DNA of 64,000 bases from Desulfomonilia bacterium (GTDB lineage: Bacteria > Desulfobacterota > Desulfomonilia > UBA1062). Location: positions 96,001 to 160,000 of the forward strand of contig JBEKDT010000002.1 in assembly GCA_050014195.1 (NCBI GenBank), written 5' to 3'. How positions within the stretch are numbered: position 1 is the first letter of the stretch; the number at the start of each line of letters is the position of its first letter. Made by a program: the position numbers and the translations under genes. The notes under the pieces were generated by a model. The model was not told the DNA's origin. It was given only the letters and a program-made list of their open reading frames with translations, and did not search any database. This document shows positions 1 through 64,000 of the stretch, one piece after another.

Positions 1-75
1 AATCAATATCAGGATGAGAAGCGGAAGAGCACTGGGTAGTAATTTGTGGATACGGTGAGCTAGTTGCCGTTTCAT
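1..75 (-). CDS. 5' end of a gene running off the window (N-terminal signal/TM segment), product unknown
   Basis: ATG at 75 preceded by GAAAGGA; reads MKRQLAHRIHKLLPSALPLLILILI to the window edge; sigma54 promoter upstream. Confidence 0.6.
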   Translation of the reverse strand, partial: MKRQLAHRIHKLLPSALPLLILILI

Positions 76-127
76 AAATACGTCCTTTCTTTCGATGGAT
101 CTAGTTGATATTTCAAAGATAATATCA

Positions 128-143
128 TGCAGATTATGTGCCA
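128..143 (-). promoter_or_regulatory. sigma54 (-24/-12) promoter
   Basis: Minus strand TGGCAC-ATAAT-CTGCA has canonical GG-N10-GC spacing, ~50 nt upstream of the ATG at 75. Confidence 0.65.
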
Positions 144-546
144 CCATGTAACAGACTGATATATTTATTTTAATTTAAGTTGCCTTCCGAAGAGTGCAAA
201 GATATTTGACAGTTCATTACAGTGCATATTTTATATCTCATTGAATATATTATTATAATTTATAAAGTAAATTTGTTAATTATTCCAAAAGATCAATTTG
301 ATATTTAATACGAATGAACTGATGATTATGTGCCATAAGGCGCGGTTAGTATTGAGACAACTCTACCTATGGATAACATCAGCAGATCTTCAGTTTTCAT
401 GCCTTTTGAAAATGCTCATCTATCGCATGAAAATCCAATATCGTCAGGGACAAGAGTGCCTGGTTTGATCATTGCTATGATTTGCTTGAATGTCCTGTTA
501 CAAACTTGAGATTAGGTATCCATAGGCCAAGAGGTAAGGCATAGCC

Positions 547-1095
547 TTATTGCGGTTTGAAGTTCAGATTTTCAATCTGCTGCAATATCCATTCACCTGC
601 TATGAATTCATAATGAAGCCTTAGTTTGCCTGAATAGGTTGAGACTGTATCCACATGAACAACTACCTGTGCTTTATCGCCTTTAATCTTCGTATCAAGA
701 ATATTGATGTTGCTGATATTTGTTCCGTCGAATATTATCCCCATAGGAACTGTTACAAAAGCGCTGTAAGACTGATTTGCAGAGGATTCTGATGATGATT
801 TTCCACCGATTTCGGAGCGATTACCTGAATTGGTTTTGACTTTTACAACAGAATCAGGATCAACACTTTTTCCAATAAGGTCCTGTTCAATTTTTTCCGG
901 GGTGAAGACAGGGCTTTTCTTATGAGCATAAGACTCTGCTTTCGAACATATGCTATTGATTTGGCTCGCAGATAAACCCTCGTCCTTCATCGCCTTGATG
1001 ACGGCTTCGGAGCATTGATTGGCCATTGCATCGGTAATGATGAATGCAATGAAGAAAACTGAGATCGATATAACCAGATGGATCGATCTTTTCAT
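547..1095 (-). CDS. hypothetical secreted protein (182 aa)
   Basis: Start moved to ATG 1095 (GAGGAGGAG RBS); signal peptide MKRSIHLVISISVFFIAFIITDAMA; Cys pair near mature N-terminus. Confidence 0.75.
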   Translation of the reverse strand: MKRSIHLVISISVFFIAFIITDAMANQCSEAVIKAMKDEGLSASQINSICSKAESYAHKKSPVFTPEKIEQDLIGKSVDPDSVVKVKTNSGNRSEIGGKSSSESSANQSYSAFVTVPMGIIFDGTNISNINILDTKIKGDKAQVVVHVDTVSTYSGKLRLHYEFIAGEWILQQIENLNFKPQ

Positions 1096-1271
1096 ATTGC
1101 TCCTCCTCGTGTTACGGCGACAACGATTTGTCCGGTAGAGACAACTCATATAAGCATGAACCGGCAAAAGGTTGCAAGCCGAGGCATTTATAAGTCTAGG
1201 AGGATCGATTTAACCTCCTTCCTTACTATAACCCAAGCCGGGGCATTCAAAAAGTCCATGTGTTGTCAGCC

Positions 1272-2618
1272 TCATGCATGTAACCATATCTGGGCAGCCA
1301 TTTGAACAGGGTCCCAAGGGGTACTAAGTGGGGGAGTATAACTGAGATCCAGATCATTGAGATCTTCCACCTTCATCCTATGAAACAGGGCTGCAGCGAC
1401 GATATCTATCCTCTTTGAGACTTCTGATTTCCTGTTACCGAGAATCTGTGCCCCAAGAAGCACGTGAGATCTTCGGTCTCCGCTCATAAGGATCCGCATT
1501 TTTTTAGCACCCGGATAGTATGCCTTATGATCCCACGTTTCGAATTCAACCGTCATCGGCTCATACCCTGCTTCCTGCGCTTCCTTATCCCGAAGACCCG
1601 TACGGGCCGCTACAAGATCGAAGATCTTCACCACCTGGGTACCCAGAGAGCCTTTGAACTCGGCCTTCCCTCCGGCCATGTTCTCTCCTGCAATGCGGCC
1701 TTGCTTGTGGGCGGTTGTCCCCAGCGGGAGATAGGCATATTTTTCCAGGAACCGATGCCAGGTTTCCACACAATCTCCGGCAGCAAAGACATCGGGCAAA
1801 TTGGTTTTCATTTCCCTGTTTATCTCTATGGCCCCGTAGCTTCCGATTTTTACCCCTGCTGCCCTGGCAAGCTCGACGGAAGGCCGAGAGCCGGCAGCTA
1901 CCAGAACCATGTCCGTCTGTATTTCCAGATCGGTCGAGCCCACAACAACCAAATGATCATCTTTCCTGCCGATTTCTTTAACTGCCGTGCCAGTTATAAC
2001 CCGAACGCCATTATCTTCGAGTTCTTCTCGAACAAGCCGACCCAGGCTCGTATCTACAGTAGTGAGGACAGTTTGGGCATATTCCACTACGGTTACTTCA
2101 ATACCCCGATAGGTTAGTGCATCGGCCATTTCCATACCGATGTATCCCCCGCCGATGATCACAGCGGATCTTACCTTCTTTTCTGTCAGAAACCTTTGCA
2201 TCTCAAAACCGTCTTCCATCCTTCTCAGGAAAAAGACACCCGGCACATCAAGCCCCCTGATCGGTGGTATCGCCGATACAGCCCCGGTCCCGATGAGTAG
2301 ACGATCATAGCCCACGAAATGAGTATGACCATTATTGCCGACAAATCTTACCTGTTTCTGCTGGGGGTCAATCATGTCCGCCTTGTGACCAAGGAGAAGT
2401 CGAATGCCTTTTTCTTCAATCTCCTCAGTGGTTCTATGAGCAAGGGTCTTCCAATCCTGTATTTCTCCGCTCAAGTAGAAAGGGAGGCCGCAGATGCTGA
2501 AATTAGGGAACAGGTCTGCAACAACTATTGTTATGTCGATATGAGGACTGAGTTCCTTTGCCCTGAGGGCAGCACTAATACCCGCATCACTGCCGCCAAT
2601 GATCACTACCTTTTCCAT
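1272..2618 (-). CDS. CoA-disulfide reductase / NADH oxidase family flavoprotein
   Basis: FAD motif IIGGSDAGISAA, single-Cys active site FSICGLPFY, NADH motif IIGGGYIGME, AAGDC, C-terminal LSYTPPLS. Confidence 0.9.
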   Translation of the reverse strand: MEKVVIIGGSDAGISAALRAKELSPHIDITIVVADLFPNFSICGLPFYLSGEIQDWKTLAHRTTEEIEEKGIRLLLGHKADMIDPQQKQVRFVGNNGHTHFVGYDRLLIGTGAVSAIPPIRGLDVPGVFFLRRMEDGFEMQRFLTEKKVRSAVIIGGGYIGMEMADALTYRGIEVTVVEYAQTVLTTVDTSLGRLVREELEDNGVRVITGTAVKEIGRKDDHLVVVGSTDLEIQTDMVLVAAGSRPSVELARAAGVKIGSYGAIEINREMKTNLPDVFAAGDCVETWHRFLEKYAYLPLGTTAHKQGRIAGENMAGGKAEFKGSLGTQVVKIFDLVAARTGLRDKEAQEAGYEPMTVEFETWDHKAYYPGAKKMRILMSGDRRSHVLLGAQILGNRKSEVSKRIDIVAAALFHRMKVEDLNDLDLSYTPPLSTPWDPVQMAAQIWLHA

Positions 2619-2733
2619 TGAAACCAAGACCTCTTCAAAGGAGTATCGAGATACATCTTAGGGAAAGTTTATAGGATATGCACTTCAATAATCAAATAGA
2701 GAGGAAACGATGAAATATTTCAAAGATACCTCT

Positions 2734-4200
2734 TTAGCTTGCTGCACGAAGGATTATTGGGTCTCTCTTTCGATCCTCTTCTCCCATACCGGCATAGAAC
2801 CACTTGGGGAAGTTAAAATAAGAGGTGATGGAGCGAGGGAGCAAAAGGGCAGCCTGAAGGAATGACTCAAGATCGGGCACGTTATAGATATTCACATCAA
2901 GACCCCAGTTCTGGAGCTGGATGATCAGACGCCTGCTTTCGCTTGTTTTCCAGTTCACTGAGAACCGGTTAATGCCCCACCTGGAGTACATGGTGAGGTA
3001 TCTTCTGGCCTCTGATGGGGAGGACACGATCAGGTAGCCAAGAGCGTCCACCGGGCACTGATTTATTGCTCCGGGGAATCTTTCCATGATCGTCTTAAGC
3101 CCGCCGAAGTTCAGTTCGTTTATGCTTCTGTTTATCCATACCTGATCCTCGGTAAAGCCGATATCGCTGAGCATCTCGGTCACACGTTCCAATAAACCCT
3201 CTTCCTTGATGTCCAGCTTTACACCCCTGCCTGCATCCTTGAGAACGGACAGGAAGAATTCAAGTTTGTTTGCCGTCTCATTCTGGGTCTTCAGTACCTC
3301 AGAGAAGCTCTTCCTGCGGACGATTAAAGAATTATCACCGGGGTCAATACGGACGTGCATCTCAGCCCAGTGGACATTCGATACGAGGAACTGGCGGAGT
3401 ATGGATTCATCGTCCACACCATGCCACACGAACTCGATATGCTTGGGCAATCCTTTTTCACCGATGAACTCGGTAATGTCATAACGGCTGCCGGCTACTG
3501 CACCAATGGGGATATGACCAGGTGCGGATTCGAAAATAGTGTCCGCATGCAGCAAAAAAATATCGCTGGTAAGCTCTTTCTCCGCAATGGTCTTTAAGAT
3601 TGCCGGCTCATTGTCGACCACGGCAACGATGCGGTACCCCATGTCCGTAAAGGCCTTCAATCCATCAATCTTAGAATCGGTAATGCTGGACAGCGAATTC
3701 ATATGAAGCAGGTGGGGTGAAAACTCAATGCGATATTCAGCCCCGAGGGTGTTGAGGGCTCGCAGCGTCTCGTCCCTCATGTGCTCGGATCTCCCGGTGT
3801 TCAGGCCCACATAGGTATTTGGCTGCAACTGGAACCACCTGATGACATCCAGGACTCCATCAAACAGGTGGTGTGACTGGAGAATAGCATCTTCAGACCA
3901 GAAGTTGAGTACATACCATTCAATGATCTTCGACTTCTCGGGATCTGTTATGCCAAGATCGTCCAGGAGTGTTTCTATCTCATTTTCGTGAATGTGGATA
4001 TCATCGGCCCCGAGATACCGGAAATGACGTGTGCCATGCTCCCGGTCATAGGTATGAAGGATCGATACGATCATGTATCGTGTGTCAAGTATGGTTCCAT
4101 CAATATCAAAGACGATCAGAAGTCTGTCTTGAGGGTATACCTTGCGCATTGATTCATAGTGGAATGCGAGATCACGCATCCAGCTTGTTGTATTTCTCAT
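2734..4200 (-). CDS. HAD-superfamily hydrolase fused to a menorin/FAM151 (DUF2181)-like TIM-barrel domain
   Basis: HAD motif I FDIDGT, motif II NTGR, motif IV VVDNE; C-terminal FVWHGVD..WAEMHVR and GVKLDIK resemble the DUF2181/GDPD-like barrel. Confidence 0.7.
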   Translation of the reverse strand: MRNTTSWMRDLAFHYESMRKVYPQDRLLIVFDIDGTILDTRYMIVSILHTYDREHGTRHFRYLGADDIHIHENEIETLLDDLGITDPEKSKIIEWYVLNFWSEDAILQSHHLFDGVLDVIRWFQLQPNTYVGLNTGRSEHMRDETLRALNTLGAEYRIEFSPHLLHMNSLSSITDSKIDGLKAFTDMGYRIVAVVDNEPAILKTIAEKELTSDIFLLHADTIFESAPGHIPIGAVAGSRYDITEFIGEKGLPKHIEFVWHGVDDESILRQFLVSNVHWAEMHVRIDPGDNSLIVRRKSFSEVLKTQNETANKLEFFLSVLKDAGRGVKLDIKEEGLLERVTEMLSDIGFTEDQVWINRSINELNFGGLKTIMERFPGAINQCPVDALGYLIVSSPSEARRYLTMYSRWGINRFSVNWKTSESRRLIIQLQNWGLDVNIYNVPDLESFLQAALLLPRSITSYFNFPKWFYAGMGEEDRKRDPIILRAAS

Positions 4201-4246
4201 GGTAACAATAGCTCCTTTCTTGCCCTCTTTTATAGCGGGTTGTGGT

Positions 4247-4435
4247 TTAGTATTGCAGCCTCATCTTGGGTGTTCTCAATTGTTTCTGTCTCCTGCTTCC
4301 TGCAATAAGCTGGAATATCCTCATGCACACCGAGTTATACCCATAAGTATTTCTGGTACGGTAAATCAGCAGGATCTTACAGAAGTATATTGAGGCTGTT
4401 TCAAATAAACTCGGGTTCTTTATGTGCTCTTTCAT
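4247..4435 (-). CDS. small hypothetical protein (62 aa)
   Basis: ATG preceded by AGGGAG, directly downstream of the 4452-4622 ORF; no motif recognised. Confidence 0.35.
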   Translation of the reverse strand: MKEHIKNPSLFETASIYFCKILLIYRTRNTYGYNSVCMRIFQLIAGSRRQKQLRTPKMRLQY

Positions 4436-4451
4436 ATACAGGCTCCCTATT

Positions 4452-4622
4452 TTAATATATCCAATCTATGCCTGTATTATTAACTGCGTATGAACAAGGG
4501 ATGAATTTTTGGTTAACTTCATCGTGTGCGTTACAGACAGTCGGTTCAGTTGCATGCACCGTGAACCAGGTAATGGATAGAGAAAGGATGAAGAAAACTA
4601 CGGCAAAGATTAATCTTTTCAT
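4452..4622 (-). CDS. small secreted protein (56 aa), not in the ORF track
   Basis: GGAGGT RBS then ATG; MKRLIFAVVFFILSLSITWFTVHA|TEPTVCNAHDEVNQKFIPCSYAVNNTGIDWIY; Sec-type signal peptide, two Cys. Confidence 0.65.
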   Translation of the reverse strand: MKRLIFAVVFFILSLSITWFTVHATEPTVCNAHDEVNQKFIPCSYAVNNTGIDWIY

Positions 4623-4742
4623 GATACCTCCCGTACTTTTAAAAGAGAATTCAGGCTAAGGGTGAATATCGAAGAAACACCACTCAAATAAAAAGATGGT
4701 TTCCTGATAATAAGCGCAGCACGAAATATTCCACAGGAGAGC

Positions 4743-4934
4743 TTACTTTAATCTCTCAAGATAATCATCAATGGTCATCGAGGGTACCGGCGGTATACTG
4801 ATACCATAATCCGACACGGGATATTCCTTGTTTATGTCTGATACCGGTTCATACAGAATATAGCGAGCGCTGTCGAATCCCATGGGTTTAGGATTATTTC
4901 TTATATATCTGAAAAGCTCTATTCCTTTGTTCAT
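4743..4934 (-). CDS. small hypothetical protein (63 aa)
   Basis: GGAGGT RBS before ATG 4934; MNKGIELFRYIRNNPKPMGF...DDYLERLK. Confidence 0.55.
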   Translation of the reverse strand: MNKGIELFRYIRNNPKPMGFDSARYILYEPVSDINKEYPVSDYGISIPPVPSMTIDDYLERLK

Positions 4935-5252
4935 GAAGACACCTCCATTCATTATCTATTATCCTTTAATCCATTATCTAATGACTCATTGTGAATTTAT
5001 TATGTGTTCACGATTAAGATTAGATGAATTCTTTTCGAGGCAAAGTCGGCCGGATATCTTGATCTTTGTAGTCTATCTCTGTTGCTTCGAGTACTTCTGT
5101 AGCTCTTTTCATTGCTTCTTGTTGATAGGTTTCTTGAAGTTATATCTGGTTGACACAGACTAAAGATTATTTGCCAAAATCAAAGGTTGATCCCGATTGA
5201 AAAATTTCTTGGGGATAATCTTCATCAGGCCATGCGCATTCATACTTTGCCA

Positions 5253-6884
5253 CTATCTGATGGCCGGGAAATTGCCTTCCAGGCCCCGCGCGGGTGCTAT
5301 GTAGTGGCACCCGATGGAGGAACGATTCCTCAGGGCAGCCTCTGCCACCATAATGGCTGACTGGGTGCCCTGGAACAGGCTTATGATGTCTTTTGACACC
5401 GGGGTTTCTTTGTAAAATTCCTCAATCCTCAGGTACATGTGCCGCATATCCTCGATGGCACGCTTGAGCCGGGGTGGTGTTCGCACGATCCCTACATAGT
5501 TCCACATGGTGTTCTTTATGGCCATCCAATCCTGGGCGATAAGCGCAGGGTCTTCATTTTCAATATTGCCGGCAGGGATCCAGTCCCGGGCAGAGCCGAG
5601 CACGGCTGCGCTCACGGTCTTGCCCGCATTGATCCTCTCGGTGATATCTATGGCGGCATAGTATCCCCATGTGAGGCCTTCCAGCAGCGAAGTGGAGGCA
5701 AGGCGGTTTGCGCCGTGGAGACCTGTACATGAAACCTCACCCACTGCATGGAGGCCCTTGAGCGAGGTGCGCCCCCTTATGTCGACATGTACGCCCCCGC
5801 AAAAGTAGTGCGCCGCGGGCACCACAGGTACCGGCTCTCTGGTTATGTCGATGCCGGCATCCTTGCATGTGGTATAAATAGTGGGAAATCGGCTAGGGAT
5901 ATCCTCTTTTACGAAATTCGCGACATCAAGCAGGACATGGTCTTCGGAATTGTGGAGCATCTCCTCCCATATGGCGCGGGCCACCTCGTCCCTGGGTGCC
6001 AGGTCCTTAAGCTCGGGATTATAGCGCTCCATGAAATATTCGCCGCGAAGGTTCTTGAGCCTGGCACCCTCACCCCGCACCGCCTCGGAGATGAGGAACC
6101 TTCGTGCGCCGGGTATATAGAGTGTGGTGGGGTGAAACTGCATGAACTCCATGTTGATCATGCGGGCTCCGGCGCGCTGGGCCATGACCATGCCGTCACC
6201 CACTGTTCCTTTCTCGTTTGTGGTGTGCAGGTAGATGTCTCCAAGACCGCCCGTGGCAAGCACGATGTCCTGGGCCAAGATAGTCATGACCTTTTTCTTG
6301 CGGTTCAGGAACACATACGCGCCCATGCACCGGTTGTCGAGCTGATATGACGCCTGGATGTCCGTGGAGTGGTGATGGAGGGTAATGAGGTCAATGGCAG
6401 TGGCTTCGGTGATGATCTCTACATTGGGGTGCTCTTTCACTGCCTTGATGAGGGCCTTCTCGATTACTGCGCCGGTGTTGTCTGCCGAGTACAGGATGCG
6501 ATTGACGGAGTGAGCCGCCTCCCTGGTGAGATCGAAGTCCTCGTCCTGGGCGCTGGTGATATGGGTAAAGTCCACCTTGAGCTCGTCGATGAGCATCTCC
6601 TTGACCACATCGGGCCCTCTTGCTGCGAGGAACTCCACGGCCTCTACCGAGTTGATCTCCCTGCCCGCACGCATGATGTCGGCAACAAGCATCAGGGGTG
6701 AATCACCGTTACCCCGGTATACAATGCCGCCCTGGGCGCGGTTGGTATTGGTGGCATAAATATCGGAACGCTTGGTGATCAGGCATACCCTGATACCCAT
6801 ACGAGCAGCCATGAGCGCGCACGTGGCTCCGGCAATACCTGTGCCTATAACGAGGCACTCTGTTTCTTTGCGTTCAGTACTCAT
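5253..6884 (-). CDS. nadB: L-aspartate oxidase
   Basis: FAD motif IGTGIAG, AQGGI, EAAHS..RI, QFHPT, LISEAVRGEG, LAPRDEVAR, GLHGANRLASTSLLE; clustered with nadA/nadC. Confidence 0.95.
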   Translation of the reverse strand: MSTERKETECLVIGTGIAGATCALMAARMGIRVCLITKRSDIYATNTNRAQGGIVYRGNGDSPLMLVADIMRAGREINSVEAVEFLAARGPDVVKEMLIDELKVDFTHITSAQDEDFDLTREAAHSVNRILYSADNTGAVIEKALIKAVKEHPNVEIITEATAIDLITLHHHSTDIQASYQLDNRCMGAYVFLNRKKKVMTILAQDIVLATGGLGDIYLHTTNEKGTVGDGMVMAQRAGARMINMEFMQFHPTTLYIPGARRFLISEAVRGEGARLKNLRGEYFMERYNPELKDLAPRDEVARAIWEEMLHNSEDHVLLDVANFVKEDIPSRFPTIYTTCKDAGIDITREPVPVVPAAHYFCGGVHVDIRGRTSLKGLHAVGEVSCTGLHGANRLASTSLLEGLTWGYYAAIDITERINAGKTVSAAVLGSARDWIPAGNIENEDPALIAQDWMAIKNTMWNYVGIVRTPPRLKRAIEDMRHMYLRIEEFYKETPVSKDIISLFQGTQSAIMVAEAALRNRSSIGCHYIAPARGLEGNFPAIR

Positions 6885-6887
6885 TTT

Positions 6888-7922
6888 TTAAATCCTCAGC
6901 ATGGCATCGAGTGCATTTTTGGCATCCGCCACGACGGACCCGCTCAACTCAACTTTGCCTTCACCACTTCTCACTTGCATTAACGTCTTTGCCAATTTCT
7001 GTAGTGTGATCTTGGCCATGTCATCGCAGTATACCTCTTTTAAGGGGATGACCTCAACACGGCCCAAATTCTGTTTTGCCGCTCTTAAGACCATGTTGGC
7101 CTCTGTACCTACAGCCAGACGCTCACCATCAGGCAGCAATGAGATGTAATCCAGCATCTGCGAGGTGGAGCCTGATGACGTGGCCGCCTTGACCGTTTCG
7201 GGGTTTGTCTCAGGGTGCACCATGATCTTGATACCGGGGTATTTATCGCGGACCCGCTCAACATCCGAAACGCTGAACTCCGGACAATGCACCGGACACC
7301 AGCCCTTCCAGAGAACTAACCGCGCCCGTTCGATATCTCCTCTCCTCAGACCTCCATCTTGCAAGGCAGTGTCCCAGAGGACTATCTCATCATCGCGCAT
7401 GTCCATGGCATATGCAGTGTTCCTGCCCAGGTTCATATCGGGCATGAATAATACCTTTGCCCCTTTGTCGAAGGCCCACACAAGAACCTTCTTTGCATTG
7501 GCAGAGGTGCAGACGGCACCGTTATTCCTGCCGCAGAATGCCTTCAGATCGGCAGTGGAGTTCACATAAGTGACAGGTATTACATGGCTGCTAATGCCGG
7601 CGATTGCATCCCAAGCTTTGTTCACGTCGTCGATCCTTGCCATATCCGCCAGGGGGCAACCTGCTCCGGCATCCGGGATAAAGACGGACTTTCCCGGTGC
7701 CAGGATGGCCGCAGTCTCGGCCATAAAGTAGACGCCGCAAAGTACAATGTACTCTGCAGCTTCGATCTGCGAGGCCTTCCGTGCAAGCTCCAGAGAATCA
7801 CCTACATAATCCGCGAACTCGATGATTCCGTCTGACTGATAGTGGTGGCCCAGGATAACGAGCCTGGCACCGAGGTCTTGTTTAACCTTAACTATTATAT
7901 CGCGTGCCTCGCGGTCCGTCAT
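6888..7922 (-). CDS. nadA: quinolinate synthase
   Basis: ILGHHYQ, GDSLELA, CGVYFMAE, AGCPLADM, TYVNS, CTSANA, GWCPVH, HPE, final YC; three [4Fe-4S] Cys. Confidence 0.95.
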   Translation of the reverse strand: MTDREARDIIVKVKQDLGARLVILGHHYQSDGIIEFADYVGDSLELARKASQIEAAEYIVLCGVYFMAETAAILAPGKSVFIPDAGAGCPLADMARIDDVNKAWDAIAGISSHVIPVTYVNSTADLKAFCGRNNGAVCTSANAKKVLVWAFDKGAKVLFMPDMNLGRNTAYAMDMRDDEIVLWDTALQDGGLRRGDIERARLVLWKGWCPVHCPEFSVSDVERVRDKYPGIKIMVHPETNPETVKAATSSGSTSQMLDYISLLPDGERLAVGTEANMVLRAAKQNLGRVEVIPLKEVYCDDMAKITLQKLAKTLMQVRSGEGKVELSGSVVADAKNALDAMLRI

Positions 7923-8752
7923 TGCTCGCCCTCAACGATCATGGAGATATCAAGCGCATGAACCGAATGGGTTATCTCTCCCACTGATATATAATCGACG
8001 CCGGTCAACGCCACCGTGCGTACGGTATCCAGGGTTATTCCGCCTGATGCCTCAAGCGGGATGAGGCCATGAACAAGCTCAACAGCCTGTTTCATAGCGT
8101 CTATTGAGAAGTTGTCGAGCATGATCCGGTCGACCTTCAATGCGAGGAGGGTCTCCACATCACCGATGTTTCTCGCCTCCACCTCGACGGATACGCCCGG
8201 GAAGGCGCTTCTGACCCTGCCCACTGCTTCGGCGATGGAGCCGGCTGCATCTATGTGGTTGTCCTTGATGAGTGACATATCCCAAAGCCCCATGCGGTGG
8301 TTCTCCCCGCCGCCGAGCAGCACGGCCGTCTTGTCAAGAACACGCTGGCCGGGCGCTGTCTTGCGTGTGTCCAGGATACGTGCCTTTGTCCCTTCAAGTT
8401 TTTTCACATACGCAGCAGTGCTTGTGGCAATTCCGGACATGCGCTGCAGAAAATTGAGCGCAACCCGTTCGGCCTTCAGGATGCCCCGGGCAGGGCCGGT
8501 AATGACGGCAATCTTTTGACCAACAGTTACGGCCTGCCCGTCATGCACCTCGAATATGCAGACAATGCCGGGGTCGCTCAGCATAAAGACCCTTTTTGCC
8601 ACATGCACGCCTGCGATGATGCCGTCTGCTTTGGCCTTCATGAAGGCACGCAGCCTGCTCTCATCCGAAAAGACGGCTTCGGAGGTGATGTCGCTCCCAT
8701 CCTCATCGAGGGCCAGCTGAATGATATCATCGATCAGTTCATTTGTATCCAC
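7919..8752 (-). CDS. nadC: nicotinate-nucleotide diphosphorylase (carboxylating)
   Basis: ERVALNFLQRMSGIAT, DTRKT, NHRMGL, IKDNH, IMLDN, EASGG. Confidence 0.95.
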   Translation of the reverse strand: MDTNELIDDIIQLALDEDGSDITSEAVFSDESRLRAFMKAKADGIIAGVHVAKRVFMLSDPGIVCIFEVHDGQAVTVGQKIAVITGPARGILKAERVALNFLQRMSGIATSTAAYVKKLEGTKARILDTRKTAPGQRVLDKTAVLLGGGENHRMGLWDMSLIKDNHIDAAGSIAEAVGRVRSAFPGVSVEVEARNIGDVETLLALKVDRIMLDNFSIDAMKQAVELVHGLIPLEASGGITLDTVRTVALTGVDYISVGEITHSVHALDISMIVEGEQ

Positions 8753-9539
8753 TGCAAAACTCCTCTATCAGAGAATCCACTATCTGATAAGCCTTGTCCA
8801 GCTCTTCCTTATTTTTAAACGAGGAAGACAGGCTCATAAAAACGGCATCATAGGGCGAGGCAGGGGCATTCAGCGACGCATAGTCGATGCGGGCGATATC
8901 GTATTCCTCGCCTACAAAATAATACTTACCGAACCGGGGACGAGCAATATCCCGAAAAGGCCAGGACACCTTCAAGGTGCAATAGCTCCTGATTATCTGC
9001 ATGAGTACAGGCCTTGACCGGACCTTCCTCACGTCCAGGGTTTCGCCGAGCCGGTTCTGGATGATGGTAAAGAAGGTCTTCACAAAGTCGATATCCGTGA
9101 TGGTACTGCCGTAGAGATACCAGTCATCAAGAGCAGCCAGGAGTATGCGCACCTCATGTGCATCGAGCTTCTGGTAGCTCGGGCAGAAGTGGCCGTTGCA
9201 GATATCTTGTCCGTAGAAACTGATCACACGCAGATCTTTCCCTTGGTTCATCAGCGGATGGAGCATGCACCCTACCCGTTTGAAGCGTTCATCCAGAAAA
9301 CCCACGAACTCGCAGGTGTAGATAGTGATATAGATCCGCTTGGAATTTTCCCGGTGCCGGATGATGGTCTGGTAATCTTCAATGGCCAGTGCTTTCTCCC
9401 TCACCCGGAAGAAGAGCCGTGTACGGTAGCCGAAGCGTTGCTCCAGTGAGTCTCTTGTGTTGTCCGTGTAATTATAGATCCCGCAGCAGGCAGCGCATGA
9501 CTTCATAGCATCAGGCTGGCACAGGTGGATATCAACCAT
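8739..9539 (-). CDS. Cys-rich hypothetical protein, possible Fe-S/Zn cluster (YkgJ-like spacing)
   Basis: LCQPD..SCAACCG, CEFVGF, GCMLHP, ICNGHFCPS; overlaps nadC start. Confidence 0.75.
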   Translation of the reverse strand: MVDIHLCQPDAMKSCAACCGIYNYTDNTRDSLEQRFGYRTRLFFRVREKALAIEDYQTIIRHRENSKRIYITIYTCEFVGFLDERFKRVGCMLHPLMNQGKDLRVISFYGQDICNGHFCPSYQKLDAHEVRILLAALDDWYLYGSTITDIDFVKTFFTIIQNRLGETLDVRKVRSRPVLMQIIRSYCTLKVSWPFRDIARPRFGKYYFVGEEYDIARIDYASLNAPASPYDAVFMSLSSSFKNKEELDKAYQIVDSLIEEFCSGYK

Positions 9540-9551
9540 GGGTCCGAACCT

Positions 9552-9773
9552 CTATTTCACCGTGATGATGACATCGATGCCGTCAACCCCGACAGTATAG
9601 CAAGCCTCTTCGTGGGTCACGGTAAAGAGAGCGGCACAGTCTTCGTCCGATACAAATGCTCCAAGAACGATGAGGTCGTCCAGGATATGGTGCAGGGCCG
9701 TGAAGGTGATGTCGTCCTCGATGATGATGTTGTACAGCCTCTGCCGGTGCATGAACGGTATCTTTTCAATCAT
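9552..9773 (-). CDS. small acidic hypothetical protein (73 aa)
   Basis: Codon usage like neighbours; 12 nt upstream of the next gene in the same orientation. Confidence 0.6.
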   Translation of the reverse strand: MIEKIPFMHRQRLYNIIIEDDITFTALHHILDDLIVLGAFVSDEDCAALFTVTHEEACYTVGVDGIDVIITVK

Positions 9774-9832
9774 AACAGGGTTTTCATATCATAATAGGCT
9801 ATTGTGATGAAGACAGAAAAACAAAGTTATTG

Positions 9833-9900
9833 TCAGGCATGAGCCGCTGTTCCCCTGATTTTTCTACATTCGCTCACCGGGTTCAAAGGGGGTTAAAAAG
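9833..9900 (-). repeat. partial inverted copy of the structured element at 10218-10401
   Basis: Reverse complement CTTTTTAACCCCCTTTGAACCCGGTGAGCGAATGTAGAAAAATCAGGGGAACAGCGGCTC aligns to 10218-10278. Confidence 0.85.
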
Positions 9901-10077
9901 CTTAAACACCCACCTCAACACCCATCCAACAGAATGTTATTTCACTGGATTGACCAGGGGTAGCATGTTATTCTTTATAGAATGAATAAATAGTGAATTA
10001 TGCTTCCTCTGAAGGGATGCTGATTCTTGGGTATACTGCAAACATGCAGTATATTAATTATTATAAGTAAGAGGAGA

Positions 10078-10176
10078 ATGTCGTTGTTCAAAAAGATTGC
10101 CTATCAAAAACTTAATGCTCGGCAAAAAGAGAATTTCAACTATCATCAATGCTCGCCTAGCCCTGGTGGCCGGTGA
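10078..10176 (+). pseudogene. N-terminal gene fragment, possibly truncated by the structured element
   Basis: GAGGAG RBS; MSLFKKIAYQKLNARQKENFNYHQ, then sequence switches to the GC-rich element flank. Confidence 0.45.
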
Positions 10177-10217
10177 TCTGCGTTGTGAGAGTGCTGGGCG
10201 TCACATGGGTTCGGAGT

Positions 10218-10401
10218 CTTTTTTAACCCCTTCAAAACCGGCGAGGGAGCGCAGAAAAATCCGGGGGAACAGCGGCTCCTGTTTGAGCGAAGCGAGTTAG
10301 CCGCGGCCCGGATTTTTCAAGCGAGTGAGTGTACCCGAAGGGCGGTTTTGATGGGGCGCCTTTTCTTTGGTTCGTTTCTTTGGGCGAACAAAGAAATGAA
10401 C
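10218..10401 (+). repeat. nested multi-stem non-coding element (MITE-like or structured RNA)
   Basis: Stems 10227-10240/10343-10356 (13/14), 10254-10265/10307-10318 (12/12), 10272-10277/10299-10304, CCC-GAA-GGG, terminal hairpin 10370-10382/10389-10401. Confidence 0.75.
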
Positions 10402-10426
10402 AAAATATTTATTAAGGGGTTACCTT

Positions 10427-12574
10427 ATGACAGAAACGAACATCAATCTTTACAAACGTCTTCGTGCCTTGGCTGACAACCTGTGGTGGACATGGCATCC
10501 GGAGGTTATCAGCATCTTCACCGACCTGGACCCCCATCTCTGGCGACAGGTCGAACACAACCCGGTTGCCTTTATGAATCTGATAACGCCGTCACAGATT
10601 GAAGAGCGCGCCTCCGAGCTGGTGCTCCACAGCCGGATAAACTACGCATTTAGACGGCTGAATGAGTATATAGATCTGCAGAAGACATGGGGCGCAATAC
10701 ACTGCGGCAATCTCAACAACCGGCCGGTCGTCTATTTCTCTGCCGAGTTCGGGCTGCATGAATCACTGCAGATCTACTCAGGCGGACTTGGCATCCTGGC
10801 TGGTGACCATCTGAAGAGCGCCTCTGACTTAGGAATTCCCTTGGTCGGCATCGGGCTCCTCTACCAGCAGGGCTATTTCAGCCAGCGTCTGAACAAGGAA
10901 GGCTGGCAGGAAGAGGATTACGTCAATCTGGACGTCGGCAAGCTGCCGCTGCAAGAGGTTATGGATTTGAACGGACAGCCATTGATTGTACGGGTTGATA
11001 CGAGGAGCACCCCGCTCCTTGCACGTGTCTGGCAGATTCAAGTGGGCCGCATTCGCCTGATGCTGCTGGATTCAAACGTAGAGGGCAACTCCCAGGAAGA
11101 TCGTGAATTGACATGCCGGTTGTACGGCGGCGACAATAAATTACGTATCCGACAGGAACTGCTGCTGGGCATCGGCGGTGCGCGCATCCTGCAAGGGCTG
11201 AATCTTTTTCCCGGAGTGCTTCACTTAAATGAAGGGCACAGTGCCTTTGCAATCCTCGAGGAGGTCCGCCGGATCATGGAGTACGACCAGATTCCTTTCA
11301 AGCGCGCACACCGGCGGGTTTCACTCTATACCGTCTTCACTACGCATACCCCTGTTGCCGCCGGTCACGACCGGTTTTCACCGGATCTGATCGAAGAACA
11401 TCTTGGCCTCTTCCGGGAAAGAATGGGGCTGTCCCAAGAAGAGTTCATGGCCCTGGGGCGTGTCGATCCCAATGACAAGACAGAGACCTTCTGCATGACG
11501 GTCCTCGCCTTGAAGAGCTCCCGCCGGGCAAACGGCGTCTCGGCAATCCATGGAACCGTGAGCCGCCTCATGTGGAACAGCCTATGGCCCGAGAGACCCG
11601 AATCTGAGGTGCCCATCGGCCATATTACCAACGGCGTTCATGTGCTGTCGTGGCTGGCACCCCAGATGTATCAGCTGTTTCAGACTCGCCTCGGTCAGGA
11701 CTGGGCCACACGGATGGTGCACCCGGATATCTGGGAAAACATCTCCGAGATAGATGACGGGGAGTTGTGGGAGACGCACCAGAGCCTGAAGATGCGCCTC
11801 ATCCGCTTCGTCAGGAGGCGCCTGCAGATTCAGGCAGAGCGCCTCGGGCAGCGTGATATGGAAAAACAGATCGAGCACATCCTTGACCCGGATGTGCTGA
11901 CCATCGGCTGCGCCCGCAGGTTCGCTACGTATAAGCGGGGAGACCTGATTCTGTCGCAGCCCGAGCGCCTGGCCAAATTGATCAATGACGCCCGCCGCCC
12001 GATCCAGATCATCTTTGCCGGCAAGGCGCATCCCATGGACAACGAAGGAAAGCTGCTCCTGCAGAAGATAGCCCAGCTCAGCTACAGCAAGAACTTCAGG
12101 AGCAGCATCGTATTCGTGGAGAACTATGACTACAACGTGGCACGCCACCTCGTGCAGGGGGTGGATGTGTGGCTGAATACCCCGAGGCGGCCCTTGGAGG
12201 CGTGCGGCACCAGCGGCCAGAAGGTGGTCTTGAACGGCGGGCTTAACCTTTCGGTGCTGGACGGCTGGTGGAACGAGGCCTACGACGGCCAAAACGGTTT
12301 TGCCATCGGCCACGGCGGCATGCACAACGACCTGGCCGTGCAGAATGCCAGGGACGCCGAGTATCTCTATGAAACCATCGAGAAGGAAGTTATCCCACTC
12401 TACTACCAGAGAGACGTCCATGGCATCCCATCCCTTTGGGTCAAGCGGATGAAGCATGCCATGCAGAGCCTTGGCTGGCGCTTCATCGCGGACCGCATGG
12501 TCAAGGATTATGCCGAGCGTTTCTACCTCCCAGCAGCCAGCGCCACTTCCACGGAGACAGGGATACTGGGGTGA
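10427..12574 (+). CDS. glgP: alpha-glucan (glycogen/maltodextrin) phosphorylase
   Basis: YFSAEFG, YSGGLGILAGD, HLNEGH, FTTHTPV, ITNGVH, RRFATYKR, AGKAHP, EACGTSGQK (PLP Lys), DGWW. Confidence 0.95.
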   Translation: MTETNINLYKRLRALADNLWWTWHPEVISIFTDLDPHLWRQVEHNPVAFMNLITPSQIEERASELVLHSRINYAFRRLNEYIDLQKTWGAIHCGNLNNRPVVYFSAEFGLHESLQIYSGGLGILAGDHLKSASDLGIPLVGIGLLYQQGYFSQRLNKEGWQEEDYVNLDVGKLPLQEVMDLNGQPLIVRVDTRSTPLLARVWQIQVGRIRLMLLDSNVEGNSQEDRELTCRLYGGDNKLRIRQELLLGIGGARILQGLNLFPGVLHLNEGHSAFAILEEVRRIMEYDQIPFKRAHRRVSLYTVFTTHTPVAAGHDRFSPDLIEEHLGLFRERMGLSQEEFMALGRVDPNDKTETFCMTVLALKSSRRANGVSAIHGTVSRLMWNSLWPERPESEVPIGHITNGVHVLSWLAPQMYQLFQTRLGQDWATRMVHPDIWENISEIDDGELWETHQSLKMRLIRFVRRRLQIQAERLGQRDMEKQIEHILDPDVLTIGCARRFATYKRGDLILSQPERLAKLINDARRPIQIIFAGKAHPMDNEGKLLLQKIAQLSYSKNFRSSIVFVENYDYNVARHLVQGVDVWLNTPRRPLEACGTSGQKVVLNGGLNLSVLDGWWNEAYDGQNGFAIGHGGMHNDLAVQNARDAEYLYETIEKEVIPLYYQRDVHGIPSLWVKRMKHAMQSLGWRFIADRMVKDYAERFYLPAASATSTETGILG

Positions 12575-12705
12575 GGTTTCTCTTAAAGATACCTTTATAG
12601 GTTAGAGTGCGTGTGTAGATTATTGGGAAATATCATGACAATTAAAAAAATGGTTCATCACCGTAAGGCATGCTCGGATCATTGAAGAGCACACAGAGGG
12701 ATATC

Positions 12706-12909
12706 TCACCACGAAGAGCACGAAGAGCACGAAGAAGATCTAAGAAATGCAGAACAGACAATCGTGGGTTCTTTGAACCGGTCCGCTATTTCAAAAGGTT
12801 TCTTTTCTTCGTGTCCTTCGTGCTCTTCGTGGTGAAGAACTTCTATGTCTGCTCAAATCCCAAGCTCATTTGGTTGCGGCTATGCTGCGCTAAGTCCTTC
12901 GTGGTGAGA
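12706..12909. repeat. inverted repeat built of 9-mer (CACGAAGAG) tandem units
   Basis: TCACCACGAAGAGCACGAAGAGCACGAAGAAGA (12706-12738) inverted against 12803-12835; further arm CCTTCGTGGTGAGA at 12896-12909; between convergent glgP and pth. Confidence 0.85.
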
Positions 12910-13009
12910 ACAATGGGCTGTGAAAAGGATGCAACCTATAAAAGTAGGCGACTCTATCTCGGCTCCTGCAGGTAGGTTACGCTGTCCACTGGTCACGAGG
13001 CACTATTCT

Positions 13010-13588
13010 CTAATTACCCTCTTTTAATTCCCCAGCTACCCGCTTGTTGAAGGTGTTCATGGCTTTCGTCAAATCTCCCTTGAGGCATAGTTCAACTGCA
13101 GAGGCGGCCTTGTGGATTTGTTCCTGCACAATATCATGATCCTCTTTGAGGAACCGCCCGAGCACGTAGTCACTGGGGTCCAAGCCTTCGGGCGGCCTGC
13201 CGATGCCGAAGCGGATGCGGATGAACTCTCCGGTGCAAAGAACACCTTTTATGGAATTGAGCCCCTTGTGACCGCCGGTACCACCGCCGGTCTTCACGCG
13301 GACCTGGCCCAGGGGGATGTCCATGTCGTCGTGGATCACGATGATATCTTCAGAATCGATGTCAAGTGCTTCCATGGGAGCGCCGCTTAGGTTCATGAAG
13401 GTCTGGGGTTTGGCGAGCATGGTTTCAGTGCCTGCTACTTTGCCGATTCCGTAGAGGACATCGGCCTTTTTCTTCTTCATGGGGATGCCCCATTTCCGGG
13501 CAAGGAGGTCCACCACCATGAAGCCCGCGTTGTGTCGGGTGAGTTCATAGCTCCTGCCCGGGTTGCCGAGACCGTATATCACTTTCAT
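13010..13588 (-). CDS. pth: peptidyl-tRNA hydrolase
   Basis: GLGNPG..Y..TRHNAGF, KPQTFMNLSG, HDDMD, GGHKG, RIRFGIGRP, DYVLGRF. Confidence 0.95.
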   Translation of the reverse strand: MKVIYGLGNPGRSYELTRHNAGFMVVDLLARKWGIPMKKKKADVLYGIGKVAGTETMLAKPQTFMNLSGAPMEALDIDSEDIIVIHDDMDIPLGQVRVKTGGGTGGHKGLNSIKGVLCTGEFIRIRFGIGRPPEGLDPSDYVLGRFLKEDHDIVQEQIHKAASAVELCLKGDLTKAMNTFNKRVAGELKEGN

Positions 13589-13800
13589 CTATCGTATCAA
13601 AATTCCCTAAAGTATTATGGTTCTTATCTCTTCTATTGAACCACATTCTCCAAAAAATATCATTGCCATAAAACCTATAAGATCACTGCGGTGCATCAAG
13701 ATGCGCTTCATGGTGACCCTTTCCACTGAAGTATTTTGCTTGGCATCCTGCACTATCAAGGCGCTTTGCCTATGAACACGTTAGATGATATCATATGATT

Positions 13801-15567
13801 ATGGCGCTGACAGCAGATATCATCAAAGGTTTGCCCAAGGCCACGGGTGTGTATATCCTCAGGGATGCATCAAGCAGGATCATCTACATAGGAAAGGCCA
13901 AGGATTTAAGGATCCGTCTGCGATCTTACCTCGGCCAGGACAACAGGCTCCAAACCGGCCGGATAGTGGACAAGACGGATAAAATCGATTACATCCTCAC
14001 GCGAAACGAGGCAGAGGCTTTACTCCTTGAGAACCAACTGATCAAGGCCCACAAGCCCCGCTACAACATCGACCTCAAGGACGACAAGACCTATGTCCGC
14101 ATCAAGGTGACCACCAATAGCGAATGGCCCGGGATCTCCATCACGAGAAAGGTCGCCAGGGACGGGGCGCGCTACTTCGGCCCCTACTCTTCAGCACGGT
14201 CTACGAGAAATACCTTAAGTGCCATCGGCAGGATATTCCCCATACGCAGATGCACGGATACCTTCTTCGCCAACAGGAGCCGGCCGTGTATCTTCCACTC
14301 CATCGGACTGTGCATGGCGCCGTGTGTATACAAGACGATCCATAAGGAATACGATCAGACCGTGCGGGACCTCATTGCATTCCTCGAAGGCAGGAACCGG
14401 GACCTTGAGAAGATGCTTCAGGAACGTATGATAATCGAGTCGGACAACCTCAATTTCGAAAGGGCTGCAAAAATCCGCGACCAGATCGCCGCCATCAGGT
14501 CCACCCTGACCCCCCAGGTGGTGATGGGCCACACCGGCGCCGACACCGATGTGTTTGCCTTCTTCCAGAGAAAAAACGTAATACAGATCGCAGTAGTGTG
14601 CATAATAAAGGGAAACTTGAGCGACAGCTTCAATTATACCTTCAAGGATGTGGAGGATGATGACATCATCGCCGGTGCGATCCTCCAGTTTTACCTGACA
14701 CACCAGGGAATACCCGCCCGGATCTATACCGATACCCTGCCTGAATCAAAGACAATGCTCGAAAAGGTCCTTTCTCATATGCGGGGATCTCATGCTCGGA
14801 TCTCCAAACCGACAAGGGGACGCCCGCTCCAGTGGATTGCAATCGCCCGGGACAACGCCCGAACCCATTCCCGGGGTTCGGACACCTCTGCCCTGGAAGA
14901 TATTGCCAAGGCGTTCCACCTGGGCTCCATCCCCTACCGGATGGAGTGTTACGATATATCCAACCTCCAGGGGGGATCGGCCACGGGCTCGCGCGTGGTG
15001 TTCATGGACGGTGAACCGGACAAGACGCTCTATCGCCACTACCGCATCCGTACGATTGTCGGCCAGGATGACTTTGCCATGCTCAAGGAGGTCTTCGAGC
15101 GCAGGCTTACCCATGATGAGACCAGACCCGATCTCATCGTGATAGACGGCGGAAAAGGCCAGCTGGGCGTCTTCCTGAAGGTGCTTGAAGAGCTCGGTGC
15201 CCCCCACATGCCGGTGGTGTCCATAGCCAAGGCCCGCGGCGGCAAGGTCGACCGGTTTTTCCTTCCCGGCAGAAAGGATGCGGTTCACATGCCCGAGCGG
15301 AGCGCGGGTTTGCGCACCCTCCAGCAGATCCGGGACGAGGCTCATCGTTTTGCCATACAGTATCATCGCCGGTTGCGCTCTAAACAGTCTGCATCGGTGT
15401 TCGAGGGCATCCCGGGTATCGGACCCAAGAAGGCCAAGGCCCTGCTCATACACACCTCCCGCCTGAGAGACCTCTCGCAGATCAGTCCGGAAGACCTGGA
15501 GGGGGTCAAGGGCTTGAGCAGGAAGGATATCGAGAATATCGTGTCATTTCTCACAGGCAACATGTAG
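13801..15567 (+). CDS. uvrC: excinuclease ABC subunit C
   Basis: GIY-YIG (GVY..IYIGKAK), Cys cluster, UVR coiled coil FERAAKIRD, RNase H-like ECYDIS/IDGGKGQ, RDEAHRFA, HhH GIGPKK. Confidence 0.95.
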   Translation: MALTADIIKGLPKATGVYILRDASSRIIYIGKAKDLRIRLRSYLGQDNRLQTGRIVDKTDKIDYILTRNEAEALLLENQLIKAHKPRYNIDLKDDKTYVRIKVTTNSEWPGISITRKVARDGARYFGPYSSARSTRNTLSAIGRIFPIRRCTDTFFANRSRPCIFHSIGLCMAPCVYKTIHKEYDQTVRDLIAFLEGRNRDLEKMLQERMIIESDNLNFERAAKIRDQIAAIRSTLTPQVVMGHTGADTDVFAFFQRKNVIQIAVVCIIKGNLSDSFNYTFKDVEDDDIIAGAILQFYLTHQGIPARIYTDTLPESKTMLEKVLSHMRGSHARISKPTRGRPLQWIAIARDNARTHSRGSDTSALEDIAKAFHLGSIPYRMECYDISNLQGGSATGSRVVFMDGEPDKTLYRHYRIRTIVGQDDFAMLKEVFERRLTHDETRPDLIVIDGGKGQLGVFLKVLEELGAPHMPVVSIAKARGGKVDRFFLPGRKDAVHMPERSAGLRTLQQIRDEAHRFAIQYHRRLRSKQSASVFEGIPGIGPKKAKALLIHTSRLRDLSQISPEDLEGVKGLSRKDIENIVSFLTGNM

Positions 15568-15708
15568 ATAGGCTTGAAGCCGCGATAGCCCTTTAGATCC
15601 ATCGCGCCAAAAGGCGCTCCTAAAAATACCACCTTCTCCTTAGCCATGATATCTGCACCATATACATTCGTCTTCCCATTACCAAAGTGCTGTTCTATAA
15701 TCACCTTC

Positions 15709-18186
15709 ATGACGGAGAGTGAAAAGGACTCGCCTTTTATCTTTGAGGGGATATATGGGCCGCTGCTGAGGCCCATCATCAGGGGCCTCTTCTCCCCGAT
15801 CAACATCCCGGAGCTCTACAAGGAATCAATCACTTCGCTTTCCTCTCAGGGCCATATCGTGTTCGCTCACGGCTCTCAGAGCGCCATGGATGCCCTGCTG
15901 CTCAACTTCAGGCTGAAGAGGGACGGCCTGCCCTACCCTGATATCATCTTCGGGAGCACCTACCCTTTGTTCCAGCCTTCCCTGAAGGTCATCAGACGTT
16001 TGCTGAGCAAGCTTGCAGGATCGACCCCCTTCGATCACGGGTTCTACAAGGGCTTCATGGAGAACCGGCACAATGCATCCCTGCTCTTTCTGGGTAGCGA
16101 ACCGTCCAAGAGAAGACCGGACCCTATCCTGGAACTCCTCAAGATCCAGCGGGAGACGGACATGCCCATTTTCCTCGTACCACAGCGCATTGTCTATCAG
16201 CGCGCCCCGCTCAAGCTTAAAGACACCTCCGACGAGGAACAGGTGCGGGTTACCGGTTTCAGAAAGTTCATCACCCTGTTCAGGGGCAGGGAACATGGTT
16301 TCGTAGAACATGGCGAGCCCATCAACCTGGCCGCGGAACTCAAGCAGGCACAGACCGGGCGTAAATTTTTTGAAGAGATTGCAACCGAACTCAGGAGCGA
16401 GCTGCTCCACCGGCTGGCAGTGCTGGGCAGCAATATCTCGGGTGCGCCCATCCGCGACAGGTCCTTTCTCATCAAGAAGACCATCCGCGATCCCATGCTC
16501 CAATCCTTCCTGAAGTCATTTTCTCTTGAATCAGGAAAATCTCTTAATGAACTCGAAGACTCCGTAGAACGCAACCTCGACCAGATCGCTGCAGACCTGT
16601 CACCTGCCGCCATTAACTTTCTCGACAGGTCGCTTAACTGGGTCTTCAACAACATATTCGACGGTGTGGATATCGACCCCAAGGGTATCCAGTTAGTCAA
16701 GGATATGGCAAGAAAAGGTTCTCTGGTATACGTACCCTGCCACAAGAGCCATATCGACTACCTAATCTTATCTTACTGTCTTTATGAGAACTGGATGAGC
16801 GTTCCCGTCATTGCTGCAGGTATCAACCTTTCATTCTTTCCTCTTGGAACCTTGTTCAGGAAGGGCGGTGCATTCTTCATGAAACGCACCTTCAAAGACA
16901 ATCCCCTCTATGCCCAGACCTTCGGCGCCTATGTAAGGACTTTGCTTGGCGAGCGCATTCCCCTGGAGTTCTTCATAGAGGGTACCAGGAGCCGGTCCGG
17001 CAAGCTCATGCTCCCCAAGAAGGGGCTGCTTTCCATGATCATCCAGGGCTGGGAATCAGGGGTAAGCAGGGACGTGATCTTCGTCCCGGTCTATGTGGGT
17101 TACGATACGGTTGTGGAGGAGAACTCGTACATAAGGGAAATGAAAGGCGCACCCAAGGAGCAAGAGGGCTTCTGGCAGTTACTGAAAGCAGGCTCTGTCT
17201 TGAAGAACCGTTATGGTAAGGTGTATATCCGTTTTGCCAAGCCCATTGCGCTCAATGAATACATGGAGGGCAGGTCAGCCTATTCAGAAATGGATACCGA
17301 GCAGAAAGAAGGCTTCTTCGACGATGTAGCGGACGAAATCATCTCGGCCATCTATGGGCAGACCGTGGCCACCCCGTTTGCGCTCTTGTCGTGTGTTCTT
17401 ATGAGTTCGGACACATCCATGGAAGAGGAGTCCTTAAAAAGGGGCTTCCACGCCTTCCTGGAATACCTCAAACATCACGGTTGCAACCTCGCTTCCACCC
17501 TCATCAATGAAGACGATGCCTTCAGTGAAGCGCTGTCACTCATGAAAAGCAAAGGCCTTATCAACATTGACGAAGGCTCAGGAGAGTCGGAATCGAACCT
17601 CATCACCGTGGAGAGTGAAGATCGTATACACCTTGAATATTACAAGAATACCATCCTGAACTTCTTTGTCCCGGCATCGGTTGTTGCAATTATACTTCTC
17701 AAGAATTCCGATGGAATTGTCGAGAAGGCATTTCAGGAAAAGGTCAGGAACCTGGCCGCCCTCCTGGAGAACGAGTTTATTCTCAACAGACAGAGCGTGG
17801 AGAAGGCACTGCAGTTCATGACCCAAACAGGGATTGTTAAGACTACGAAAGGGCACTATGCAGGAAGCGCCGGGACCGCTGATATCCTCAAAATGTACGC
17901 CGGACTCATTGAGAACTACCTGGAGTCATACCTCTGCGTGGCCAGGAACATCGAGAAGGTCAAGGGCGTAAGCAATAAGGACATCCTGAAAGCCATCAAC
18001 CGCCATGCCACCAGGATGTTTAAAAAAGGGGAAATCAAGCGGTTCGAGTCCTTGTGCCTGCCGGTGTATAAAGGGGCATTGGATACATTCAGGACCAAAG
18101 GGCTCATCGATGATCAGAACAGCATCATAGATGAACGTCCTATTAAGGAGCTTATTCATGAGATCGAGGGATATCTGGAGGTTTAA
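15709..18186 (+). CDS. plsB: glycerol-3-phosphate acyltransferase (PlsB/GPAT family)
   Basis: HX4D motif PCHKSHIDY, GGAFFMKR, FFIEGTRSRSGK, PVYVGYD; start uncertain (15646 or 15709). Confidence 0.85.
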   Translation: MTESEKDSPFIFEGIYGPLLRPIIRGLFSPINIPELYKESITSLSSQGHIVFAHGSQSAMDALLLNFRLKRDGLPYPDIIFGSTYPLFQPSLKVIRRLLSKLAGSTPFDHGFYKGFMENRHNASLLFLGSEPSKRRPDPILELLKIQRETDMPIFLVPQRIVYQRAPLKLKDTSDEEQVRVTGFRKFITLFRGREHGFVEHGEPINLAAELKQAQTGRKFFEEIATELRSELLHRLAVLGSNISGAPIRDRSFLIKKTIRDPMLQSFLKSFSLESGKSLNELEDSVERNLDQIAADLSPAAINFLDRSLNWVFNNIFDGVDIDPKGIQLVKDMARKGSLVYVPCHKSHIDYLILSYCLYENWMSVPVIAAGINLSFFPLGTLFRKGGAFFMKRTFKDNPLYAQTFGAYVRTLLGERIPLEFFIEGTRSRSGKLMLPKKGLLSMIIQGWESGVSRDVIFVPVYVGYDTVVEENSYIREMKGAPKEQEGFWQLLKAGSVLKNRYGKVYIRFAKPIALNEYMEGRSAYSEMDTEQKEGFFDDVADEIISAIYGQTVATPFALLSCVLMSSDTSMEEESLKRGFHAFLEYLKHHGCNLASTLINEDDAFSEALSLMKSKGLINIDEGSGESESNLITVESEDRIHLEYYKNTILNFFVPASVVAIILLKNSDGIVEKAFQEKVRNLAALLENEFILNRQSVEKALQFMTQTGIVKTTKGHYAGSAGTADILKMYAGLIENYLESYLCVARNIEKVKGVSNKDILKAINRHATRMFKKGEIKRFESLCLPVYKGALDTFRTKGLIDDQNSIIDERPIKELIHEIEGYLEV

Positions 18187-18796
18187 TTATCTTGGTTTTG
18201 TTGTTGTCATCATAATCCTTCTTTCCGGTTGTGCCCATTATCAAAGACCAGGTCAAGGATATGTGGAGACAGGCACGGCCTCCTGGTATGGAGAAGACTT
18301 CCATGGCAAGCCCACGTCTTCGGGCGAGCGTTACAACATGTATGGTATTTCGGCGGCACATAAAACCATCCCGCTTGGGTGCAAGGTGCGGGTAACCAAC
18401 CTTGATAACGGACAGCAGGTTATCTGCCTCATCAATGACCGGGGTCCGTTCGTCGGCGACAGGATCATTGATATGTCCTACGGGGCCGCCCAGCAGCTCG
18501 GCATGGTGGATTGCGGCCTTGCACGGGTGAAGGTCGAGGTTTTGGAAATGCCTAGATACTATTCTGGCGGCAAATATACCTTACAGTTCGGTGCCTTTTC
18601 CGCCAAGGACAATGCATTGAGGCTGGCAAGCATGCTTGAGTCCAAGGGATACACCGCCAATGTCGAGGAGGCAAAGGTTTATGGTAACACCGTGTATCGT
18701 GTCCGATTCGGTGCATTTACCTCCATCGATCTTGCCAAGTCTTATGAACAGAAATGTACCTCGGAAGGGCTCACCTGCTTTGTCGTAGGCCTATAA
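18158..18796 (+). CDS. rlpA: septal ring lytic transglycosylase RlpA lipoprotein with SPOR domain
   Basis: Lipobox LSGC; GTASWYG..FHG, AAHKTIP, INDRGPF..RIIDMS; C-terminal QFGAFS..NA SPOR. Confidence 0.9.
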   Translation: MRSRDIWRFNYLGFVVVIIILLSGCAHYQRPGQGYVETGTASWYGEDFHGKPTSSGERYNMYGISAAHKTIPLGCKVRVTNLDNGQQVICLINDRGPFVGDRIIDMSYGAAQQLGMVDCGLARVKVEVLEMPRYYSGGKYTLQFGAFSAKDNALRLASMLESKGYTANVEEAKVYGNTVYRVRFGAFTSIDLAKSYEQKCTSEGLTCFVVGL

Positions 18797-18979
18797 GAGG
18801 TAGTTTCTCAAGCATTGGATTGCAGAGATTGTTTTATGCCGAAGATTGTGACCGTGCAGGGATCTATACATGAATTGATTTACTATGGGAGGGTCTTAGT
18901 GAACCCTCACGGTTGGATTTAGATAAAGGTTAGCTGTTGTTCTGCCTCTTTATTCTGAATAGCACTTTAAATCCCGTGC

Positions 18980-19975
18980 TTAATAAAAATCCCCTGCTAA
19001 ATCATACCGGGGATTGATAACATATTTGCCGGTCTTATCGATGAATCCCCACTTACCATTTTTGCCTCCATCTTTTACAGCTGCCAATCCTTTAGAAAAG
19101 CCCAAGGCTTTATCAAACTGGGGATTAATTACATAATTACTTGCTCTATCAATATACCCCCAGTTACCTTCTACCCCGCCCACCTGGACAGCGGCTAAAC
19201 CCTCAGCATCATCAAATTGAAAATTGATAACAAGTTTAGCCATCTTGTCGATATAACCAAATTTTTGTTGGTAACTTAATATTCCAGCAACTCCGACAAG
19301 CGCCCAGCCTTCAGAAAACTGTCCGGCATCTTCAAACTGGGGTTGGATCACATATTTACCGCCTTTATTGATATAACCCCACTTACCTTTGTTTCCTTGT
19401 CCAATTTTGACATTTGCCAGACCTTCGTGAAAGTCACCCACTTCATTAAATTGAGGATTAATCACATATTTGCCGGTTCTATTGATAAATCCCCATCTTC
19501 CATTTTCACCGCCTACATTAATAGCAGCTAAGCCTTCAGAAAAGTCCTCGACCTCATCAAACTGTGGATAGATCTCATAGTCGCCAGCCTTATCGATATA
19601 ACCCCATTTCCCTTTTTTACCTCCAATATTGACAGCAGCCAGGTCCTCACTGAAAGACAAAGCTTCATCAAACTGAGGATAGATCTCATATTTACCGGCC
19701 TTATTGATATAACCCCACTTACCTTTTTCACCCGCTGTCTTTACGGCTGCCAATCCTTCAGAGAAACTGTTGTAATCTTCAAACTTGGGATTGTTGATTA
19801 CAATCCTACATTTCTTATCTATATAAAAATATTTATTATCTGTACTTACAAGCGCTAAAGCCGTTGCATCTTTTTGTTGATTGTTGTTACCATTGGTGCA
19901 CCCTACCTGGAAAAACGATGACACTAGTATCATAAGACAAGCTAATATAATGACAAATTTATTCAATTTAGCCAT
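18980..19975 (-). CDS. WG (KWG) repeat lipoprotein
   Basis: Signal ending VGC; about 7 repeats of FSEGLAAV..KWGYI.K.G.YVI.PQF. Confidence 0.9.
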   Translation of the reverse strand: MAKLNKFVIILACLMILVSSFFQVGCTNGNNNQQKDATALALVSTDNKYFYIDKKCRIVINNPKFEDYNSFSEGLAAVKTAGEKGKWGYINKAGKYEIYPQFDEALSFSEDLAAVNIGGKKGKWGYIDKAGDYEIYPQFDEVEDFSEGLAAINVGGENGRWGFINRTGKYVINPQFNEVGDFHEGLANVKIGQGNKGKWGYINKGGKYVIQPQFEDAGQFSEGWALVGVAGILSYQQKFGYIDKMAKLVINFQFDDAEGLAAVQVGGVEGNWGYIDRASNYVINPQFDKALGFSKGLAAVKDGGKNGKWGFIDKTGKYVINPRYDLAGDFY

Positions 19976-20227
19976 ACTCCCACGTTCAACACTCCCGAAC
20001 ACAGACATTTATAGTATCTTGTCAAACTAGAGACAATTTAAAGATGCATTCTATTGGTATTATCCTGCAGGAAAAGAGATCCCTTCCGCCGAGAAACCAC
20101 CTATAGATAGACCCAGACAAATACGACCGGCAGAGATATTTCAGTATATATGGTTTGTCAAAATCAGAACGCAGAAAGAAATTGAGTTGCTCGGATGTAT
20201 TTTGAGATACCTTATAGTTTCTTATGC

Positions 20228-20404
20228 CTATTTTTTCTTTAGTTCTTCACCACAACAAGAAAATGTGCATCCATTTACGCAGCATGAAGCAGAAGAGCCT
20301 CCTGGCTCCTTACATTCTTTGCATTCTTGAACTATTTTAATCTCAAGGCCACATTCCTTGCACATGTAAATCTCGTTTTTTTTCATTGTAGCGCAACTCA
20401 GCAT
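20228..20404 (-). CDS. 58-aa Cys-rich desulforedoxin/metallothionein-like protein
   Basis: AAGGAG RBS, ATG 20404; Y.CKECG..I.IV...CKEC...CC...C...CCGEEL; 10 Cys. Confidence 0.75.
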   Translation of the reverse strand: MLSCATMKKNEIYMCKECGLEIKIVQECKECKEPGGSSASCCVNGCTFSCCGEELKKK

Positions 20405-20540
20405 AGATATCTCCTTCACTTTTCTTTTGAGTTGATAATAATTGTTGAACATCCAGAAACAAGTACCCATCGTGTGCTCAAATCCTGTTAAGCTGGATTA
20501 TTGTTCTTCTTGTTATTAGAGGTCCATTTTTCTGGCAGGC

Positions 20541-20576
20541 TTGACTTTCATGGGAATGGTATTACTATGTATTACC
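20541..20576 (+). promoter_or_regulatory. sigma70 promoter with overlapping operator-like dyad (Zur/Fur-family candidate)
   Basis: TTGACT(20541)-16-TACTAT(20563); GGTATTAC-TAT-GTATTACC at 20558-20576 covers the -10. Confidence 0.5.
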
Positions 20577-20636
20577 GAAGAAATCCTGAGTTGAGAGAAA
20601 AATAATAGACAACACTATATTGTGAGGAGGTAACAT

Positions 20637-21578
20637 ATGAACAAAAAAGTATTTTTCGGAATAGTTATTCTAACCATGGGTGCTGTTATTTTTTCAATTG
20701 GGTGTAATAGTTCAAGCCATACAGGAGCAGAAGGCTCACACAAGATTAAAGTTGTGACAACACTTTTCCCCCTCTATGACTTTGCGAAAAATGTCGGAAA
20801 AGATAAGGTAGAGGTTTCATTGCTGCTTCCTCCTGGTGTGGAGGCCCATTCATTTGAACCCAAACCAAGTGACATTATCAAGATTAATGAAGCGGATCTT
20901 TTTGTGTATACAGGCAAATTTATGGAGCCATGGGCGGCAGGTGTAATAAAAGGTGTTTCAAATAAGAATCTCATTGTAATTGATGCAAGCCAAGGCACGA
21001 AGATGATTCCTGGTGTATTTCACGATGAAGATGAACCTGCAGGATCACTTGACCCTCATATTTGGCTTGATTTTGATAATGCCAAAATAATGATTAACAA
21101 CATCATGCAGGGCTTACAAACCAAGGATACTTTAAATAAGGATTTTTATAAAGAGAAAGCAGATGAATATAACAAGAAGCTAACTGAAATGGATATTACG
21201 TACAGCACAACTCTCTCCCCTTACAAAGGCAAAACGATCATTTATGGAGGACATTATGCTTTCGGTTATTTGGCTCGCCGGTATGGTTTGATCTATCTGG
21301 CCGCCCAGGGTGTCTCTCCTGATGCCGAACCTACTGCCAACGACCTTGCCAAACTGGTGGAGCAGATAAAAAAAGACAACATCAAATATGTTTACTATGA
21401 AGAGCTTACAAGCCCCAAGATTGCCGAAACGATTGCCAATGAAACGAATGCGAAAATGCTGCTTCTCAATGCAGCTCATAATTTGACAAAGGATCAATTT
21501 GAGCATGGCTTATCATTTCTTGATATTCTAAAAGAGGATCTTGCTAATTTGAAAGTCGGGCTCCAAGCCCAACAGTAA
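20637..21578 (+). CDS. Zn/Mn ABC transporter substrate-binding lipoprotein (ZnuA/AdcA family)
   Basis: Lipobox SIGC; VVTTLFPLYDF, EAHSFEP, DPHIWLD, HYAFGYLARRYGL, EPT; GAGGAGG RBS. Confidence 0.9.
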   Translation: MNKKVFFGIVILTMGAVIFSIGCNSSSHTGAEGSHKIKVVTTLFPLYDFAKNVGKDKVEVSLLLPPGVEAHSFEPKPSDIIKINEADLFVYTGKFMEPWAAGVIKGVSNKNLIVIDASQGTKMIPGVFHDEDEPAGSLDPHIWLDFDNAKIMINNIMQGLQTKDTLNKDFYKEKADEYNKKLTEMDITYSTTLSPYKGKTIIYGGHYAFGYLARRYGLIYLAAQGVSPDAEPTANDLAKLVEQIKKDNIKYVYYEELTSPKIAETIANETNAKMLLLNAAHNLTKDQFEHGLSFLDILKEDLANLKVGLQAQQ

Positions 21579-21696
21579 GACCCAGGTAATGGTCTCGTGA
21601 TTGACACCAGCTGAAGATTATGTGCCAGAACCAGTACTCTGAGCCTGTAGGATTATCTGCATGAAGAATTAATCAGATAATCATGGATAACAAAAT

Positions 21697-21737
21697 GGGC
21701 CTTCCTTCCAGGAAGTTTCTCCCTAGAAGGAAGGCCC
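21697..21737. terminator. stem-loop between convergent genes
   Basis: GGGCCTTCCTTC...GAAGGAAGGCCC 12-bp stem, ATTTTG on the minus-strand 3' side. Confidence 0.6.
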
Positions 21738-21775
21738 TGCTTTCTGATAGATATTTCTCGTTTCAGTCCAGTATT

Positions 21776-23701
21776 CTACTGAATAGTGATCCTAGGCTTC
21801 TCCACGACACTATAATACAATCCCGGGTCACCTTTTGGTAATGGGAATACTTCGCCAAGGAAATACATCAAGGCCATCCATGGCTTGAGTTCGATTTCAT
21901 CCCCACCGGTACCGGAAATCGTCTGACCCGTTAAAATACGATGATAGGTCATGAAAGCGGTAATGGAGGTTATTGGATTCCCGCTCATATCTCGCGGAAT
22001 AATCTGCATGCCGGGAGGCAATTTGGCGGTGACTGCACCCATCATCTCCAATGCATAGAGATCCGCAACACCATGATAGAGTTTTGTAGTGGGATCATTG
22101 TTAGTAATATCCACAGGTGTTGTTGGACCCATGCATAAGGGATCAGCAGGAGAGTAAACAGAAACATTCGTGACACCCTGCAAATACTGCGCAAGACTCG
22201 TTTTATACGTTATATTTAACCCCGAGAAATTGAGGTAATAATCGGATCCCAGCGTAGGGCCAATGGTGAGGCCCGCTTCACAGATAGTGCGTAAATCCGC
22301 CCCTGTTACATAGAAAGATAAGAGGGGGTAACCGAGTACAGGCTGGTTCGTGTCAGGCGAGATACCCAGAGGCAACGCGTCATAAATATCTGCAAATGTG
22401 ATATCACCAGCCTCAGCAGGAGTCCGGGTAGGGAATATATCGTCGCGAATAACACCGTTTTCAACCACACTGAAATCAAAAGCCTTTTCTGCCGTGTACG
22501 GTGCAAAGGCAGTAGCAATGGTTCTGAAAGAATCTGCTGAAAGATCGCCCAGTTCTGATTCCCCTGTGCCTGACTTTTGTAAGGGAGAACTGGTATATGA
22601 AATCGGAGCTGTCAAATTAACGCCAAGAGCAGACAGGCTGTAATTTAAGTCGGCATTATAATTGCTGACAATTCCTTGCATTGTAGCATCACCTTGAATG
22701 GTATCATTCACTGGGATAAGGGTGTACTTGTAATTAACGATCTTACCCAGAAAATAATTGTAGGTAATGTCTATCCTGCTGAGATACTCACCATATGCAC
22801 CCGGTTCAAAGATTATGGTATTCGAAGGCCCCACGACATAAGCAGATGGGGTTGCAGTATGGTAATGACCTGAACAGATTAGATTGATCCCAGTGATGTT
22901 GTTGGCCAAATTAACATCGTCTCCGGTAGGGATTGTACTGCCGCTAGGAGGGTTATTAATGCCGCCATGGGACAAGGCGATGACAACCTGAACACAATCC
23001 TTGTTCAACAGGTTATTCACTAGTTGCTGAATATCAGAGTATGCATGGTCAAACGTCACAGGTGGTGCTGCCGGTGCCTCCGAATCGGCATTCGGGCCCA
23101 TGAGTCCCAGAACGCCGATCTTCACACCATAGGGAAGCTGTATGATCTTTTTATTCACAATAACACCAGAATTAATAAGAGACTGAATTGGGTTAGGTGG
23201 AGTACTGGTAGGAACAGTCATATTGCTTGCAATAACCGGAACATTAAATCCTCCATTACTAACCCCATTTCCCAAAAGCAGTGCCAGGCCCGAGTCAGAC
23301 CAGTCAAACTCATGATTGCCCAAGGTGACTGCATCATATTTCATTTGGGTGAAATATTTGAGGGCAGCGGGGCCATAATTAGGATCCTTGGCAGTCATAT
23401 CATAAACTGTCCCCATGAAATAATCACCCGAATCAAAGAGCAATACCGGAATCTGATTTGCAGCCTGCTGCTTACGTATTGTGTTAATGAGGGCGGCCAA
23501 CCTTGAATATCCGCCGAGAACCTGATCTTTATCGGCGGTATTTAAGGGGGTGTAATCGAGAAACGGTCCATACCCGCCGGCATGGTTATGGACATCCGAG
23601 GTCTGCAGGATTGTTATGGAGACGTTTCCCAAGATACAGGCACTGGTGAATAGTATAAGTAAAGAAATTCCAACCCATGCGCATATTTTTAGTGCTTTCA
23701 T
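21776..23701 (-). CDS. secreted metallophosphatase / 5'-nucleotidase family protein
   Basis: ILQTSDVH, DSGDY, LGNHEFD, LSHGG, CSGHYH; C-terminal NGVIRD..ITFADIYDALPLG. Confidence 0.9.
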   Translation of the reverse strand: MKALKICAWVGISLLILFTSACILGNVSITILQTSDVHNHAGGYGPFLDYTPLNTADKDQVLGGYSRLAALINTIRKQQAANQIPVLLFDSGDYFMGTVYDMTAKDPNYGPAALKYFTQMKYDAVTLGNHEFDWSDSGLALLLGNGVSNGGFNVPVIASNMTVPTSTPPNPIQSLINSGVIVNKKIIQLPYGVKIGVLGLMGPNADSEAPAAPPVTFDHAYSDIQQLVNNLLNKDCVQVVIALSHGGINNPPSGSTIPTGDDVNLANNITGINLICSGHYHTATPSAYVVGPSNTIIFEPGAYGEYLSRIDITYNYFLGKIVNYKYTLIPVNDTIQGDATMQGIVSNYNADLNYSLSALGVNLTAPISYTSSPLQKSGTGESELGDLSADSFRTIATAFAPYTAEKAFDFSVVENGVIRDDIFPTRTPAEAGDITFADIYDALPLGISPDTNQPVLGYPLLSFYVTGADLRTICEAGLTIGPTLGSDYYLNFSGLNITYKTSLAQYLQGVTNVSVYSPADPLCMGPTTPVDITNNDPTTKLYHGVADLYALEMMGAVTAKLPPGMQIIPRDMSGNPITSITAFMTYHRILTGQTISGTGGDEIELKPWMALMYFLGEVFPLPKGDPGLYYSVVEKPRITIQ

Positions 23702-23917
23702 AAGGAACCTCCTCTTTGATATGGATCTTGTTGATATGTCTATGATAATTTTAAGCAGATTAAATTTCTACACAAAAATGATTTGCAAAAATAATACCGA
23801 ATAGTCATTTTTTAATTTTGCAGTGATTTTGATGAAATATGCATATTTCAATTATGTAACCTGCCGATTAAAGTAATTCTCTTCTATAATAATGGAATAA
23901 TATTTCCATCATCATGA

Positions 23918-24538
23918 TTGATCGTATATATCTTTTTGCTTCCATTCTCCACCTGGGCAATGACCCCGCTTACCGATTCCGAGCTTTCAGATGTCAATGG
24001 TCAGGCAGGTGTAAGCATCATGCCGAATATTGCCATGAATATCCACTTTGACGTCCTGGCCTGGGGAGATTCAGACGGCCTTGGGTCAAACAACATCTGG
24101 GGTGGTCAAACGAGTGGCGGATATGTCGGACTAACTAATTTCAACATCACCAATCTCCAGATCAAGCTCCGTGATGATGACAATTATAACGGATACAATT
24201 CACTTATGATGAAGCCGATTACTATCGACGTAGCAACCGGCTACATACCATATGGAGCCGATACCACATTTGTCCGCATCGGGCCGGGTGCTCTTAAGAT
24301 CAGTATGGACCAGATGCAATTTGATGTTGCACTAGGTCCACATGTCGATACAACTACCGGTAATACTCCAGTTTTAAAACAGGTTCTAGGAGTTGCTACG
24401 CTGGGTCCAATGGATGTGTACGTTAACCCACAAAGTTATGTTGATGTCTACTCGCATGCAAGTCACGGGGTTACTTTTAATGTGAATATGATACTTGACA
24501 GCATAAATATAGCTTATGTGTCATGGGGTGGACATTAG
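23918..24538 (+). CDS. DUF6160/FilA-like secreted beta-rich protein; 5' end possibly eroded
   Basis: WAMTPLTDSELSDVNGQAGVSI N-terminal motif; TTG start directly after an in-frame TGA. Confidence 0.65.
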   Translation: MIVYIFLLPFSTWAMTPLTDSELSDVNGQAGVSIMPNIAMNIHFDVLAWGDSDGLGSNNIWGGQTSGGYVGLTNFNITNLQIKLRDDDNYNGYNSLMMKPITIDVATGYIPYGADTTFVRIGPGALKISMDQMQFDVALGPHVDTTTGNTPVLKQVLGVATLGPMDVYVNPQSYVDVYSHASHGVTFNVNMILDSINIAYVSWGGH

Positions 24539-24598
24539 TATAAACCGTCCTCCATCAAATTCTCCTTGGCACCATCAATCACAGGTGGAATAAGCTTA

Positions 24599-25192
24599 TC
24601 ACAATTTGTATTTATCAAGGGCATACTCTACTTTAACTTCCCCAAAATTCAGTATAGTATAAACCTCGCCAACTCCAGGTGCTAAATAAGAGAATCCATC
24701 GAAGTGCTGCATTTTCTTATCAGCCTGAAAAGACATTTTCAGACAATTTTTATATTGGCGATTATCTAATTCTACTGTTTCAATTTTCTCAGCTTGATAT
24801 CGTGTCTGTCCATCTGATGTACGTGCTGTCCAAGTGGTTCCCACTTTTATCGGAAATGGTGTCACTAAATACTCTGGCCGTGCATTATTATTTTCATCAA
24901 TTTTGTAGATACCCTCTTTTGTCCTCCTGTTGAAACTTATATGTGGCTTTTCGCCGGGAATCCCAGATGTAAGAGTGACCTGCTTATAATACGTCTTACC
25001 GTTGATGGTTTCTTCACCATTAATACGGATTATCATCCTTCCTTTATAAACCCCACCAGGCGTTGTATACTTTAACAAGTATTCCCATTGTGTTCCATTA
25101 GAGGCTTTAGGAAAGTAGATCTCGCCTGGCTGTTGTTTTGAACATGCAAATAGAATCAACAACACAATAAACATATATAAAGCTTTTCGCAT
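24599..25192 (-). CDS. hypothetical lipoprotein
   Basis: AAGGGAG RBS; MRKALYMFIVLLILFAC lipobox; YFP...G..WEY, P.KVG..W, YLAPGVG motifs. Confidence 0.8.
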   Translation of the reverse strand: MRKALYMFIVLLILFACSKQQPGEIYFPKASNGTQWEYLLKYTTPGGVYKGRMIIRINGEETINGKTYYKQVTLTSGIPGEKPHISFNRRTKEGIYKIDENNNARPEYLVTPFPIKVGTTWTARTSDGQTRYQAEKIETVELDNRQYKNCLKMSFQADKKMQHFDGFSYLAPGVGEVYTILNFGEVKVEYALDKYKL

Positions 25193-25452
25193 CTTATATA
25201 TTTCTCCCTTAAACCATTTTCTTATATATTGATAAGTCACTACAGCAAGAGGCTAAATCCTTATATAACAAAGTGACAGTACATCGCTACATATATTGTG
25301 TCTTTTCAAAGACAAATGTTTGTAAAACCCATCTCTTCTTGAGCATAGCAAAGAATCTCATTCTTTGGTAATATACATAACCGAGATTTGAACAACAGCC
25401 TGAAACATACGGAAACTATAGCCGAACACAGCCATATGAGGAGGAAGTTACT

Positions 25453-26742
25453 ATGAGCGAGATACTTGATGTCTTGGCACGGGAGATTCTTGATTCACGG
25501 GGAAATCCGACCGTTGAGGTGGATGTCTATCTGTCTACCGGCGACATGGGCAGGGCAGCCGTTCCCTCGGGCGCATCCACCGGAGCCAGTGAGGCCGTTG
25601 AGCTGCGTGATGGTGACCCCAAGAGATACAAGGGCAAAGGCACCACCAAGGCGGTAGAAAATGTGAATAAAAAGATCGCACCCGCCCTGGTGGGGTTGGA
25701 TGTCCTGGACCAGGTGGGTATAGATAGTCTGCTGATCGAGCTGGATGAGACCGAGAACAAATCAAAGCTCGGTGCCAACGCAACCACAGGGGTGTCCGTG
25801 GCTGTGGCACGGGCAGCTGCGAACTTCTTCGGTCTGCCGCTTTATCGGTACATCGGCGGGGCGTTTGCCCGGGAAATCCCGGTCCCGCAGATGAACATCA
25901 TCAACGGCGGCAAGCATGCGGACAACAATGTGGACCTGCAGGAATTCATGGTAACGCCCATCGGCGCCCCGAACTTCCGGGAGGCCCTGCGCTACGCGGC
26001 CGAGACCTTTCACGCTCTGCGTGAGATCCTTATCAAAAATGATTATGCCACAGGCGTGGGTGACGAGGGTGGGTTTGCACCCAACCTCAAGTCCAATGCC
26101 GAGCCCTTCCAGCTCATTGTGCAGGCCATCGAGAAGGCCGGCTATAAGCCCGGCGAGGATGTGGCCATTGCCATAGATGCTGCTGCCAGCTCCTTCTACA
26201 AGGATGGGAAGTACATCCTGGCCTCCGAGAAGGACCCGGAGCGGACTGCCGAGGAGATGATCGACTTCTATGAGGAGCTCATCAAGAAATACCCCATAGT
26301 CTCCCTGGAAGACGGCCTTGACGAGGCAGACTGGGACGGTTGGAAAAAGCTCATGAAGCGCCTGGGCGGCAAGGTCCAGATCGTCGGCGACGACATCTTC
26401 GTGACCAACCCAAAGTTCCTTGCACGAGGCATAAAGGAAAAGGCAGCCAACTCCATCCTCATCAAGGTGAACCAGATCGGGACACTGACCGAGACCATGC
26501 AGACCGTTGAGATGGCCCGCAGGGCCGGGTTCACCACAGTCTTTTCCCACCGCTCCGGCGAGACCGAGGACGCCTGGCTGGCAGACGTGGCGGTCGGGTA
26601 CAGCGGAGGCCAGCTCAAGACCGGCTCAACTTCCCGGGGAGAGAGACTTGCCAAGTACAACCAGCTCATGCGCATCGAGGAAGAGCTCGGGGCCTCGTCC
26701 GTGTTCAGAGGGAAGGATGTGCTGTACAGCATCAAAAAGTAA
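25453..26742 (+). CDS. eno: enolase
   Basis: [59 protein letters not shown]. Confidence 0.98.
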
Positions 26743-26747
26743 ATGTC

Positions 26748-26772
26748 AGGGGGGCTGACGCCCCCCTTTTTT
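26748..26772 (+). terminator. Rho-independent terminator of eno
   Basis: AGGGGGGC-TGAC-GCCCCCCT followed by TTTTT. Confidence 0.85.
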
Positions 26773-26913
26773 GTGAACAGTGATCACTGATCACTCAAAC
26801 ATCCCATCCTTGCTTTTTTTTCATGTTTGGATTAACCATCCCGTTTTATGTGTGTATTACACTCTAAGGAGTCATGCCTTTGAGCATACCTTACCAGTGA
26901 GAGAGGAGGCACA

Positions 26914-28089
26914 ATGAGGGAAGTCGTCATCACCTCTGCAGTCAGGACACCAAATGGGAGTTTTGGTGGTTCATTGTCTCAGATGAGCCCGATAAAGTAT
27001 GGAGCCATAGCCATTGAAGAGGCAATCAAACGTTCAAAGATCGAGAAAGGACAGGTAAACGAGGTTATCTTGGGCATGGTCCTGCCCTGCGGCCATGGCC
27101 AGAACCCTGCAAGAATCGCGGCAGTCCAGGCAGGTCTGCCGTGGGATGCCGGATGCCTCACCATCAACAAGGTGTGCGGCTCTGCCCTGAAGGCCATGAT
27201 GCTCGCCGTCCAGGCCATCCAGACCCACGATGCAGACGTCGTAGTGGCTGGCGGCATGGAGAATATGAGTATGGCACCCTACTACCTCGATAAGGCCCGT
27301 TTTGGTTATCGCATGGGTCCAGGATCAATCCAGGACCATATGGTGCACGACGGCCTGTGGGATGTGGTGAATGATTTCCATATGGGTATCTCCAATGAAC
27401 TCTGCTCTGAAAAGTACCATATCTCCCGCGAGGACCAGGACCGGTATGCCCAGCGGTCATACAGCCTTGCACTGAAATCTATAAAGGAGGGGAAGTTCGC
27501 CGAAGAGATCGTGCCGGTGGGCGTACCCCAGCGAAAAGGAGATCCTAAGATCTTCAGCGTGGATGAGTGCCCGCGCGAGACTACCTATGAGATGCTCAGT
27601 AAAATGCCGAGCGCCTTCAAGAAGGGCGGCGTCACCACTGCAGGCAATGCATCCACTATTTCGGACGGTGCATCTGCGGTGGTACTCATGGCAAAAGAGA
27701 GGGCCAAGGAACTCGGGTGTACCATCCTTGCCACCATCGGCGCCCAGGCCACTGCGGGCCTCGACATGAAATATGTTCTCGTTGCCCCCATCCTTGCCAT
27801 ACCCAAGGTATTGAAGAAGGAAGGGATCGGGCTTAAAGACGTGGACTTCTTTGAGATTAATGAGGCCTTTGCAGGTTCGACCCTGGCGGTCATCCGTGAG
27901 CTCGGCATCGACATGGACAAGGTGAACGTAAACGGCGGCAGCATTGCGCTGGGCCACCCGATAGGCTCCAGCGGTACCCGTGTATTCACCACCCTGATCC
28001 ATGAGATGAAACGCAAGGACAAGACCATAGGCCTGGCAACGCTCTGCCTGGGCGGGGGCGAGGCAGTGGCTTTGATTGTAAGGCGTTAG
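26914..28089 (+). CDS. acetyl-CoA C-acetyltransferase (thiolase)
   Basis: INKVCGS active Cys, GGMENMS, NEAFA, GHPIG, LCLGGG. Confidence 0.95.
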   Translation: MREVVITSAVRTPNGSFGGSLSQMSPIKYGAIAIEEAIKRSKIEKGQVNEVILGMVLPCGHGQNPARIAAVQAGLPWDAGCLTINKVCGSALKAMMLAVQAIQTHDADVVVAGGMENMSMAPYYLDKARFGYRMGPGSIQDHMVHDGLWDVVNDFHMGISNELCSEKYHISREDQDRYAQRSYSLALKSIKEGKFAEEIVPVGVPQRKGDPKIFSVDECPRETTYEMLSKMPSAFKKGGVTTAGNASTISDGASAVVLMAKERAKELGCTILATIGAQATAGLDMKYVLVAPILAIPKVLKKEGIGLKDVDFFEINEAFAGSTLAVIRELGIDMDKVNVNGGSIALGHPIGSSGTRVFTTLIHEMKRKDKTIGLATLCLGGGEAVALIVRR

Positions 28090-28127
28090 TGGATATCGTT
28101 TCCCTCTAAATATAAAAGGAGCAAACC

Positions 28128-28979
<852 letters not shown>

Positions 28980-29000
28980 AAACTAAAGGCGCCTGGTAAT

Positions 29001-29141
29001 TGAGGAGCACCTTCCGGTGCGACCCATTCCCAATGTCGCGGCTAAAGCCGCTCCTACAATATACAACATATTATCGAGATGGAGGAGAGCCTTCAGGCGC
29101 GACCCATTTTTGGATGTCGCGGCTAAAGCCGCTCCTACAAT
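29001..29141. repeat. two tandem REP doublets (REPIN-like, GTAG-tagged)
   Basis: Identical ATGTCGCGGCTAAAGCCGCTCCTACAAT at 29033-29060 and 29114-29141 (reverse complement contains GTAGGAGCGGCTTTAGCCGCGA), each preceded by a degenerate inverted partner; 81-bp period. Confidence 0.85.
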
Positions 29142-29212
29142 TATTCATTCTGGTCGGATGATTCAGTTTCTCGTCACTATTCACCAGTCGCTTCCTTTCC
29201 GATCACTGCTCA

Positions 29213-29968
29213 CTATTTGTCCGCCCTGTATACCTCAATAAACTCCACATACGAGATAGACTTTTCATTGGTGTTGTCAGAGTCGTTCATGATGCCGATG
29301 GTGGCGTGTCTGGGCGGCTTCTTTTTGAAGATTTCTTCGTAATCCTTCAGGATATTAACTTCTTCATCGACCCATTGCCCTACATGACTGCTGCCTTTTT
29401 CAAGGAATAACATCCTGTTCCGGTCCGTATATGGGCTTGCAATAGTTCTCTCAGGAAGGACCTTGCTCGACCAAACATAATTCAGGGAGCCCCATGGCGG
29501 ATATTCGCCATAGATGAGCCTGGCTGCATTGAAGATGGCACGATCGATGGGCCCTGCCTTCTGCGGATCATACTCAAAGGCGATATAGATCCTGATGGGA
29601 TAATCATCCCCGGATTTCACTTTTGGGTCGGCATTTTTATAGATGTTCGAGACCTTCCAGCGCCACCTTATATTCGGATATTCATAGACATCAAATGGTC
29701 TCTTGCAGACAAGCAGAGATGCGGATGCATCGCTCCTGGCCGCCAGATAGGATTCCGCACCCGATCTTTCAATCCTGTACACGGTGTGTTGTGATATCTT
29801 GGGAAAGAAGACATCTTTCCATGCGGACAGGTCATTGAAATCTTCCCGGAATAAGACCTGACCGCTTGCGGAAAAGGCAGGGCATGCAAGCACGCCGATG
29901 AAAAGTGCTAACCATGCCAGCGTTCGTACAAGGATTCCCTCATCGAGGGGGGAATTTGATGTGTGCAT
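29213..29968 (-). CDS. DUF3047 family secreted protein
   Basis: W..V.FPKI..HT.Y, WRWKV, K.GDDYP.RIY, LNYVW, IMNDSDNT; true start may be slightly downstream. Confidence 0.85.
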   Translation of the reverse strand: MHTSNSPLDEGILVRTLAWLALFIGVLACPAFSASGQVLFREDFNDLSAWKDVFFPKISQHTVYRIERSGAESYLAARSDASASLLVCKRPFDVYEYPNIRWRWKVSNIYKNADPKVKSGDDYPIRIYIAFEYDPQKAGPIDRAIFNAARLIYGEYPPWGSLNYVWSSKVLPERTIASPYTDRNRMLFLEKGSSHVGQWVDEEVNILKDYEEIFKKKPPRHATIGIMNDSDNTNEKSISYVEFIEVYRADK

Positions 29969-30003
29969 AATGTATACCCTTGTCTTTAAAAATCAATCCG
30001 TAT

Positions 30004-31392
30004 TCAGGCTCTGCGAGTTATTCTTTTTTTTGCAGCAATGATCAGCTGTTTCATCCATATGCCTATGGATCGCTCCCTGCTCCGATAAAGGACTGCAAGG
30101 TCATCAATCGGCATGCCGAGAAAGAACCCCACCATGGCGAGCTGGTTCAGGACCAAGGCTCTGAAGGGGCTGATGGCCTGGAAGCGTCGTGAAGAGGTTG
30201 TGACCTTTGACTTCAGGGTTACGACCCTGCCAGTTTCGTGCATGGCCCGGATAAAGGCCACATCTTCCATGATAGGGACTTCGGGGAATCCCCCTGCATT
30301 ATGGAAGGTACCTTTCCTCACAAAAAAACCCTGGTCGCCATAAGGAAGCTTCAGGTAACGCGACCTCAGATTCGCCCCAAAGGCAATGAGATCCATCACA
30401 AAATCGCCCTCATGGAAGCTCAGGCTGAAGGCCCCGGCAGCAACATCGGAATCGGCCAGTGCCGACCTGATAGCGTCATCATATCCACGTGGCAGCACGG
30501 AATCGGCATGTACGAAGAGGAGGATATCGCCAAGTGCATGCCCGACCCCCTCGTTCATCTGGGCCGCCCTTCCCTTGCACGTTGGAACAACCCTTGCCCC
30601 CAAGCTTGCTGAGAGCTCTCGTGTGCCGTCAATGCTGCCGCCGTCGGCCACGATCACCTCCACATTCTTCCCTGCAAGAGCACTCTTTAGAGTCTTCCTG
30701 ATAAAGGTCTTTTCATCGATTGCAGGGATGATGACCGAAATCATGGGCAGTGAACGCGCTTTCGCCGCCTCATGCCATGAGGGAAGGTCCTCAGGCCGGT
30801 CTATGTCCGAGAGCCTGTCTAGGAGGACCGCTTGAAGGCCGATACCTTTTATGATCTCATAAGTATGTTTCAGGACTTTGCCGGTGCCCCAGGGTATGGA
30901 CCGGAAGATATCCGGTATGGGCCCTTTGAGCCCTATGAGATAATATCCGCCGTCAGCGCTTGGACCGATGGCACAATCGCACCCTTTTAAGGCAGAAAAG
31001 GCCTGCCTGAGGATGGCCGTGGTAATGCCGGGGCAATCGGTTCCGATGAGCACTACACGCTGCGATCCGCCGGTAAATGCCCTTAAGAATGATGCGTGCA
31101 TCTTTTCACCAAGATCGATACCTTCCTGGGGTATGAAGCTGAGCTCCGTTCCCAAAAGGGCCTCCATCTTCCGTTCATCACCACCATTATAATGAACTTC
31201 AAGGACAATGCCGTCGGTTGTCGCGAAATCGCGGGCTGTTTTCAATGTATGTTTGACCATGTCGTTCTGCAGGGCTGCTGCACCATCTTTGCCAAGAACG
31301 GGGATCAGGCGGTTCTTGACATTTCCCGGTTCAGGGTAACGGGTGAAAATGATCAGGGTGTCTTTTATCTTCATATCATCAACAACACTCAT
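30004..31392 (-). CDS. fusion of TIGR04282 (DUF2064) transferase and TIGR04283 GT2 glycosyltransferase
   Basis: N-half FTRYPEPG.VK.RL, Q.G.DLGE.M, LIGTDCP, GP..DGGYYLIG, DIDRPEDL; C-half SVIIPA, DGGS.DGT, GRA.QMN.G, F.HADS, PYGDQG, IMED, TSSRR. Confidence 0.88.
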   Translation of the reverse strand: MSVVDDMKIKDTLIIFTRYPEPGNVKNRLIPVLGKDGAAALQNDMVKHTLKTARDFATTDGIVLEVHYNGGDERKMEALLGTELSFIPQEGIDLGEKMHASFLRAFTGGSQRVVLIGTDCPGITTAILRQAFSALKGCDCAIGPSADGGYYLIGLKGPIPDIFRSIPWGTGKVLKHTYEIIKGIGLQAVLLDRLSDIDRPEDLPSWHEAAKARSLPMISVIIPAIDEKTFIRKTLKSALAGKNVEVIVADGGSIDGTRELSASLGARVVPTCKGRAAQMNEGVGHALGDILLFVHADSVLPRGYDDAIRSALADSDVAAGAFSLSFHEGDFVMDLIAFGANLRSRYLKLPYGDQGFFVRKGTFHNAGGFPEVPIMEDVAFIRAMHETGRVVTLKSKVTTSSRRFQAISPFRALVLNQLAMVGFFLGMPIDDLAVLYRSRERSIGIWMKQLIIAAKKRITRRA

Positions 31393-31421
31393 TGCAAGAA
31401 CAGGCCAAGAGGAAATCAGTC

Positions 31422-31865
31422 TTATTTGCTCAAAGCACTTTCGAATCTCTTTCTGATCTCCTCCATGCGTTTCCGGTTCACCCCGAGGTCGGAGTAGCCC
31501 TTTCTGGAGGCGGAACGGAAGTTGATGAGCTTGTTCGTGTCATCAAAAGAGAACTCCACATCATCCACAAACCGGAATAAACGTGATGTGAACTCTGCAT
31601 GAATGTAATCACCCGTATCAGTGATGACCTTTGCCCTTCTCATCGATGATATCACCTGTATAAGCCGCTGCTTTGCCTGCTCCATGGTCCCGGTGTACCT
31701 GATAGGATCGATGCGGTGAGTATCATCCTGTGCCTGGGTTGAAACGCAGTTGGGGCTGCCTGGACATGGTGCAAACTTCCCTTCCTTCACCCCGAGCATG
31801 GATGGCCTGGTGCCCGAGCAGCATGATAGGAACAGACACAACATGATGGCACTGCCTATCTTCAT
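31422..31865 (-). CDS. DUF1499 family lipoprotein
   Basis: PCPGSPNCVSTQ, YIHAEFTS..FRFVDDVEF, RSASR.GYSDLGVNRKR. Confidence 0.9.
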   Translation of the reverse strand: MKIGSAIMLCLFLSCCSGTRPSMLGVKEGKFAPCPGSPNCVSTQAQDDTHRIDPIRYTGTMEQAKQRLIQVISSMRRAKVITDTGDYIHAEFTSRLFRFVDDVEFSFDDTNKLINFRSASRKGYSDLGVNRKRMEEIRKRFESALSK

Positions 31866-32194
31866 ATCTTTCTCCTTATCTTCTCATTTACCAGCTATGA
31901 TCTCTTAAGCAATAAGCTTACTATAAGAATAAGGACGGGCATTGGGAATGTCAAAGGCTCCTCCCCGGATCAGGAGGCCTGTTGCCCGGCTCCGGATTAA
32001 GGATTTTCCCTGACCCGTCACCTAACTGATAAAAAACTATACCTAAGTTCTAGACTGCTTCATATGATTATTGTAATAGAGAATCCAAAAGTGTGCCGCT
32101 CCATGTTGTCTTGAATGCCAAATCCGGTTTTATAAATGCGGCAGGCTTTTCTAGAGATGTCGTACAGAACATAGGACAGTTGGAGGTCAGATAC

Positions 32195-34264
32195 ATGTCA
32201 ATAAATTCGGAACTTGATGAGCGCTGCATCAATACCATCCGCTTTCTCGCAGCAGATGCCATCCAGAAAGCAAACTCAGGCCACCCGGGCCTTCCGCTGG
32301 GCGCAGCCCCCATGGCTTATGTGCTGTGGACCAAACACTTGAAACACAACCCTGCCAATCCCCGATGGGTGGACAGAGACCGCTTTATCCTGTCCGCAGG
32401 CCATGGATCAGCTCTCTTATATGCCCTGCTCCACCTTACAGGTTACGATCTGCCCTTAAGTGAGCTCAAGAAGTTCCGGCAATGGGGCAGCAAGACCCCC
32501 GGACATCCTGAAAACCGTATTACTCCAGGTGTTGAAATTACCACCGGCCCTCTTGGCCAGGGAATATCGAGCGCCGTTGGAATGGCTATGGCCGAGGCGC
32601 ATCTGGCCTCGGTGTACAACCGCCCGAACCATACAATCATGGACCACTACACCTACGTGCTCGCCGGCGACGGCGATCTCATGGAGGGTGTGGCCTATGA
32701 GGCGTGCTCACTTGCAGGCCACTTGGGACTTGGAAAACTCATCGTACTCTATGACAGCAACCGCATCTCGCTGGCCGGTTCGACCGAGTTGTGTTTTACT
32801 GAAAACACGGAGATGAGGTTTGAGGCCTGCGGTTGGCATACCCAGCGTGTCTATAACGGCAACGATCCGACTGACATAGACATGGCGCTCCTATCGGCCA
32901 AGGAAGAAAAGAGCAAACCATCACTCATCATCGTAGATACGATGATCGGTTTTGGAGCTCCGAACAAGCAAGGTTCCTACAAGGTCCACGGCTCCCCGCT
33001 GGGTGAGGAGGAGCTCCGTCTTGCAAAGAAGTCTTCGGGCTGGGACGAATCCAGGCAGTTCTTTGTCCCGGATGATGCAAACTGGCACTTCCTCAAGGCC
33101 AAAGAGCGAGGTAAAGCCCATGAATCCGACTGGCAACAGGCATTTTTCCGCTACAGCAGGTCTAACCCCGAGCTGGCAGAAGAGTTCAGGCTGAGAATAG
33201 GCGGTGAACTCCCCAAGGGGTGGGATGCCGGACTCTCCGGGCTTTTCAATGACAAAAAGCCCATCTCGACAAGAAAGGCCGGTGAGGTTGTGCTCCAGCA
33301 GCTTGCCCGGAATATACCCGCACTGGCGGGAGGCTCTGCAGACCTGAACCCCTCGACACTCACCTGGATAAAGGAGTGTGGAGACTTCCAAAGTCCCGAG
33401 CTCTGCTGCGATGACGTCCAGGGTATGGTAGGCAAGTGCTGGAATTATGAGGGAAGGAATATCCACTTCGGTGTTCGCGAGCATGCCATGGCCGCCATTA
33501 TAACCGGCATGTCGCTGCATGGCGGTATGATCCCCTATGCATCAACCTTCCTTACCTTCTCCGATTACATGCGGCCGGCCATACGTATTGCGTGCCTGTC
33601 CGGAGTCCGTGCCATCTATATCTTCACTCACGACAGCATCGGCGTGGGTGAGGACGGCCCCACCCATCAACCCATCGAGCACATCATGAACCTTCGGGGA
33701 GTGCCGAACCTTGCAGTCATACGTCCTGCAGATGCTTTCGAGACCTTGCATGCGCTCAAGATTGCGATTAACAGAACCGAGGGTCCCACGGCCCTTATCC
33801 TCACCCGTCAAGACGTTCCTGCCATTGACAGGAATAGATGTGCTCAGGCAAAAGGACTCGAGCGCGGCGGGTATATCCTGTGGGAGTCGGCCAAGACACT
33901 GCCCGGTGTCATCATTCTTTCAACCGGCTCTGAGCTGAGCCTTGCCCTTGAAGCCGCATATGAACTATCGAATGAGAAGATAAAGGTGCGCGTAGTCTCA
34001 ATGCCGAGCTGGGAGCTTTTTGAGAAACAATGCCTTGAGTACCGGGTGAGCGTCCTCCCACCGGAGGTCAGGGCGCGCGTGGCAATCGAGGCGGGACTGA
34101 GGCTTGGATGGGAGCACTATGTGGGGCTGGACGGGGTCATCATCGGCATGGACGGCTTCGGCGCCAGTGCACCTGCAGGCGTGCTCTACGAAAAATTCGG
34201 CATCACTACCCCGGCCATTATTGAAGCGGCAAAAGCACTGGTGAAGAAAAAAGGAAAGAAGTAA
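32195..34264 (+). CDS. tkt: transketolase
   Basis: GGAGGT RBS; [55 protein letters not shown]. Confidence 0.97.
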
Positions 34265-34275
34265 GGAGTACATTC

Positions 34276-35364
34276 ATGGGAAAACTTCATGATCTTGCCG
34301 CTCTCGGGCAGGCTGTCTGGTTCGATTTCATTCAGAGATCATTGATCAGCTCGGGTGATCTTCAGGATCTCATCGATCAGGGCGTCCGGGGCGTGACCAG
34401 CAATCCCACTATCTTCGAGAAGGCCATCGCAGGCAGCCATGATTATGATGATGCCTTAAAGAGGCTCGCCAAGGCCGGAAAATCCGTGGATGAGATCTAC
34501 GAGGAGCTCGTACTGCGTGATATCATGCTTACGGCAGATCTTTTCCTGAGCGTATATGTGAGAACCCGCGGGCTCGACGGGTATGTAAGCCTTGAGGTTA
34601 ACCCTGCACTTGCCTATGATACCGACAAGACTGTTCAGGAGGCAAAAAGGCTCTTCAAAACCTTGGGCAAGCCCAACGTCATGATCAAGGTCCCTGCAAC
34701 GGATGCCGGCATTCAGGCCGTTGAAGCACTCATCGCAGACGGGGTGAACGTGAATGTGACCCTGCTCTTCTCCGTGAACCAGTATGTAAAGGCTGCTGAG
34801 GCCTACCTCTCCGGGTTGGAAAAGTATCTGGCAACAGGTGGTGACATTGCTAAAGTCGCTTCCGTTGCCTCATTCTTTGTGAGCCGGGTGGACACTTCGG
34901 TAGATGCAGAACTCGAAAGGCTTGGTAACAGAAATCTGTTAGGAAAGGCCGCCATTGCCAACGCAAAGATTGCCTATGCGCGTTTCAAGGAGATCTTTTC
35001 GGGACAGCGCTGGGAGCGGCTGGCAGGGAAAGGTGCACATGTTCAGCGGGTCTTGTGGGCAAGCACCGGCACGAAGAACCCCGGATACCCCGATACCCTT
35101 TATGTCGATAAGCTTATCGGTCCCCATACGGTGAACACCTTGCCGCCCATTACCCTAGGCGCCTTCCTCGACCATGGTCATATCGCATCCTCTCTCGATT
35201 CCCGCCTTGAACAGGCTGAGGAGGAGATTAACGAACTCATGAAACTTGGGGTTGATCTGGATGTAATCACCGGAAAGCTTGAAGAGGATGGCGTCAGGCT
35301 TTTCTCCAGGTCATTTGAATCACTTTTGAACAGTATAAAAAATAAGAAGAATGAGGTTTCATAG
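34276..35364 (+). CDS. tal: transaldolase
   Basis: VWFD, GVTSNPTIF, VSLEV, VMIKVPAT (Schiff-base Lys), NVTLLFS, SFFVSRVD, LWASTG.KNP. Confidence 0.95.
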   Translation: MGKLHDLAALGQAVWFDFIQRSLISSGDLQDLIDQGVRGVTSNPTIFEKAIAGSHDYDDALKRLAKAGKSVDEIYEELVLRDIMLTADLFLSVYVRTRGLDGYVSLEVNPALAYDTDKTVQEAKRLFKTLGKPNVMIKVPATDAGIQAVEALIADGVNVNVTLLFSVNQYVKAAEAYLSGLEKYLATGGDIAKVASVASFFVSRVDTSVDAELERLGNRNLLGKAAIANAKIAYARFKEIFSGQRWERLAGKGAHVQRVLWASTGTKNPGYPDTLYVDKLIGPHTVNTLPPITLGAFLDHGHIASSLDSRLEQAEEEINELMKLGVDLDVITGKLEEDGVRLFSRSFESLLNSIKNKKNEVS

Positions 35365-35366
35365 CC

Positions 35367-37067
35367 ATGGCAAAATGTGAGATAAGCCTCGGTCCTTACC
35401 GATCAGCTGTGGACGAAGCCCTCAAAAAGATAGGAAGCAACAGAATTATAGAGCGCATATGGGACATGGACCACACGGTCTGGAAGAAAGAACCCGAAGA
35501 GATCACCAACAGACTCGGATGGCTCAGGAGCCCCATGTCCATGAGGCAGCGCACCTCGGAGCTGAGGGCATTCACCGATGAAGTGCGCTCGGCGGGCTGC
35601 ACACAAGCCCTTCTGCTCGGCATGGGCGGGTCTTCGCTCGCATCAGATACGGTGCGCCAAACTTTCGGAGTCAAGGAAGGATATCTCGACCTGGCTGTTC
35701 TCGACAGCACAGACCCTGCTGCGGTTGCCTATCAAGCCGGGAGGATTGACCCTGCAAAATGCCTTACAATCGTATCTTCGAAATCCGGCACCACAACCGA
35801 GGTGTTATCGTTTTTTAAATACTTTTATAACCGGACGGCTCAAGCCATCGGCAAAGACAGGTCAGGCGATCATTTCATCGCCATTACGGATCCGGGCAAC
35901 TCACTGAACGATCTGGCTCAGAAATGCCGTTTCCGGAAGGTGTTTGCAGGTGATGTAACGATCGGCGGCCGTTTCTCTATTTTGTCCATCTTCGGGCTCC
36001 TGCCTGCCGCCCTCATGGGTTTGGATATCGCACTCCTGCTCGACAGGGCAGTAGCCATGGTTGAGGCATGCGAGAATACGGATGTATCCTTATCCGGGGT
36101 TAATGAAGGCCTGAAACTGGGTGCGGCACTCGGTGCACTTGCACTAAACGGCAGGGATAAGCTCACCTTCTTCATCTCTGAAAAGGCCGCAGGCTTCGGC
36201 GACTGGGTGGAGCAGCTCATCGCCGAGAGCACGGGCAAGGAGGGTAAAGGCATCCTCCCGGTAATCGGAGAGACACCCGACAGCCCTGAACTGTACGGCA
36301 AGGACAGGGTCTTCGTCTCCATGAAGCTCCCGGGAGATGTTGCAGACGAGCCGTCTTTAGGGAAACTCGCGGATATGGGCCATCCAGTGATACGAATCTT
36401 CCTGGATGACATCTATGATCTTGGCGCCCAGTTTTTCCTCTGGGAGTTTGCCATATCCGTGGCTGGAAGCGTCTTGAACATTAATCCCTTTGACCAGCCC
36501 GATGTCGAATCAGCCAAGGTGCTGTCCCGTAAGGCCATGGATGATTACCGGAAGCAGGGCCGCCTGAGCACAGAGGCACCGGCCTTGATCGATAAAAATA
36601 TTTATGTGTTTGCCGATTTACCATCAAGCACCCTGAGGCAGGCCGTGCACAGTTTTCTTTCCGATGCTCCGGATGGCGCATATATCTCCATACAGGCCTA
36701 TTTAAACCCCGACCGGGAGGTTAACAAGGCTTTAAAGTCATTGAGGCTCTGCCTGTTGGATACATACCGCATCCCCACGACGCTCGGTTATGGACCGCGC
36801 TTCCTCCATTCAACCGGCCAGCTCCATAAAGGTGATGCCGGGAAAGGTCTCTTCATCCAGATCACCTGTAACGACGTCCAAGACCTGCCGATTCCTGATG
36901 AAGCCGGCTCCGACAGCTCGTCCATGACCTTCGGCATCCTCAAGGCGGCTCAGGCCATCGGAGATGCGGCAGCACTCAAGGCTGCAGGCAGGAAGCTCAT
37001 CAGACTTCACATCGCCGGTTCCGACATCCCATCGGCGATTGAAGTTATTACTGAGGCTTTGCGTTAG
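35367..37067 (+). CDS. pgi: glucose-6-phosphate isomerase (type found in Tal-Pgi fusions)
   Basis: LGMGGSSL, SSKSGTT.E, ITDPG, IGGRFS, EQLIAESTGK, NPFDQPDVESAK, GYGPRFLHSTGQLHKG. Confidence 0.88.
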   Translation: MAKCEISLGPYRSAVDEALKKIGSNRIIERIWDMDHTVWKKEPEEITNRLGWLRSPMSMRQRTSELRAFTDEVRSAGCTQALLLGMGGSSLASDTVRQTFGVKEGYLDLAVLDSTDPAAVAYQAGRIDPAKCLTIVSSKSGTTTEVLSFFKYFYNRTAQAIGKDRSGDHFIAITDPGNSLNDLAQKCRFRKVFAGDVTIGGRFSILSIFGLLPAALMGLDIALLLDRAVAMVEACENTDVSLSGVNEGLKLGAALGALALNGRDKLTFFISEKAAGFGDWVEQLIAESTGKEGKGILPVIGETPDSPELYGKDRVFVSMKLPGDVADEPSLGKLADMGHPVIRIFLDDIYDLGAQFFLWEFAISVAGSVLNINPFDQPDVESAKVLSRKAMDDYRKQGRLSTEAPALIDKNIYVFADLPSSTLRQAVHSFLSDAPDGAYISIQAYLNPDREVNKALKSLRLCLLDTYRIPTTLGYGPRFLHSTGQLHKGDAGKGLFIQITCNDVQDLPIPDEAGSDSSSMTFGILKAAQAIGDAAALKAAGRKLIRLHIAGSDIPSAIEVITEALR

Positions 37068-37113
37068 AGACATGCCGACCTCGCTTTACCCTCTTCGTTA
37101 GGAGAAGAGTCAC

Positions 37114-38592
37114 ATGGCACATTTTGACTATGACCTCGGGATCATCGGCGGGGGAGCTGCAGGCCTTACGGCGGCAGCGGGTGCTGCACAATTCGGTGCA
37201 AAGACCATCATCATCGAAAAGTCAGGCTTGCTCGGCGGTGACTGCCTGCACTTCGGATGTGTACCGTCCAAGACCCTCCTCCGAACCGCCTCTGTCTGGC
37301 AACTGGCCCGAAGATCCGGGGAGTTCGGCCTGCCGGGGTTAACCCTTCCGCAGGTAAACCTCGGTTCCGTCATGGACCGGGTGGCTGAAGTGATCGATAC
37401 AATCCAACACCACGACTCACAGGAAAGATTCTGTTCTCTCGGAGCGCTCGTCCGTTTCGGAAATCCGGTCTTTGCTGATGACCATGTTGTGGAACTTGAT
37501 GGAGAGCGAATATCGGCCAGGAGCTGGATTATAGCTACGGGGTCTTCTCCTGCCCTGCCCCCGGTCGGAGGGCTGAGCAATACCCCATTCTGGACGAATG
37601 AAACCGTGTTCTCCCAGAGAAAGCTCCCTGAGAGCCTTATCGTGCTCGGCGGAGGGCCCATCGGATGTGAAATGGCCCAGGCATTTAAGCGCCTCGGATC
37701 AAAAGTAACCATAATCGAATTTCTCGATCAGATCCTCGGACCGGAAGATCCTGATGTGGCGGATATCCTCAGAGAACGCCTCATAGGAGAAGGTGTAGAG
37801 ATTCATACCAATACAAAAGCCATTACAGTTGAATCAAGGGACGCCCTCATCCTTCTCACCATAGGCCCGACTCAAGGAGAGGGCACTACACAGATAATTA
37901 AGGGAGATGCCCTGCTCGTCGCTGCAGGCAGGAAACCGAATGTGGATGGACTTGCCCTGGAATCGGCCGGTGTCTTGTATACTGGTAAAGGAATACCGGT
38001 AAATGATCGCATGAAGACGAACATCCCCCACATCTATGCCTGCGGGGATGTGAACGGCGTCATGCCCTTCACCCACGTGGCCGGCTATGAAGGCGGTATT
38101 GCCCTGGCCAATGCGGTCCTGCGCATTCCGCGCAAGGCCGACTATACCAAGGTCGGGTGGTGCACCTACACCGACCCCGAGATTGCGAGTATCGGGCTCA
38201 ATGAGAAGCGTGCACAAAAAGAGGGCACCGCATATAGTGTCATTGAAGAGCGTTTCGATCAAAACGATCGGGCCGTTGCCGCAAGAGAACCGGGGGGCAA
38301 GATCAAGTTGCTGCTGAACACCAAGGGCTCTCCGATCGGTTGCCAGATCATCGGGGCGCATGCAGGCGAACTCATCCATGAATGGATCATTGCCATGAAC
38401 GGAAAAGTGAAACTATCCACCATGGCAGGCACCGTCCACCTTTACCCGACCCTCTCAGAGGTCTCCAAACGATCAGCCGGAGATTTTTTTGCTTCAAGAC
38501 TCTTCTCTGATAAGACCAGATCCATACTCCGCCTGCTCTTCAATCTTAAGGGAAGGGCGTGCAGTGTGAATGAAGAAAGATTGAGTAAATGA
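37114..38592 (+). CDS. pyridine nucleotide-disulfide oxidoreductase, mercuric-reductase/Lpd-like
   Basis: GGDCLHFGCVPSK redox disulfide, GGGPIG.E, FTHVA, H.YPTLSE; lacks the C-terminal Cys-Cys of MerA. Confidence 0.85.
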   Translation: MAHFDYDLGIIGGGAAGLTAAAGAAQFGAKTIIIEKSGLLGGDCLHFGCVPSKTLLRTASVWQLARRSGEFGLPGLTLPQVNLGSVMDRVAEVIDTIQHHDSQERFCSLGALVRFGNPVFADDHVVELDGERISARSWIIATGSSPALPPVGGLSNTPFWTNETVFSQRKLPESLIVLGGGPIGCEMAQAFKRLGSKVTIIEFLDQILGPEDPDVADILRERLIGEGVEIHTNTKAITVESRDALILLTIGPTQGEGTTQIIKGDALLVAAGRKPNVDGLALESAGVLYTGKGIPVNDRMKTNIPHIYACGDVNGVMPFTHVAGYEGGIALANAVLRIPRKADYTKVGWCTYTDPEIASIGLNEKRAQKEGTAYSVIEERFDQNDRAVAAREPGGKIKLLLNTKGSPIGCQIIGAHAGELIHEWIIAMNGKVKLSTMAGTVHLYPTLSEVSKRSAGDFFASRLFSDKTRSILRLLFNLKGRACSVNEERLSK

Positions 38593-38616
38593 GATAGGAC
38601 AATCGAGGAGAGCATA

Positions 38617-39756
38617 ATGTCATTATTCCTGCTCACCATATTCAGCATTTATAGTGCCGTGCACGTCTATGCCTTCTTCAAGGTGAAGGCCGCCTTCCCT
38701 TTTGGGGCCGGTATAGGCATCCTGCTGGGAATCTTTTTGGCAGTCATGACCTTTGCCCCCATTTTTGTCCGGATACTGGAAAGGCATGGATATGAATTTT
38801 CAGCCCGGTTGATGGCTTACATCGGTTACAGCTGGATGGGCATCATCTTCCTGTTTTTCACCCTTTCTCTCTTGACCGATCTCTATCACCTCTTCGTGAA
38901 CGGTGCCGGGCTGATCTTTCGCAAGGACATGGGCCTGCTCACGCCCTCGGCAAGAATCGCCTTTCTCGTCCCCCTCTTCCTTGCCCTTGGCCTGGCCCTG
39001 TATGGATACTTCGCCGCACTGAACATCCGCCCGGAAATGGTCACCCTCAGATCATCCAAGATCCCTGAGGCAATCGGCCGCCTGCGCATTGCACAGGTCT
39101 CAGATGTCCATCTCGGCATCATCGTGCGTGAAGCGAGATTAAGGAAGATCCTCCGGGTGATTAGGGATGCAAACCCGGATATCCTCGTCTCAACGGGGGA
39201 TCTGGTGGACGGCCAGATCGACAGCCTTGCAGGGTTGGCTGAGGCACTTCAGGAGATACATCCCCGATACGGTAAATATGGTATTACCGGGAACCACGAA
39301 TTCTATGCAGGGCTCCCGCAAGCCCTGGAGATTACCAGGAGGGCCGGTTTTACCGTCTTGAGAAACGAGGCCGTGACGGTCGAGGGCATCATCAACATTG
39401 CAGGCGTCGACGACCCTACCGGGAAATCTTTCGGCCTGTCCGGAGGTATGCCGGAAGAAGAACTGCTCTCTTTATTGCCGAGGGATAAGTTCACGCTTCT
39501 CCTCAAGCATCAACCCTCTGTCCGTATAAAGTCTCTGGGCCTTTTTGATCTCCAACTGTCGGGACATACGCACAACGGACAGATCTTCCCCTTCAGATAT
39601 CTGGTACAGCTCTTCTTCTCACACATTGCAGGATGGTATGACCTCCCCAAAGGGTCCCACCTCTACGTGAGCCGGGGAACCGGGACCTGGGGCCCGCCCA
39701 TACGTTTCCTCTCTCCTCCGGAGGTCACGGTGATCGATCTTATCCACGGCCGGTGA
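38617..39756 (+). CDS. membrane-anchored metallophosphoesterase (YkuE-like)
   Basis: Four N-terminal TM helices; SDVHLG, TGDLVD, GNHEFY, LLKHQP, SGHTHNGQ, VSRG.G.WGPP.R. Confidence 0.9.
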   Translation: MSLFLLTIFSIYSAVHVYAFFKVKAAFPFGAGIGILLGIFLAVMTFAPIFVRILERHGYEFSARLMAYIGYSWMGIIFLFFTLSLLTDLYHLFVNGAGLIFRKDMGLLTPSARIAFLVPLFLALGLALYGYFAALNIRPEMVTLRSSKIPEAIGRLRIAQVSDVHLGIIVREARLRKILRVIRDANPDILVSTGDLVDGQIDSLAGLAEALQEIHPRYGKYGITGNHEFYAGLPQALEITRRAGFTVLRNEAVTVEGIINIAGVDDPTGKSFGLSGGMPEEELLSLLPRDKFTLLLKHQPSVRIKSLGLFDLQLSGHTHNGQIFPFRYLVQLFFSHIAGWYDLPKGSHLYVSRGTGTWGPPIRFLSPPEVTVIDLIHGR

Positions 39757-39883
39757 ATGGTGACTATAAGGAGGTGTTCACCTTTTTTGTTTTTTTAATT
39801 TTTTTATATCAACTGAACACATAAGTCTTGTCTGTATGACATTAAAACTTAATTATTACTATAAATCGAAAGGGAGGTAAATA

Positions 39884-40426
39884 ATGGCACGTGATCCCAG
39901 GGATACGAAAAAGAAAAAGGTGATCGAGGTGCTCAACAAGGCCCGGTCTATGGAGCTGCAGGCTATCTATCAATACATGAACCAGCACTATAACCTGGAC
40001 AACATGGATTACGGGGATCTGGCACTGAAGGTCAAGCTGATCGCCATCGATGAGATGCGCCATGCCGAGATGTTTGCCGAGAGGATCAAGGAGCTTGACG
40101 GTGAACCCACCGCAGATGCTGCCGCAAAGGTCGAAAAGGGGCAGAAGATCGAGGCGGTCTTTCCCTTTGATGCCAAGCTCGAGGATGACACCATCGATAT
40201 TTACAACCAGTTTCTGCTGATATGCCGGGAGAACGGCGACAGTACGAGCATGAAACTCTTCGAGACCATCATTGATGAAGAGCAGATCCATTTCAATTAC
40301 TTTGACAATGTCGCGGATCACATTGACAAGCTCGGTGCAGCCTTTCTCTCTCAGATTGCAGGGACTCCGGCCGATACCGCGACACCGGCCCAGGGCTTTA
40401 TTGCAACCCAGGGCGGCGGTGCATAA
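39884..40426 (+). CDS. bfr: bacterioferritin
   Basis: GGAGGT RBS; EL.AI.QYM.QH, IDEMRHAE, LE, DEEQIH ferroxidase ligands. Confidence 0.85.
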   Translation: MARDPRDTKKKKVIEVLNKARSMELQAIYQYMNQHYNLDNMDYGDLALKVKLIAIDEMRHAEMFAERIKELDGEPTADAAAKVEKGQKIEAVFPFDAKLEDDTIDIYNQFLLICRENGDSTSMKLFETIIDEEQIHFNYFDNVADHIDKLGAAFLSQIAGTPADTATPAQGFIATQGGGA

Positions 40427-40506
40427 CTCAACATGCCCTGCTGAATCGTTTCTCTAAACGGTTAATCAGAAAGGCTCTGAGCATGAAATAAATTGAAAGG
40501 ACTAAA

Positions 40507-41007
40507 ATGAGTCATTCGACGGGGCATTCTATGCATGAAAAGGCGTTTCAGGAGTACTATCCGGACCGCCTGAGCCATTGCTATGGATGCGGCCGCCTCA
40601 ATGAGCACGGCCTCCATATCAAGAGCTACTGGGATGGAGATGAAAGTGTGGCGCTGTTTACCCCGCAGCCTTATCACATTGCAATCCCCGGTTATGTGTA
40701 CGGCGGGTTGATTGCATCCCTCATAGACTGCCACTCAACCGGCACCGCATCTGCTGCGGCATACCGGGAAGAAGGCCGCGAAATGGGGACTGAACCAGCC
40801 ATAAGATTCGTAACCGCGTCATTGCACGTGGATTATCTGCATCCTACTCCGTTGGGAGTGGAGCTTACACTCAGGGGAAAGATAAAGGAAATCAAAGGGC
40901 GCAAGGTCATAGTGACCGTCACGGTCTCTGCCCGGGGAATTGTGTGCGTGCGGGGTGAAGTGGTAGCCGTAAAGATGCCCGAGCATATGAATCCTTTAAT
41001 GGAATAA
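40507..41007 (+). CDS. PaaI/hotdog-fold thioesterase
   Basis: HCYGCG..N.HGL, PG.VYGGLIASLIDCH, VTASL.VDY..PTP. Confidence 0.88.
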   Translation: MSHSTGHSMHEKAFQEYYPDRLSHCYGCGRLNEHGLHIKSYWDGDESVALFTPQPYHIAIPGYVYGGLIASLIDCHSTGTASAAAYREEGREMGTEPAIRFVTASLHVDYLHPTPLGVELTLRGKIKEIKGRKVIVTVTVSARGIVCVRGEVVAVKMPEHMNPLME

Positions 41008-41039
41008 AGGTATTCTCAACAAATAGGGAAAAGGAATCT

Positions 41040-41255
41040 ATGGGGCTGTTTAAAATTGATTTTCAGCTTGTCGTCATTACCGCAATTGTGTCTCTCGTTG
41101 CAACAGTTGCAATCGTCTTTATGATAAACATCATGCAACCGGGATTAATTGTTCTAAAAGGAGGAACCGCCCTTTTCATATATATAGGAGTTTTTACCGC
41201 GAACCTCATCATAGAAGCTGCCCGTCAACGCTCCGAGAGAAATAGAAAGATGTAG
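41040..41255 (+). CDS. small two-TM membrane protein
   Basis: AAAGGA RBS; two hydrophobic segments and a basic C-terminus. Confidence 0.6.
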   Translation: MGLFKIDFQLVVITAIVSLVATVAIVFMINIMQPGLIVLKGGTALFIYIGVFTANLIIEAARQRSERNRKM

Positions 41256-41341
41256 TATGCATATCTGAGTTATTCATCCATTGAATAAAAAGGCCTTGGC
41301 TCCTTCATATGATCACTATGCACGCATTTCACAGTCACTAT

Positions 41342-42331
41342 TCACTTTTTCTGATCACTCATTACTGCCTCCACCTGCCTGTGGATATACTCCTTGAAGT
41401 CCAACTTTTTTTTAATGATCCTTCTTATGTCCGATCGTTTGAGCCATCTGGTGTATAGCCAGATCCATTGCTCCGGGTGTTTCCTGACTATCGAAGCCAC
41501 CCAAGACTGCATGAAGTCGCTCAAAGCCTGGATGGCATCATACCCCTCTCCGAAGTACCCGGGATCCATGGCCTTTTCGAAACAGATCCGATGAGTTCCG
41601 TTCAGCTTCACGGTGTACAGCGGCAGCACCAGGGCATTGCCCTTGAGGGCGATGAATGCAGGCCCTGGGTTGGTGATGGCAGGCAGACCGAAGAAGTTAC
41701 ACAAAAGTGCCCTTTTGCCCTTGGTCCGCAGGTCCACCATCATGCTGATGATCCTCCCTTTCTTCAGTTCCCTGATGAGCATGAGGGCCTTGCCTTTGGG
41801 CGGCAGGAAGGTGATCCCCGAACGGGAGCGTATCTCGTGTATGATGGATTCAAGCTGCGGATCCTTGCGTAGTTCTGCCATGTGGCAGAGCTGAATGCCG
41901 AAAAGCCTCGGGACATTCGAGAGAATCTCCCAGTTCCCGATGTGGCCCATGAATATCATGATGCCCCGTTTGCTTGCCAGGGCCTCGTCCAGGTGCTCTT
42001 TGCCCTCCACCTCGACGCGAGCATTGATCTCAGCATCGCTCATGTAGGCATATCTTATTGCATCCACCAGGATCTCTCCCTGGTTTATGAATACCTTCAG
42101 CACTATGTACCAGACATGCTTAAGCCCGAGCGCTGCTTGCATTTGGATGCTGGCAATCTTTCGGTGGAACGGATCTACAAGCCAGGCGATTACGCCGAGA
42201 GACCGGAAAAAATTGAGAACAAAGGAGTAGGGCAGGTATCGGATAAGCCAGATCAAGACAAGGAGCATATGATATTTTATTTGTTGCACAATGGCGGAGA
42301 ATAATTTCATGCCATTAAAGGTTTGTTTCAC
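41342..42331 (-). CDS. lipid A acyltransferase (LpxL/HtrB family)
   Basis: EG.EHL..AL...RG, GHIGNWE, FFG.PA, P.QWIW...RW. Confidence 0.85.
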   Translation of the reverse strand: MKQTFNGMKLFSAIVQQIKYHMLLVLIWLIRYLPYSFVLNFFRSLGVIAWLVDPFHRKIASIQMQAALGLKHVWYIVLKVFINQGEILVDAIRYAYMSDAEINARVEVEGKEHLDEALASKRGIMIFMGHIGNWEILSNVPRLFGIQLCHMAELRKDPQLESIIHEIRSRSGITFLPPKGKALMLIRELKKGRIISMMVDLRTKGKRALLCNFFGLPAITNPGPAFIALKGNALVLPLYTVKLNGTHRICFEKAMDPGYFGEGYDAIQALSDFMQSWVASIVRKHPEQWIWLYTRWLKRSDIRRIIKKKLDFKEYIHRQVEAVMSDQKK

Positions 42332-42617
42332 GTCTAATGCCCTTTCCTCTCTGCTTTAGGACACGCCTTTGAGGTCTTTCGCCTGAGTGAGTATAAATGT
42401 CCTTTTGCGAACCGTGTCTTGTTCAGCCACTTTTCAGCGCAAAAACGCCAATCAGTGGGAATCTATATCTTTTTCTTACCATCGCATTTTTCAAGTCTTG
42501 CCCTCTTCCTAGTTTATAGACCCTTGTGCAATTAACTCATTTAGATATCTGACCCCAATTTACCCAATCTCTCTGGCTCCGGAAGCTGTATTTCCTCTAC
42601 AAATCCGGTTTATTGAA

Positions 42618-44720
42618 TCAATGTGGAGTCTCCTGCTTTTCGAGTTCCTCTTTGGACTTCTGCTGCTTTTGGAGTTCCTCCTTGGACTTCTCCCGTTTAA
42701 CCGGCTTTGCAGGATTCTCTTTCTTCGGGGCTACGCCCGGAGCCGGTTTTGCCGGTTTGACGCGTTCAGGTCCCGGCTGCTCGGGCCGTACCGGCTGCTT
42801 CTGTGGCCTGCCGATTTGACCGGGCTTTTCAGGTTGGCCGGGTATTTGTGGAGCGACCCGTTCCGGTATCCTGGTTTTGCCGGGTTTTTCCTGCAGAGCA
42901 GGCCGTGCCGGTTTGACGCGTTCTGATCCCACCTGTTCGGGCCGTACCGGCTGCTTCTGTGGCCTGCCGACTTGACCGGGCTTTTCAGATTGGCCGGGTA
43001 TTTGCGGAGCGACTCGTTCCGGTACCCTGGCTTTGCCGGGTTTTTCCTGCAGAGCAGGCCGTGCCGGTTTGACGCGTTCTGATCCCACCTGCTCGGGCCG
43101 TACCGGCGGCTTCTGTGGCTTGCCAAGTTGAACTGGACGTGTTTCTGTTGCTGCCTCTCCGCGCTTTTTGATTTCTTTTTGCTGAAACGGCACTTGAGAT
43201 TCCGGCCGATTTACCTCTTTAGCTGGTACTATACGGTTCGTGATCTTGGGCGACGCAACCCGGGATTCCCGGTTAACCCTGCCTTCCGGGGTGCGCTTTA
43301 CTTGCTGCTGAAGCACGGCGGCGTTTTCTTTACCCTTGTGGATGGTCGTTTCATTTTGCTGGATACGTTTGATTACGCTATTGTGCGGCTTCTGGTTTAC
43401 CGGTTTGTTCGTGTAGTTGTAACGCTGCTTGTTCGTCCCGTAGTTGTTAACCACCGTATTATTGACTACCGGCGCGGCACGGTAGTTGTTGATGATGGTG
43501 GTGTTGTTTATGTTGGTCACCCGGACATTTCTGTAATTGTTCACTTTATAAAAATTGTTCTGGTTGACCACGATGGCACGATCTGCGTAGGCATAATTCC
43601 GGACGTTGATGTTGATCCGGGTGATGTTGACATTATTCACAACCACCGTATGAGGGCCTCCCCAGTGGCGGTGACTGTAATAGGTCTCGCGCGGTGCCAG
43701 AGGCACCCACCCCACATAGGCCCCGCTGTGAATCCATGAAACCCTGCCGGGGTTCCAGAAAAAACCCACGTTGAGCATGGGAAGACCTATCTGCACCATT
43801 GCTACAGGCGGAGCCCAGTACCAGTTATCGCTTACATAAACCCAGTTGCCGTAATGGTGGGTGATGTAACCGAAAGGCTCTGCCGGGATCCATGCTTGAT
43901 CCCCGTACCAATCGGTCCAGCGGCCCATGGTAAAAGGTGACCAGCCTACGGCTACGGTGGTAGGCCGCCAGAACCAGCGCCCGCTTCCCTCATAGGGAAC
44001 CCTCTCCCACCTCCCATTCTCCTCAAGGATATATGCCTCGTCCCGGAGGCTAGGCGGGAGATAATCGGCAGAATGCCCCCGATGCCTTATCCTGTCCGCC
44101 CAAATATTTTCACGAGTGGAGTTCCACCGGTCCCAGTCCGGATCGACGGTTCCTTCACCTGATGACACCTGGTTCTGGTCGGCAAGTATCGATGGAGAAC
44201 CGACCGCCACGTCGTATCTGGCCTCAGTTGCCGAGTGGACGAAACTCACTTTCCCCCTTACCGCAACCACTTCGACGGAGTTGTCGCCCACGTAGAAGTC
44301 AAAGACCGTGCCCGGATAGGCCAAGACGTACCCGAACGGACTTGTGACTTTTATGGCGGTATTGGAGCTTTTATTGTAGAATCGAGCCACGCCCGAAGCT
44401 ACGTCCATTTCAGACAGGTCTGTGTCAAGGGCGATAAACTCGATCTGTGTGCTGTTCCCGGTCCTGATCCAGGTCCCGTTGGGAACAATCAACTCTGCCC
44501 TCCCCGTGCTTCCTGAATAGAGGGTGTCCCCTGCACCGAATGGCGCGTCCTTGACTACAGCCACCCAGTCCTTTTCATCGAGAACATAACCGAGCAGATC
44601 CCCTTCGATATGGTAGACGCGGCCAACCACCACGGCCGGCTCTTCAGCCGCCAGGGAGGGAAGAACCATAATATTCATTGAGACAAACAGAAGGACCAGT
44701 GATTTAAACCATTTCTTCAT
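42618..44720 (-). CDS. secreted FecR + DUF6600 domain protein with Pro/Lys-rich repetitive tail
   Basis: Signal peptide; FecR-like N-domain; W-rich GW.PF..GRW..EPFG..THHYG.W..GWVPLAP; N-rich linker; PQK repeats. Confidence 0.8.
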   Translation of the reverse strand: MKKWFKSLVLLFVSMNIMVLPSLAAEEPAVVVGRVYHIEGDLLGYVLDEKDWVAVVKDAPFGAGDTLYSGSTGRAELIVPNGTWIRTGNSTQIEFIALDTDLSEMDVASGVARFYNKSSNTAIKVTSPFGYVLAYPGTVFDFYVGDNSVEVVAVRGKVSFVHSATEARYDVAVGSPSILADQNQVSSGEGTVDPDWDRWNSTRENIWADRIRHRGHSADYLPPSLRDEAYILEENGRWERVPYEGSGRWFWRPTTVAVGWSPFTMGRWTDWYGDQAWIPAEPFGYITHHYGNWVYVSDNWYWAPPVAMVQIGLPMLNVGFFWNPGRVSWIHSGAYVGWVPLAPRETYYSHRHWGGPHTVVVNNVNITRININVRNYAYADRAIVVNQNNFYKVNNYRNVRVTNINNTTIINNYRAAPVVNNTVVNNYGTNKQRYNYTNKPVNQKPHNSVIKRIQQNETTIHKGKENAAVLQQQVKRTPEGRVNRESRVASPKITNRIVPAKEVNRPESQVPFQQKEIKKRGEAATETRPVQLGKPQKPPVRPEQVGSERVKPARPALQEKPGKARVPERVAPQIPGQSEKPGQVGRPQKQPVRPEQVGSERVKPARPALQEKPGKTRIPERVAPQIPGQPEKPGQIGRPQKQPVRPEQPGPERVKPAKPAPGVAPKKENPAKPVKREKSKEELQKQQKSKEELEKQETPH
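42745..43123 (-). repeat. intragenic 156-bp (52-aa) tandem repeat, about 2.4 copies
   Basis: GCCGGTTTGACGCGTTC recurs at 42751, 42907 and 43063. Confidence 0.9.
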
Positions 44721-45394
44721 TCTTCTCTCCTCCCTGCAGGTTCATCTTTGACCTTTCCTTCAAAGCACATAAATAATTATAAGAACTATTGTTCCAGAGA
44801 ACAACTAGGGTACTGTGTGAAGACATATGTTAATCTTATAGAGTCAATCAACATGTTTGTTCTCATAGACCCGTTTTCCCTGAGTCTGATTTTTTATCAG
44901 CATTCCCACTGTTAGGCTATACGTCCCTGAATGAACCCGGAAATCAAAACAATAGGGAGTCCTTTTATTGGAACCTTACATATATAATCATCAAATTGTT
45001 CCATACAAGGGCGCATGATGAGACCCTGCTTTTAATAAACAACCTGATACATCTTCTCTAAGGTTAGATTGTAGATAACTTCGATAAATTAACGCTTTCA
45101 AAACAGCCCTAAAAGTTGAGGTTTTCGGATGTAATCTATACTCGAAAGCAACTCCTAATAAAGTCAATATAGTATCACGATCGTTATACAAGTTTATTCT
45201 CTCAGAAAGTACACATAGCATGAGGTAATCTTTACTCTGTCACTATTGAAGATATCATTTGGAGATCTCTACATGTTAAGCAGAGAGGCACAATATATAG
45301 ATCTATAAGAGATGCAAGATCCTTGATCATCACAAATCGCACTTTACTGTACGATAGCATCATAACTACTGCAGCTTCATCGAATGATCAGATC

Positions 45395-46534
45395 TCAACT
45401 ATTACATTTTAAACCCAAGATTTTTTCATAAAAATGTATGAGGGTTGATGCCTGTTTTTTATAGCTCCATCTGGTTTGTGCAGTCTCTTTTGCCTTTATC
45501 CCGAAGCCCTGCCTTTTCTCTTTGTTTGAAAGGAGTTCGATTATCTTTTCCGTAAGGACATCTTCTTCCGGCTTCACCACAAAACCATTGACCCCGTCAT
45601 CCACGAACTCAGGTAGCATGCCAAGATCGGAAACTATAGGCGGTATCCCCATGGACATCACCTCTCTTAATGCCCTGGCCGTTCCATCCGTCCCGGCCCT
45701 CATCATGACAAAGATATCGAATGCCGAGATCATGGAAAAATAATCGTCTGAACGGTACCCTGCTAGTATCATGTCGTTTTCTATCCCGAGTTCTTTAATC
45801 AAACCGTTCATGACGATATTGTCCCGGGACCCTCCCCTTCCCAGAACAAGCAGTTTTACTTTATCCATGCGGCCTTTGACCATCTTGAATGCCTTCAGGA
45901 TTATGTCATAGCCGCGGTCTTTTTTCAGTCTCCCCACAACCCCGATAATCCTTTCATCTTCATCGATATGAAAAACATGGCGTGCATCTTCTATTTCACC
46001 TTTATACGATTTCACCCCGGGAGGAATCACACAGGTCTTTTCCACAGGATATTCGAATGTCTTCGTATCGTGATCGATGTTCTTCTTGCTGTAGGCAACG
46101 AGTCCATCGGTTCCGGATAACGCCCATTTCATGAAAGGTCTGGCCGGTATTCCATCCCTTTTATGGTCAGTCCTCACGATCAGGGGTCTTCGTTTATAAA
46201 ATCTTAAAGAAAGGAGAGCAAGAAAATGGTCATGGTCAAGATTGGTATGGACAATATCTATCCCTTCTTGTTCGACATATCTCTTTATGTATTTTATGTC
46301 ATAAAGCCAGTCCTTCAAAGAAAAGTACCGGTTAAGCCTGAACCCCTCAAAAGAGCGTAACCCCCTTTGTTTAACCTCTTTCTCAACGGTATTTTCAGGA
46401 AAGTTTTGGTTGGGTGTCTTTCTGTATGCAATCCTGACATCGACCCCTTCTTTCATGAGGGCCTCGCAGAGGGAAACCACCGGTTCAGAAGACCCTGTCC
46501 ATTTCCAGTCGCTTAATAGATGGAGAACTTTCAT
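45395..46534 (-). CDS. glycosyltransferase family 4
   Basis: GT-B fold features: VGRL...RG, GYR.D, DIFV, E.MS.GIP.IVSD.G..PE.V.DG.NG; lower GC than neighbours. Confidence 0.88.
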   Translation of the reverse strand: MKVLHLLSDWKWTGSSEPVVSLCEALMKEGVDVRIAYRKTPNQNFPENTVEKEVKQRGLRSFEGFRLNRYFSLKDWLYDIKYIKRYVEQEGIDIVHTNLDHDHFLALLSLRFYKRRPLIVRTDHKRDGIPARPFMKWALSGTDGLVAYSKKNIDHDTKTFEYPVEKTCVIPPGVKSYKGEIEDARHVFHIDEDERIIGVVGRLKKDRGYDIILKAFKMVKGRMDKVKLLVLGRGGSRDNIVMNGLIKELGIENDMILAGYRSDDYFSMISAFDIFVMMRAGTDGTARALREVMSMGIPPIVSDLGMLPEFVDDGVNGFVVKPEEDVLTEKIIELLSNKEKRQGFGIKAKETAQTRWSYKKQASTLIHFYEKILGLKCNS

Positions 46535-46615
46535 TGTTCTTGATCCTCAAGGAGACGCTAACATTGCTGCTACTCGCTGATCAAGTCCTATATGAAATCA
46601 TCTCCGATACATACG

Positions 46616-47038
46616 CTATCTCTGATTCAAGAAAACCTCTTCGAGATGAATGCAAGCACAGGAACTTGATTTCAGCTCTTCAAGGGAACTGAAATCCCGG
46701 GCCTTTGTCCTTGTCTTATCATCCCATGCTACAAATATGATCACATCTTTGCCGTATATTCTGTCAAGGGCCGTCCAGAACCTGTAGAAAGTTGTTTCAC
46801 CGTCTTTGAAAGGATTATTCTGATCCTGATGCCACCCTTCACGAAAATCCGATAGAGTAAGACTCTGGGCTCGCAATTCACAAAGCTTTGTATTCCCAAG
46901 GACTGTGGCCCGGGTGAGGCGTTCGCCATAGGCCTTTGCATGGATGCACGCAAGGTTCATCTTGGTAAAGGCAAGAATGCAGATCATGAGTATGCACAGC
47001 GAGATCAACACTTCAATGAGGGTGAACCCTTTCTTCAT
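46616..47038 (-). CDS. type IV minor prepilin (PilV-like)
   Basis: MKKG|FTLIEVLISLCIL class III signal; ATGA overlap with the upstream gene. Confidence 0.85.
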   Translation of the reverse strand: MKKGFTLIEVLISLCILMICILAFTKMNLACIHAKAYGERLTRATVLGNTKLCELRAQSLTLSDFREGWHQDQNNPFKDGETTFYRFWTALDRIYGKDVIIFVAWDDKTRTKARDFSSLEELKSSSCACIHLEEVFLNQR

Positions 47039-47628
47039 TCGAGCTGCCTCCAAGAACTTATGTATTGATATACCAACACGGTGCCGGATGCCGGAAGTAT
47101 TCTCAGTGCGACCGACCGGTCGCTGGAGAATAGATAGACGGTCCCGGCATTGCAAGCGCCCATGGGAGAAAAGCATACACGATCATCAACAAAGCTGATG
47201 CCATCAGTCGGGATTAACGTATTATTCGGCCCGACCCGGGCGCGGGATCCGAATTTAATACCTTGCCCCAGTGTGTATGGCCCAAGTCGCTGTTCGCCCG
47301 GGTCATACCGGGCGTTCCCATTGATATCACCGAAGGCGCTCCATTGCCCCACTTCAGGTATAAATACAATTCGCCAATGAACCCCTTCCTGGATAGAACG
47401 CTCACGCACATGATGAAAGAACGCGCCCATCTGATCTGCCTGGTTTATAATTGCCTTTCTTGAAGAAAATGCACCGAGACCCGGAATGGCAATAGCAGCT
47501 ATAATACAGATAATGGCAAGGGTCACCACAAGCTCTGCAAGGGTAACCCCTCCACAGAGTCCCAGGGATCCTAGATGGTAACGAGGTCTGACCTTCCCAT
47601 TTCCTTTAAAATAGCATTTGCAATGCAT
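47035..47628 (-). CDS. GspH/FimT-like minor prepilin
   Basis: G|VTLAELVVTLAIICIIAAIAIPG; W..F.D.NGN...D.GE and F.P.G....GT.YL motifs; start uncertain. Confidence 0.8.
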   Translation of the reverse strand: MHCKCYFKGNGKVRPRYHLGSLGLCGGVTLAELVVTLAIICIIAAIAIPGLGAFSSRKAIINQADQMGAFFHHVRERSIQEGVHWRIVFIPEVGQWSAFGDINGNARYDPGEQRLGPYTLGQGIKFGSRARVGPNNTLIPTDGISFVDDRVCFSPMGACNAGTVYLFSSDRSVALRILPASGTVLVYQYISSWRQLE

Positions 47629-48293
47629 ACACCCCGGAAAAAATCGCCTTCATTGCCGAGACAAGCATATTTGTCCCGGTCACAGGCGTATATCCTCTCA
47701 ATAGGAGTAATATAACGTCGCCAATGAAAAAGTGAAGGGGGGTTAACATCTTCGGAAAAACGGAACCAGGGGCGTATCATATCGTTGCCCATGGGATTGA
47801 CCACTTCAAAGGACTGAAGCGGTACGGACAGAAAGGGCATAAGCCGAGACAGTCTCTTGGTTATCATCCCATGACTCATGTGTGACGGCCCTGCTCCGTA
47901 GATGCCTCAAGTAGCGCTGTGGCTTTGTAGATGATTTTTTGATCAGTGAAAGATATGTCTCATTGCTCTTTTTGACTCTGGTTCGGGTACTATCTGTTAT
48001 TCCGGGTTCCCTGGTGATGGCCTCGAAGGAGTCCATCAATTGCAAAACAAGCCCGTGCTCAGGCTCAATAGATTTCATCAGACGTTTATCGATTTTACTC
48101 AGAATCGGTTCGAGGAGGCCCCTTGAAAACGTCTCGGTAATCAACAGAGGGGTATCTGCCAAGAGCTCGTCGTTGGGGATGTTCGGGGAATTGTCAACCC
48201 ACAAACATGTCAATCGTTTACTTGTGAGATGCGCACATGCAAAAAGCCCTGATATGCCCTCTCCTGATGCGATACGTCATAGGTCCTTTTCAC
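47571..48293 (-). pseudogene. frameshifted, internally shortened FAD-dependent oxidoreductase (phytoene-dehydrogenase-like)
   Basis: GTG at 48293 overlaps the upstream stop; MKRTYDV then shift to IASGEGISGLFACAHL...LWVD (Rossmann motif); second shift near 47870 to RLMPFL...TPIERIY...LG.EG.F.RG...A..I. Confidence 0.6.
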
Positions 48294-48763
48294 AACATTA
48301 GCCCATCTTCATTCATCAGGCTAAGCCCCAGGTCTATAAGCATCGCTGAAGTTACGCCATAACCGCGCTGTAAATTCCCTTCTATCCAGACTGTATGGGT
48401 CCCGCACGAAGGGCTCTTCTCTTTTAGTATAGCATACCTCGCCCTGAGAATACGAGCAACTTTACATACCTGTCTGGCACCAAAGAGAAAGGCATGTGTT
48501 ACATCCTGGTCATGTATATCTCTGAGAAAAGCCCTGCCCCTGACAACCGCCGCCCCGTCTCCACCAACAAAATATGCATTCGGGCGTGGTGTGGGTAAAC
48601 CTCCAAGCTGTTCGGGACAGACAGGAATCATGATAATGTCTTGTATTTCCAGAATGGACCTGCGGGTCTTTGATGATCCGTCATATCTGCACCGGATGCC
48701 CAAGAGACAGGCGCTCACGAGAACCGGGCTTTCTAGCCGGCCAAAGGGGGATTGGCGATGCAT
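48290..48763 (-). CDS. DUF523 / thiouracil desulfidase (TudS/YbbK) family protein
   Basis: VSACLLG..CRYDG, PVCPEQLGGLPTPR, LKEKSPSCG. Confidence 0.9.
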   Translation of the reverse strand: MHRQSPFGRLESPVLVSACLLGIRCRYDGSSKTRRSILEIQDIIMIPVCPEQLGGLPTPRPNAYFVGGDGAAVVRGRAFLRDIHDQDVTHAFLFGARQVCKVARILRARYAILKEKSPSCGTHTVWIEGNLQRGYGVTSAMLIDLGLSLMNEDGLML

Positions 48764-49386
48764 GCCCCTTCATCCTTATCAAGGCCTTTGATGAATACCT
48801 TTCTCCCGACAATGGTGAGCCTGTCTTGTGCAAAAAGCTCTATTGCCTTTGGGTAAATCTTGTGTTCGAGCCGCAAAATGCGCTCTTTCAGGATGTCTTC
48901 AGTGTCATCCGGGTACACCGGGACCACGGCCTGGATAATTATGGGCCCGGTATCAACACCCTTATCCACAAAATGGACCGTGCATCCGGAAAACCTCACT
49001 CCATAGTCTATGGCCTTCTGGCGGACTCCCAACCCGGGAAAAGACGGCAGCAATGCAGGATGGATGTTCATGACCCTGCCGGGAAACTGCCTGAGGAATC
49101 CTGGTGTAAGCACACGCATGAATCCCGCCAGTGCCACCAGGTCAATCTCGAAGCTCTTAAGGATCTTAATGAGCTCCTCATCAAAGCTCTCTCTATCAGG
49201 ATATTGGGTGTGAGAAACTACCCGGGTCGGAATGCCTCTCTTCTGTGCACGATCCAGCGCGAATACACCGGGAAGATTACTGATGACGATTGATACTTGG
49301 CCATCTATTTCCGAGCGATCACAGGAGTCCATGATGGATTGAAGATTGCTTCCGCTACCCGAAACCAGAACGCCAATGTGAACCAC
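48733..49386 (-). CDS. purN: phosphoribosylglycinamide formyltransferase
   Basis: VLVSGSGSNLQ, LAGFMRVL, NIHPALLPSF.G, GCTVHFVD.GVDTGPII.Q; GTG start. Confidence 0.95.
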   Translation of the reverse strand: MVHIGVLVSGSGSNLQSIMDSCDRSEIDGQVSIVISNLPGVFALDRAQKRGIPTRVVSHTQYPDRESFDEELIKILKSFEIDLVALAGFMRVLTPGFLRQFPGRVMNIHPALLPSFPGLGVRQKAIDYGVRFSGCTVHFVDKGVDTGPIIIQAVVPVYPDDTEDILKERILRLEHKIYPKAIELFAQDRLTIVGRKVFIKGLDKDEGACIANPPLAG

Positions 49387-49396
49387 TTGTGTACCC

Positions 49397-50434
49397 CTAC
49401 GAGAGGATAACCGCCTCACCACCCTTAGGCCGGGACTCGATATAGCCGATGACATCAGCTGATTCTTTGAGCCCTTTCAACCTGAGCATCACATCATCCG
49501 CATCTTTGGGGGATACGACCAGCGCCATGCCGATGCCCATGTTGAAGGTCCGATACATCTCTGCACCTTCGATCTTGCCGACGTCCTGAATGAAGCGGAA
49601 TATGGGAGGGACACCCCAGGAGCCCTTCTCTATCACTGCGGACGAACGGGCAGGAAGCACTCTGGGGATGTTGTCAATAAACCCGCCTCCTGTGATATGC
49701 ACGATGCCCTTGATCTCAAATCCCCTCAGAACATTGAGCACACTCTTCACATAGATTCGTGTCGGGGTCAGGAGTTCTTCGGCTAATGTCTTTCCAACAT
49801 CTTCCAGATAATCATCAATGCGCATCTTGGCGCGCTCGAAAAGGACCTTTCTTACGAGAGAAAACCCGTTGCTGTGCAGGCCCGAGGAGTGTATCCCGAT
49901 GAGGACGTCCTTTGCAGAGATGCGAGATCCATCGATGATCTTGTCACTATCTACAACTCCAACACCGAAGCCTGCAACGTCATACTCATCCTCGCGGTAA
50001 AAACCAGGCATCTCGGCTGTCTCGCCGCCGATCAATGCACAGCCGGCTTCCTGGCATCCTCTGGTGATGCTCGATATAATGACCTTGGCACGATCCAGAT
50101 TGAGCTTGCCGGTGGCAAAATAATCGAGAAAAAACAGGGGTTGTGCCCCCACGACGATGAGGTCATTGACCACCATGGCCACAAGATCAATGCCGATACC
50201 CTCATGGTTGTCGGCCATGAATGCTATTTTCAGCTTGGTCCCCACACCATCCGTTGAGGAGACAAGGACCGGTTCGCGATAATTCCCGATATCCAATTTA
50301 AAGAGGCCGGCAAATCCGCCTATACCGCCTATGACCTCAGGCCCATGGGTGGACTTCACGCTTGACTTGATAGCCCTGACAAGAGTGTTCTGTTTATCAA
50401 TATCAACACCTGCATCACGATACGTCAAAGACAT
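49397..50434 (-). CDS. purM: phosphoribosylformylglycinamidine cyclo-ligase
   Basis: TY.DAGVDI, STDGVGTK, GGETAEMPG, SSGLHSNGFSL, HITGGG, TFNMGIG. Confidence 0.97.
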   Translation of the reverse strand: MSLTYRDAGVDIDKQNTLVRAIKSSVKSTHGPEVIGGIGGFAGLFKLDIGNYREPVLVSSTDGVGTKLKIAFMADNHEGIGIDLVAMVVNDLIVVGAQPLFFLDYFATGKLNLDRAKVIISSITRGCQEAGCALIGGETAEMPGFYREDEYDVAGFGVGVVDSDKIIDGSRISAKDVLIGIHSSGLHSNGFSLVRKVLFERAKMRIDDYLEDVGKTLAEELLTPTRIYVKSVLNVLRGFEIKGIVHITGGGFIDNIPRVLPARSSAVIEKGSWGVPPIFRFIQDVGKIEGAEMYRTFNMGIGMALVVSPKDADDVMLRLKGLKESADVIGYIESRPKGGEAVILS

Positions 50435-50516
50435 GGATACCCCCAACTTCCTACCTACTATATGAGAATATTGAGCTAGTCAATCCGCCAATGAAGGTGA
50501 TGTTTATCACTTTAAG

Positions 50517-50554
50517 AAAAAACAGGATGGCGGTTTGGGCATTGCCCGCCATCC
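50517..50554 (-). terminator. intrinsic terminator ending the putative sRNA
   Basis: Minus strand GGATGGCGG-(GCAATGCCCAAA)-CCGCCATCC-TGTTTTTT. Confidence 0.8.
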
Positions 50555-50663
50555 CTAGAGGAGGTAGTTAGGAGTTATGTGGCTTTGAAGAGGGGTTCCA
50601 ACTCTCTTCGGTTTCTAGTTTCCTTTAGTTGTTGTTATCGTAATCCCCTTATTCACCAGATGA
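50517..50663 (-). ncRNA. putative sigma54-dependent small RNA (~147 nt)
   Basis: Bounded by a consensus sigma54 promoter and an intrinsic terminator; no RBS-led ORF; AAN-rich tract, central hairpin, CU-rich anti-SD tract. Confidence 0.6.
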
Positions 50664-50673
50664 CTACCTAATC

Positions 50674-50690
50674 AGCAATGGTCGTGCCAA
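50674..50690 (-). promoter_or_regulatory. sigma54 (-24/-12) promoter
   Basis: Minus strand TTGGCACGACCATTGCT matches YTGGCACG-N4-TTGCW. Confidence 0.9.
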
Positions 50691-50787
50691 CATATCTCAT
50701 GACCATCTATCAATCTGTATTTCCAGGTTGATTTTGATAATTAGCCAAATTCTAACCCACTCAAGTGCTCACCATGAAACCTCAAGG

Positions 50788-50836
50788 TGTATATTTTATA
50801 TACAATGGAGGTATACAGTTGTATAAAAGATATACA
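50788..50836. promoter_or_regulatory. twin palindromic upstream activator sites for an NtrC-family activator
   Basis: TGTATA-TTTTA-TATACA (50788-50804) and TGTATA-AAAGA-TATACA (50820-50836), 32 bp apart, ~130-165 bp upstream of the predicted sigma54 start. Confidence 0.7.
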
Positions 50837-50893
50837 CTACCCCTTCATGGCACCATCTCTCAAACAGGGAGATTGCTTGCCGGGAGCGATGGC

Positions 50894-52684
50894 ATGAGAG
50901 TTGAAAAGCATAATCCAGGTAATTTTATGGATAATAGCGTTGGTATGTATTCCAGGAAGGCCTGGATCAAGATATCACCCTGGGTGATCATGGGCTCCCT
51001 CATCGTAATGGTACCTATCTTCATCTTTACAACTATGGAGAGTATCAGGACCCAGAGGAAGAACATGTATCACATGCTCAGTGAGAAGGGCGATGCCCTC
51101 ATGCGCTCATTTGAGGCAGGCACCAGGACGGGTATGATGGGCATAGGTTGGAGCGGGGCCCAGGTCCAGCGCCTCATCATGGAGACTTCGCAGGAGCCGG
51201 ATATCCTCTATATCCTTATAACGGATAAGGATGGGAAGATCGTTGCCCACAACAAGGTTCAGAATATCGGGAAGATGTATGGACTCGATATCGACCAGGC
51301 GCGGTTAGGTCCCATTATCAGGTGGAGGGTGCTCACCGATGATAAAGGCAGGCATGTATTCGAGGTATATCGGAGATTCCATCCTTCCCGAAGCGGGATG
51401 ATAATCCTCAGGCGCAAAACACCCCTCCATGACTGGTTCTACCCCCATATGATCCCGAAGATTGAAAGGCCCCCCATACAGACCATCTATGTGGGGCTTA
51501 ATATGGAACCCGTTGAGCAGATCATTAATGAAAACATAAAACAAAAGATCTTCCTGGCTGTGATCCTGTCGATGTATGGCCTGCTCGGGATCGTCTCCAT
51601 CGTCATTGCACAGAACTACCGGTCCACCAAGGCATCGCTGTCGCGGATCAAGGCCTTTTCAGATACGTTGGTGGACAATATGCCCATAGGGCTCATCTTC
51701 ATCGGCGAGAAAGGCCGCATAGTGACGCTCAATGATGTTTCAGAGAGACTCCTCATGATCGCGGCTTCCGAGGTAAGGGGCAAGAAGGCAAAAGACGTGC
51801 TGCCCGAACAGATCGTAAGCCTCATCGAAGATATTCATGACCCACGTGATATAGCCGTGCGAAACCTCCGTGTTCCCCTGCAGGAAAAGATCATGGTCTA
51901 TGAGGCGAGCGCGAGTTTTTTAACCGATGAAGACAATAATTTCCTTGGCCATATAGTACTCCTGCGGGATATCACCGAGATAGAGCACCTGAAGAGGGAG
52001 ATGGAGCGTAAAGAGAGGCTTGCGGCCATAGGGAGCCTTGCTGCCGGTGTGGCCCATGAAATCAGGAACCCTTTAAGCTCCATCAAGGGTTTTGCCACCT
52101 ACTTCCAGGAGCGCTACCGTGATATCCCTGAAGACCAGAGGATTGCCGGGATCATGGTAGGAGAAGTCGAACGCCTCAACCGGGCGATCAGCCAGCTCCT
52201 GGATCTCTCCCGGCCCATGGATCTGAGAATAAAGACAACCTCGCTGGTTGAGCTTCTTAATCGCTCTGTGGAAATGGTTGAAAAGCAGGCCTTAGAAAAA
52301 GGCATCACTATCGACCGTACGGGGCTTCCTCAGGATCCTTGCAATGCGGAAATAGACCCTGATAAGGTGGGCCAGGTACTGCTTAATCTTTTTCTGAATG
52401 CCTTTGAAGCCATGGAACAAGGCGGTACCCTTACGGTTTCTATCAGGTGTGATGACAAGCCAAACAGATTTATCATCCGTATCTCAGACACCGGCAATGG
52501 AATCGCACATGAAGACCTGCCTCATATATTCGACCCGTACTTCACTACCAAGCAATCCGGGACCGGCCTAGGACTTGCCATTGTCCACAAGATTATGGAG
52601 GCTCATGACGGCGACATCAAGGTGGAAAGTATACCGGGTACAGGGACGACGGTTTCCCTGAACATGCCTGCCGGAGGAGTTTGA
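50894..52684 (+). CDS. ZraS/HydH-like sensor histidine kinase (two TM, PAS, HisKA, HATPase)
   Basis: EKG.AL.RSFEAGTRTGMMG periplasmic signature; AAGVAHEIRNPLSSIKGFA; QVLLNL..NA..AM, DTG.G, PYFTTK..GTGLGL; start placed after GGGAG RBS. Confidence 0.88.
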   Translation: MRVEKHNPGNFMDNSVGMYSRKAWIKISPWVIMGSLIVMVPIFIFTTMESIRTQRKNMYHMLSEKGDALMRSFEAGTRTGMMGIGWSGAQVQRLIMETSQEPDILYILITDKDGKIVAHNKVQNIGKMYGLDIDQARLGPIIRWRVLTDDKGRHVFEVYRRFHPSRSGMIILRRKTPLHDWFYPHMIPKIERPPIQTIYVGLNMEPVEQIINENIKQKIFLAVILSMYGLLGIVSIVIAQNYRSTKASLSRIKAFSDTLVDNMPIGLIFIGEKGRIVTLNDVSERLLMIAASEVRGKKAKDVLPEQIVSLIEDIHDPRDIAVRNLRVPLQEKIMVYEASASFLTDEDNNFLGHIVLLRDITEIEHLKREMERKERLAAIGSLAAGVAHEIRNPLSSIKGFATYFQERYRDIPEDQRIAGIMVGEVERLNRAISQLLDLSRPMDLRIKTTSLVELLNRSVEMVEKQALEKGITIDRTGLPQDPCNAEIDPDKVGQVLLNLFLNAFEAMEQGGTLTVSIRCDDKPNRFIIRISDTGNGIAHEDLPHIFDPYFTTKQSGTGLGLAIVHKIMEAHDGDIKVESIPGTGTTVSLNMPAGGV

Positions 52685-54048
52685 TGATGGCAATCACGAG
52701 TAACAGAAACATATTGGTAGTGGATGATGACTTCAGCCATCGCACTATGCTCAAGACCTTGCTATCGGGATGGGGCTATGAGGTGAGTGAGGCCGACGAC
52801 GGCCAGGCAGCCGTCAATATGGTCCAGGAAAGACCTTATGACCTTATCCTTATGGACATAAGAATGGTCAAGGTGTCAGGTCTTAAGGCACTTGCAGTCG
52901 TCAAGGAGACCAACCCTGCTATCCCGGTGATCATTATGACTGCTTATTCATCGGTCGATACAGCCATCGATGCCATGAAAAAAGGGGCCTATGAATATCT
53001 GACAAAACCTCTTGACTTTGAAGAGCTGCGTTTGAAGATGGAACAGGCCATGGAACACAGCATGCTCAAAGAGGAGAACCGCCTCCTGCGCGAGCTTGTG
53101 GGTGACCGCTTCGACACCGGGAGCATTATCGGCAGAAGCCCGGCCATGATCCGGCTTCTGGAAACCACTGCCAGGGCCGCTTCCTCGGATGCAACAGTTC
53201 TCATCACCGGTGAGTCGGGGACCGGCAAGGAGATGATTGCCGGCGCCATCCACTTCAATTCTCCCCGGAAAGATCACCCTTTCATAAAGATGAACTGTGC
53301 CGCCATATCCGAAGGCCTGCTCGAATCCGAGCTGTTCGGCCATGAAAAGGGATCATTCACCGGAGCATTGCGCCGTAGAGAGGGCCGCTTCAAACAGGCC
53401 CACGGCGGCAGTCTCTTTTTGGATGAGGTCAGCGAGATGCCGCTGGCCATGCAGGTCAAACTCCTGCGTGTGCTTCAGGAAAGAGAGATCACCCGTGTCG
53501 GCGGCGAAGAGGTGATACCGGTGGACGTTAGGATCATTGCGGCGACCAACAAAGACCTCCCAACCCTTATAAAGATTGCCAGATTCAGGGAAGACCTTTA
53601 CTATCGGCTCAATGTCATCAACCTTTCCGTACCCCCGTTACGTGAGCGCGCCGAGGATATCCCCGTGCTGGCTGAACATTTTTTAAAGATGTTTGCCATC
53701 AAGAACAACAAACCCTTGAAAGGCTTCACACCACAAGCCATGGACCGGCTCATTAAACACCCGTGGCCGGGTAATGTACGCGAAATGATGAATACTGTTG
53801 AGAGCGCTGTAGTCCTATCCAGTTCAACCTTTCTTACGGACGGAGACATCCCCATCTTCAGGGATGAGTCGTACAATGCTCCCCAAGAAATAGGGGCTGC
53901 AAATGCCATCAGTCTTGATGAAATGGAGCGTCTCACCATCTTGAAAACCCTGGAGTCAGTCCAGGGCAACAAGAGCGAGGCTGCAAGAAAGCTAGGGATT
54001 ACACGGGCCACGCTTCATAAGAAGCTGAAAAAGTACTCAGTACCCTGA
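52684..54048 (+). CDS. ZraR/HydG-like sigma54-dependent response regulator
   Basis: Receiver ILVVDDD.SH..ML..LL.GWGY; GESGTGKE, ESELFGHEKGSFTGA, FREDLYYRLNV, WPGNVRE, Fis-type HTH; start may be 52687. Confidence 0.93.
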   Translation: MMAITSNRNILVVDDDFSHRTMLKTLLSGWGYEVSEADDGQAAVNMVQERPYDLILMDIRMVKVSGLKALAVVKETNPAIPVIIMTAYSSVDTAIDAMKKGAYEYLTKPLDFEELRLKMEQAMEHSMLKEENRLLRELVGDRFDTGSIIGRSPAMIRLLETTARAASSDATVLITGESGTGKEMIAGAIHFNSPRKDHPFIKMNCAAISEGLLESELFGHEKGSFTGALRRREGRFKQAHGGSLFLDEVSEMPLAMQVKLLRVLQEREITRVGGEEVIPVDVRIIAATNKDLPTLIKIARFREDLYYRLNVINLSVPPLRERAEDIPVLAEHFLKMFAIKNNKPLKGFTPQAMDRLIKHPWPGNVREMMNTVESAVVLSSSTFLTDGDIPIFRDESYNAPQEIGAANAISLDEMERLTILKTLESVQGNKSEAARKLGITRATLHKKLKKYSVP

Positions 54049-54055
54049 TCACTGA

Positions 54056-54088
54056 AGGGGGCGGGTTTGAAGACCCGCCCCTGCTTTT
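54056..54088. terminator. terminator hairpin between the convergent regulator and leuB
   Basis: GGGGCGGGT-TTGAAG-ACCCGCCCC followed by TGCTTTT. Confidence 0.75.
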
Positions 54089-54109
54089 ATATCCGTAAAC
54101 GGCTCACCA

Positions 54110-55177
54110 TCATTCAACTGCGTACCCGGCAACCTTGTCTCCAACCTGCGTAGTAGTGAGGCCCATCTTTCCTGCAGACAGAGACTTGATGTCGTGCTGA
54201 AGGGTTTGGACGATACCCCGCTCGATACGTGCTGCTGCTGCATCCTCCCCGAGGGTCTCCAACATCATTTGGGCGGATGCGATGGCTGCCAGCGGATTAA
54301 TGATGTTCATACCCGTGTATTTAGGTGCAGATCCGCCGATGGGTTCGAACATCGACACGCCCTGGGGATTGATATTCCCGCCTGCAGCTATGCCCATACC
54401 GCCCTGGGTGATGGCACCCAGGTCGGTGATGATGTCGCCGAACATGTTCTCGGTCACCAGGACATCGAACCATTCAGGGTTTTTGACCATCCACATGCAC
54501 GTAGCATCCACATGGTAATATTCACGTTTGATATCCGGATAATCTTTTTCACCAATCTCGTGGAAAGCCCGCTCCCATAGGTCAAACACATAGGTCAGTA
54601 CATTGGTCTTGCCGACCAGGGCCAGGATCTTTCTCTTGTTCCTTTTTCTTGTGAATTCAAAGGCATAACGCAGGCACCGCTCCACCTGGAAACGCGTGTA
54701 TATCATCTCTTGGACAGCCACTTCATGGGACGTGCCCTTCATAGTAATGCCGCCCGAGCCCGTGTAAACACCCCCCGAGTTCTCTCTGATCACTACATAG
54801 TCGATATGTTCAGTGCCCTTATCCTTAAGTGGTGTTTCCACATTGGGATAAAGCTTAACCGGCCTGAGATTGATATACTGGTCCAGCTCGAACCTGAGGC
54901 GCAGGAGGATGCCCTTCTCCAGGACGCCCGGCTTTACATCCGGATGTCCGATGGCCCCCAGGTACATGGCATGGTGTTTTTTCATCTCATCCGTGGCCGT
55001 ATCGGGCAGGATCTCGCCGGTACGCAGGTATCTATCACCACCAAAGTCATAGGTAGTAAAATCAATCTTAATGCCTTCAACAGCAGCAACTGCCTTGAGA
55101 ACCTTGATACCTTCGGCAACCACCTCGGGACCTGTCCCGTCGCCGGGAAGAACCGCGATGCTGTATGAATGTGCCAT
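54110..55177 (-). CDS. leuB: 3-isopropylmalate dehydrogenase
   Basis: LPGDGTGPEV, LLRLRF.LDQYINLRP, RENS, KTNV, ENMFGDIITDLGA, FEPIGGSAP. Confidence 0.88.
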   Translation of the reverse strand: MAHSYSIAVLPGDGTGPEVVAEGIKVLKAVAAVEGIKIDFTTYDFGGDRYLRTGEILPDTATDEMKKHHAMYLGAIGHPDVKPGVLEKGILLRLRFELDQYINLRPVKLYPNVETPLKDKGTEHIDYVVIRENSGGVYTGSGGITMKGTSHEVAVQEMIYTRFQVERCLRYAFEFTRKRNKRKILALVGKTNVLTYVFDLWERAFHEIGEKDYPDIKREYYHVDATCMWMVKNPEWFDVLVTENMFGDIITDLGAITQGGMGIAAGGNINPQGVSMFEPIGGSAPKYTGMNIINPLAAIASAQMMLETLGEDAAAARIERGIVQTLQHDIKSLSAGKMGLTTTQVGDKVAGYAVE

Positions 55178-55299
55178 ATTGATACCCCTGTTCACTGATA
55201 TACTTTTCAGAGTGCCCGTATATTTGCGCAATTCCTGGCTCGATATACTAAATCGGATGATGAAGTCAAGGGCAATGGAGAATCCCTTTTTCAGCTTTT

Positions 55300-55995
55300 T
55301 TAGAGATAATCTGATGAGTGCTGGTCAAGGTAGCCTCTGATGTAGCTCTCTACGCGTGCTTTTGGCTTGTATATCCCGAAGTGACCCTCGCAGAGGATGT
55401 CGGCGCCTAGATCCAGGAGCTTGTGCATGGATGACCGCCATTGGCTGATGTCGGACTTGAACTCTTTTGTGAAGGGTCCGTGTATGTCCTGGCCGAAGAG
55501 GATGCGCACCCCCTGACAGTCCATATAGATGGAGATGGAACCTGGGGTATGGCCGGGTGTATGGATGCAATGGAGTTCGTCAGCGCCGCAGGTGATGATC
55601 TCATGTTCCTGCTTCAACCGTCTGTCTACCGCTGTCGTGGGGAGCTTGGTGTTGTACCAGCGCGCAGCCGTGAGACCGGGGTCTCCGGATTCGATGGCAT
55701 CCGCATCAAGATCATGGGCAACAACACTTAACCGGAATGTTTCTCTGAAGAATGTTGTTGATCCGATATGGTCTACATGACAGTGGGTCAACACCAGTGT
55801 AGTGATCCTGGCCGGATCAAGTCCCGTCTCCTTGATATTATCGATTATTGCCTTGGGTTCCCTGCCTGCGCCGCAATCTATCATAACAAGGTCCGCCCCG
55901 CATGTTATGATATATACTGCAGCATCATACGGATCTGAAAGATCCGAACCTCCGACCTGGTATATCCCCTCTGCTACGGTCACATATTCACCCAT
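55300..55995 (-). CDS. metallo-beta-lactamase-fold hydrolase
   Basis: THCHVDHIG, TPGHTPGS, LFGQD, LCEGH. Confidence 0.9.
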   Translation of the reverse strand: MGEYVTVAEGIYQVGGSDLSDPYDAAVYIITCGADLVMIDCGAGREPKAIIDNIKETGLDPARITTLVLTHCHVDHIGSTTFFRETFRLSVVAHDLDADAIESGDPGLTAARWYNTKLPTTAVDRRLKQEHEIITCGADELHCIHTPGHTPGSISIYMDCQGVRILFGQDIHGPFTKEFKSDISQWRSSMHKLLDLGADILCEGHFGIYKPKARVESYIRGYLDQHSSDYL

Positions 55996-56176
55996 AATAC
56001 CCTCCCAAAAAGACAGGCGATACCGCTATATTGTATGTGCTTATTACCCTGTGTGGATAACAAATACTTGTCTCAACCATCCAAGGGTCTTTGAACCGGG
56101 AGCATACCCGAAAGTCAGCTGCAAGGGCAATGTGGTAAATGATATGTCTATCTCTTATTTTAAATGCACGCAGAAA

Positions 56177-57565
56177 TCAGTTTCTCGGCTTCAGTCTGCG
56201 GTCAAGGAGGACCTTCAGGGTAAAGATGGCGCCCGGGTCGGCCTGGCGTACCACATCGATATCTCCATGTATCTTTACCATGGCTATGCGTGCCTCAGTC
56301 AGGCCAAGGCCCGTTTTCATCGGGTCAGTGGAATAAAACGGCGCGTAGATGGTCTGTGCCTTGTCACGAACCCCCGGCCCGAAATCTCGAACAGATATCA
56401 TTGCAAAGCTTTTATCACAGGATATATCGATGATAACTTCATGAGTGCCTGTTTCTATCGCATTTTGAAGTATCCTGCTGAACGCGATGCGTACGTGTTC
56501 GGTGTCACAGAAGGCATGGATGTCTTTCGGTGCGTTTATCCTGACAGGGATCGGCGGAGCAAAAGCCGATACGGCCTGGCAAATGAGCTTGCATACATCC
56601 ACCTGGCTGCAGGAGGGCTCCATCCGCACCAGCATTTCATACTGCTCAATGCGGGTAATCATGTCTTCTATTCGCCGGATTGAGGAATAGATACCGGAAA
56701 GGGCCTGCTCCCATTTTCTGGTCTTTTCACCCTTTTCACGCTCCAGTCGTTTGATATATGCCCCGATGATGGTTAATGGGTTGCGTAATTCATGGGATAA
56801 TCCATTGATCATCTGGCTCAAATCATTTGCCTGAATGGTGAGTCTGCGTTGCATGGCCCGAATATCGGTGATATCCCTGCCAATGACCGATAGTGCATAG
56901 ATTTGCCCTTCTTCCTCCAATGGCGTGCTCAGGAGTGAAAAGATTCCGGTCCTCCCGCTTAAAAGGAGCATCCTCACTTCCGATCGAACAGGGACATTGT
57001 TGATATAACCTTTCTCAAGCATGGTTTTAAGGTATTGGCGATCCTCCTCCACAACAAAGTCGGCAAACGATCTGCCCATGATTGATGCACCTGTTCCTTG
57101 GAGATACTTCTTAAATGTATCATTGCAGAACATTATCTTCCCAGCGGGCCCCAGGATAAATATGAGGTCGTTGGCGTTTTTAATGATGGCATTGTGCCGT
57201 TTGCTGTCGCGAAGGATCAATCTCTGCTTTTCCTTGATGGTAAGATCTTTCTCATTCAGCGACTCGATGAGCATATCGCCTACCTCAAAAGATTCCCTCA
57301 TTTCATTATGCAGTGTTGCCATAGCCCGTATAACTGAAGCGTCCTTCGGGATTACCCCCATGATCGCTAAAGGCATCCTATTCGGACTTTTGCCATTATG
57401 TACCAGATAGATGCGGCGGGAGCCGGTATTCTTTCCCTTCACCGCCTTGGGGTCATCGATAAAAAGCAGGCAGCCGTCCTTTGTGTCTTCAAGTGCATGA
57501 ACATGATGAACATCAGAACCTTCAGGAGGGGACGAGTTTCCAAGCCAATAGGCATCCATAGGCAC
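56177..57565 (-). CDS. cytoplasmic PAS-domain histidine kinase (no adjacent response regulator)
   Basis: PAS NAND.IF.L...G.I..CN..F, GRDITD; SHELRNPL; NAIE, DFGPG, PFYST, TGLGL. Confidence 0.85.
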   Translation of the reverse strand: MPMDAYWLGNSSPPEGSDVHHVHALEDTKDGCLLFIDDPKAVKGKNTGSRRIYLVHNGKSPNRMPLAIMGVIPKDASVIRAMATLHNEMRESFEVGDMLIESLNEKDLTIKEKQRLILRDSKRHNAIIKNANDLIFILGPAGKIMFCNDTFKKYLQGTGASIMGRSFADFVVEEDRQYLKTMLEKGYINNVPVRSEVRMLLLSGRTGIFSLLSTPLEEEGQIYALSVIGRDITDIRAMQRRLTIQANDLSQMINGLSHELRNPLTIIGAYIKRLEREKGEKTRKWEQALSGIYSSIRRIEDMITRIEQYEMLVRMEPSCSQVDVCKLICQAVSAFAPPIPVRINAPKDIHAFCDTEHVRIAFSRILQNAIETGTHEVIIDISCDKSFAMISVRDFGPGVRDKAQTIYAPFYSTDPMKTGLGLTEARIAMVKIHGDIDVVRQADPGAIFTLKVLLDRRLKPRN

Positions 57566-57646
57566 TCATTCGGAAAAACGGATCATTTTCTTTACGGGTC
57601 ATACAGAGACGTTGCTTACGCATGCCCTTTCGGGTACAAAAAGATC

Positions 57647-58750
57647 ATGGCTTCAAAAAACCCACACATAGGTTTAGCGCTCGATAGTGGCGGGGCTATG
57701 GGTGGTGCCCATGTCGGTGTGCTGGAGGTACTTGATGAGAATTCCATTCCTCTCGACATCATCGTGGGCTCCAGCGCCGGCGCTGCAGTAGGTGCCTTCT
57801 ACGCTGCAGGAAAGCTTCAAGATTTTAAAAGACTCATCACCGATCTCTCATTTATCCACTCACTGAGTTACTATGTGGATCCTGTATTTCCAATCTCGGG
57901 TCTGCTGGCCGGCAGCCGGGCATACAAGTTCATACAATCTCTCGTGGGCGACGTACTTATCGAAGATCTGCCGATTACCTTTATTGCCATAGCTACCGAT
58001 CTGCTTACGGGAGAGACCGTTGCCATTGACAAGGGTCCTCTGGCGGATGGCGTAATGGCAAGCATAGCCATACCCGGCGTATTCAGGCCTGTAGTCCATA
58101 TGGGACGCCTGCTCACTGATGGAGGGGTGTCAGACCCCTTGCCGCTCGATATCCTCAAGGCTCACTCGCCTGATATTTCTATTGCCTGCAATCTCCACCC
58201 GCATATGCCTTCTCGATACTCATCGAAGAAGAGACGGGACATCATCAAGGCTGAGCAGATGGCTTCTGCAGGCGAAGAAGACCTCGCATCAGGCATGATA
58301 GAACGAGTCGCAGGACTTCTCCGTACTCAGACCATACACACAGGCCTCAAACCTCTGGCCGAAAATATCCTCAAACTCGTCAATATACCGCGCACGAAAA
58401 AGGCTTCAGAGATAGATCTTGCCAAGAGCCTAAAAGACCATCTCATTATAAGCAAGCAAAAACTCAACGAGATCATCTCGAAGCCCTTCTTAACCATGGG
58501 TTCGGAGCAGAGACTCAACATCATAGAGATCCTCCTGAGCACCACTAATATCCAGCAGTACCAGAAAAACCGGCTCATGCTCAGGTATGAGCCCCCGGAC
58601 ATCCTGGTCGAACCGGATGTAGTAGACATCGGGGCTTTGGAGTTCACCAAAGGGGCCTCTGCCATAGGGGAAGGGAGAAATAAGGCACAAGATGCTATTC
58701 CTGAGATCCTCAGGATGATGAAAGAAAAAAGACTCTCTACTTTACGATAA
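57647..58750 (+). CDS. patatin-like phospholipase (RssA/NTE family)
   Basis: SGGAMGGAHVG oxyanion loop, GSSAG nucleophile, DGG catalytic Asp; start moved to MASKNPHIG. Confidence 0.88.
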   Translation: MASKNPHIGLALDSGGAMGGAHVGVLEVLDENSIPLDIIVGSSAGAAVGAFYAAGKLQDFKRLITDLSFIHSLSYYVDPVFPISGLLAGSRAYKFIQSLVGDVLIEDLPITFIAIATDLLTGETVAIDKGPLADGVMASIAIPGVFRPVVHMGRLLTDGGVSDPLPLDILKAHSPDISIACNLHPHMPSRYSSKKRRDIIKAEQMASAGEEDLASGMIERVAGLLRTQTIHTGLKPLAENILKLVNIPRTKKASEIDLAKSLKDHLIISKQKLNEIISKPFLTMGSEQRLNIIEILLSTTNIQQYQKNRLMLRYEPPDILVEPDVVDIGALEFTKGASAIGEGRNKAQDAIPEILRMMKEKRLSTLR

Positions 58751-59468
58751 GCAGGTTTGCCTGTTTGAGTCTTTGGGCAAGTGTTGTTATAATCTTGTTG
58801 GCGATCTCGGGGTTATCATTGAGGATACGTTCCAGACCGCCTTCCTGGACAGGGAGGACCTCAACGATACTCTTACCCATGGAACGGATGGTGGCACTTC
58901 TCGGTTCGTTCAGGATGAAGCTCATCTCGCCGAAATACTCGCCGGGTTTGGTGATGACACCGATACGGACACCCTTCTTGAGGACCTCGAGCCCGCCTTC
59001 GGTCTGGAATAACTTATAGATCTCGATCCCACTGGTGCCTTCTTCGATGATTATCTGGCCGTCATCATATTCCTTCAGGTCGAGATTGATAGTCTCGCTG
59101 TAGGGGATATTGGCTTCGGCAATAGATGTGGTCTGTTCGAGCTGAAGGAAGGCCGATCGCATAACCATAGCGGCTAGTGCCGGCTTGGCGTAGGCAATCT
59201 CGTCGATGAGTTCAGCTTCATAGGCGGCTACGCGTGATGTTTTGGTGGCCTTGGCTGTAGTGGTGTATGGGATGCCCCGGTAATAATTTTCCAGACCGAA
59301 GACATCCCTGTCCGACAGGATGCGGATAGGCTTGTCGAGCTGATAGATCTGCACTTCGCCCTGGAGTATCGCATAAAAGTACCGGCTCGGCTCGCCTTCA
59401 CGTACGATAACCTCGCCCGTCCTGTATTCACGGACCTCCACGGACTCAATAGGTTTTTCATCGAGCAT
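58737..59468 (-). CDS. tandem cyclic-nucleotide-binding domain protein
   Basis: Two cNMP domains: GEVI.REGE..FY.I..G.V..D.FG.E and G..II.EG..PGEYFGEMS....PRSATI; no HTH. Confidence 0.85.
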   Translation of the reverse strand: MLDEKPIESVEVREYRTGEVIVREGEPSRYFYAILQGEVQIYQLDKPIRILSDRDVFGLENYYRGIPYTTTAKATKTSRVAAYEAELIDEIAYAKPALAAMVMRSAFLQLEQTTSIAEANIPYSETINLDLKEYDDGQIIIEEGTSGIEIYKLFQTEGGLEVLKKGVRIGVITKPGEYFGEMSFILNEPRSATIRSMGKSIVEVLPVQEGGLERILNDNPEIANKIITTLAQRLKQANLLIVK

Positions 59469-59516
59469 ATCAGCCCTTTCGGCATCAGGGAGGGCAAACT
59501 TAAAGAATTACCTGAG

Positions 59517-60524
59517 CTATAATGACCAGTATTGTGAATGGGCCTTCATGATATCATCAAGTTCAGGAAAAGACTTTTCCTCGATCTTCGGTGCAGACCC
59601 CCCCTTCATGACATCGATCACGGCCTTAACGGAATCCCGCAATGCATCAAAATTATACCCCCCCTCAAGCGCATAGATAATAGGGGAATTCACGTCTTGA
59701 GCAGCATCCCGGATCAACCCGGCCAAAGCGCCGAAACCCTTGGAGCTGATCTCCATGCCTCCTATGGGGTCCATGGCATGAGCGTCGAACCCTGCAGAAA
59801 CGAGGATCAATCCTGGTTTGAAAGCCTTGATAATGGGAACCATTACACTTCGGTAAAGAGCGACCATCTCCCCGTCCCTCTTGCCGCCTCTTAAGGGACA
59901 GTTTACCGTATACCCTTGTGCACTTTTAGATCCTGTTTCGTTGAGTCTTCCTGTGCCGGGATAGAATGGATGCTGGTGAGATGAAAAATACAGGACATCT
60001 TTATTGCTATAAAAGCTTTCTTGGGTACCATTGCCGTGGTGTACATCAAAATCGATGATGATAACCCTGTCTACTCCGAATGCTCTAATGGCCTTATTGG
60101 CGGCAATGGCTACATTATTGAAAATGCAGAAACCCATAGCCTCATCAGGGGTGGCATGATGGCCGGGGGGGCGAATGCTTGCAAACCCGGAATCGATATC
60201 ACCCGACAATGCCATACGGACCAGCTCGATCACCGAGCCTGCAGCATAAAGCGCTGTTTCATAGGAATCCTGTGAACACACCGTGTCAGGGTCAAGATCA
60301 ACGTATCTATTGGACGAACATGAGCGCTTGACACTATCTATGTAAGATCGCTCATGGTTAAGCACAATGTCCTCAATGCTTGCCTGGACTGGGTCGATGA
60401 TTGCAATATCTGGGTCTTTGCCGGCGAAAAGTGTATGGATATAATGTATCCTCATGGGGGCCTCTGGATGGTACCCCCCTGTGTCATGACTCATGAAAAG
60501 TGGGTCCGAGACAACTCCTATCAT
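59517..60524 (-). CDS. histone deacetylase family (AcuC/AphA-like) Zn-dependent deacetylase
   Basis: HPE.P.R, RPPGHHA, GFCIFNN, DFDVHHGNGTQ, YPGTG, SAGFDAH..DP, LEGGY. Confidence 0.93.
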   Translation of the reverse strand: MIGVVSDPLFMSHDTGGYHPEAPMRIHYIHTLFAGKDPDIAIIDPVQASIEDIVLNHERSYIDSVKRSCSSNRYVDLDPDTVCSQDSYETALYAAGSVIELVRMALSGDIDSGFASIRPPGHHATPDEAMGFCIFNNVAIAANKAIRAFGVDRVIIIDFDVHHGNGTQESFYSNKDVLYFSSHQHPFYPGTGRLNETGSKSAQGYTVNCPLRGGKRDGEMVALYRSVMVPIIKAFKPGLILVSAGFDAHAMDPIGGMEISSKGFGALAGLIRDAAQDVNSPIIYALEGGYNFDALRDSVKAVIDVMKGGSAPKIEEKSFPELDDIMKAHSQYWSL

Positions 60525-60531
60525 GGTATCC

Positions 60532-60894
60532 CTAGACGATGATATCGAGTGAATAAGATGATGATTCGAGAACGGCTGGGTATGATACGGCTTGTTTGAA
60601 GTCCCGAGCCGTCTCTATACGGCCATAGGTCAGCTCATGAATTACCGATGCATAGGAGATCATAGGATCCATACCCAGTGTGGTGACCTCGGCCTTTTTC
60701 GATATGATCACCCGGGAAAGTGCTGCGGGAGGATTTGCTTTGCTAGGAATTGTTACGTCGATGCTCTTTGCGGATTTGGACTTTTCCGATTCCCCCCAGT
60801 CGACCTTTACATACTTGAACTTAACGAAGGGAAGCTCAATTGCAATCCCTTTCATAGTGGGATAGCGGAAAAATTGATCCTCGTAGGGCATCAT
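60532..60894 (-). CDS. hypothetical protein (120 aa)
   Basis: 7 nt upstream of the deacetylase in the same orientation; AAGGA near the start. Confidence 0.6.
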   Translation of the reverse strand: MMPYEDQFFRYPTMKGIAIELPFVKFKYVKVDWGESEKSKSAKSIDVTIPSKANPPAALSRVIISKKAEVTTLGMDPMISYASVIHELTYGRIETARDFKQAVSYPAVLESSSYSLDIIV

Positions 60895-61011
60895 CCTTTA
60901 GTATAAGCATCATGAAGCCTATTTGCAAGTGTTAATTCAATATAATCATATTGAACATAAAACGTTATGATGTTACCGTTATGTGTATCTCATCCTGAAG
61001 GAGGAACTGAT

Positions 61012-61746
61012 ATGAGGAGAGTTCTTAACTTGGCACTATGTCTTTGTGTATTTTCCCTATTACCACTGGCCCTGCTCGCTGAAGACTTCATGGCCGAGGG
61101 TAATGCACTCTTAGATAAGGGTAAGACGAGCTATGAGAGCTACAAACAGGCAGGTGACATGTTTGTAAAGGCCCTTGAGGCAGCCCCCAATAACTATGAG
61201 GCAGCCTGGAAGGCGTCTCGCTCATACAGGGAGTTTGCCAACGAATCCGAGAAACATAACACCCCAAACTGGAAGGCCACCTGTAAAGAATATGGCAAGA
61301 TGGGCATGAAATATGGTGAGAAGGCCATAGCACTCAATCCAAACGGTGTTGAGGGTAATTTCTGGTATGGGTGTTCAGTAGGTAATTATTCTGATAGCGT
61401 GAGCGTTCTTACAGCCTTAAAAGAAGGCCTGAAAAACAAGACCCAGAACAGCTTCGAAAAATCCTACCAGATTAATAAGATGTACACGGATGGCGGCCCC
61501 ATGAAGGCCTTGGGCCGCTTCTGGTTCGTCCTGCCCTGGCCCATGCAAGACAAAAAACTCTCGGTGAAGTATCTCAGGGAATTCCAGAAATCCTTCCCTA
61601 ACGACCCTGAGGGACAGGTGTTCTTGGCCGAGACCCTCATGAAAACCGGCGATAAAGACGAGGCTAAATCACTGCTTCAGAAGGCATCAATTTCCAACGA
61701 CAAGTACTTTGCCGATTGGGCGAAACGGCTTCTTGCAGAAATGTAA
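61012..61746 (+). CDS. secreted TPR-like helical-repeat protein
   Basis: AAGGAGG RBS; signal peptide; TPR-like A..LNP...EG.FWY, ALGRF...LPWP. Confidence 0.8.
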   Translation: MRRVLNLALCLCVFSLLPLALLAEDFMAEGNALLDKGKTSYESYKQAGDMFVKALEAAPNNYEAAWKASRSYREFANESEKHNTPNWKATCKEYGKMGMKYGEKAIALNPNGVEGNFWYGCSVGNYSDSVSVLTALKEGLKNKTQNSFEKSYQINKMYTDGGPMKALGRFWFVLPWPMQDKKLSVKYLREFQKSFPNDPEGQVFLAETLMKTGDKDEAKSLLQKASISNDKYFADWAKRLLAEM

Positions 61747-61770
61747 CAGTGCCTTTGAAAATATAAGATA

Positions 61771-61807
61771 AGGGCGCCCCTCTTACATGAGGGAGCGCCC
61801 TTTTTTT
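61771..61807 (+). terminator. intrinsic terminator
   Basis: AGGGCGCCCCTC-TTACAT-GAGGGAGCGCCCT followed by a T run. Confidence 0.8.
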
Positions 61808-61824
61808 CATATGGCCGGTATCAG

Positions 61825-62190
61825 TTATAGGTCAGTATCAAAAGCCGATCTGCTCAGGGCAAGAAGTGATGCCTGGTCGAGCTTCCTCATAGTGCTGATG
61901 AGCTTTTTAATCTCTCGGTTGTCCTGATCCACGAACTCGATGCCCATCCCCTTCTCGGGCTCACAGCGGACTACCTTACCTTCCACATCAATGACCCTTC
62001 CCACGTCAACCGCATCCAGGGTCATGCGTATGATATCGCCGCGTTCCAGGGTATGAGGAGTTTCAACGTATACACCTCCGATGCTGATGTTTCTCACCGT
62101 GCCCTTCAGAACTTTTCTGTTAGAGTCCTGGTACCTGGCCTCGATCTTCAAAGGTTTCCTGGTATACTGCCTTTTGTCTTTTACTTTCAT
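61825..62190 (-). CDS. PilZ domain protein (c-di-GMP binding)
   Basis: RxxxR (KRQYTR) and NxSxxG (NISIGG) motifs, GMGIEF. Confidence 0.9.
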   Translation of the reverse strand: MKVKDKRQYTRKPLKIEARYQDSNRKVLKGTVRNISIGGVYVETPHTLERGDIIRMTLDAVDVGRVIDVEGKVVRCEPEKGMGIEFVDQDNREIKKLISTMRKLDQASLLALSRSAFDTDL

Positions 62191-62409
62191 GCGTACACCT
62201 TTACCTGAATTCTATCATCACTTATGCTATTCGTCAGAACCCTTCCCATTCTTTAACAACATTTATTTATAAAAGAGTGACTAATGCAGTTTTTTCTCAT
62301 TTCTAAAATCTGCTGGATTCGGATCTCTCATGATCCTACAGCCCTTGACTCTGTTGGAATTGGACATACCATCTAGATTAGTACCAGATCACCCACGGGG
62401 GACAATGCC

Positions 62410-62865
62410 ATGAAAGTCAAAGATATCATGACAAGCAAGGTAATAGCACTGACAAAAGATATGGGTATTGTAGATGCTGCCAAGATCCTCATGGACAACC
62501 ACATCAACGGCGCCCCGGTACTGGATAAAAAGGGGAAGCTTGTGGGTATCCTCTGCAGGGATGATCTTATATCTCAGCAGAAAAAGCTGCCCCTGCCTTC
62601 TTTCTTTATCATACTTGACGGCATTATCCCCCTCATCTCTTCCAAGCACGTAGAAAGAGAGATGGCTAAGATTGCGGCTACAAATGTGGAACATGCAATG
62701 TCTATCAAGCCCGTCACCGTAACCCCCGATACCGACATAGAGGTAGTTGCAAGTCTCATGGTGGATAAAAAGATCCATACCATCCCGGTCATTGATTCAA
62801 ACGGCATCCTAGCGGGCGTTGTTGGGAAGGAAGATGTATTGAAAACCCTGATCCCCAAAAAATAG
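62410..62865 (+). CDS. CBS-pair domain protein
   Basis: VKDIMT, INGAPV.D..GKLVGI, V..AM...PVTV, IPV.D..G.L.G.V. Confidence 0.9.
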   Translation: MKVKDIMTSKVIALTKDMGIVDAAKILMDNHINGAPVLDKKGKLVGILCRDDLISQQKKLPLPSFFIILDGIIPLISSKHVEREMAKIAATNVEHAMSIKPVTVTPDTDIEVVASLMVDKKIHTIPVIDSNGILAGVVGKEDVLKTLIPKK

Positions 62866-62898
62866 ACGCCAGGCATCAATCGCCGGGTGTCTTAAGAA

Positions 62899-64000
62899 TC
62901 ATGCCCCTTCAACATAATCCCCATAGGCACTGTCGCTCCGCCTGAGACGTTTCTCAAAGTCCGTTCTTTGTTGTGCCGCCTCCTTCATGAGATGATATCC
63001 ATATTGTCTGTGAGAGACTTCAAGGGCTCTTACCGCTTCTTCAGGAGATACGAATAACGGTATTTTGTACTTGTTCCGGTAGAGAATAGTCTTTTCTGCT
63101 GCATTGGGAGTGTAGATGGCTGCAGGCTTGCCGTATTCATGGCACTTCTTCACAAGCTCCATGATGGCCTCGATGACCATTGGGTGCCACAGGCTGGGCA
63201 CAGGAAGGAGCCCGTCAACCTCTTCAGACGACAGGAGGATATCGAAGATCTCCAGAAAGGTTTGCATGGACAGCGCAGGTCCGAGATCTATCGGATTCGA
63301 AACATTAAAAATCCGGCCGGTCCTTGAAAGACGCTCCTGGGTTTCAGGAGACAGCTTGGCCATCTCAAGGCCTGCCTGGACGAGCAGGTCTGCCGTAATC
63401 CCGCCGAAGGCCCCGGAGTTTGTAAACATGGCAATCCTCTTGCCCTTCAAGGGCGGCATGTGGGTAAATATTTTGGGCAGTGAATGCAGCTCGGAAATGG
63501 AATCGACCCGGATGACACCTGATTGTTTGCAGGCATTCTCGAAGATAAGATCATTGTTCGCCATACCTGCGGTGTGCGACTGGGCAGCACGGACACCCTC
63601 GGTGGTCCTGCCCACCTTGAAGGCGAGTATGGGTTTGTGGACTTTTTTCGCAATCTCCATGAATTTACGGCCATCCTTGATATTCTCCAGGTACATGCAG
63701 ATGACTTTGGTCTTTTCATCGGTGTTGAGGTATTCGATCATGTCCGCCTCATCGATATCGCTCTTGTTGCCGATACTCACGACCTTTGCAGCCTTGACCA
63801 CCTCACTCATAAAGGACTCCAGCACGATCACCACAATCCCGCCGCTCTGGATAATATACGATATCTCACCGCTTTCCTGGATAAAGGTATCGAAGTTGTC
63901 CTTCTGTACACCGTAGAAGCAGCAGAACTTATTTTCGGTATTGAGCACACCCAGACAGTTGGGTCCCATAATGCGCATGCCGTAAGCACGCCTGATCTTA
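62899..64000 (-). CDS. acyl-CoA synthetase (NDP-forming) alpha-type / CoA-binding protein, 5' end outside the window
   Basis: RIMGPNCLG, QSGG, SIGNK.D, YLE...DGR.F, K.GRT..G.RAA.SHT (phospho-His), TNSG..G, NPIDL. Confidence 0.88.
   Translation of the reverse strand, partial: KIRRAYGMRIMGPNCLGVLNTENKFCCFYGVQKDNFDTFIQESGEISYIIQSGGIVVIVLESFMSEVVKAAKVVSIGNKSDIDEADMIEYLNTDEKTKVICMYLENIKDGRKFMEIAKKVHKPILAFKVGRTTEGVRAAQSHTAGMANNDLIFENACKQSGVIRVDSISELHSLPKIFTHMPPLKGKRIAMFTNSGAFGGITADLLVQAGLEMAKLSPETQERLSRTGRIFNVSNPIDLGPALSMQTFLEIFDILLSSEEVDGLLPVPSLWHPMVIEAIMELVKKCHEYGKPAAIYTPNAAEKTILYRNKYKIPLFVSPEEAVRALEVSHRQYGYHLMKEAAQQRTDFEKRLRRSDSAYGDYVEGA

Follow-up and report, generated by a model that had tools for sequence, protein, structure and literature searches.

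What does a ZraSR-like two-component system control when no zraP gene stands divergent from it? This question is raised by the window analysed here, a 64 kb stretch of DNA from an uncultured Desulfomonilia bacterium (a relative of sulfate reducers with a host genome of 4.2 Mb), in which a divergent sigma54-driven zraP gene is absent and for which a sequence-only reading had proposed a small RNA as the target instead. The comparison set comprised 15 genomes of the window's genus and, at family level, 52 genomes from 14 genera; the type of locus was deduced from sequence, and the RNA, its start, its seed and its processing are all predicted. The locus is best read as a Zra-like module for envelope or metal stress, with a non-coding RNA of ~147 nt as its sole strong predicted target in the genome. 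The reading as a whole, according to which this RNA is an sRNA that is driven by sigma54 and the two-component system, acts by base pairing and descends from a zraP-like mRNA, is considered probable, with ample room for doubt. The features of the locus are listed in Table 1.

Table 1. Features of the locus (window positions; predicted from sequence)
Feature	Position	Strand	Description
purM	50434-49397	-	
purM promoter-like elements	50457..50483	-	TTGACT, 15 nt, TATAGT; downstream of terminator
Predicted non-coding RNA	50517..50663	-	147 nt; start from promoter geometry, end at U-run (terminator)
Hairpin and U-tail	50517..50555	-	GGAUGGCGG / CCGCCAUCC, 12-nt loop with conserved GCCC; intrinsic terminator
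Conserved CU-rich single-stranded stretch	50556..50599	-	Contains CUACCUCCUCU (50567-50557); proposed seed
Variable 5' part	50600..50663	-	First ~30 nt align with ancestral zraP-like 5'UTR; remainder purine-/A-rich, unconserved
sigma54 promoter	50674..50690	-	TTGGCACGACCATTGCT; -24 GG, -12 GC
Upstream activator palindrome 2	50788..50804		TGTATA-N5-TATACA; perfect match
Upstream activator palindrome 1	50820..50836		TGTATA-N5-TATACA; perfect match
Sensor histidine kinase	50894..52684	+	Pfam Cache, PAS, HisKA, HATPase
NtrC-family sigma54-dependent response regulator	52681..54048	+	Pfam Response_reg, Sigma54_activat, HTH_8

The promoter, the twin palindromes, the terminator and the divergent kinase/NtrC-type pair were all found where the sequence-only reading had placed them. 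The sigma54 consensus elements are present with the correct spacing (TGGCAC-N5-TTGC, exact match at 50689-50674), and the minus-strand sequence at these positions, TGGCACGACCATTGCT, is the sole match to TGGCACGNNNNTTGCW in the window, also when one mismatch is allowed; such a match is not rare alone (chance mean 0.47, with at least one match in 37 of 100 shuffles). The position of the GC dinucleotide of this promoter (50676-50675) implies, by promoter geometry, an RNA start at ~50663, and 16 of the 17 promoter bases are identical to those of the promoter of the zraP-like gene of a relative, G006. The two perfect palindromes are situated 98-160 nt upstream, with an additional half-site (TGTATAC, 50811-50817) near palindrome 2; the chance mean for the window was 0.08, and two were seen in a single one of 100 shuffles. 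Both perfect copies in the 4.2 Mb genome are at this locus. With up to two mismatches, 144 sites were identified in the genome, among which only this pair is located less than 400 nt from a close-to-consensus sigma54 promoter, and two others adjoin weaker sigma54 promoter matches. The palindrome, which was derived in this analysis from sequence, is likely to be the binding site of the NtrC-type regulator, and palindrome 1 is kept in relatives with and without the zraP-like open reading frame (ORF) described below, as well as in other genera.

The host genome also encodes rpoN (211 bits), and the Sigma54_activat domain of the regulator was matched with an E value of 7e-73. The reading frame of the kinase is open from 50765, with the ATG at 50894 as its likely start, and the resulting N-terminus (MRVEKHNP) agrees with that of relatives. 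The best NCBIfam match of the kinase is ZraS (395 bits, below the cut-off of 479), and ZraR and AtoC tie for the regulator at 528 bits, under both cut-offs (760 for ZraR). As the earlier description had it, the pair is ZraSR-like; judged by these scores, this is likeness and not membership, the equivalog cut-offs not being reached.

No credible ORF was found in the ~147 nt between promoter and terminator, in agreement with the earlier claim that none led by a ribosome-binding site is present: the only minus-strand ORF of at least 20 aa begins in the terminator stem, is without a Shine-Dalgarno sequence and reads through the terminator, and a GUG frame of 13 codons close to the 5' terminus of the RNA is not retained in relatives. 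The first 31-32 nt of the predicted RNA match the 5'UTR of the zraP-like gene of G008 at 25 of 31 positions, and the 5' part is unalignable between subgroups of ORF-less genomes. The RNA features stressed previously fared unequally, in that the CU-rich tract and the terminator proved to be conserved, whereas the hairpin with GGA in its loop and the AAN tract, put forward as features of an Hfq/CsrA sponge, fall within the unconserved 5' part; the upstream hairpin showed no conservation. The conserved element is a CU-rich, anti-Shine-Dalgarno-like stretch, in which the 11-mer CUACCUCCUCU is invariant in all 14 genus sequences and which has ACCUCCU in common with the 16S 3' tail. The mean unpaired probability of this seed was predicted to be 0.79, and the hairpin was predicted to be always paired.

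The terminator consists of a 10-pair stem (50555-50524) followed by UGUUUUUU, which ends at 50517, and was missed by a simple terminator scan because its 12-nt loop exceeds the 8-nt limit of that scan. Eight of the ten stem pairs are identical in all 14 genus sequences and none of the ten co-varies among them, so that the structure is backed by thermodynamics and sequence invariance only. The loop GCCC was observed in 39 of 39 family copies, GCCC not being part of the search pattern. The hairpin and U-tail are likely to represent a chaperone-binding end; the invariant stem and loop, odd for a plain terminator, may instead be recognised by a sequence-specific protein partner. The fold energy of the whole RNA was no better than that of shuffled sequence (z = -0.37). 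An Rfam covariance-model search of the RNA returned just a chance snoRNA match (E 2.6), and no match overlapped the sibling copies described below.

The origin of this RNA was revealed by the orthologous slot, defined as kinase, divergent sigma54 promoter, downstream gene and purM. In eight of the 15 genus genomes (G001, G005, G006, G008, G009, G010, G012 and G014), the slot encodes a signal-peptide protein of 155-177 aa belonging to the ZraP/CpxP/Spy family (Pfam PF13801). Pfam Metal_resist was matched by all three slot proteins tested (E 6.6e-18 to 8.6e-10), and ZraP was the top NCBIfam match for slot proteins, at 29-54 bits against a cut-off of 200 that was not reached. The same kinase/zraP-like arrangement was observed in other genera (L031, L033-L035, L037 and L112). 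Promoter and palindromes of the zraP-like gene are those that precede the window RNA, and the 3'UTR of the gene contains a block corresponding to the 3' half of that RNA (the CU-rich strand with CUACCUCCUCU, the hairpin and the U-tail); the stop codon precedes this module by ~28-150 nt and the intrinsic terminator follows. The ORF is missing from the seven remaining genomes, the window's among them, in which promoter, 3'UTR block and the first stretch of the 5'UTR persist. Promoter and module lie 66-109 nt apart in the four ORF-less genomes measured and 564-696 nt apart in the five ORF-bearing ones measured. In a purM and kinase tree, the seven ORF-less genomes lie on one side of a branch and the outgroups are ORF-bearing, so that a single change suffices; the ORF-less clade together with G008 was supported at 100/99, with weak support (57/42) for ORF-less monophyly itself. 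A close ZraP-like gene was found neither elsewhere in the host genome (G000; best E 2.4e-4) nor in G013, G002 and G003 (best E 1.8e-4, at most 28% identity), and a search of G007 gave nothing at E <=0.01. This comparison shows the predicted RNA gene to be the ancestral zraP-like 5'UTR (~30 nt) fused to the 3'UTR upon loss of the coding sequence, and the 3'UTR block to be older than that loss and common to stand-alone sibling RNAs family-wide. The earlier notion of an sRNA instead of zraP therefore stands insofar as the target in the host is ORF-less, and falls insofar as it implied a replacement, the RNA being ancestral zraP-like UTRs joined.

The module of the window is 93, 89 and 85% identical to those of the ORF-less G013, G002 and G007, compared with 48, 51 and 46% at purM fourfold-degenerate sites, and 81-87% identical to those of ORF-bearing genomes, compared with 40-48% at such sites; the predicted RNA is under selection. 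Covariance model R1 detected the module in 10 of 14 genera; 44 of the 52 family genomes had one to five matches each (E <=0.01), the weaker of which carry a different hairpin. The host genome harbours a syntenic stand-alone copy of ~85 nt (C12:29684-29766), and two further copies (G013:C288 and G019:C40) are ORF-less and sigma54-driven with related palindromes, the G019 copy adjoining a kinase 48% identical to that of the window. Sibling copies without an ORF have their own promoters. Furthermore, two other ZraP-family loci of the host genome are followed by a similar CU-rich block and then a hairpin.

These data bear directly on the view that the locus is an inert deletion scar, in which the zraP-like ORF is gone and the promoter fires into the old terminator, left with the role of stopping transcription before purM. 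The sequence-only reading had taken proteins encoded at orthologous loci as the mark of such a scar, and in form this is what eight of the 15 genus genomes and other genera display; the unconserved 5' part of the RNA among ORF-less genomes also accords with it. Yet the 3'UTR block is conserved across ORF-less lineages well above purM fourfold sites, the promoter and both palindromes are kept in all seven ORF-less genomes, and the stem, loop GCCC and 11-nt single strand are invariant in sequence where a terminator needs structure only. Since the module was conserved before and after ORF loss and its stand-alone siblings are predicted to be independently transcribed, it is more than a scar, an explanation regarded as very unlikely. 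A sigma54-controlled purM leader or attenuator, by which terminator read-through would couple purine synthesis to the sensor, had been raised previously and is suggested by the position of purM, which in most genus members follows on that strand after ~80 nt. Such a role is highly improbable, as doubted at the time: purM has its own promoter-like elements, kept in relatives whatever is upstream, another gene separates module and purM in G010 and in the genus of L033-L035, many copies of the module are at loci that have nothing to do with purM, and the strong terminator (10 pairs plus U-run) is accompanied by no conserved anti-terminator fold.

Pairing between 3'UTR and 5'UTR is known from the icaR mRNA of Staphylococcus. 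Autoregulation by 3'UTR-derived sRNAs is reported for OppZ and CarZ (PMC7398697). Similarly, the CU-rich tract could act in cis by pairing with the zraP-like mRNA that carries it, at the Shine-Dalgarno sequence, thereby tuning translation or stability, and persist as a slowly decaying relic in ORF-less genomes. The block is always 3' of a ZraP-family ORF in ORF-bearing genomes, similar blocks stand behind the two other ZraP-family loci of the host, the seed is complementary to the canonical Shine-Dalgarno sequence, and the window RNA has a degenerate ancestral Shine-Dalgarno sequence (AAGGGGA) to which the seed could still pair. However, an identity of 85-93% kept after ORF loss, and ORF-less siblings with their own promoters, two of them of sigma54 type with related palindromes, are hard to square with cis action alone, which is judged unlikely. 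Cis and trans roles of the 3'UTR block may coexist. Alternatively, the RNA might serve as a protein-binding sponge, its invariant hairpin and loop or its 5' GGA motifs titrating CsrA, Hfq or another partner. Sequence invariance without covariation, as seen in stem and loop, is a typical sign of sequence-specific recognition, the genome encodes csrA as well as hfq, and the window RNA contains four GGA triplets; nevertheless, the GGA-bearing 5' part is unconserved, the sole conserved GGA lies within the stem, and the longest invariant single strand is pyrimidine-rich and not a CsrA-type site, making a sponge quite unlikely.

Under the preferred reading of a base-pairing sRNA, the kinase would sense a periplasmic signal, upon which the phosphorylated regulator would bind the palindromes and activate sigma54 RNA polymerase, with the RNA ending at the intrinsic terminator. 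The anti-Shine-Dalgarno-like pyrimidine seed may then pair with purine-rich ribosome-binding regions of mRNAs and repress their translation, with Hfq probably bound to the terminator and U-tail. Sister species would release this RNA from the 3' end of the zraP-like mRNA in the way that CpxQ is cut from cpxP; an RNase E/G homologue is encoded in the host genome. A conserved, accessible seed, a Rho-independent terminator and a U-tail are predicted together, a combination of candidate trans-acting sRNA features. The target search yielded no distinct set of mRNAs and no perfect 11-mer site at any ribosome-binding region. Signal-peptide-like proteins made up 24 of the top 100 ranked targets versus 620 of 3,729 (p = 0.04, uncorrected), with p = 0.23 for the top 25, an enrichment that is weak and not robust. 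Most ribosome-binding sites would be open to pairing with a seed that copies the anti-Shine-Dalgarno core, and this want of an evident basis for specificity counts against the reading.

Small RNAs driven by sigma54 and two-component systems include GlmY (GlrKR), Qrr (LuxO) and CrcZ (CbrAB), of which GlmY and CrcZ are protein decoys, unlike the base-pairing proposed here. None of GlmY, Qrr, CrcZ and Dv_sRNA2 is known to have arisen from the 3'UTR of a protein gene. In all four, as proposed for this locus, the direct output of the response regulator is an sRNA gene adjoining the regulator genes, whereas the lack of Rfam matches reveals no sequence or structural relation to the window RNA. Two enhancer-binding proteins are reported for Qrr1 (PMC10162802), and Dv_sRNA2 is given as the sRNA target of regulator DVU0679 of Desulfovibrio vulgaris (PMC3333781). 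Enterobacterial ZraPSR has the same layout, its kinase and sigma54-dependent regulator forming an operon divergent from a ZraP-family gene under sigma54 control; it differs in that the window kinase has an extra PAS domain, all scores are under equivalog cut-offs and the host genome has no close zraP.

CpxQ is an sRNA cut from the cpxP mRNA 3'UTR in Escherichia coli and Salmonella (PMC4817254). In both cases the parent gene, a member of the CpxP/Spy/ZraP periplasmic chaperone superfamily, is what an envelope-stress two-component system chiefly controls, and the RNA spans stop codon to intrinsic terminator, for two effectors per transcript, which in the present family are predicted. Here, by contrast, control is by sigma54 and an NtrC-type regulator instead of CpxR with sigma70, sequence likeness is absent (no Rfam match), the seed is a CU-rich anti-Shine-Dalgarno look-alike, the window's clade is without the protein half, and processing and Hfq dependence are putative. 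OxyS derives from the 3' end of a gene for a peroxidase that lay divergent from oxyR, and took ~65 nt of coding sequence with it (PMC8825220). The two cases resemble each other in a regulator divergent from its target gene, a lineage in which the gene gave way to an sRNA built from its 3' end plus terminator, and an sRNA remaining in the parental regulon. Unlike in OxyS, the piece retained here is pure 3'UTR, conserved before the loss, and has sibling copies elsewhere in the genome; both states occur within one genus, with promoter, 5'UTR and 3'UTR alignable.

To our knowledge, very few origins of new bacterial sRNA genes are documented, OxyS being the clearest. The locus would add a second, cleaner case of sRNA birth from a distant phylum, because promoter, regulator sites, 5'UTR and 3'UTR are all alignable between gene-keeping and RNA-only species. 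It would define, for a lineage about which little is known, an sRNA family not described before, and extend the CpxP-CpxQ idea of a chaperone and an sRNA per stress transcript to the ZraP branch and to sigma54 control; it suggests that two-component systems without a nearby protein target deserve a search for orphaned 3'UTR RNAs. A bolder and rather doubtful possibility is that the essential output of Zra-like envelope-stress signalling in this family is not the chaperone but the RNA tail of the zraP-like transcript, coding sequences having been shed and the RNA preserved (once in the clade of the window, again in a second ZraP-family paralogue of the host genome, and perhaps as a separate event in genus g6). 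The multi-copy sRNA family, with its seed mimicking the anti-Shine-Dalgarno sequence, might then act as a stress-triggered general brake on initiation at strongly Shine-Dalgarno-dependent (envelope) mRNAs. If the RNA tail is indeed the essential output, the genus would form a natural series in which the stages before and after an mRNA gave rise to an sRNA gene can be compared.

The region between the kinase gene and purM was read from 50200 to 51100, and every element listed by the sequence-only reading (a sigma54 promoter, upstream palindromes, an intrinsic terminator and a divergent kinase/regulator pair) was found. The 16-base core of the promoter is the sole match to TGGCACGNNNNTTGCW within the window, even when one mismatch is permitted, such a single match per window being not rare in itself (chance mean of 0.47). 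The start of the predicted RNA was placed near 50663, based on the promoter GC at 50676-50675. The two palindromes, which have an additional half-site between them, possess no other perfect copy in the 4.2-Mb assembly, and among 144 sites with two or fewer mismatches across that assembly only the window pair is situated near a near-consensus sigma54 promoter, so that the neighbouring regulator has in this RNA gene its single strong predicted target. Both the kinase and regulator genes are intact, and rpoN is encoded in the genome. Comparison with relatives indicates ATG 50894 as the most likely kinase start. The kinase frame is open from GTG 50765 across the palindromes (50765-50893), and the regulatory region may be hidden inside a gene call by automatic annotation.

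Coordinates of the features described in the text (window positions unless a genome and contig are named; G000, window genome)
Feature	Location	Strand	Remarks
Sigma54 promoter	50690-50674	minus	TTGGCACGACCATTGCT; read from 50200-51100
Two perfect TGTATA-N5-TATACA palindromes	50788-50804, 50820-50836		chance mean 0.08
Kinase		opposite to RNA	Cache-PAS-HisKA-HATPase
Regulator		opposite to RNA	receiver/sigma54-interaction/HTH_8
Invariant 11-mer	50567-50557		CUACCUCCUCU
Terminator hairpin	50555-50524	minus	10 pairs, then UGUUUUUU ending at 50517
Stand-alone sibling RNA	G000:C12:29684-29766	minus	~85 nt; same seed AACCUCCUCUU, near-identical hairpin, U-tail
Stand-alone copy L125	G013:C288:1629-1707		sigma54 promoter, related upstream palindromes/half-sites (as L110)
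Stand-alone copy L110	G019:C40:9779-9855		sigma54 promoter 74 nt before module
Paired modules L013	G014:C61:10692-11000		two identical copies 227 nt apart, run of N between
ZraP/CpxP-family gene	G000:C22:37163-37787	plus	intact, 160 aa; PF13801 at 32.9 bits
Paralogue of the C22 locus	G000:C2:58796-59123	minus	lies ahead of the window, whose first position is C2:96001

The claim that the RNA contains no ORF led by a ribosome-binding site was borne out, as the sole minus-strand frame of at least 20 aa begins within the stem of the terminator and has no Shine-Dalgarno sequence; a small-protein reading was ruled out, no frame being conserved. A simple terminator scan overlooked the hairpin because its loop comprises 12 nt. 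The whole RNA shows no excess of folding stability over shuffled sequence (z=-0.37), its upstream hairpin is not conserved, and the consensus structure recovered the terminator hairpin alone, in which co-variation was sought and none observed. The Rfam comparison proposed earlier matched the RNA to no family: a permissive search of 49800-51400 returned a chance snoRNA match alone, and searches of four sibling loci yielded no match overlapping the module, i.e. the conserved 3′ part of the RNA.

To place the RNA among its relatives, a 271-nt region was compared by BLAST with 60 related genomes. Full-length matches were confined to two very close genomes. Another 11 members of the genus matched over the 3′ portion (~50599-50511) at 85-91% identity, which brings the count to 13 of the window genome's 14 congeners; the fourteenth was recovered subsequently with the pattern and the covariance model. 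In the slot separating the divergent kinase gene from purM, eight of the 15 genus genomes (G001, G005, G006, G008, G009, G010, G012 and G014) have the same palindromes and a sigma54 promoter that is almost identical; a gene for a signal-peptide protein of 155-177 aa comes next, and its stop codon is followed by the conserved block with the terminator. All three proteins tested matched Pfam Metal_resist PF13801 (E 6.6e-18 to 8.6e-10), and the best NCBIfam match was ZraP, below the ZraP cut-off; judged by these matches, the slot protein is a member of the ZraP/CpxP/Spy family. The same layout with a recognizably homologous 3′UTR block occurs in other genera of the family (L031, L033-L035, L037 and L112), including Deltaproteobacteria bacterium Phox-21, while in the more distant relative L039 (regulator 67% identical) the protein is present and the terminator is ordinary.

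The ORF is missing from the window genome and from G002, G003, G004, G007, G011 and G013, all of which keep the promoter and both palindromes. Promoter and block are 66-109 nt apart in the four ORF-less genomes measured, as against 564-696 nt in the five ORF-bearing ones measured. Downstream of the promoter, the initial ~30 nt align with the ancestral 5′UTR (25/31) and the last ~85 nt of the RNA with the ancestral 3′UTR; the middle is not reliably alignable with the ORF-bearing locus, giving short, chance-like blocks only, and exact deletion end-points are therefore not statable. Searches for a relocated zraP-like copy were negative in the window genome (tblastn, best E 2.4e-4), in G013, G002 and G003 (best E 1.8e-4, identity of at most 28%) and in G007 (no match at E 0.01 or better). 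The proposal that the divergent sigma54 target is an RNA rather than zraP thus holds for 7 of the 15 genus genomes, the other 8 encoding a ZraP-family protein there; likewise, the expected conservation of promoter, seed and terminator was observed, but the expected lack of an ORF was not general.

In a maximum-likelihood tree of purM and the available kinase N-terminus (17 rows, two other-genus outgroups), the seven ORF-less genomes fell on one side of a branch with weak support (57/42), a distribution explained by a single change; together with the ORF-bearing G008 they formed a strongly supported clade (100/99). Since the outgroups carry the ORF, its loss, rather than its gain, is the parsimonious direction. 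In G019, which belongs to another genus, the L110 copy is associated with palindrome half-sites related to TGTATA-N5-TATACA and with a divergent kinase 48% identical to that of the window; if orthologous, this locus may represent an independent ORF loss.

An inert remnant of the deleted gene is contradicted by the conservation of the module, for which fourfold sites of the neighbouring purM served as neutral yardstick. Compared with the ORF-less G013, G002 and G007, the window module is 93, 89 and 85% identical (purM fourfold sites 48, 51 and 46%), and compared with the ORF-bearing G008, G009, G012, G006 and G014 it is 81-87% identical (40-48%), i.e. 81-93% versus 40-51% overall. The conserved block is sharply bounded, with neither the RNA's 5′ part nor the sequence between terminator and purM promoter being conserved, and the 14 aligned genus sequences show no variation in the 11-mer, in the hairpin arms or in part of the loop, a pattern that a decaying scar would not be expected to produce.

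Furthermore, the module was found to define a family of sibling RNAs. Of 122 genomes of the class, 41 contain the pattern ACCTCCTCT-N2-4-GGATGGCG, and every one of them belongs to the window's family (40/51 others; sister family 0/70); the reversed-pattern control gave two matches. A covariance model (R1) built from 39 copies gave one to five matches at E 0.01 or better in each of 44 of the 52 family genomes (10 of 14 genera); weaker matches have a different hairpin. In a sample of the phylum, 8 of 401 genomes matched the pattern, four of them outside the family; the three of these inspected (all except G334) were rejected as chance matches, lying within coding sequence without a hairpin or U-run. 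The module resides in zraP-like 3′UTRs, in sigma54-driven stand-alone copies (the window, contig C288 of G013 and contig C40 of G019) and in a syntenic stand-alone type with a different promoter (contig C12 of the window genome). The C12 sibling, for which no Rfam match was obtained, opens with a conserved UGCAUCCUUUU...GCAUCAAAA element and occupies a syntenic position in several genera, following an amidohydrolase-like or Cys-rich gene. At L125 and L110 the sigma54 promoter lies 74-88 nt ahead of the module; with L125, G013 harbours two such RNAs. The paired modules at L013 may reflect either an artefact of scaffolding or a genuine tandem duplication.

Other readings of the RNA were also weighed. 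That it is a leader of purM, raised as an alternative by the sequence-only reading, is unlikely, because conserved promoter-like elements belonging to purM follow the terminator, some relatives have other genes between block and purM, and the block is found at many other loci. A purely cis-acting 3′UTR element would fit the ORF-bearing genomes, yet leaves both the retention of the block after ORF loss and the stand-alone siblings unexplained. The suggested role as a CsrA sponge is not supported, since the GGA-bearing 5′ part is not conserved.

The anatomy, ancestry and selection of the predicted small RNA are demonstrated here by sequence comparison; as to its action, the regulator would activate the sigma54 promoter via the palindromes, and the RNA would act in trans through pairing of its pyrimidine seed with mRNAs. 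Folding predictions leave most of the seed unpaired (mean 0.79, range 0.48-0.99) and the hairpin always paired. Because the seed has ACCUCCU in common with the organism's own 16S rRNA 3′ tail, it would pair with Shine-Dalgarno regions. The genome encodes Hfq and CsrA as well as a homologue of RNase E/G. The invariance of seed and hairpin arms over the 39 copies is partly by construction, the seed and part of both arms having been required by search pattern and extraction; the loop GCCC, demanded by neither, is present in 39/39 copies. An unvarying stem and loop may point to a protein partner that recognizes the sequence. Complements of the 11-mer numbered 77 at one mismatch or fewer, 22 of them before an ORF of at least 50 aa. 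RNAduplex ranking of 3,829 crude ORF calls produced long, implausible duplexes and a weak enrichment of signal peptides, and neither approach singled out a clear set of targets. The 5′ region of purM came near the top of the ranking (-29.1 kcal/mol, compared with -19.0 for shuffled seeds), a result regarded as unproven.

Two other ZraP-family loci of the window genome, each with a weaker R1 match at the 3′ side, have a common promoter-region motif. At the intact C22 gene, where CU-rich motifs AACCUCCUC and CCCCCUCUU precede a different hairpin in the 3′UTR, the promoter region holds TTTACAAATATTTAC, reading GTAAA-N5-GTAAA on the other strand, which is the form of a CpxR box; the motif common to both loci resembles such a box. 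The C2 paralogue keeps the promoter motif, start region, last ~40 codons and CU-rich 3′ block, and has lost the middle of the ORF, leaving a 48-aa frame without a signal peptide; this may represent another chaperone gene on its way to becoming an RNA gene. Together, the C2 and C22 loci suggest that the same pattern of erosion is recurring.

No description of sRNAs in Desulfomonilia was found in the literature searched, and the titles and abstract openings retrieved for zraP, sigma54 and small RNA suggest no zraP-derived sRNA. Among known systems, OxyS is closest in origin, having replaced a peroxidase gene divergent from oxyR, from the 3′ end of which it derived, while remaining in the OxyR regulon (PMC8825220). 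CpxQ, released from the 3′UTR of cpxP, would be closest in working, its parent gene belonging to the same chaperone superfamily (PMC4817254). UhpU exemplifies another route, in which an internal promoter was gained (PMC12704781), and a response regulator with an sRNA target, like the one predicted here, has been reported in Desulfovibrio vulgaris (PMC3333781). The window RNA is a variation on known kinds of sRNA rather than a new category.
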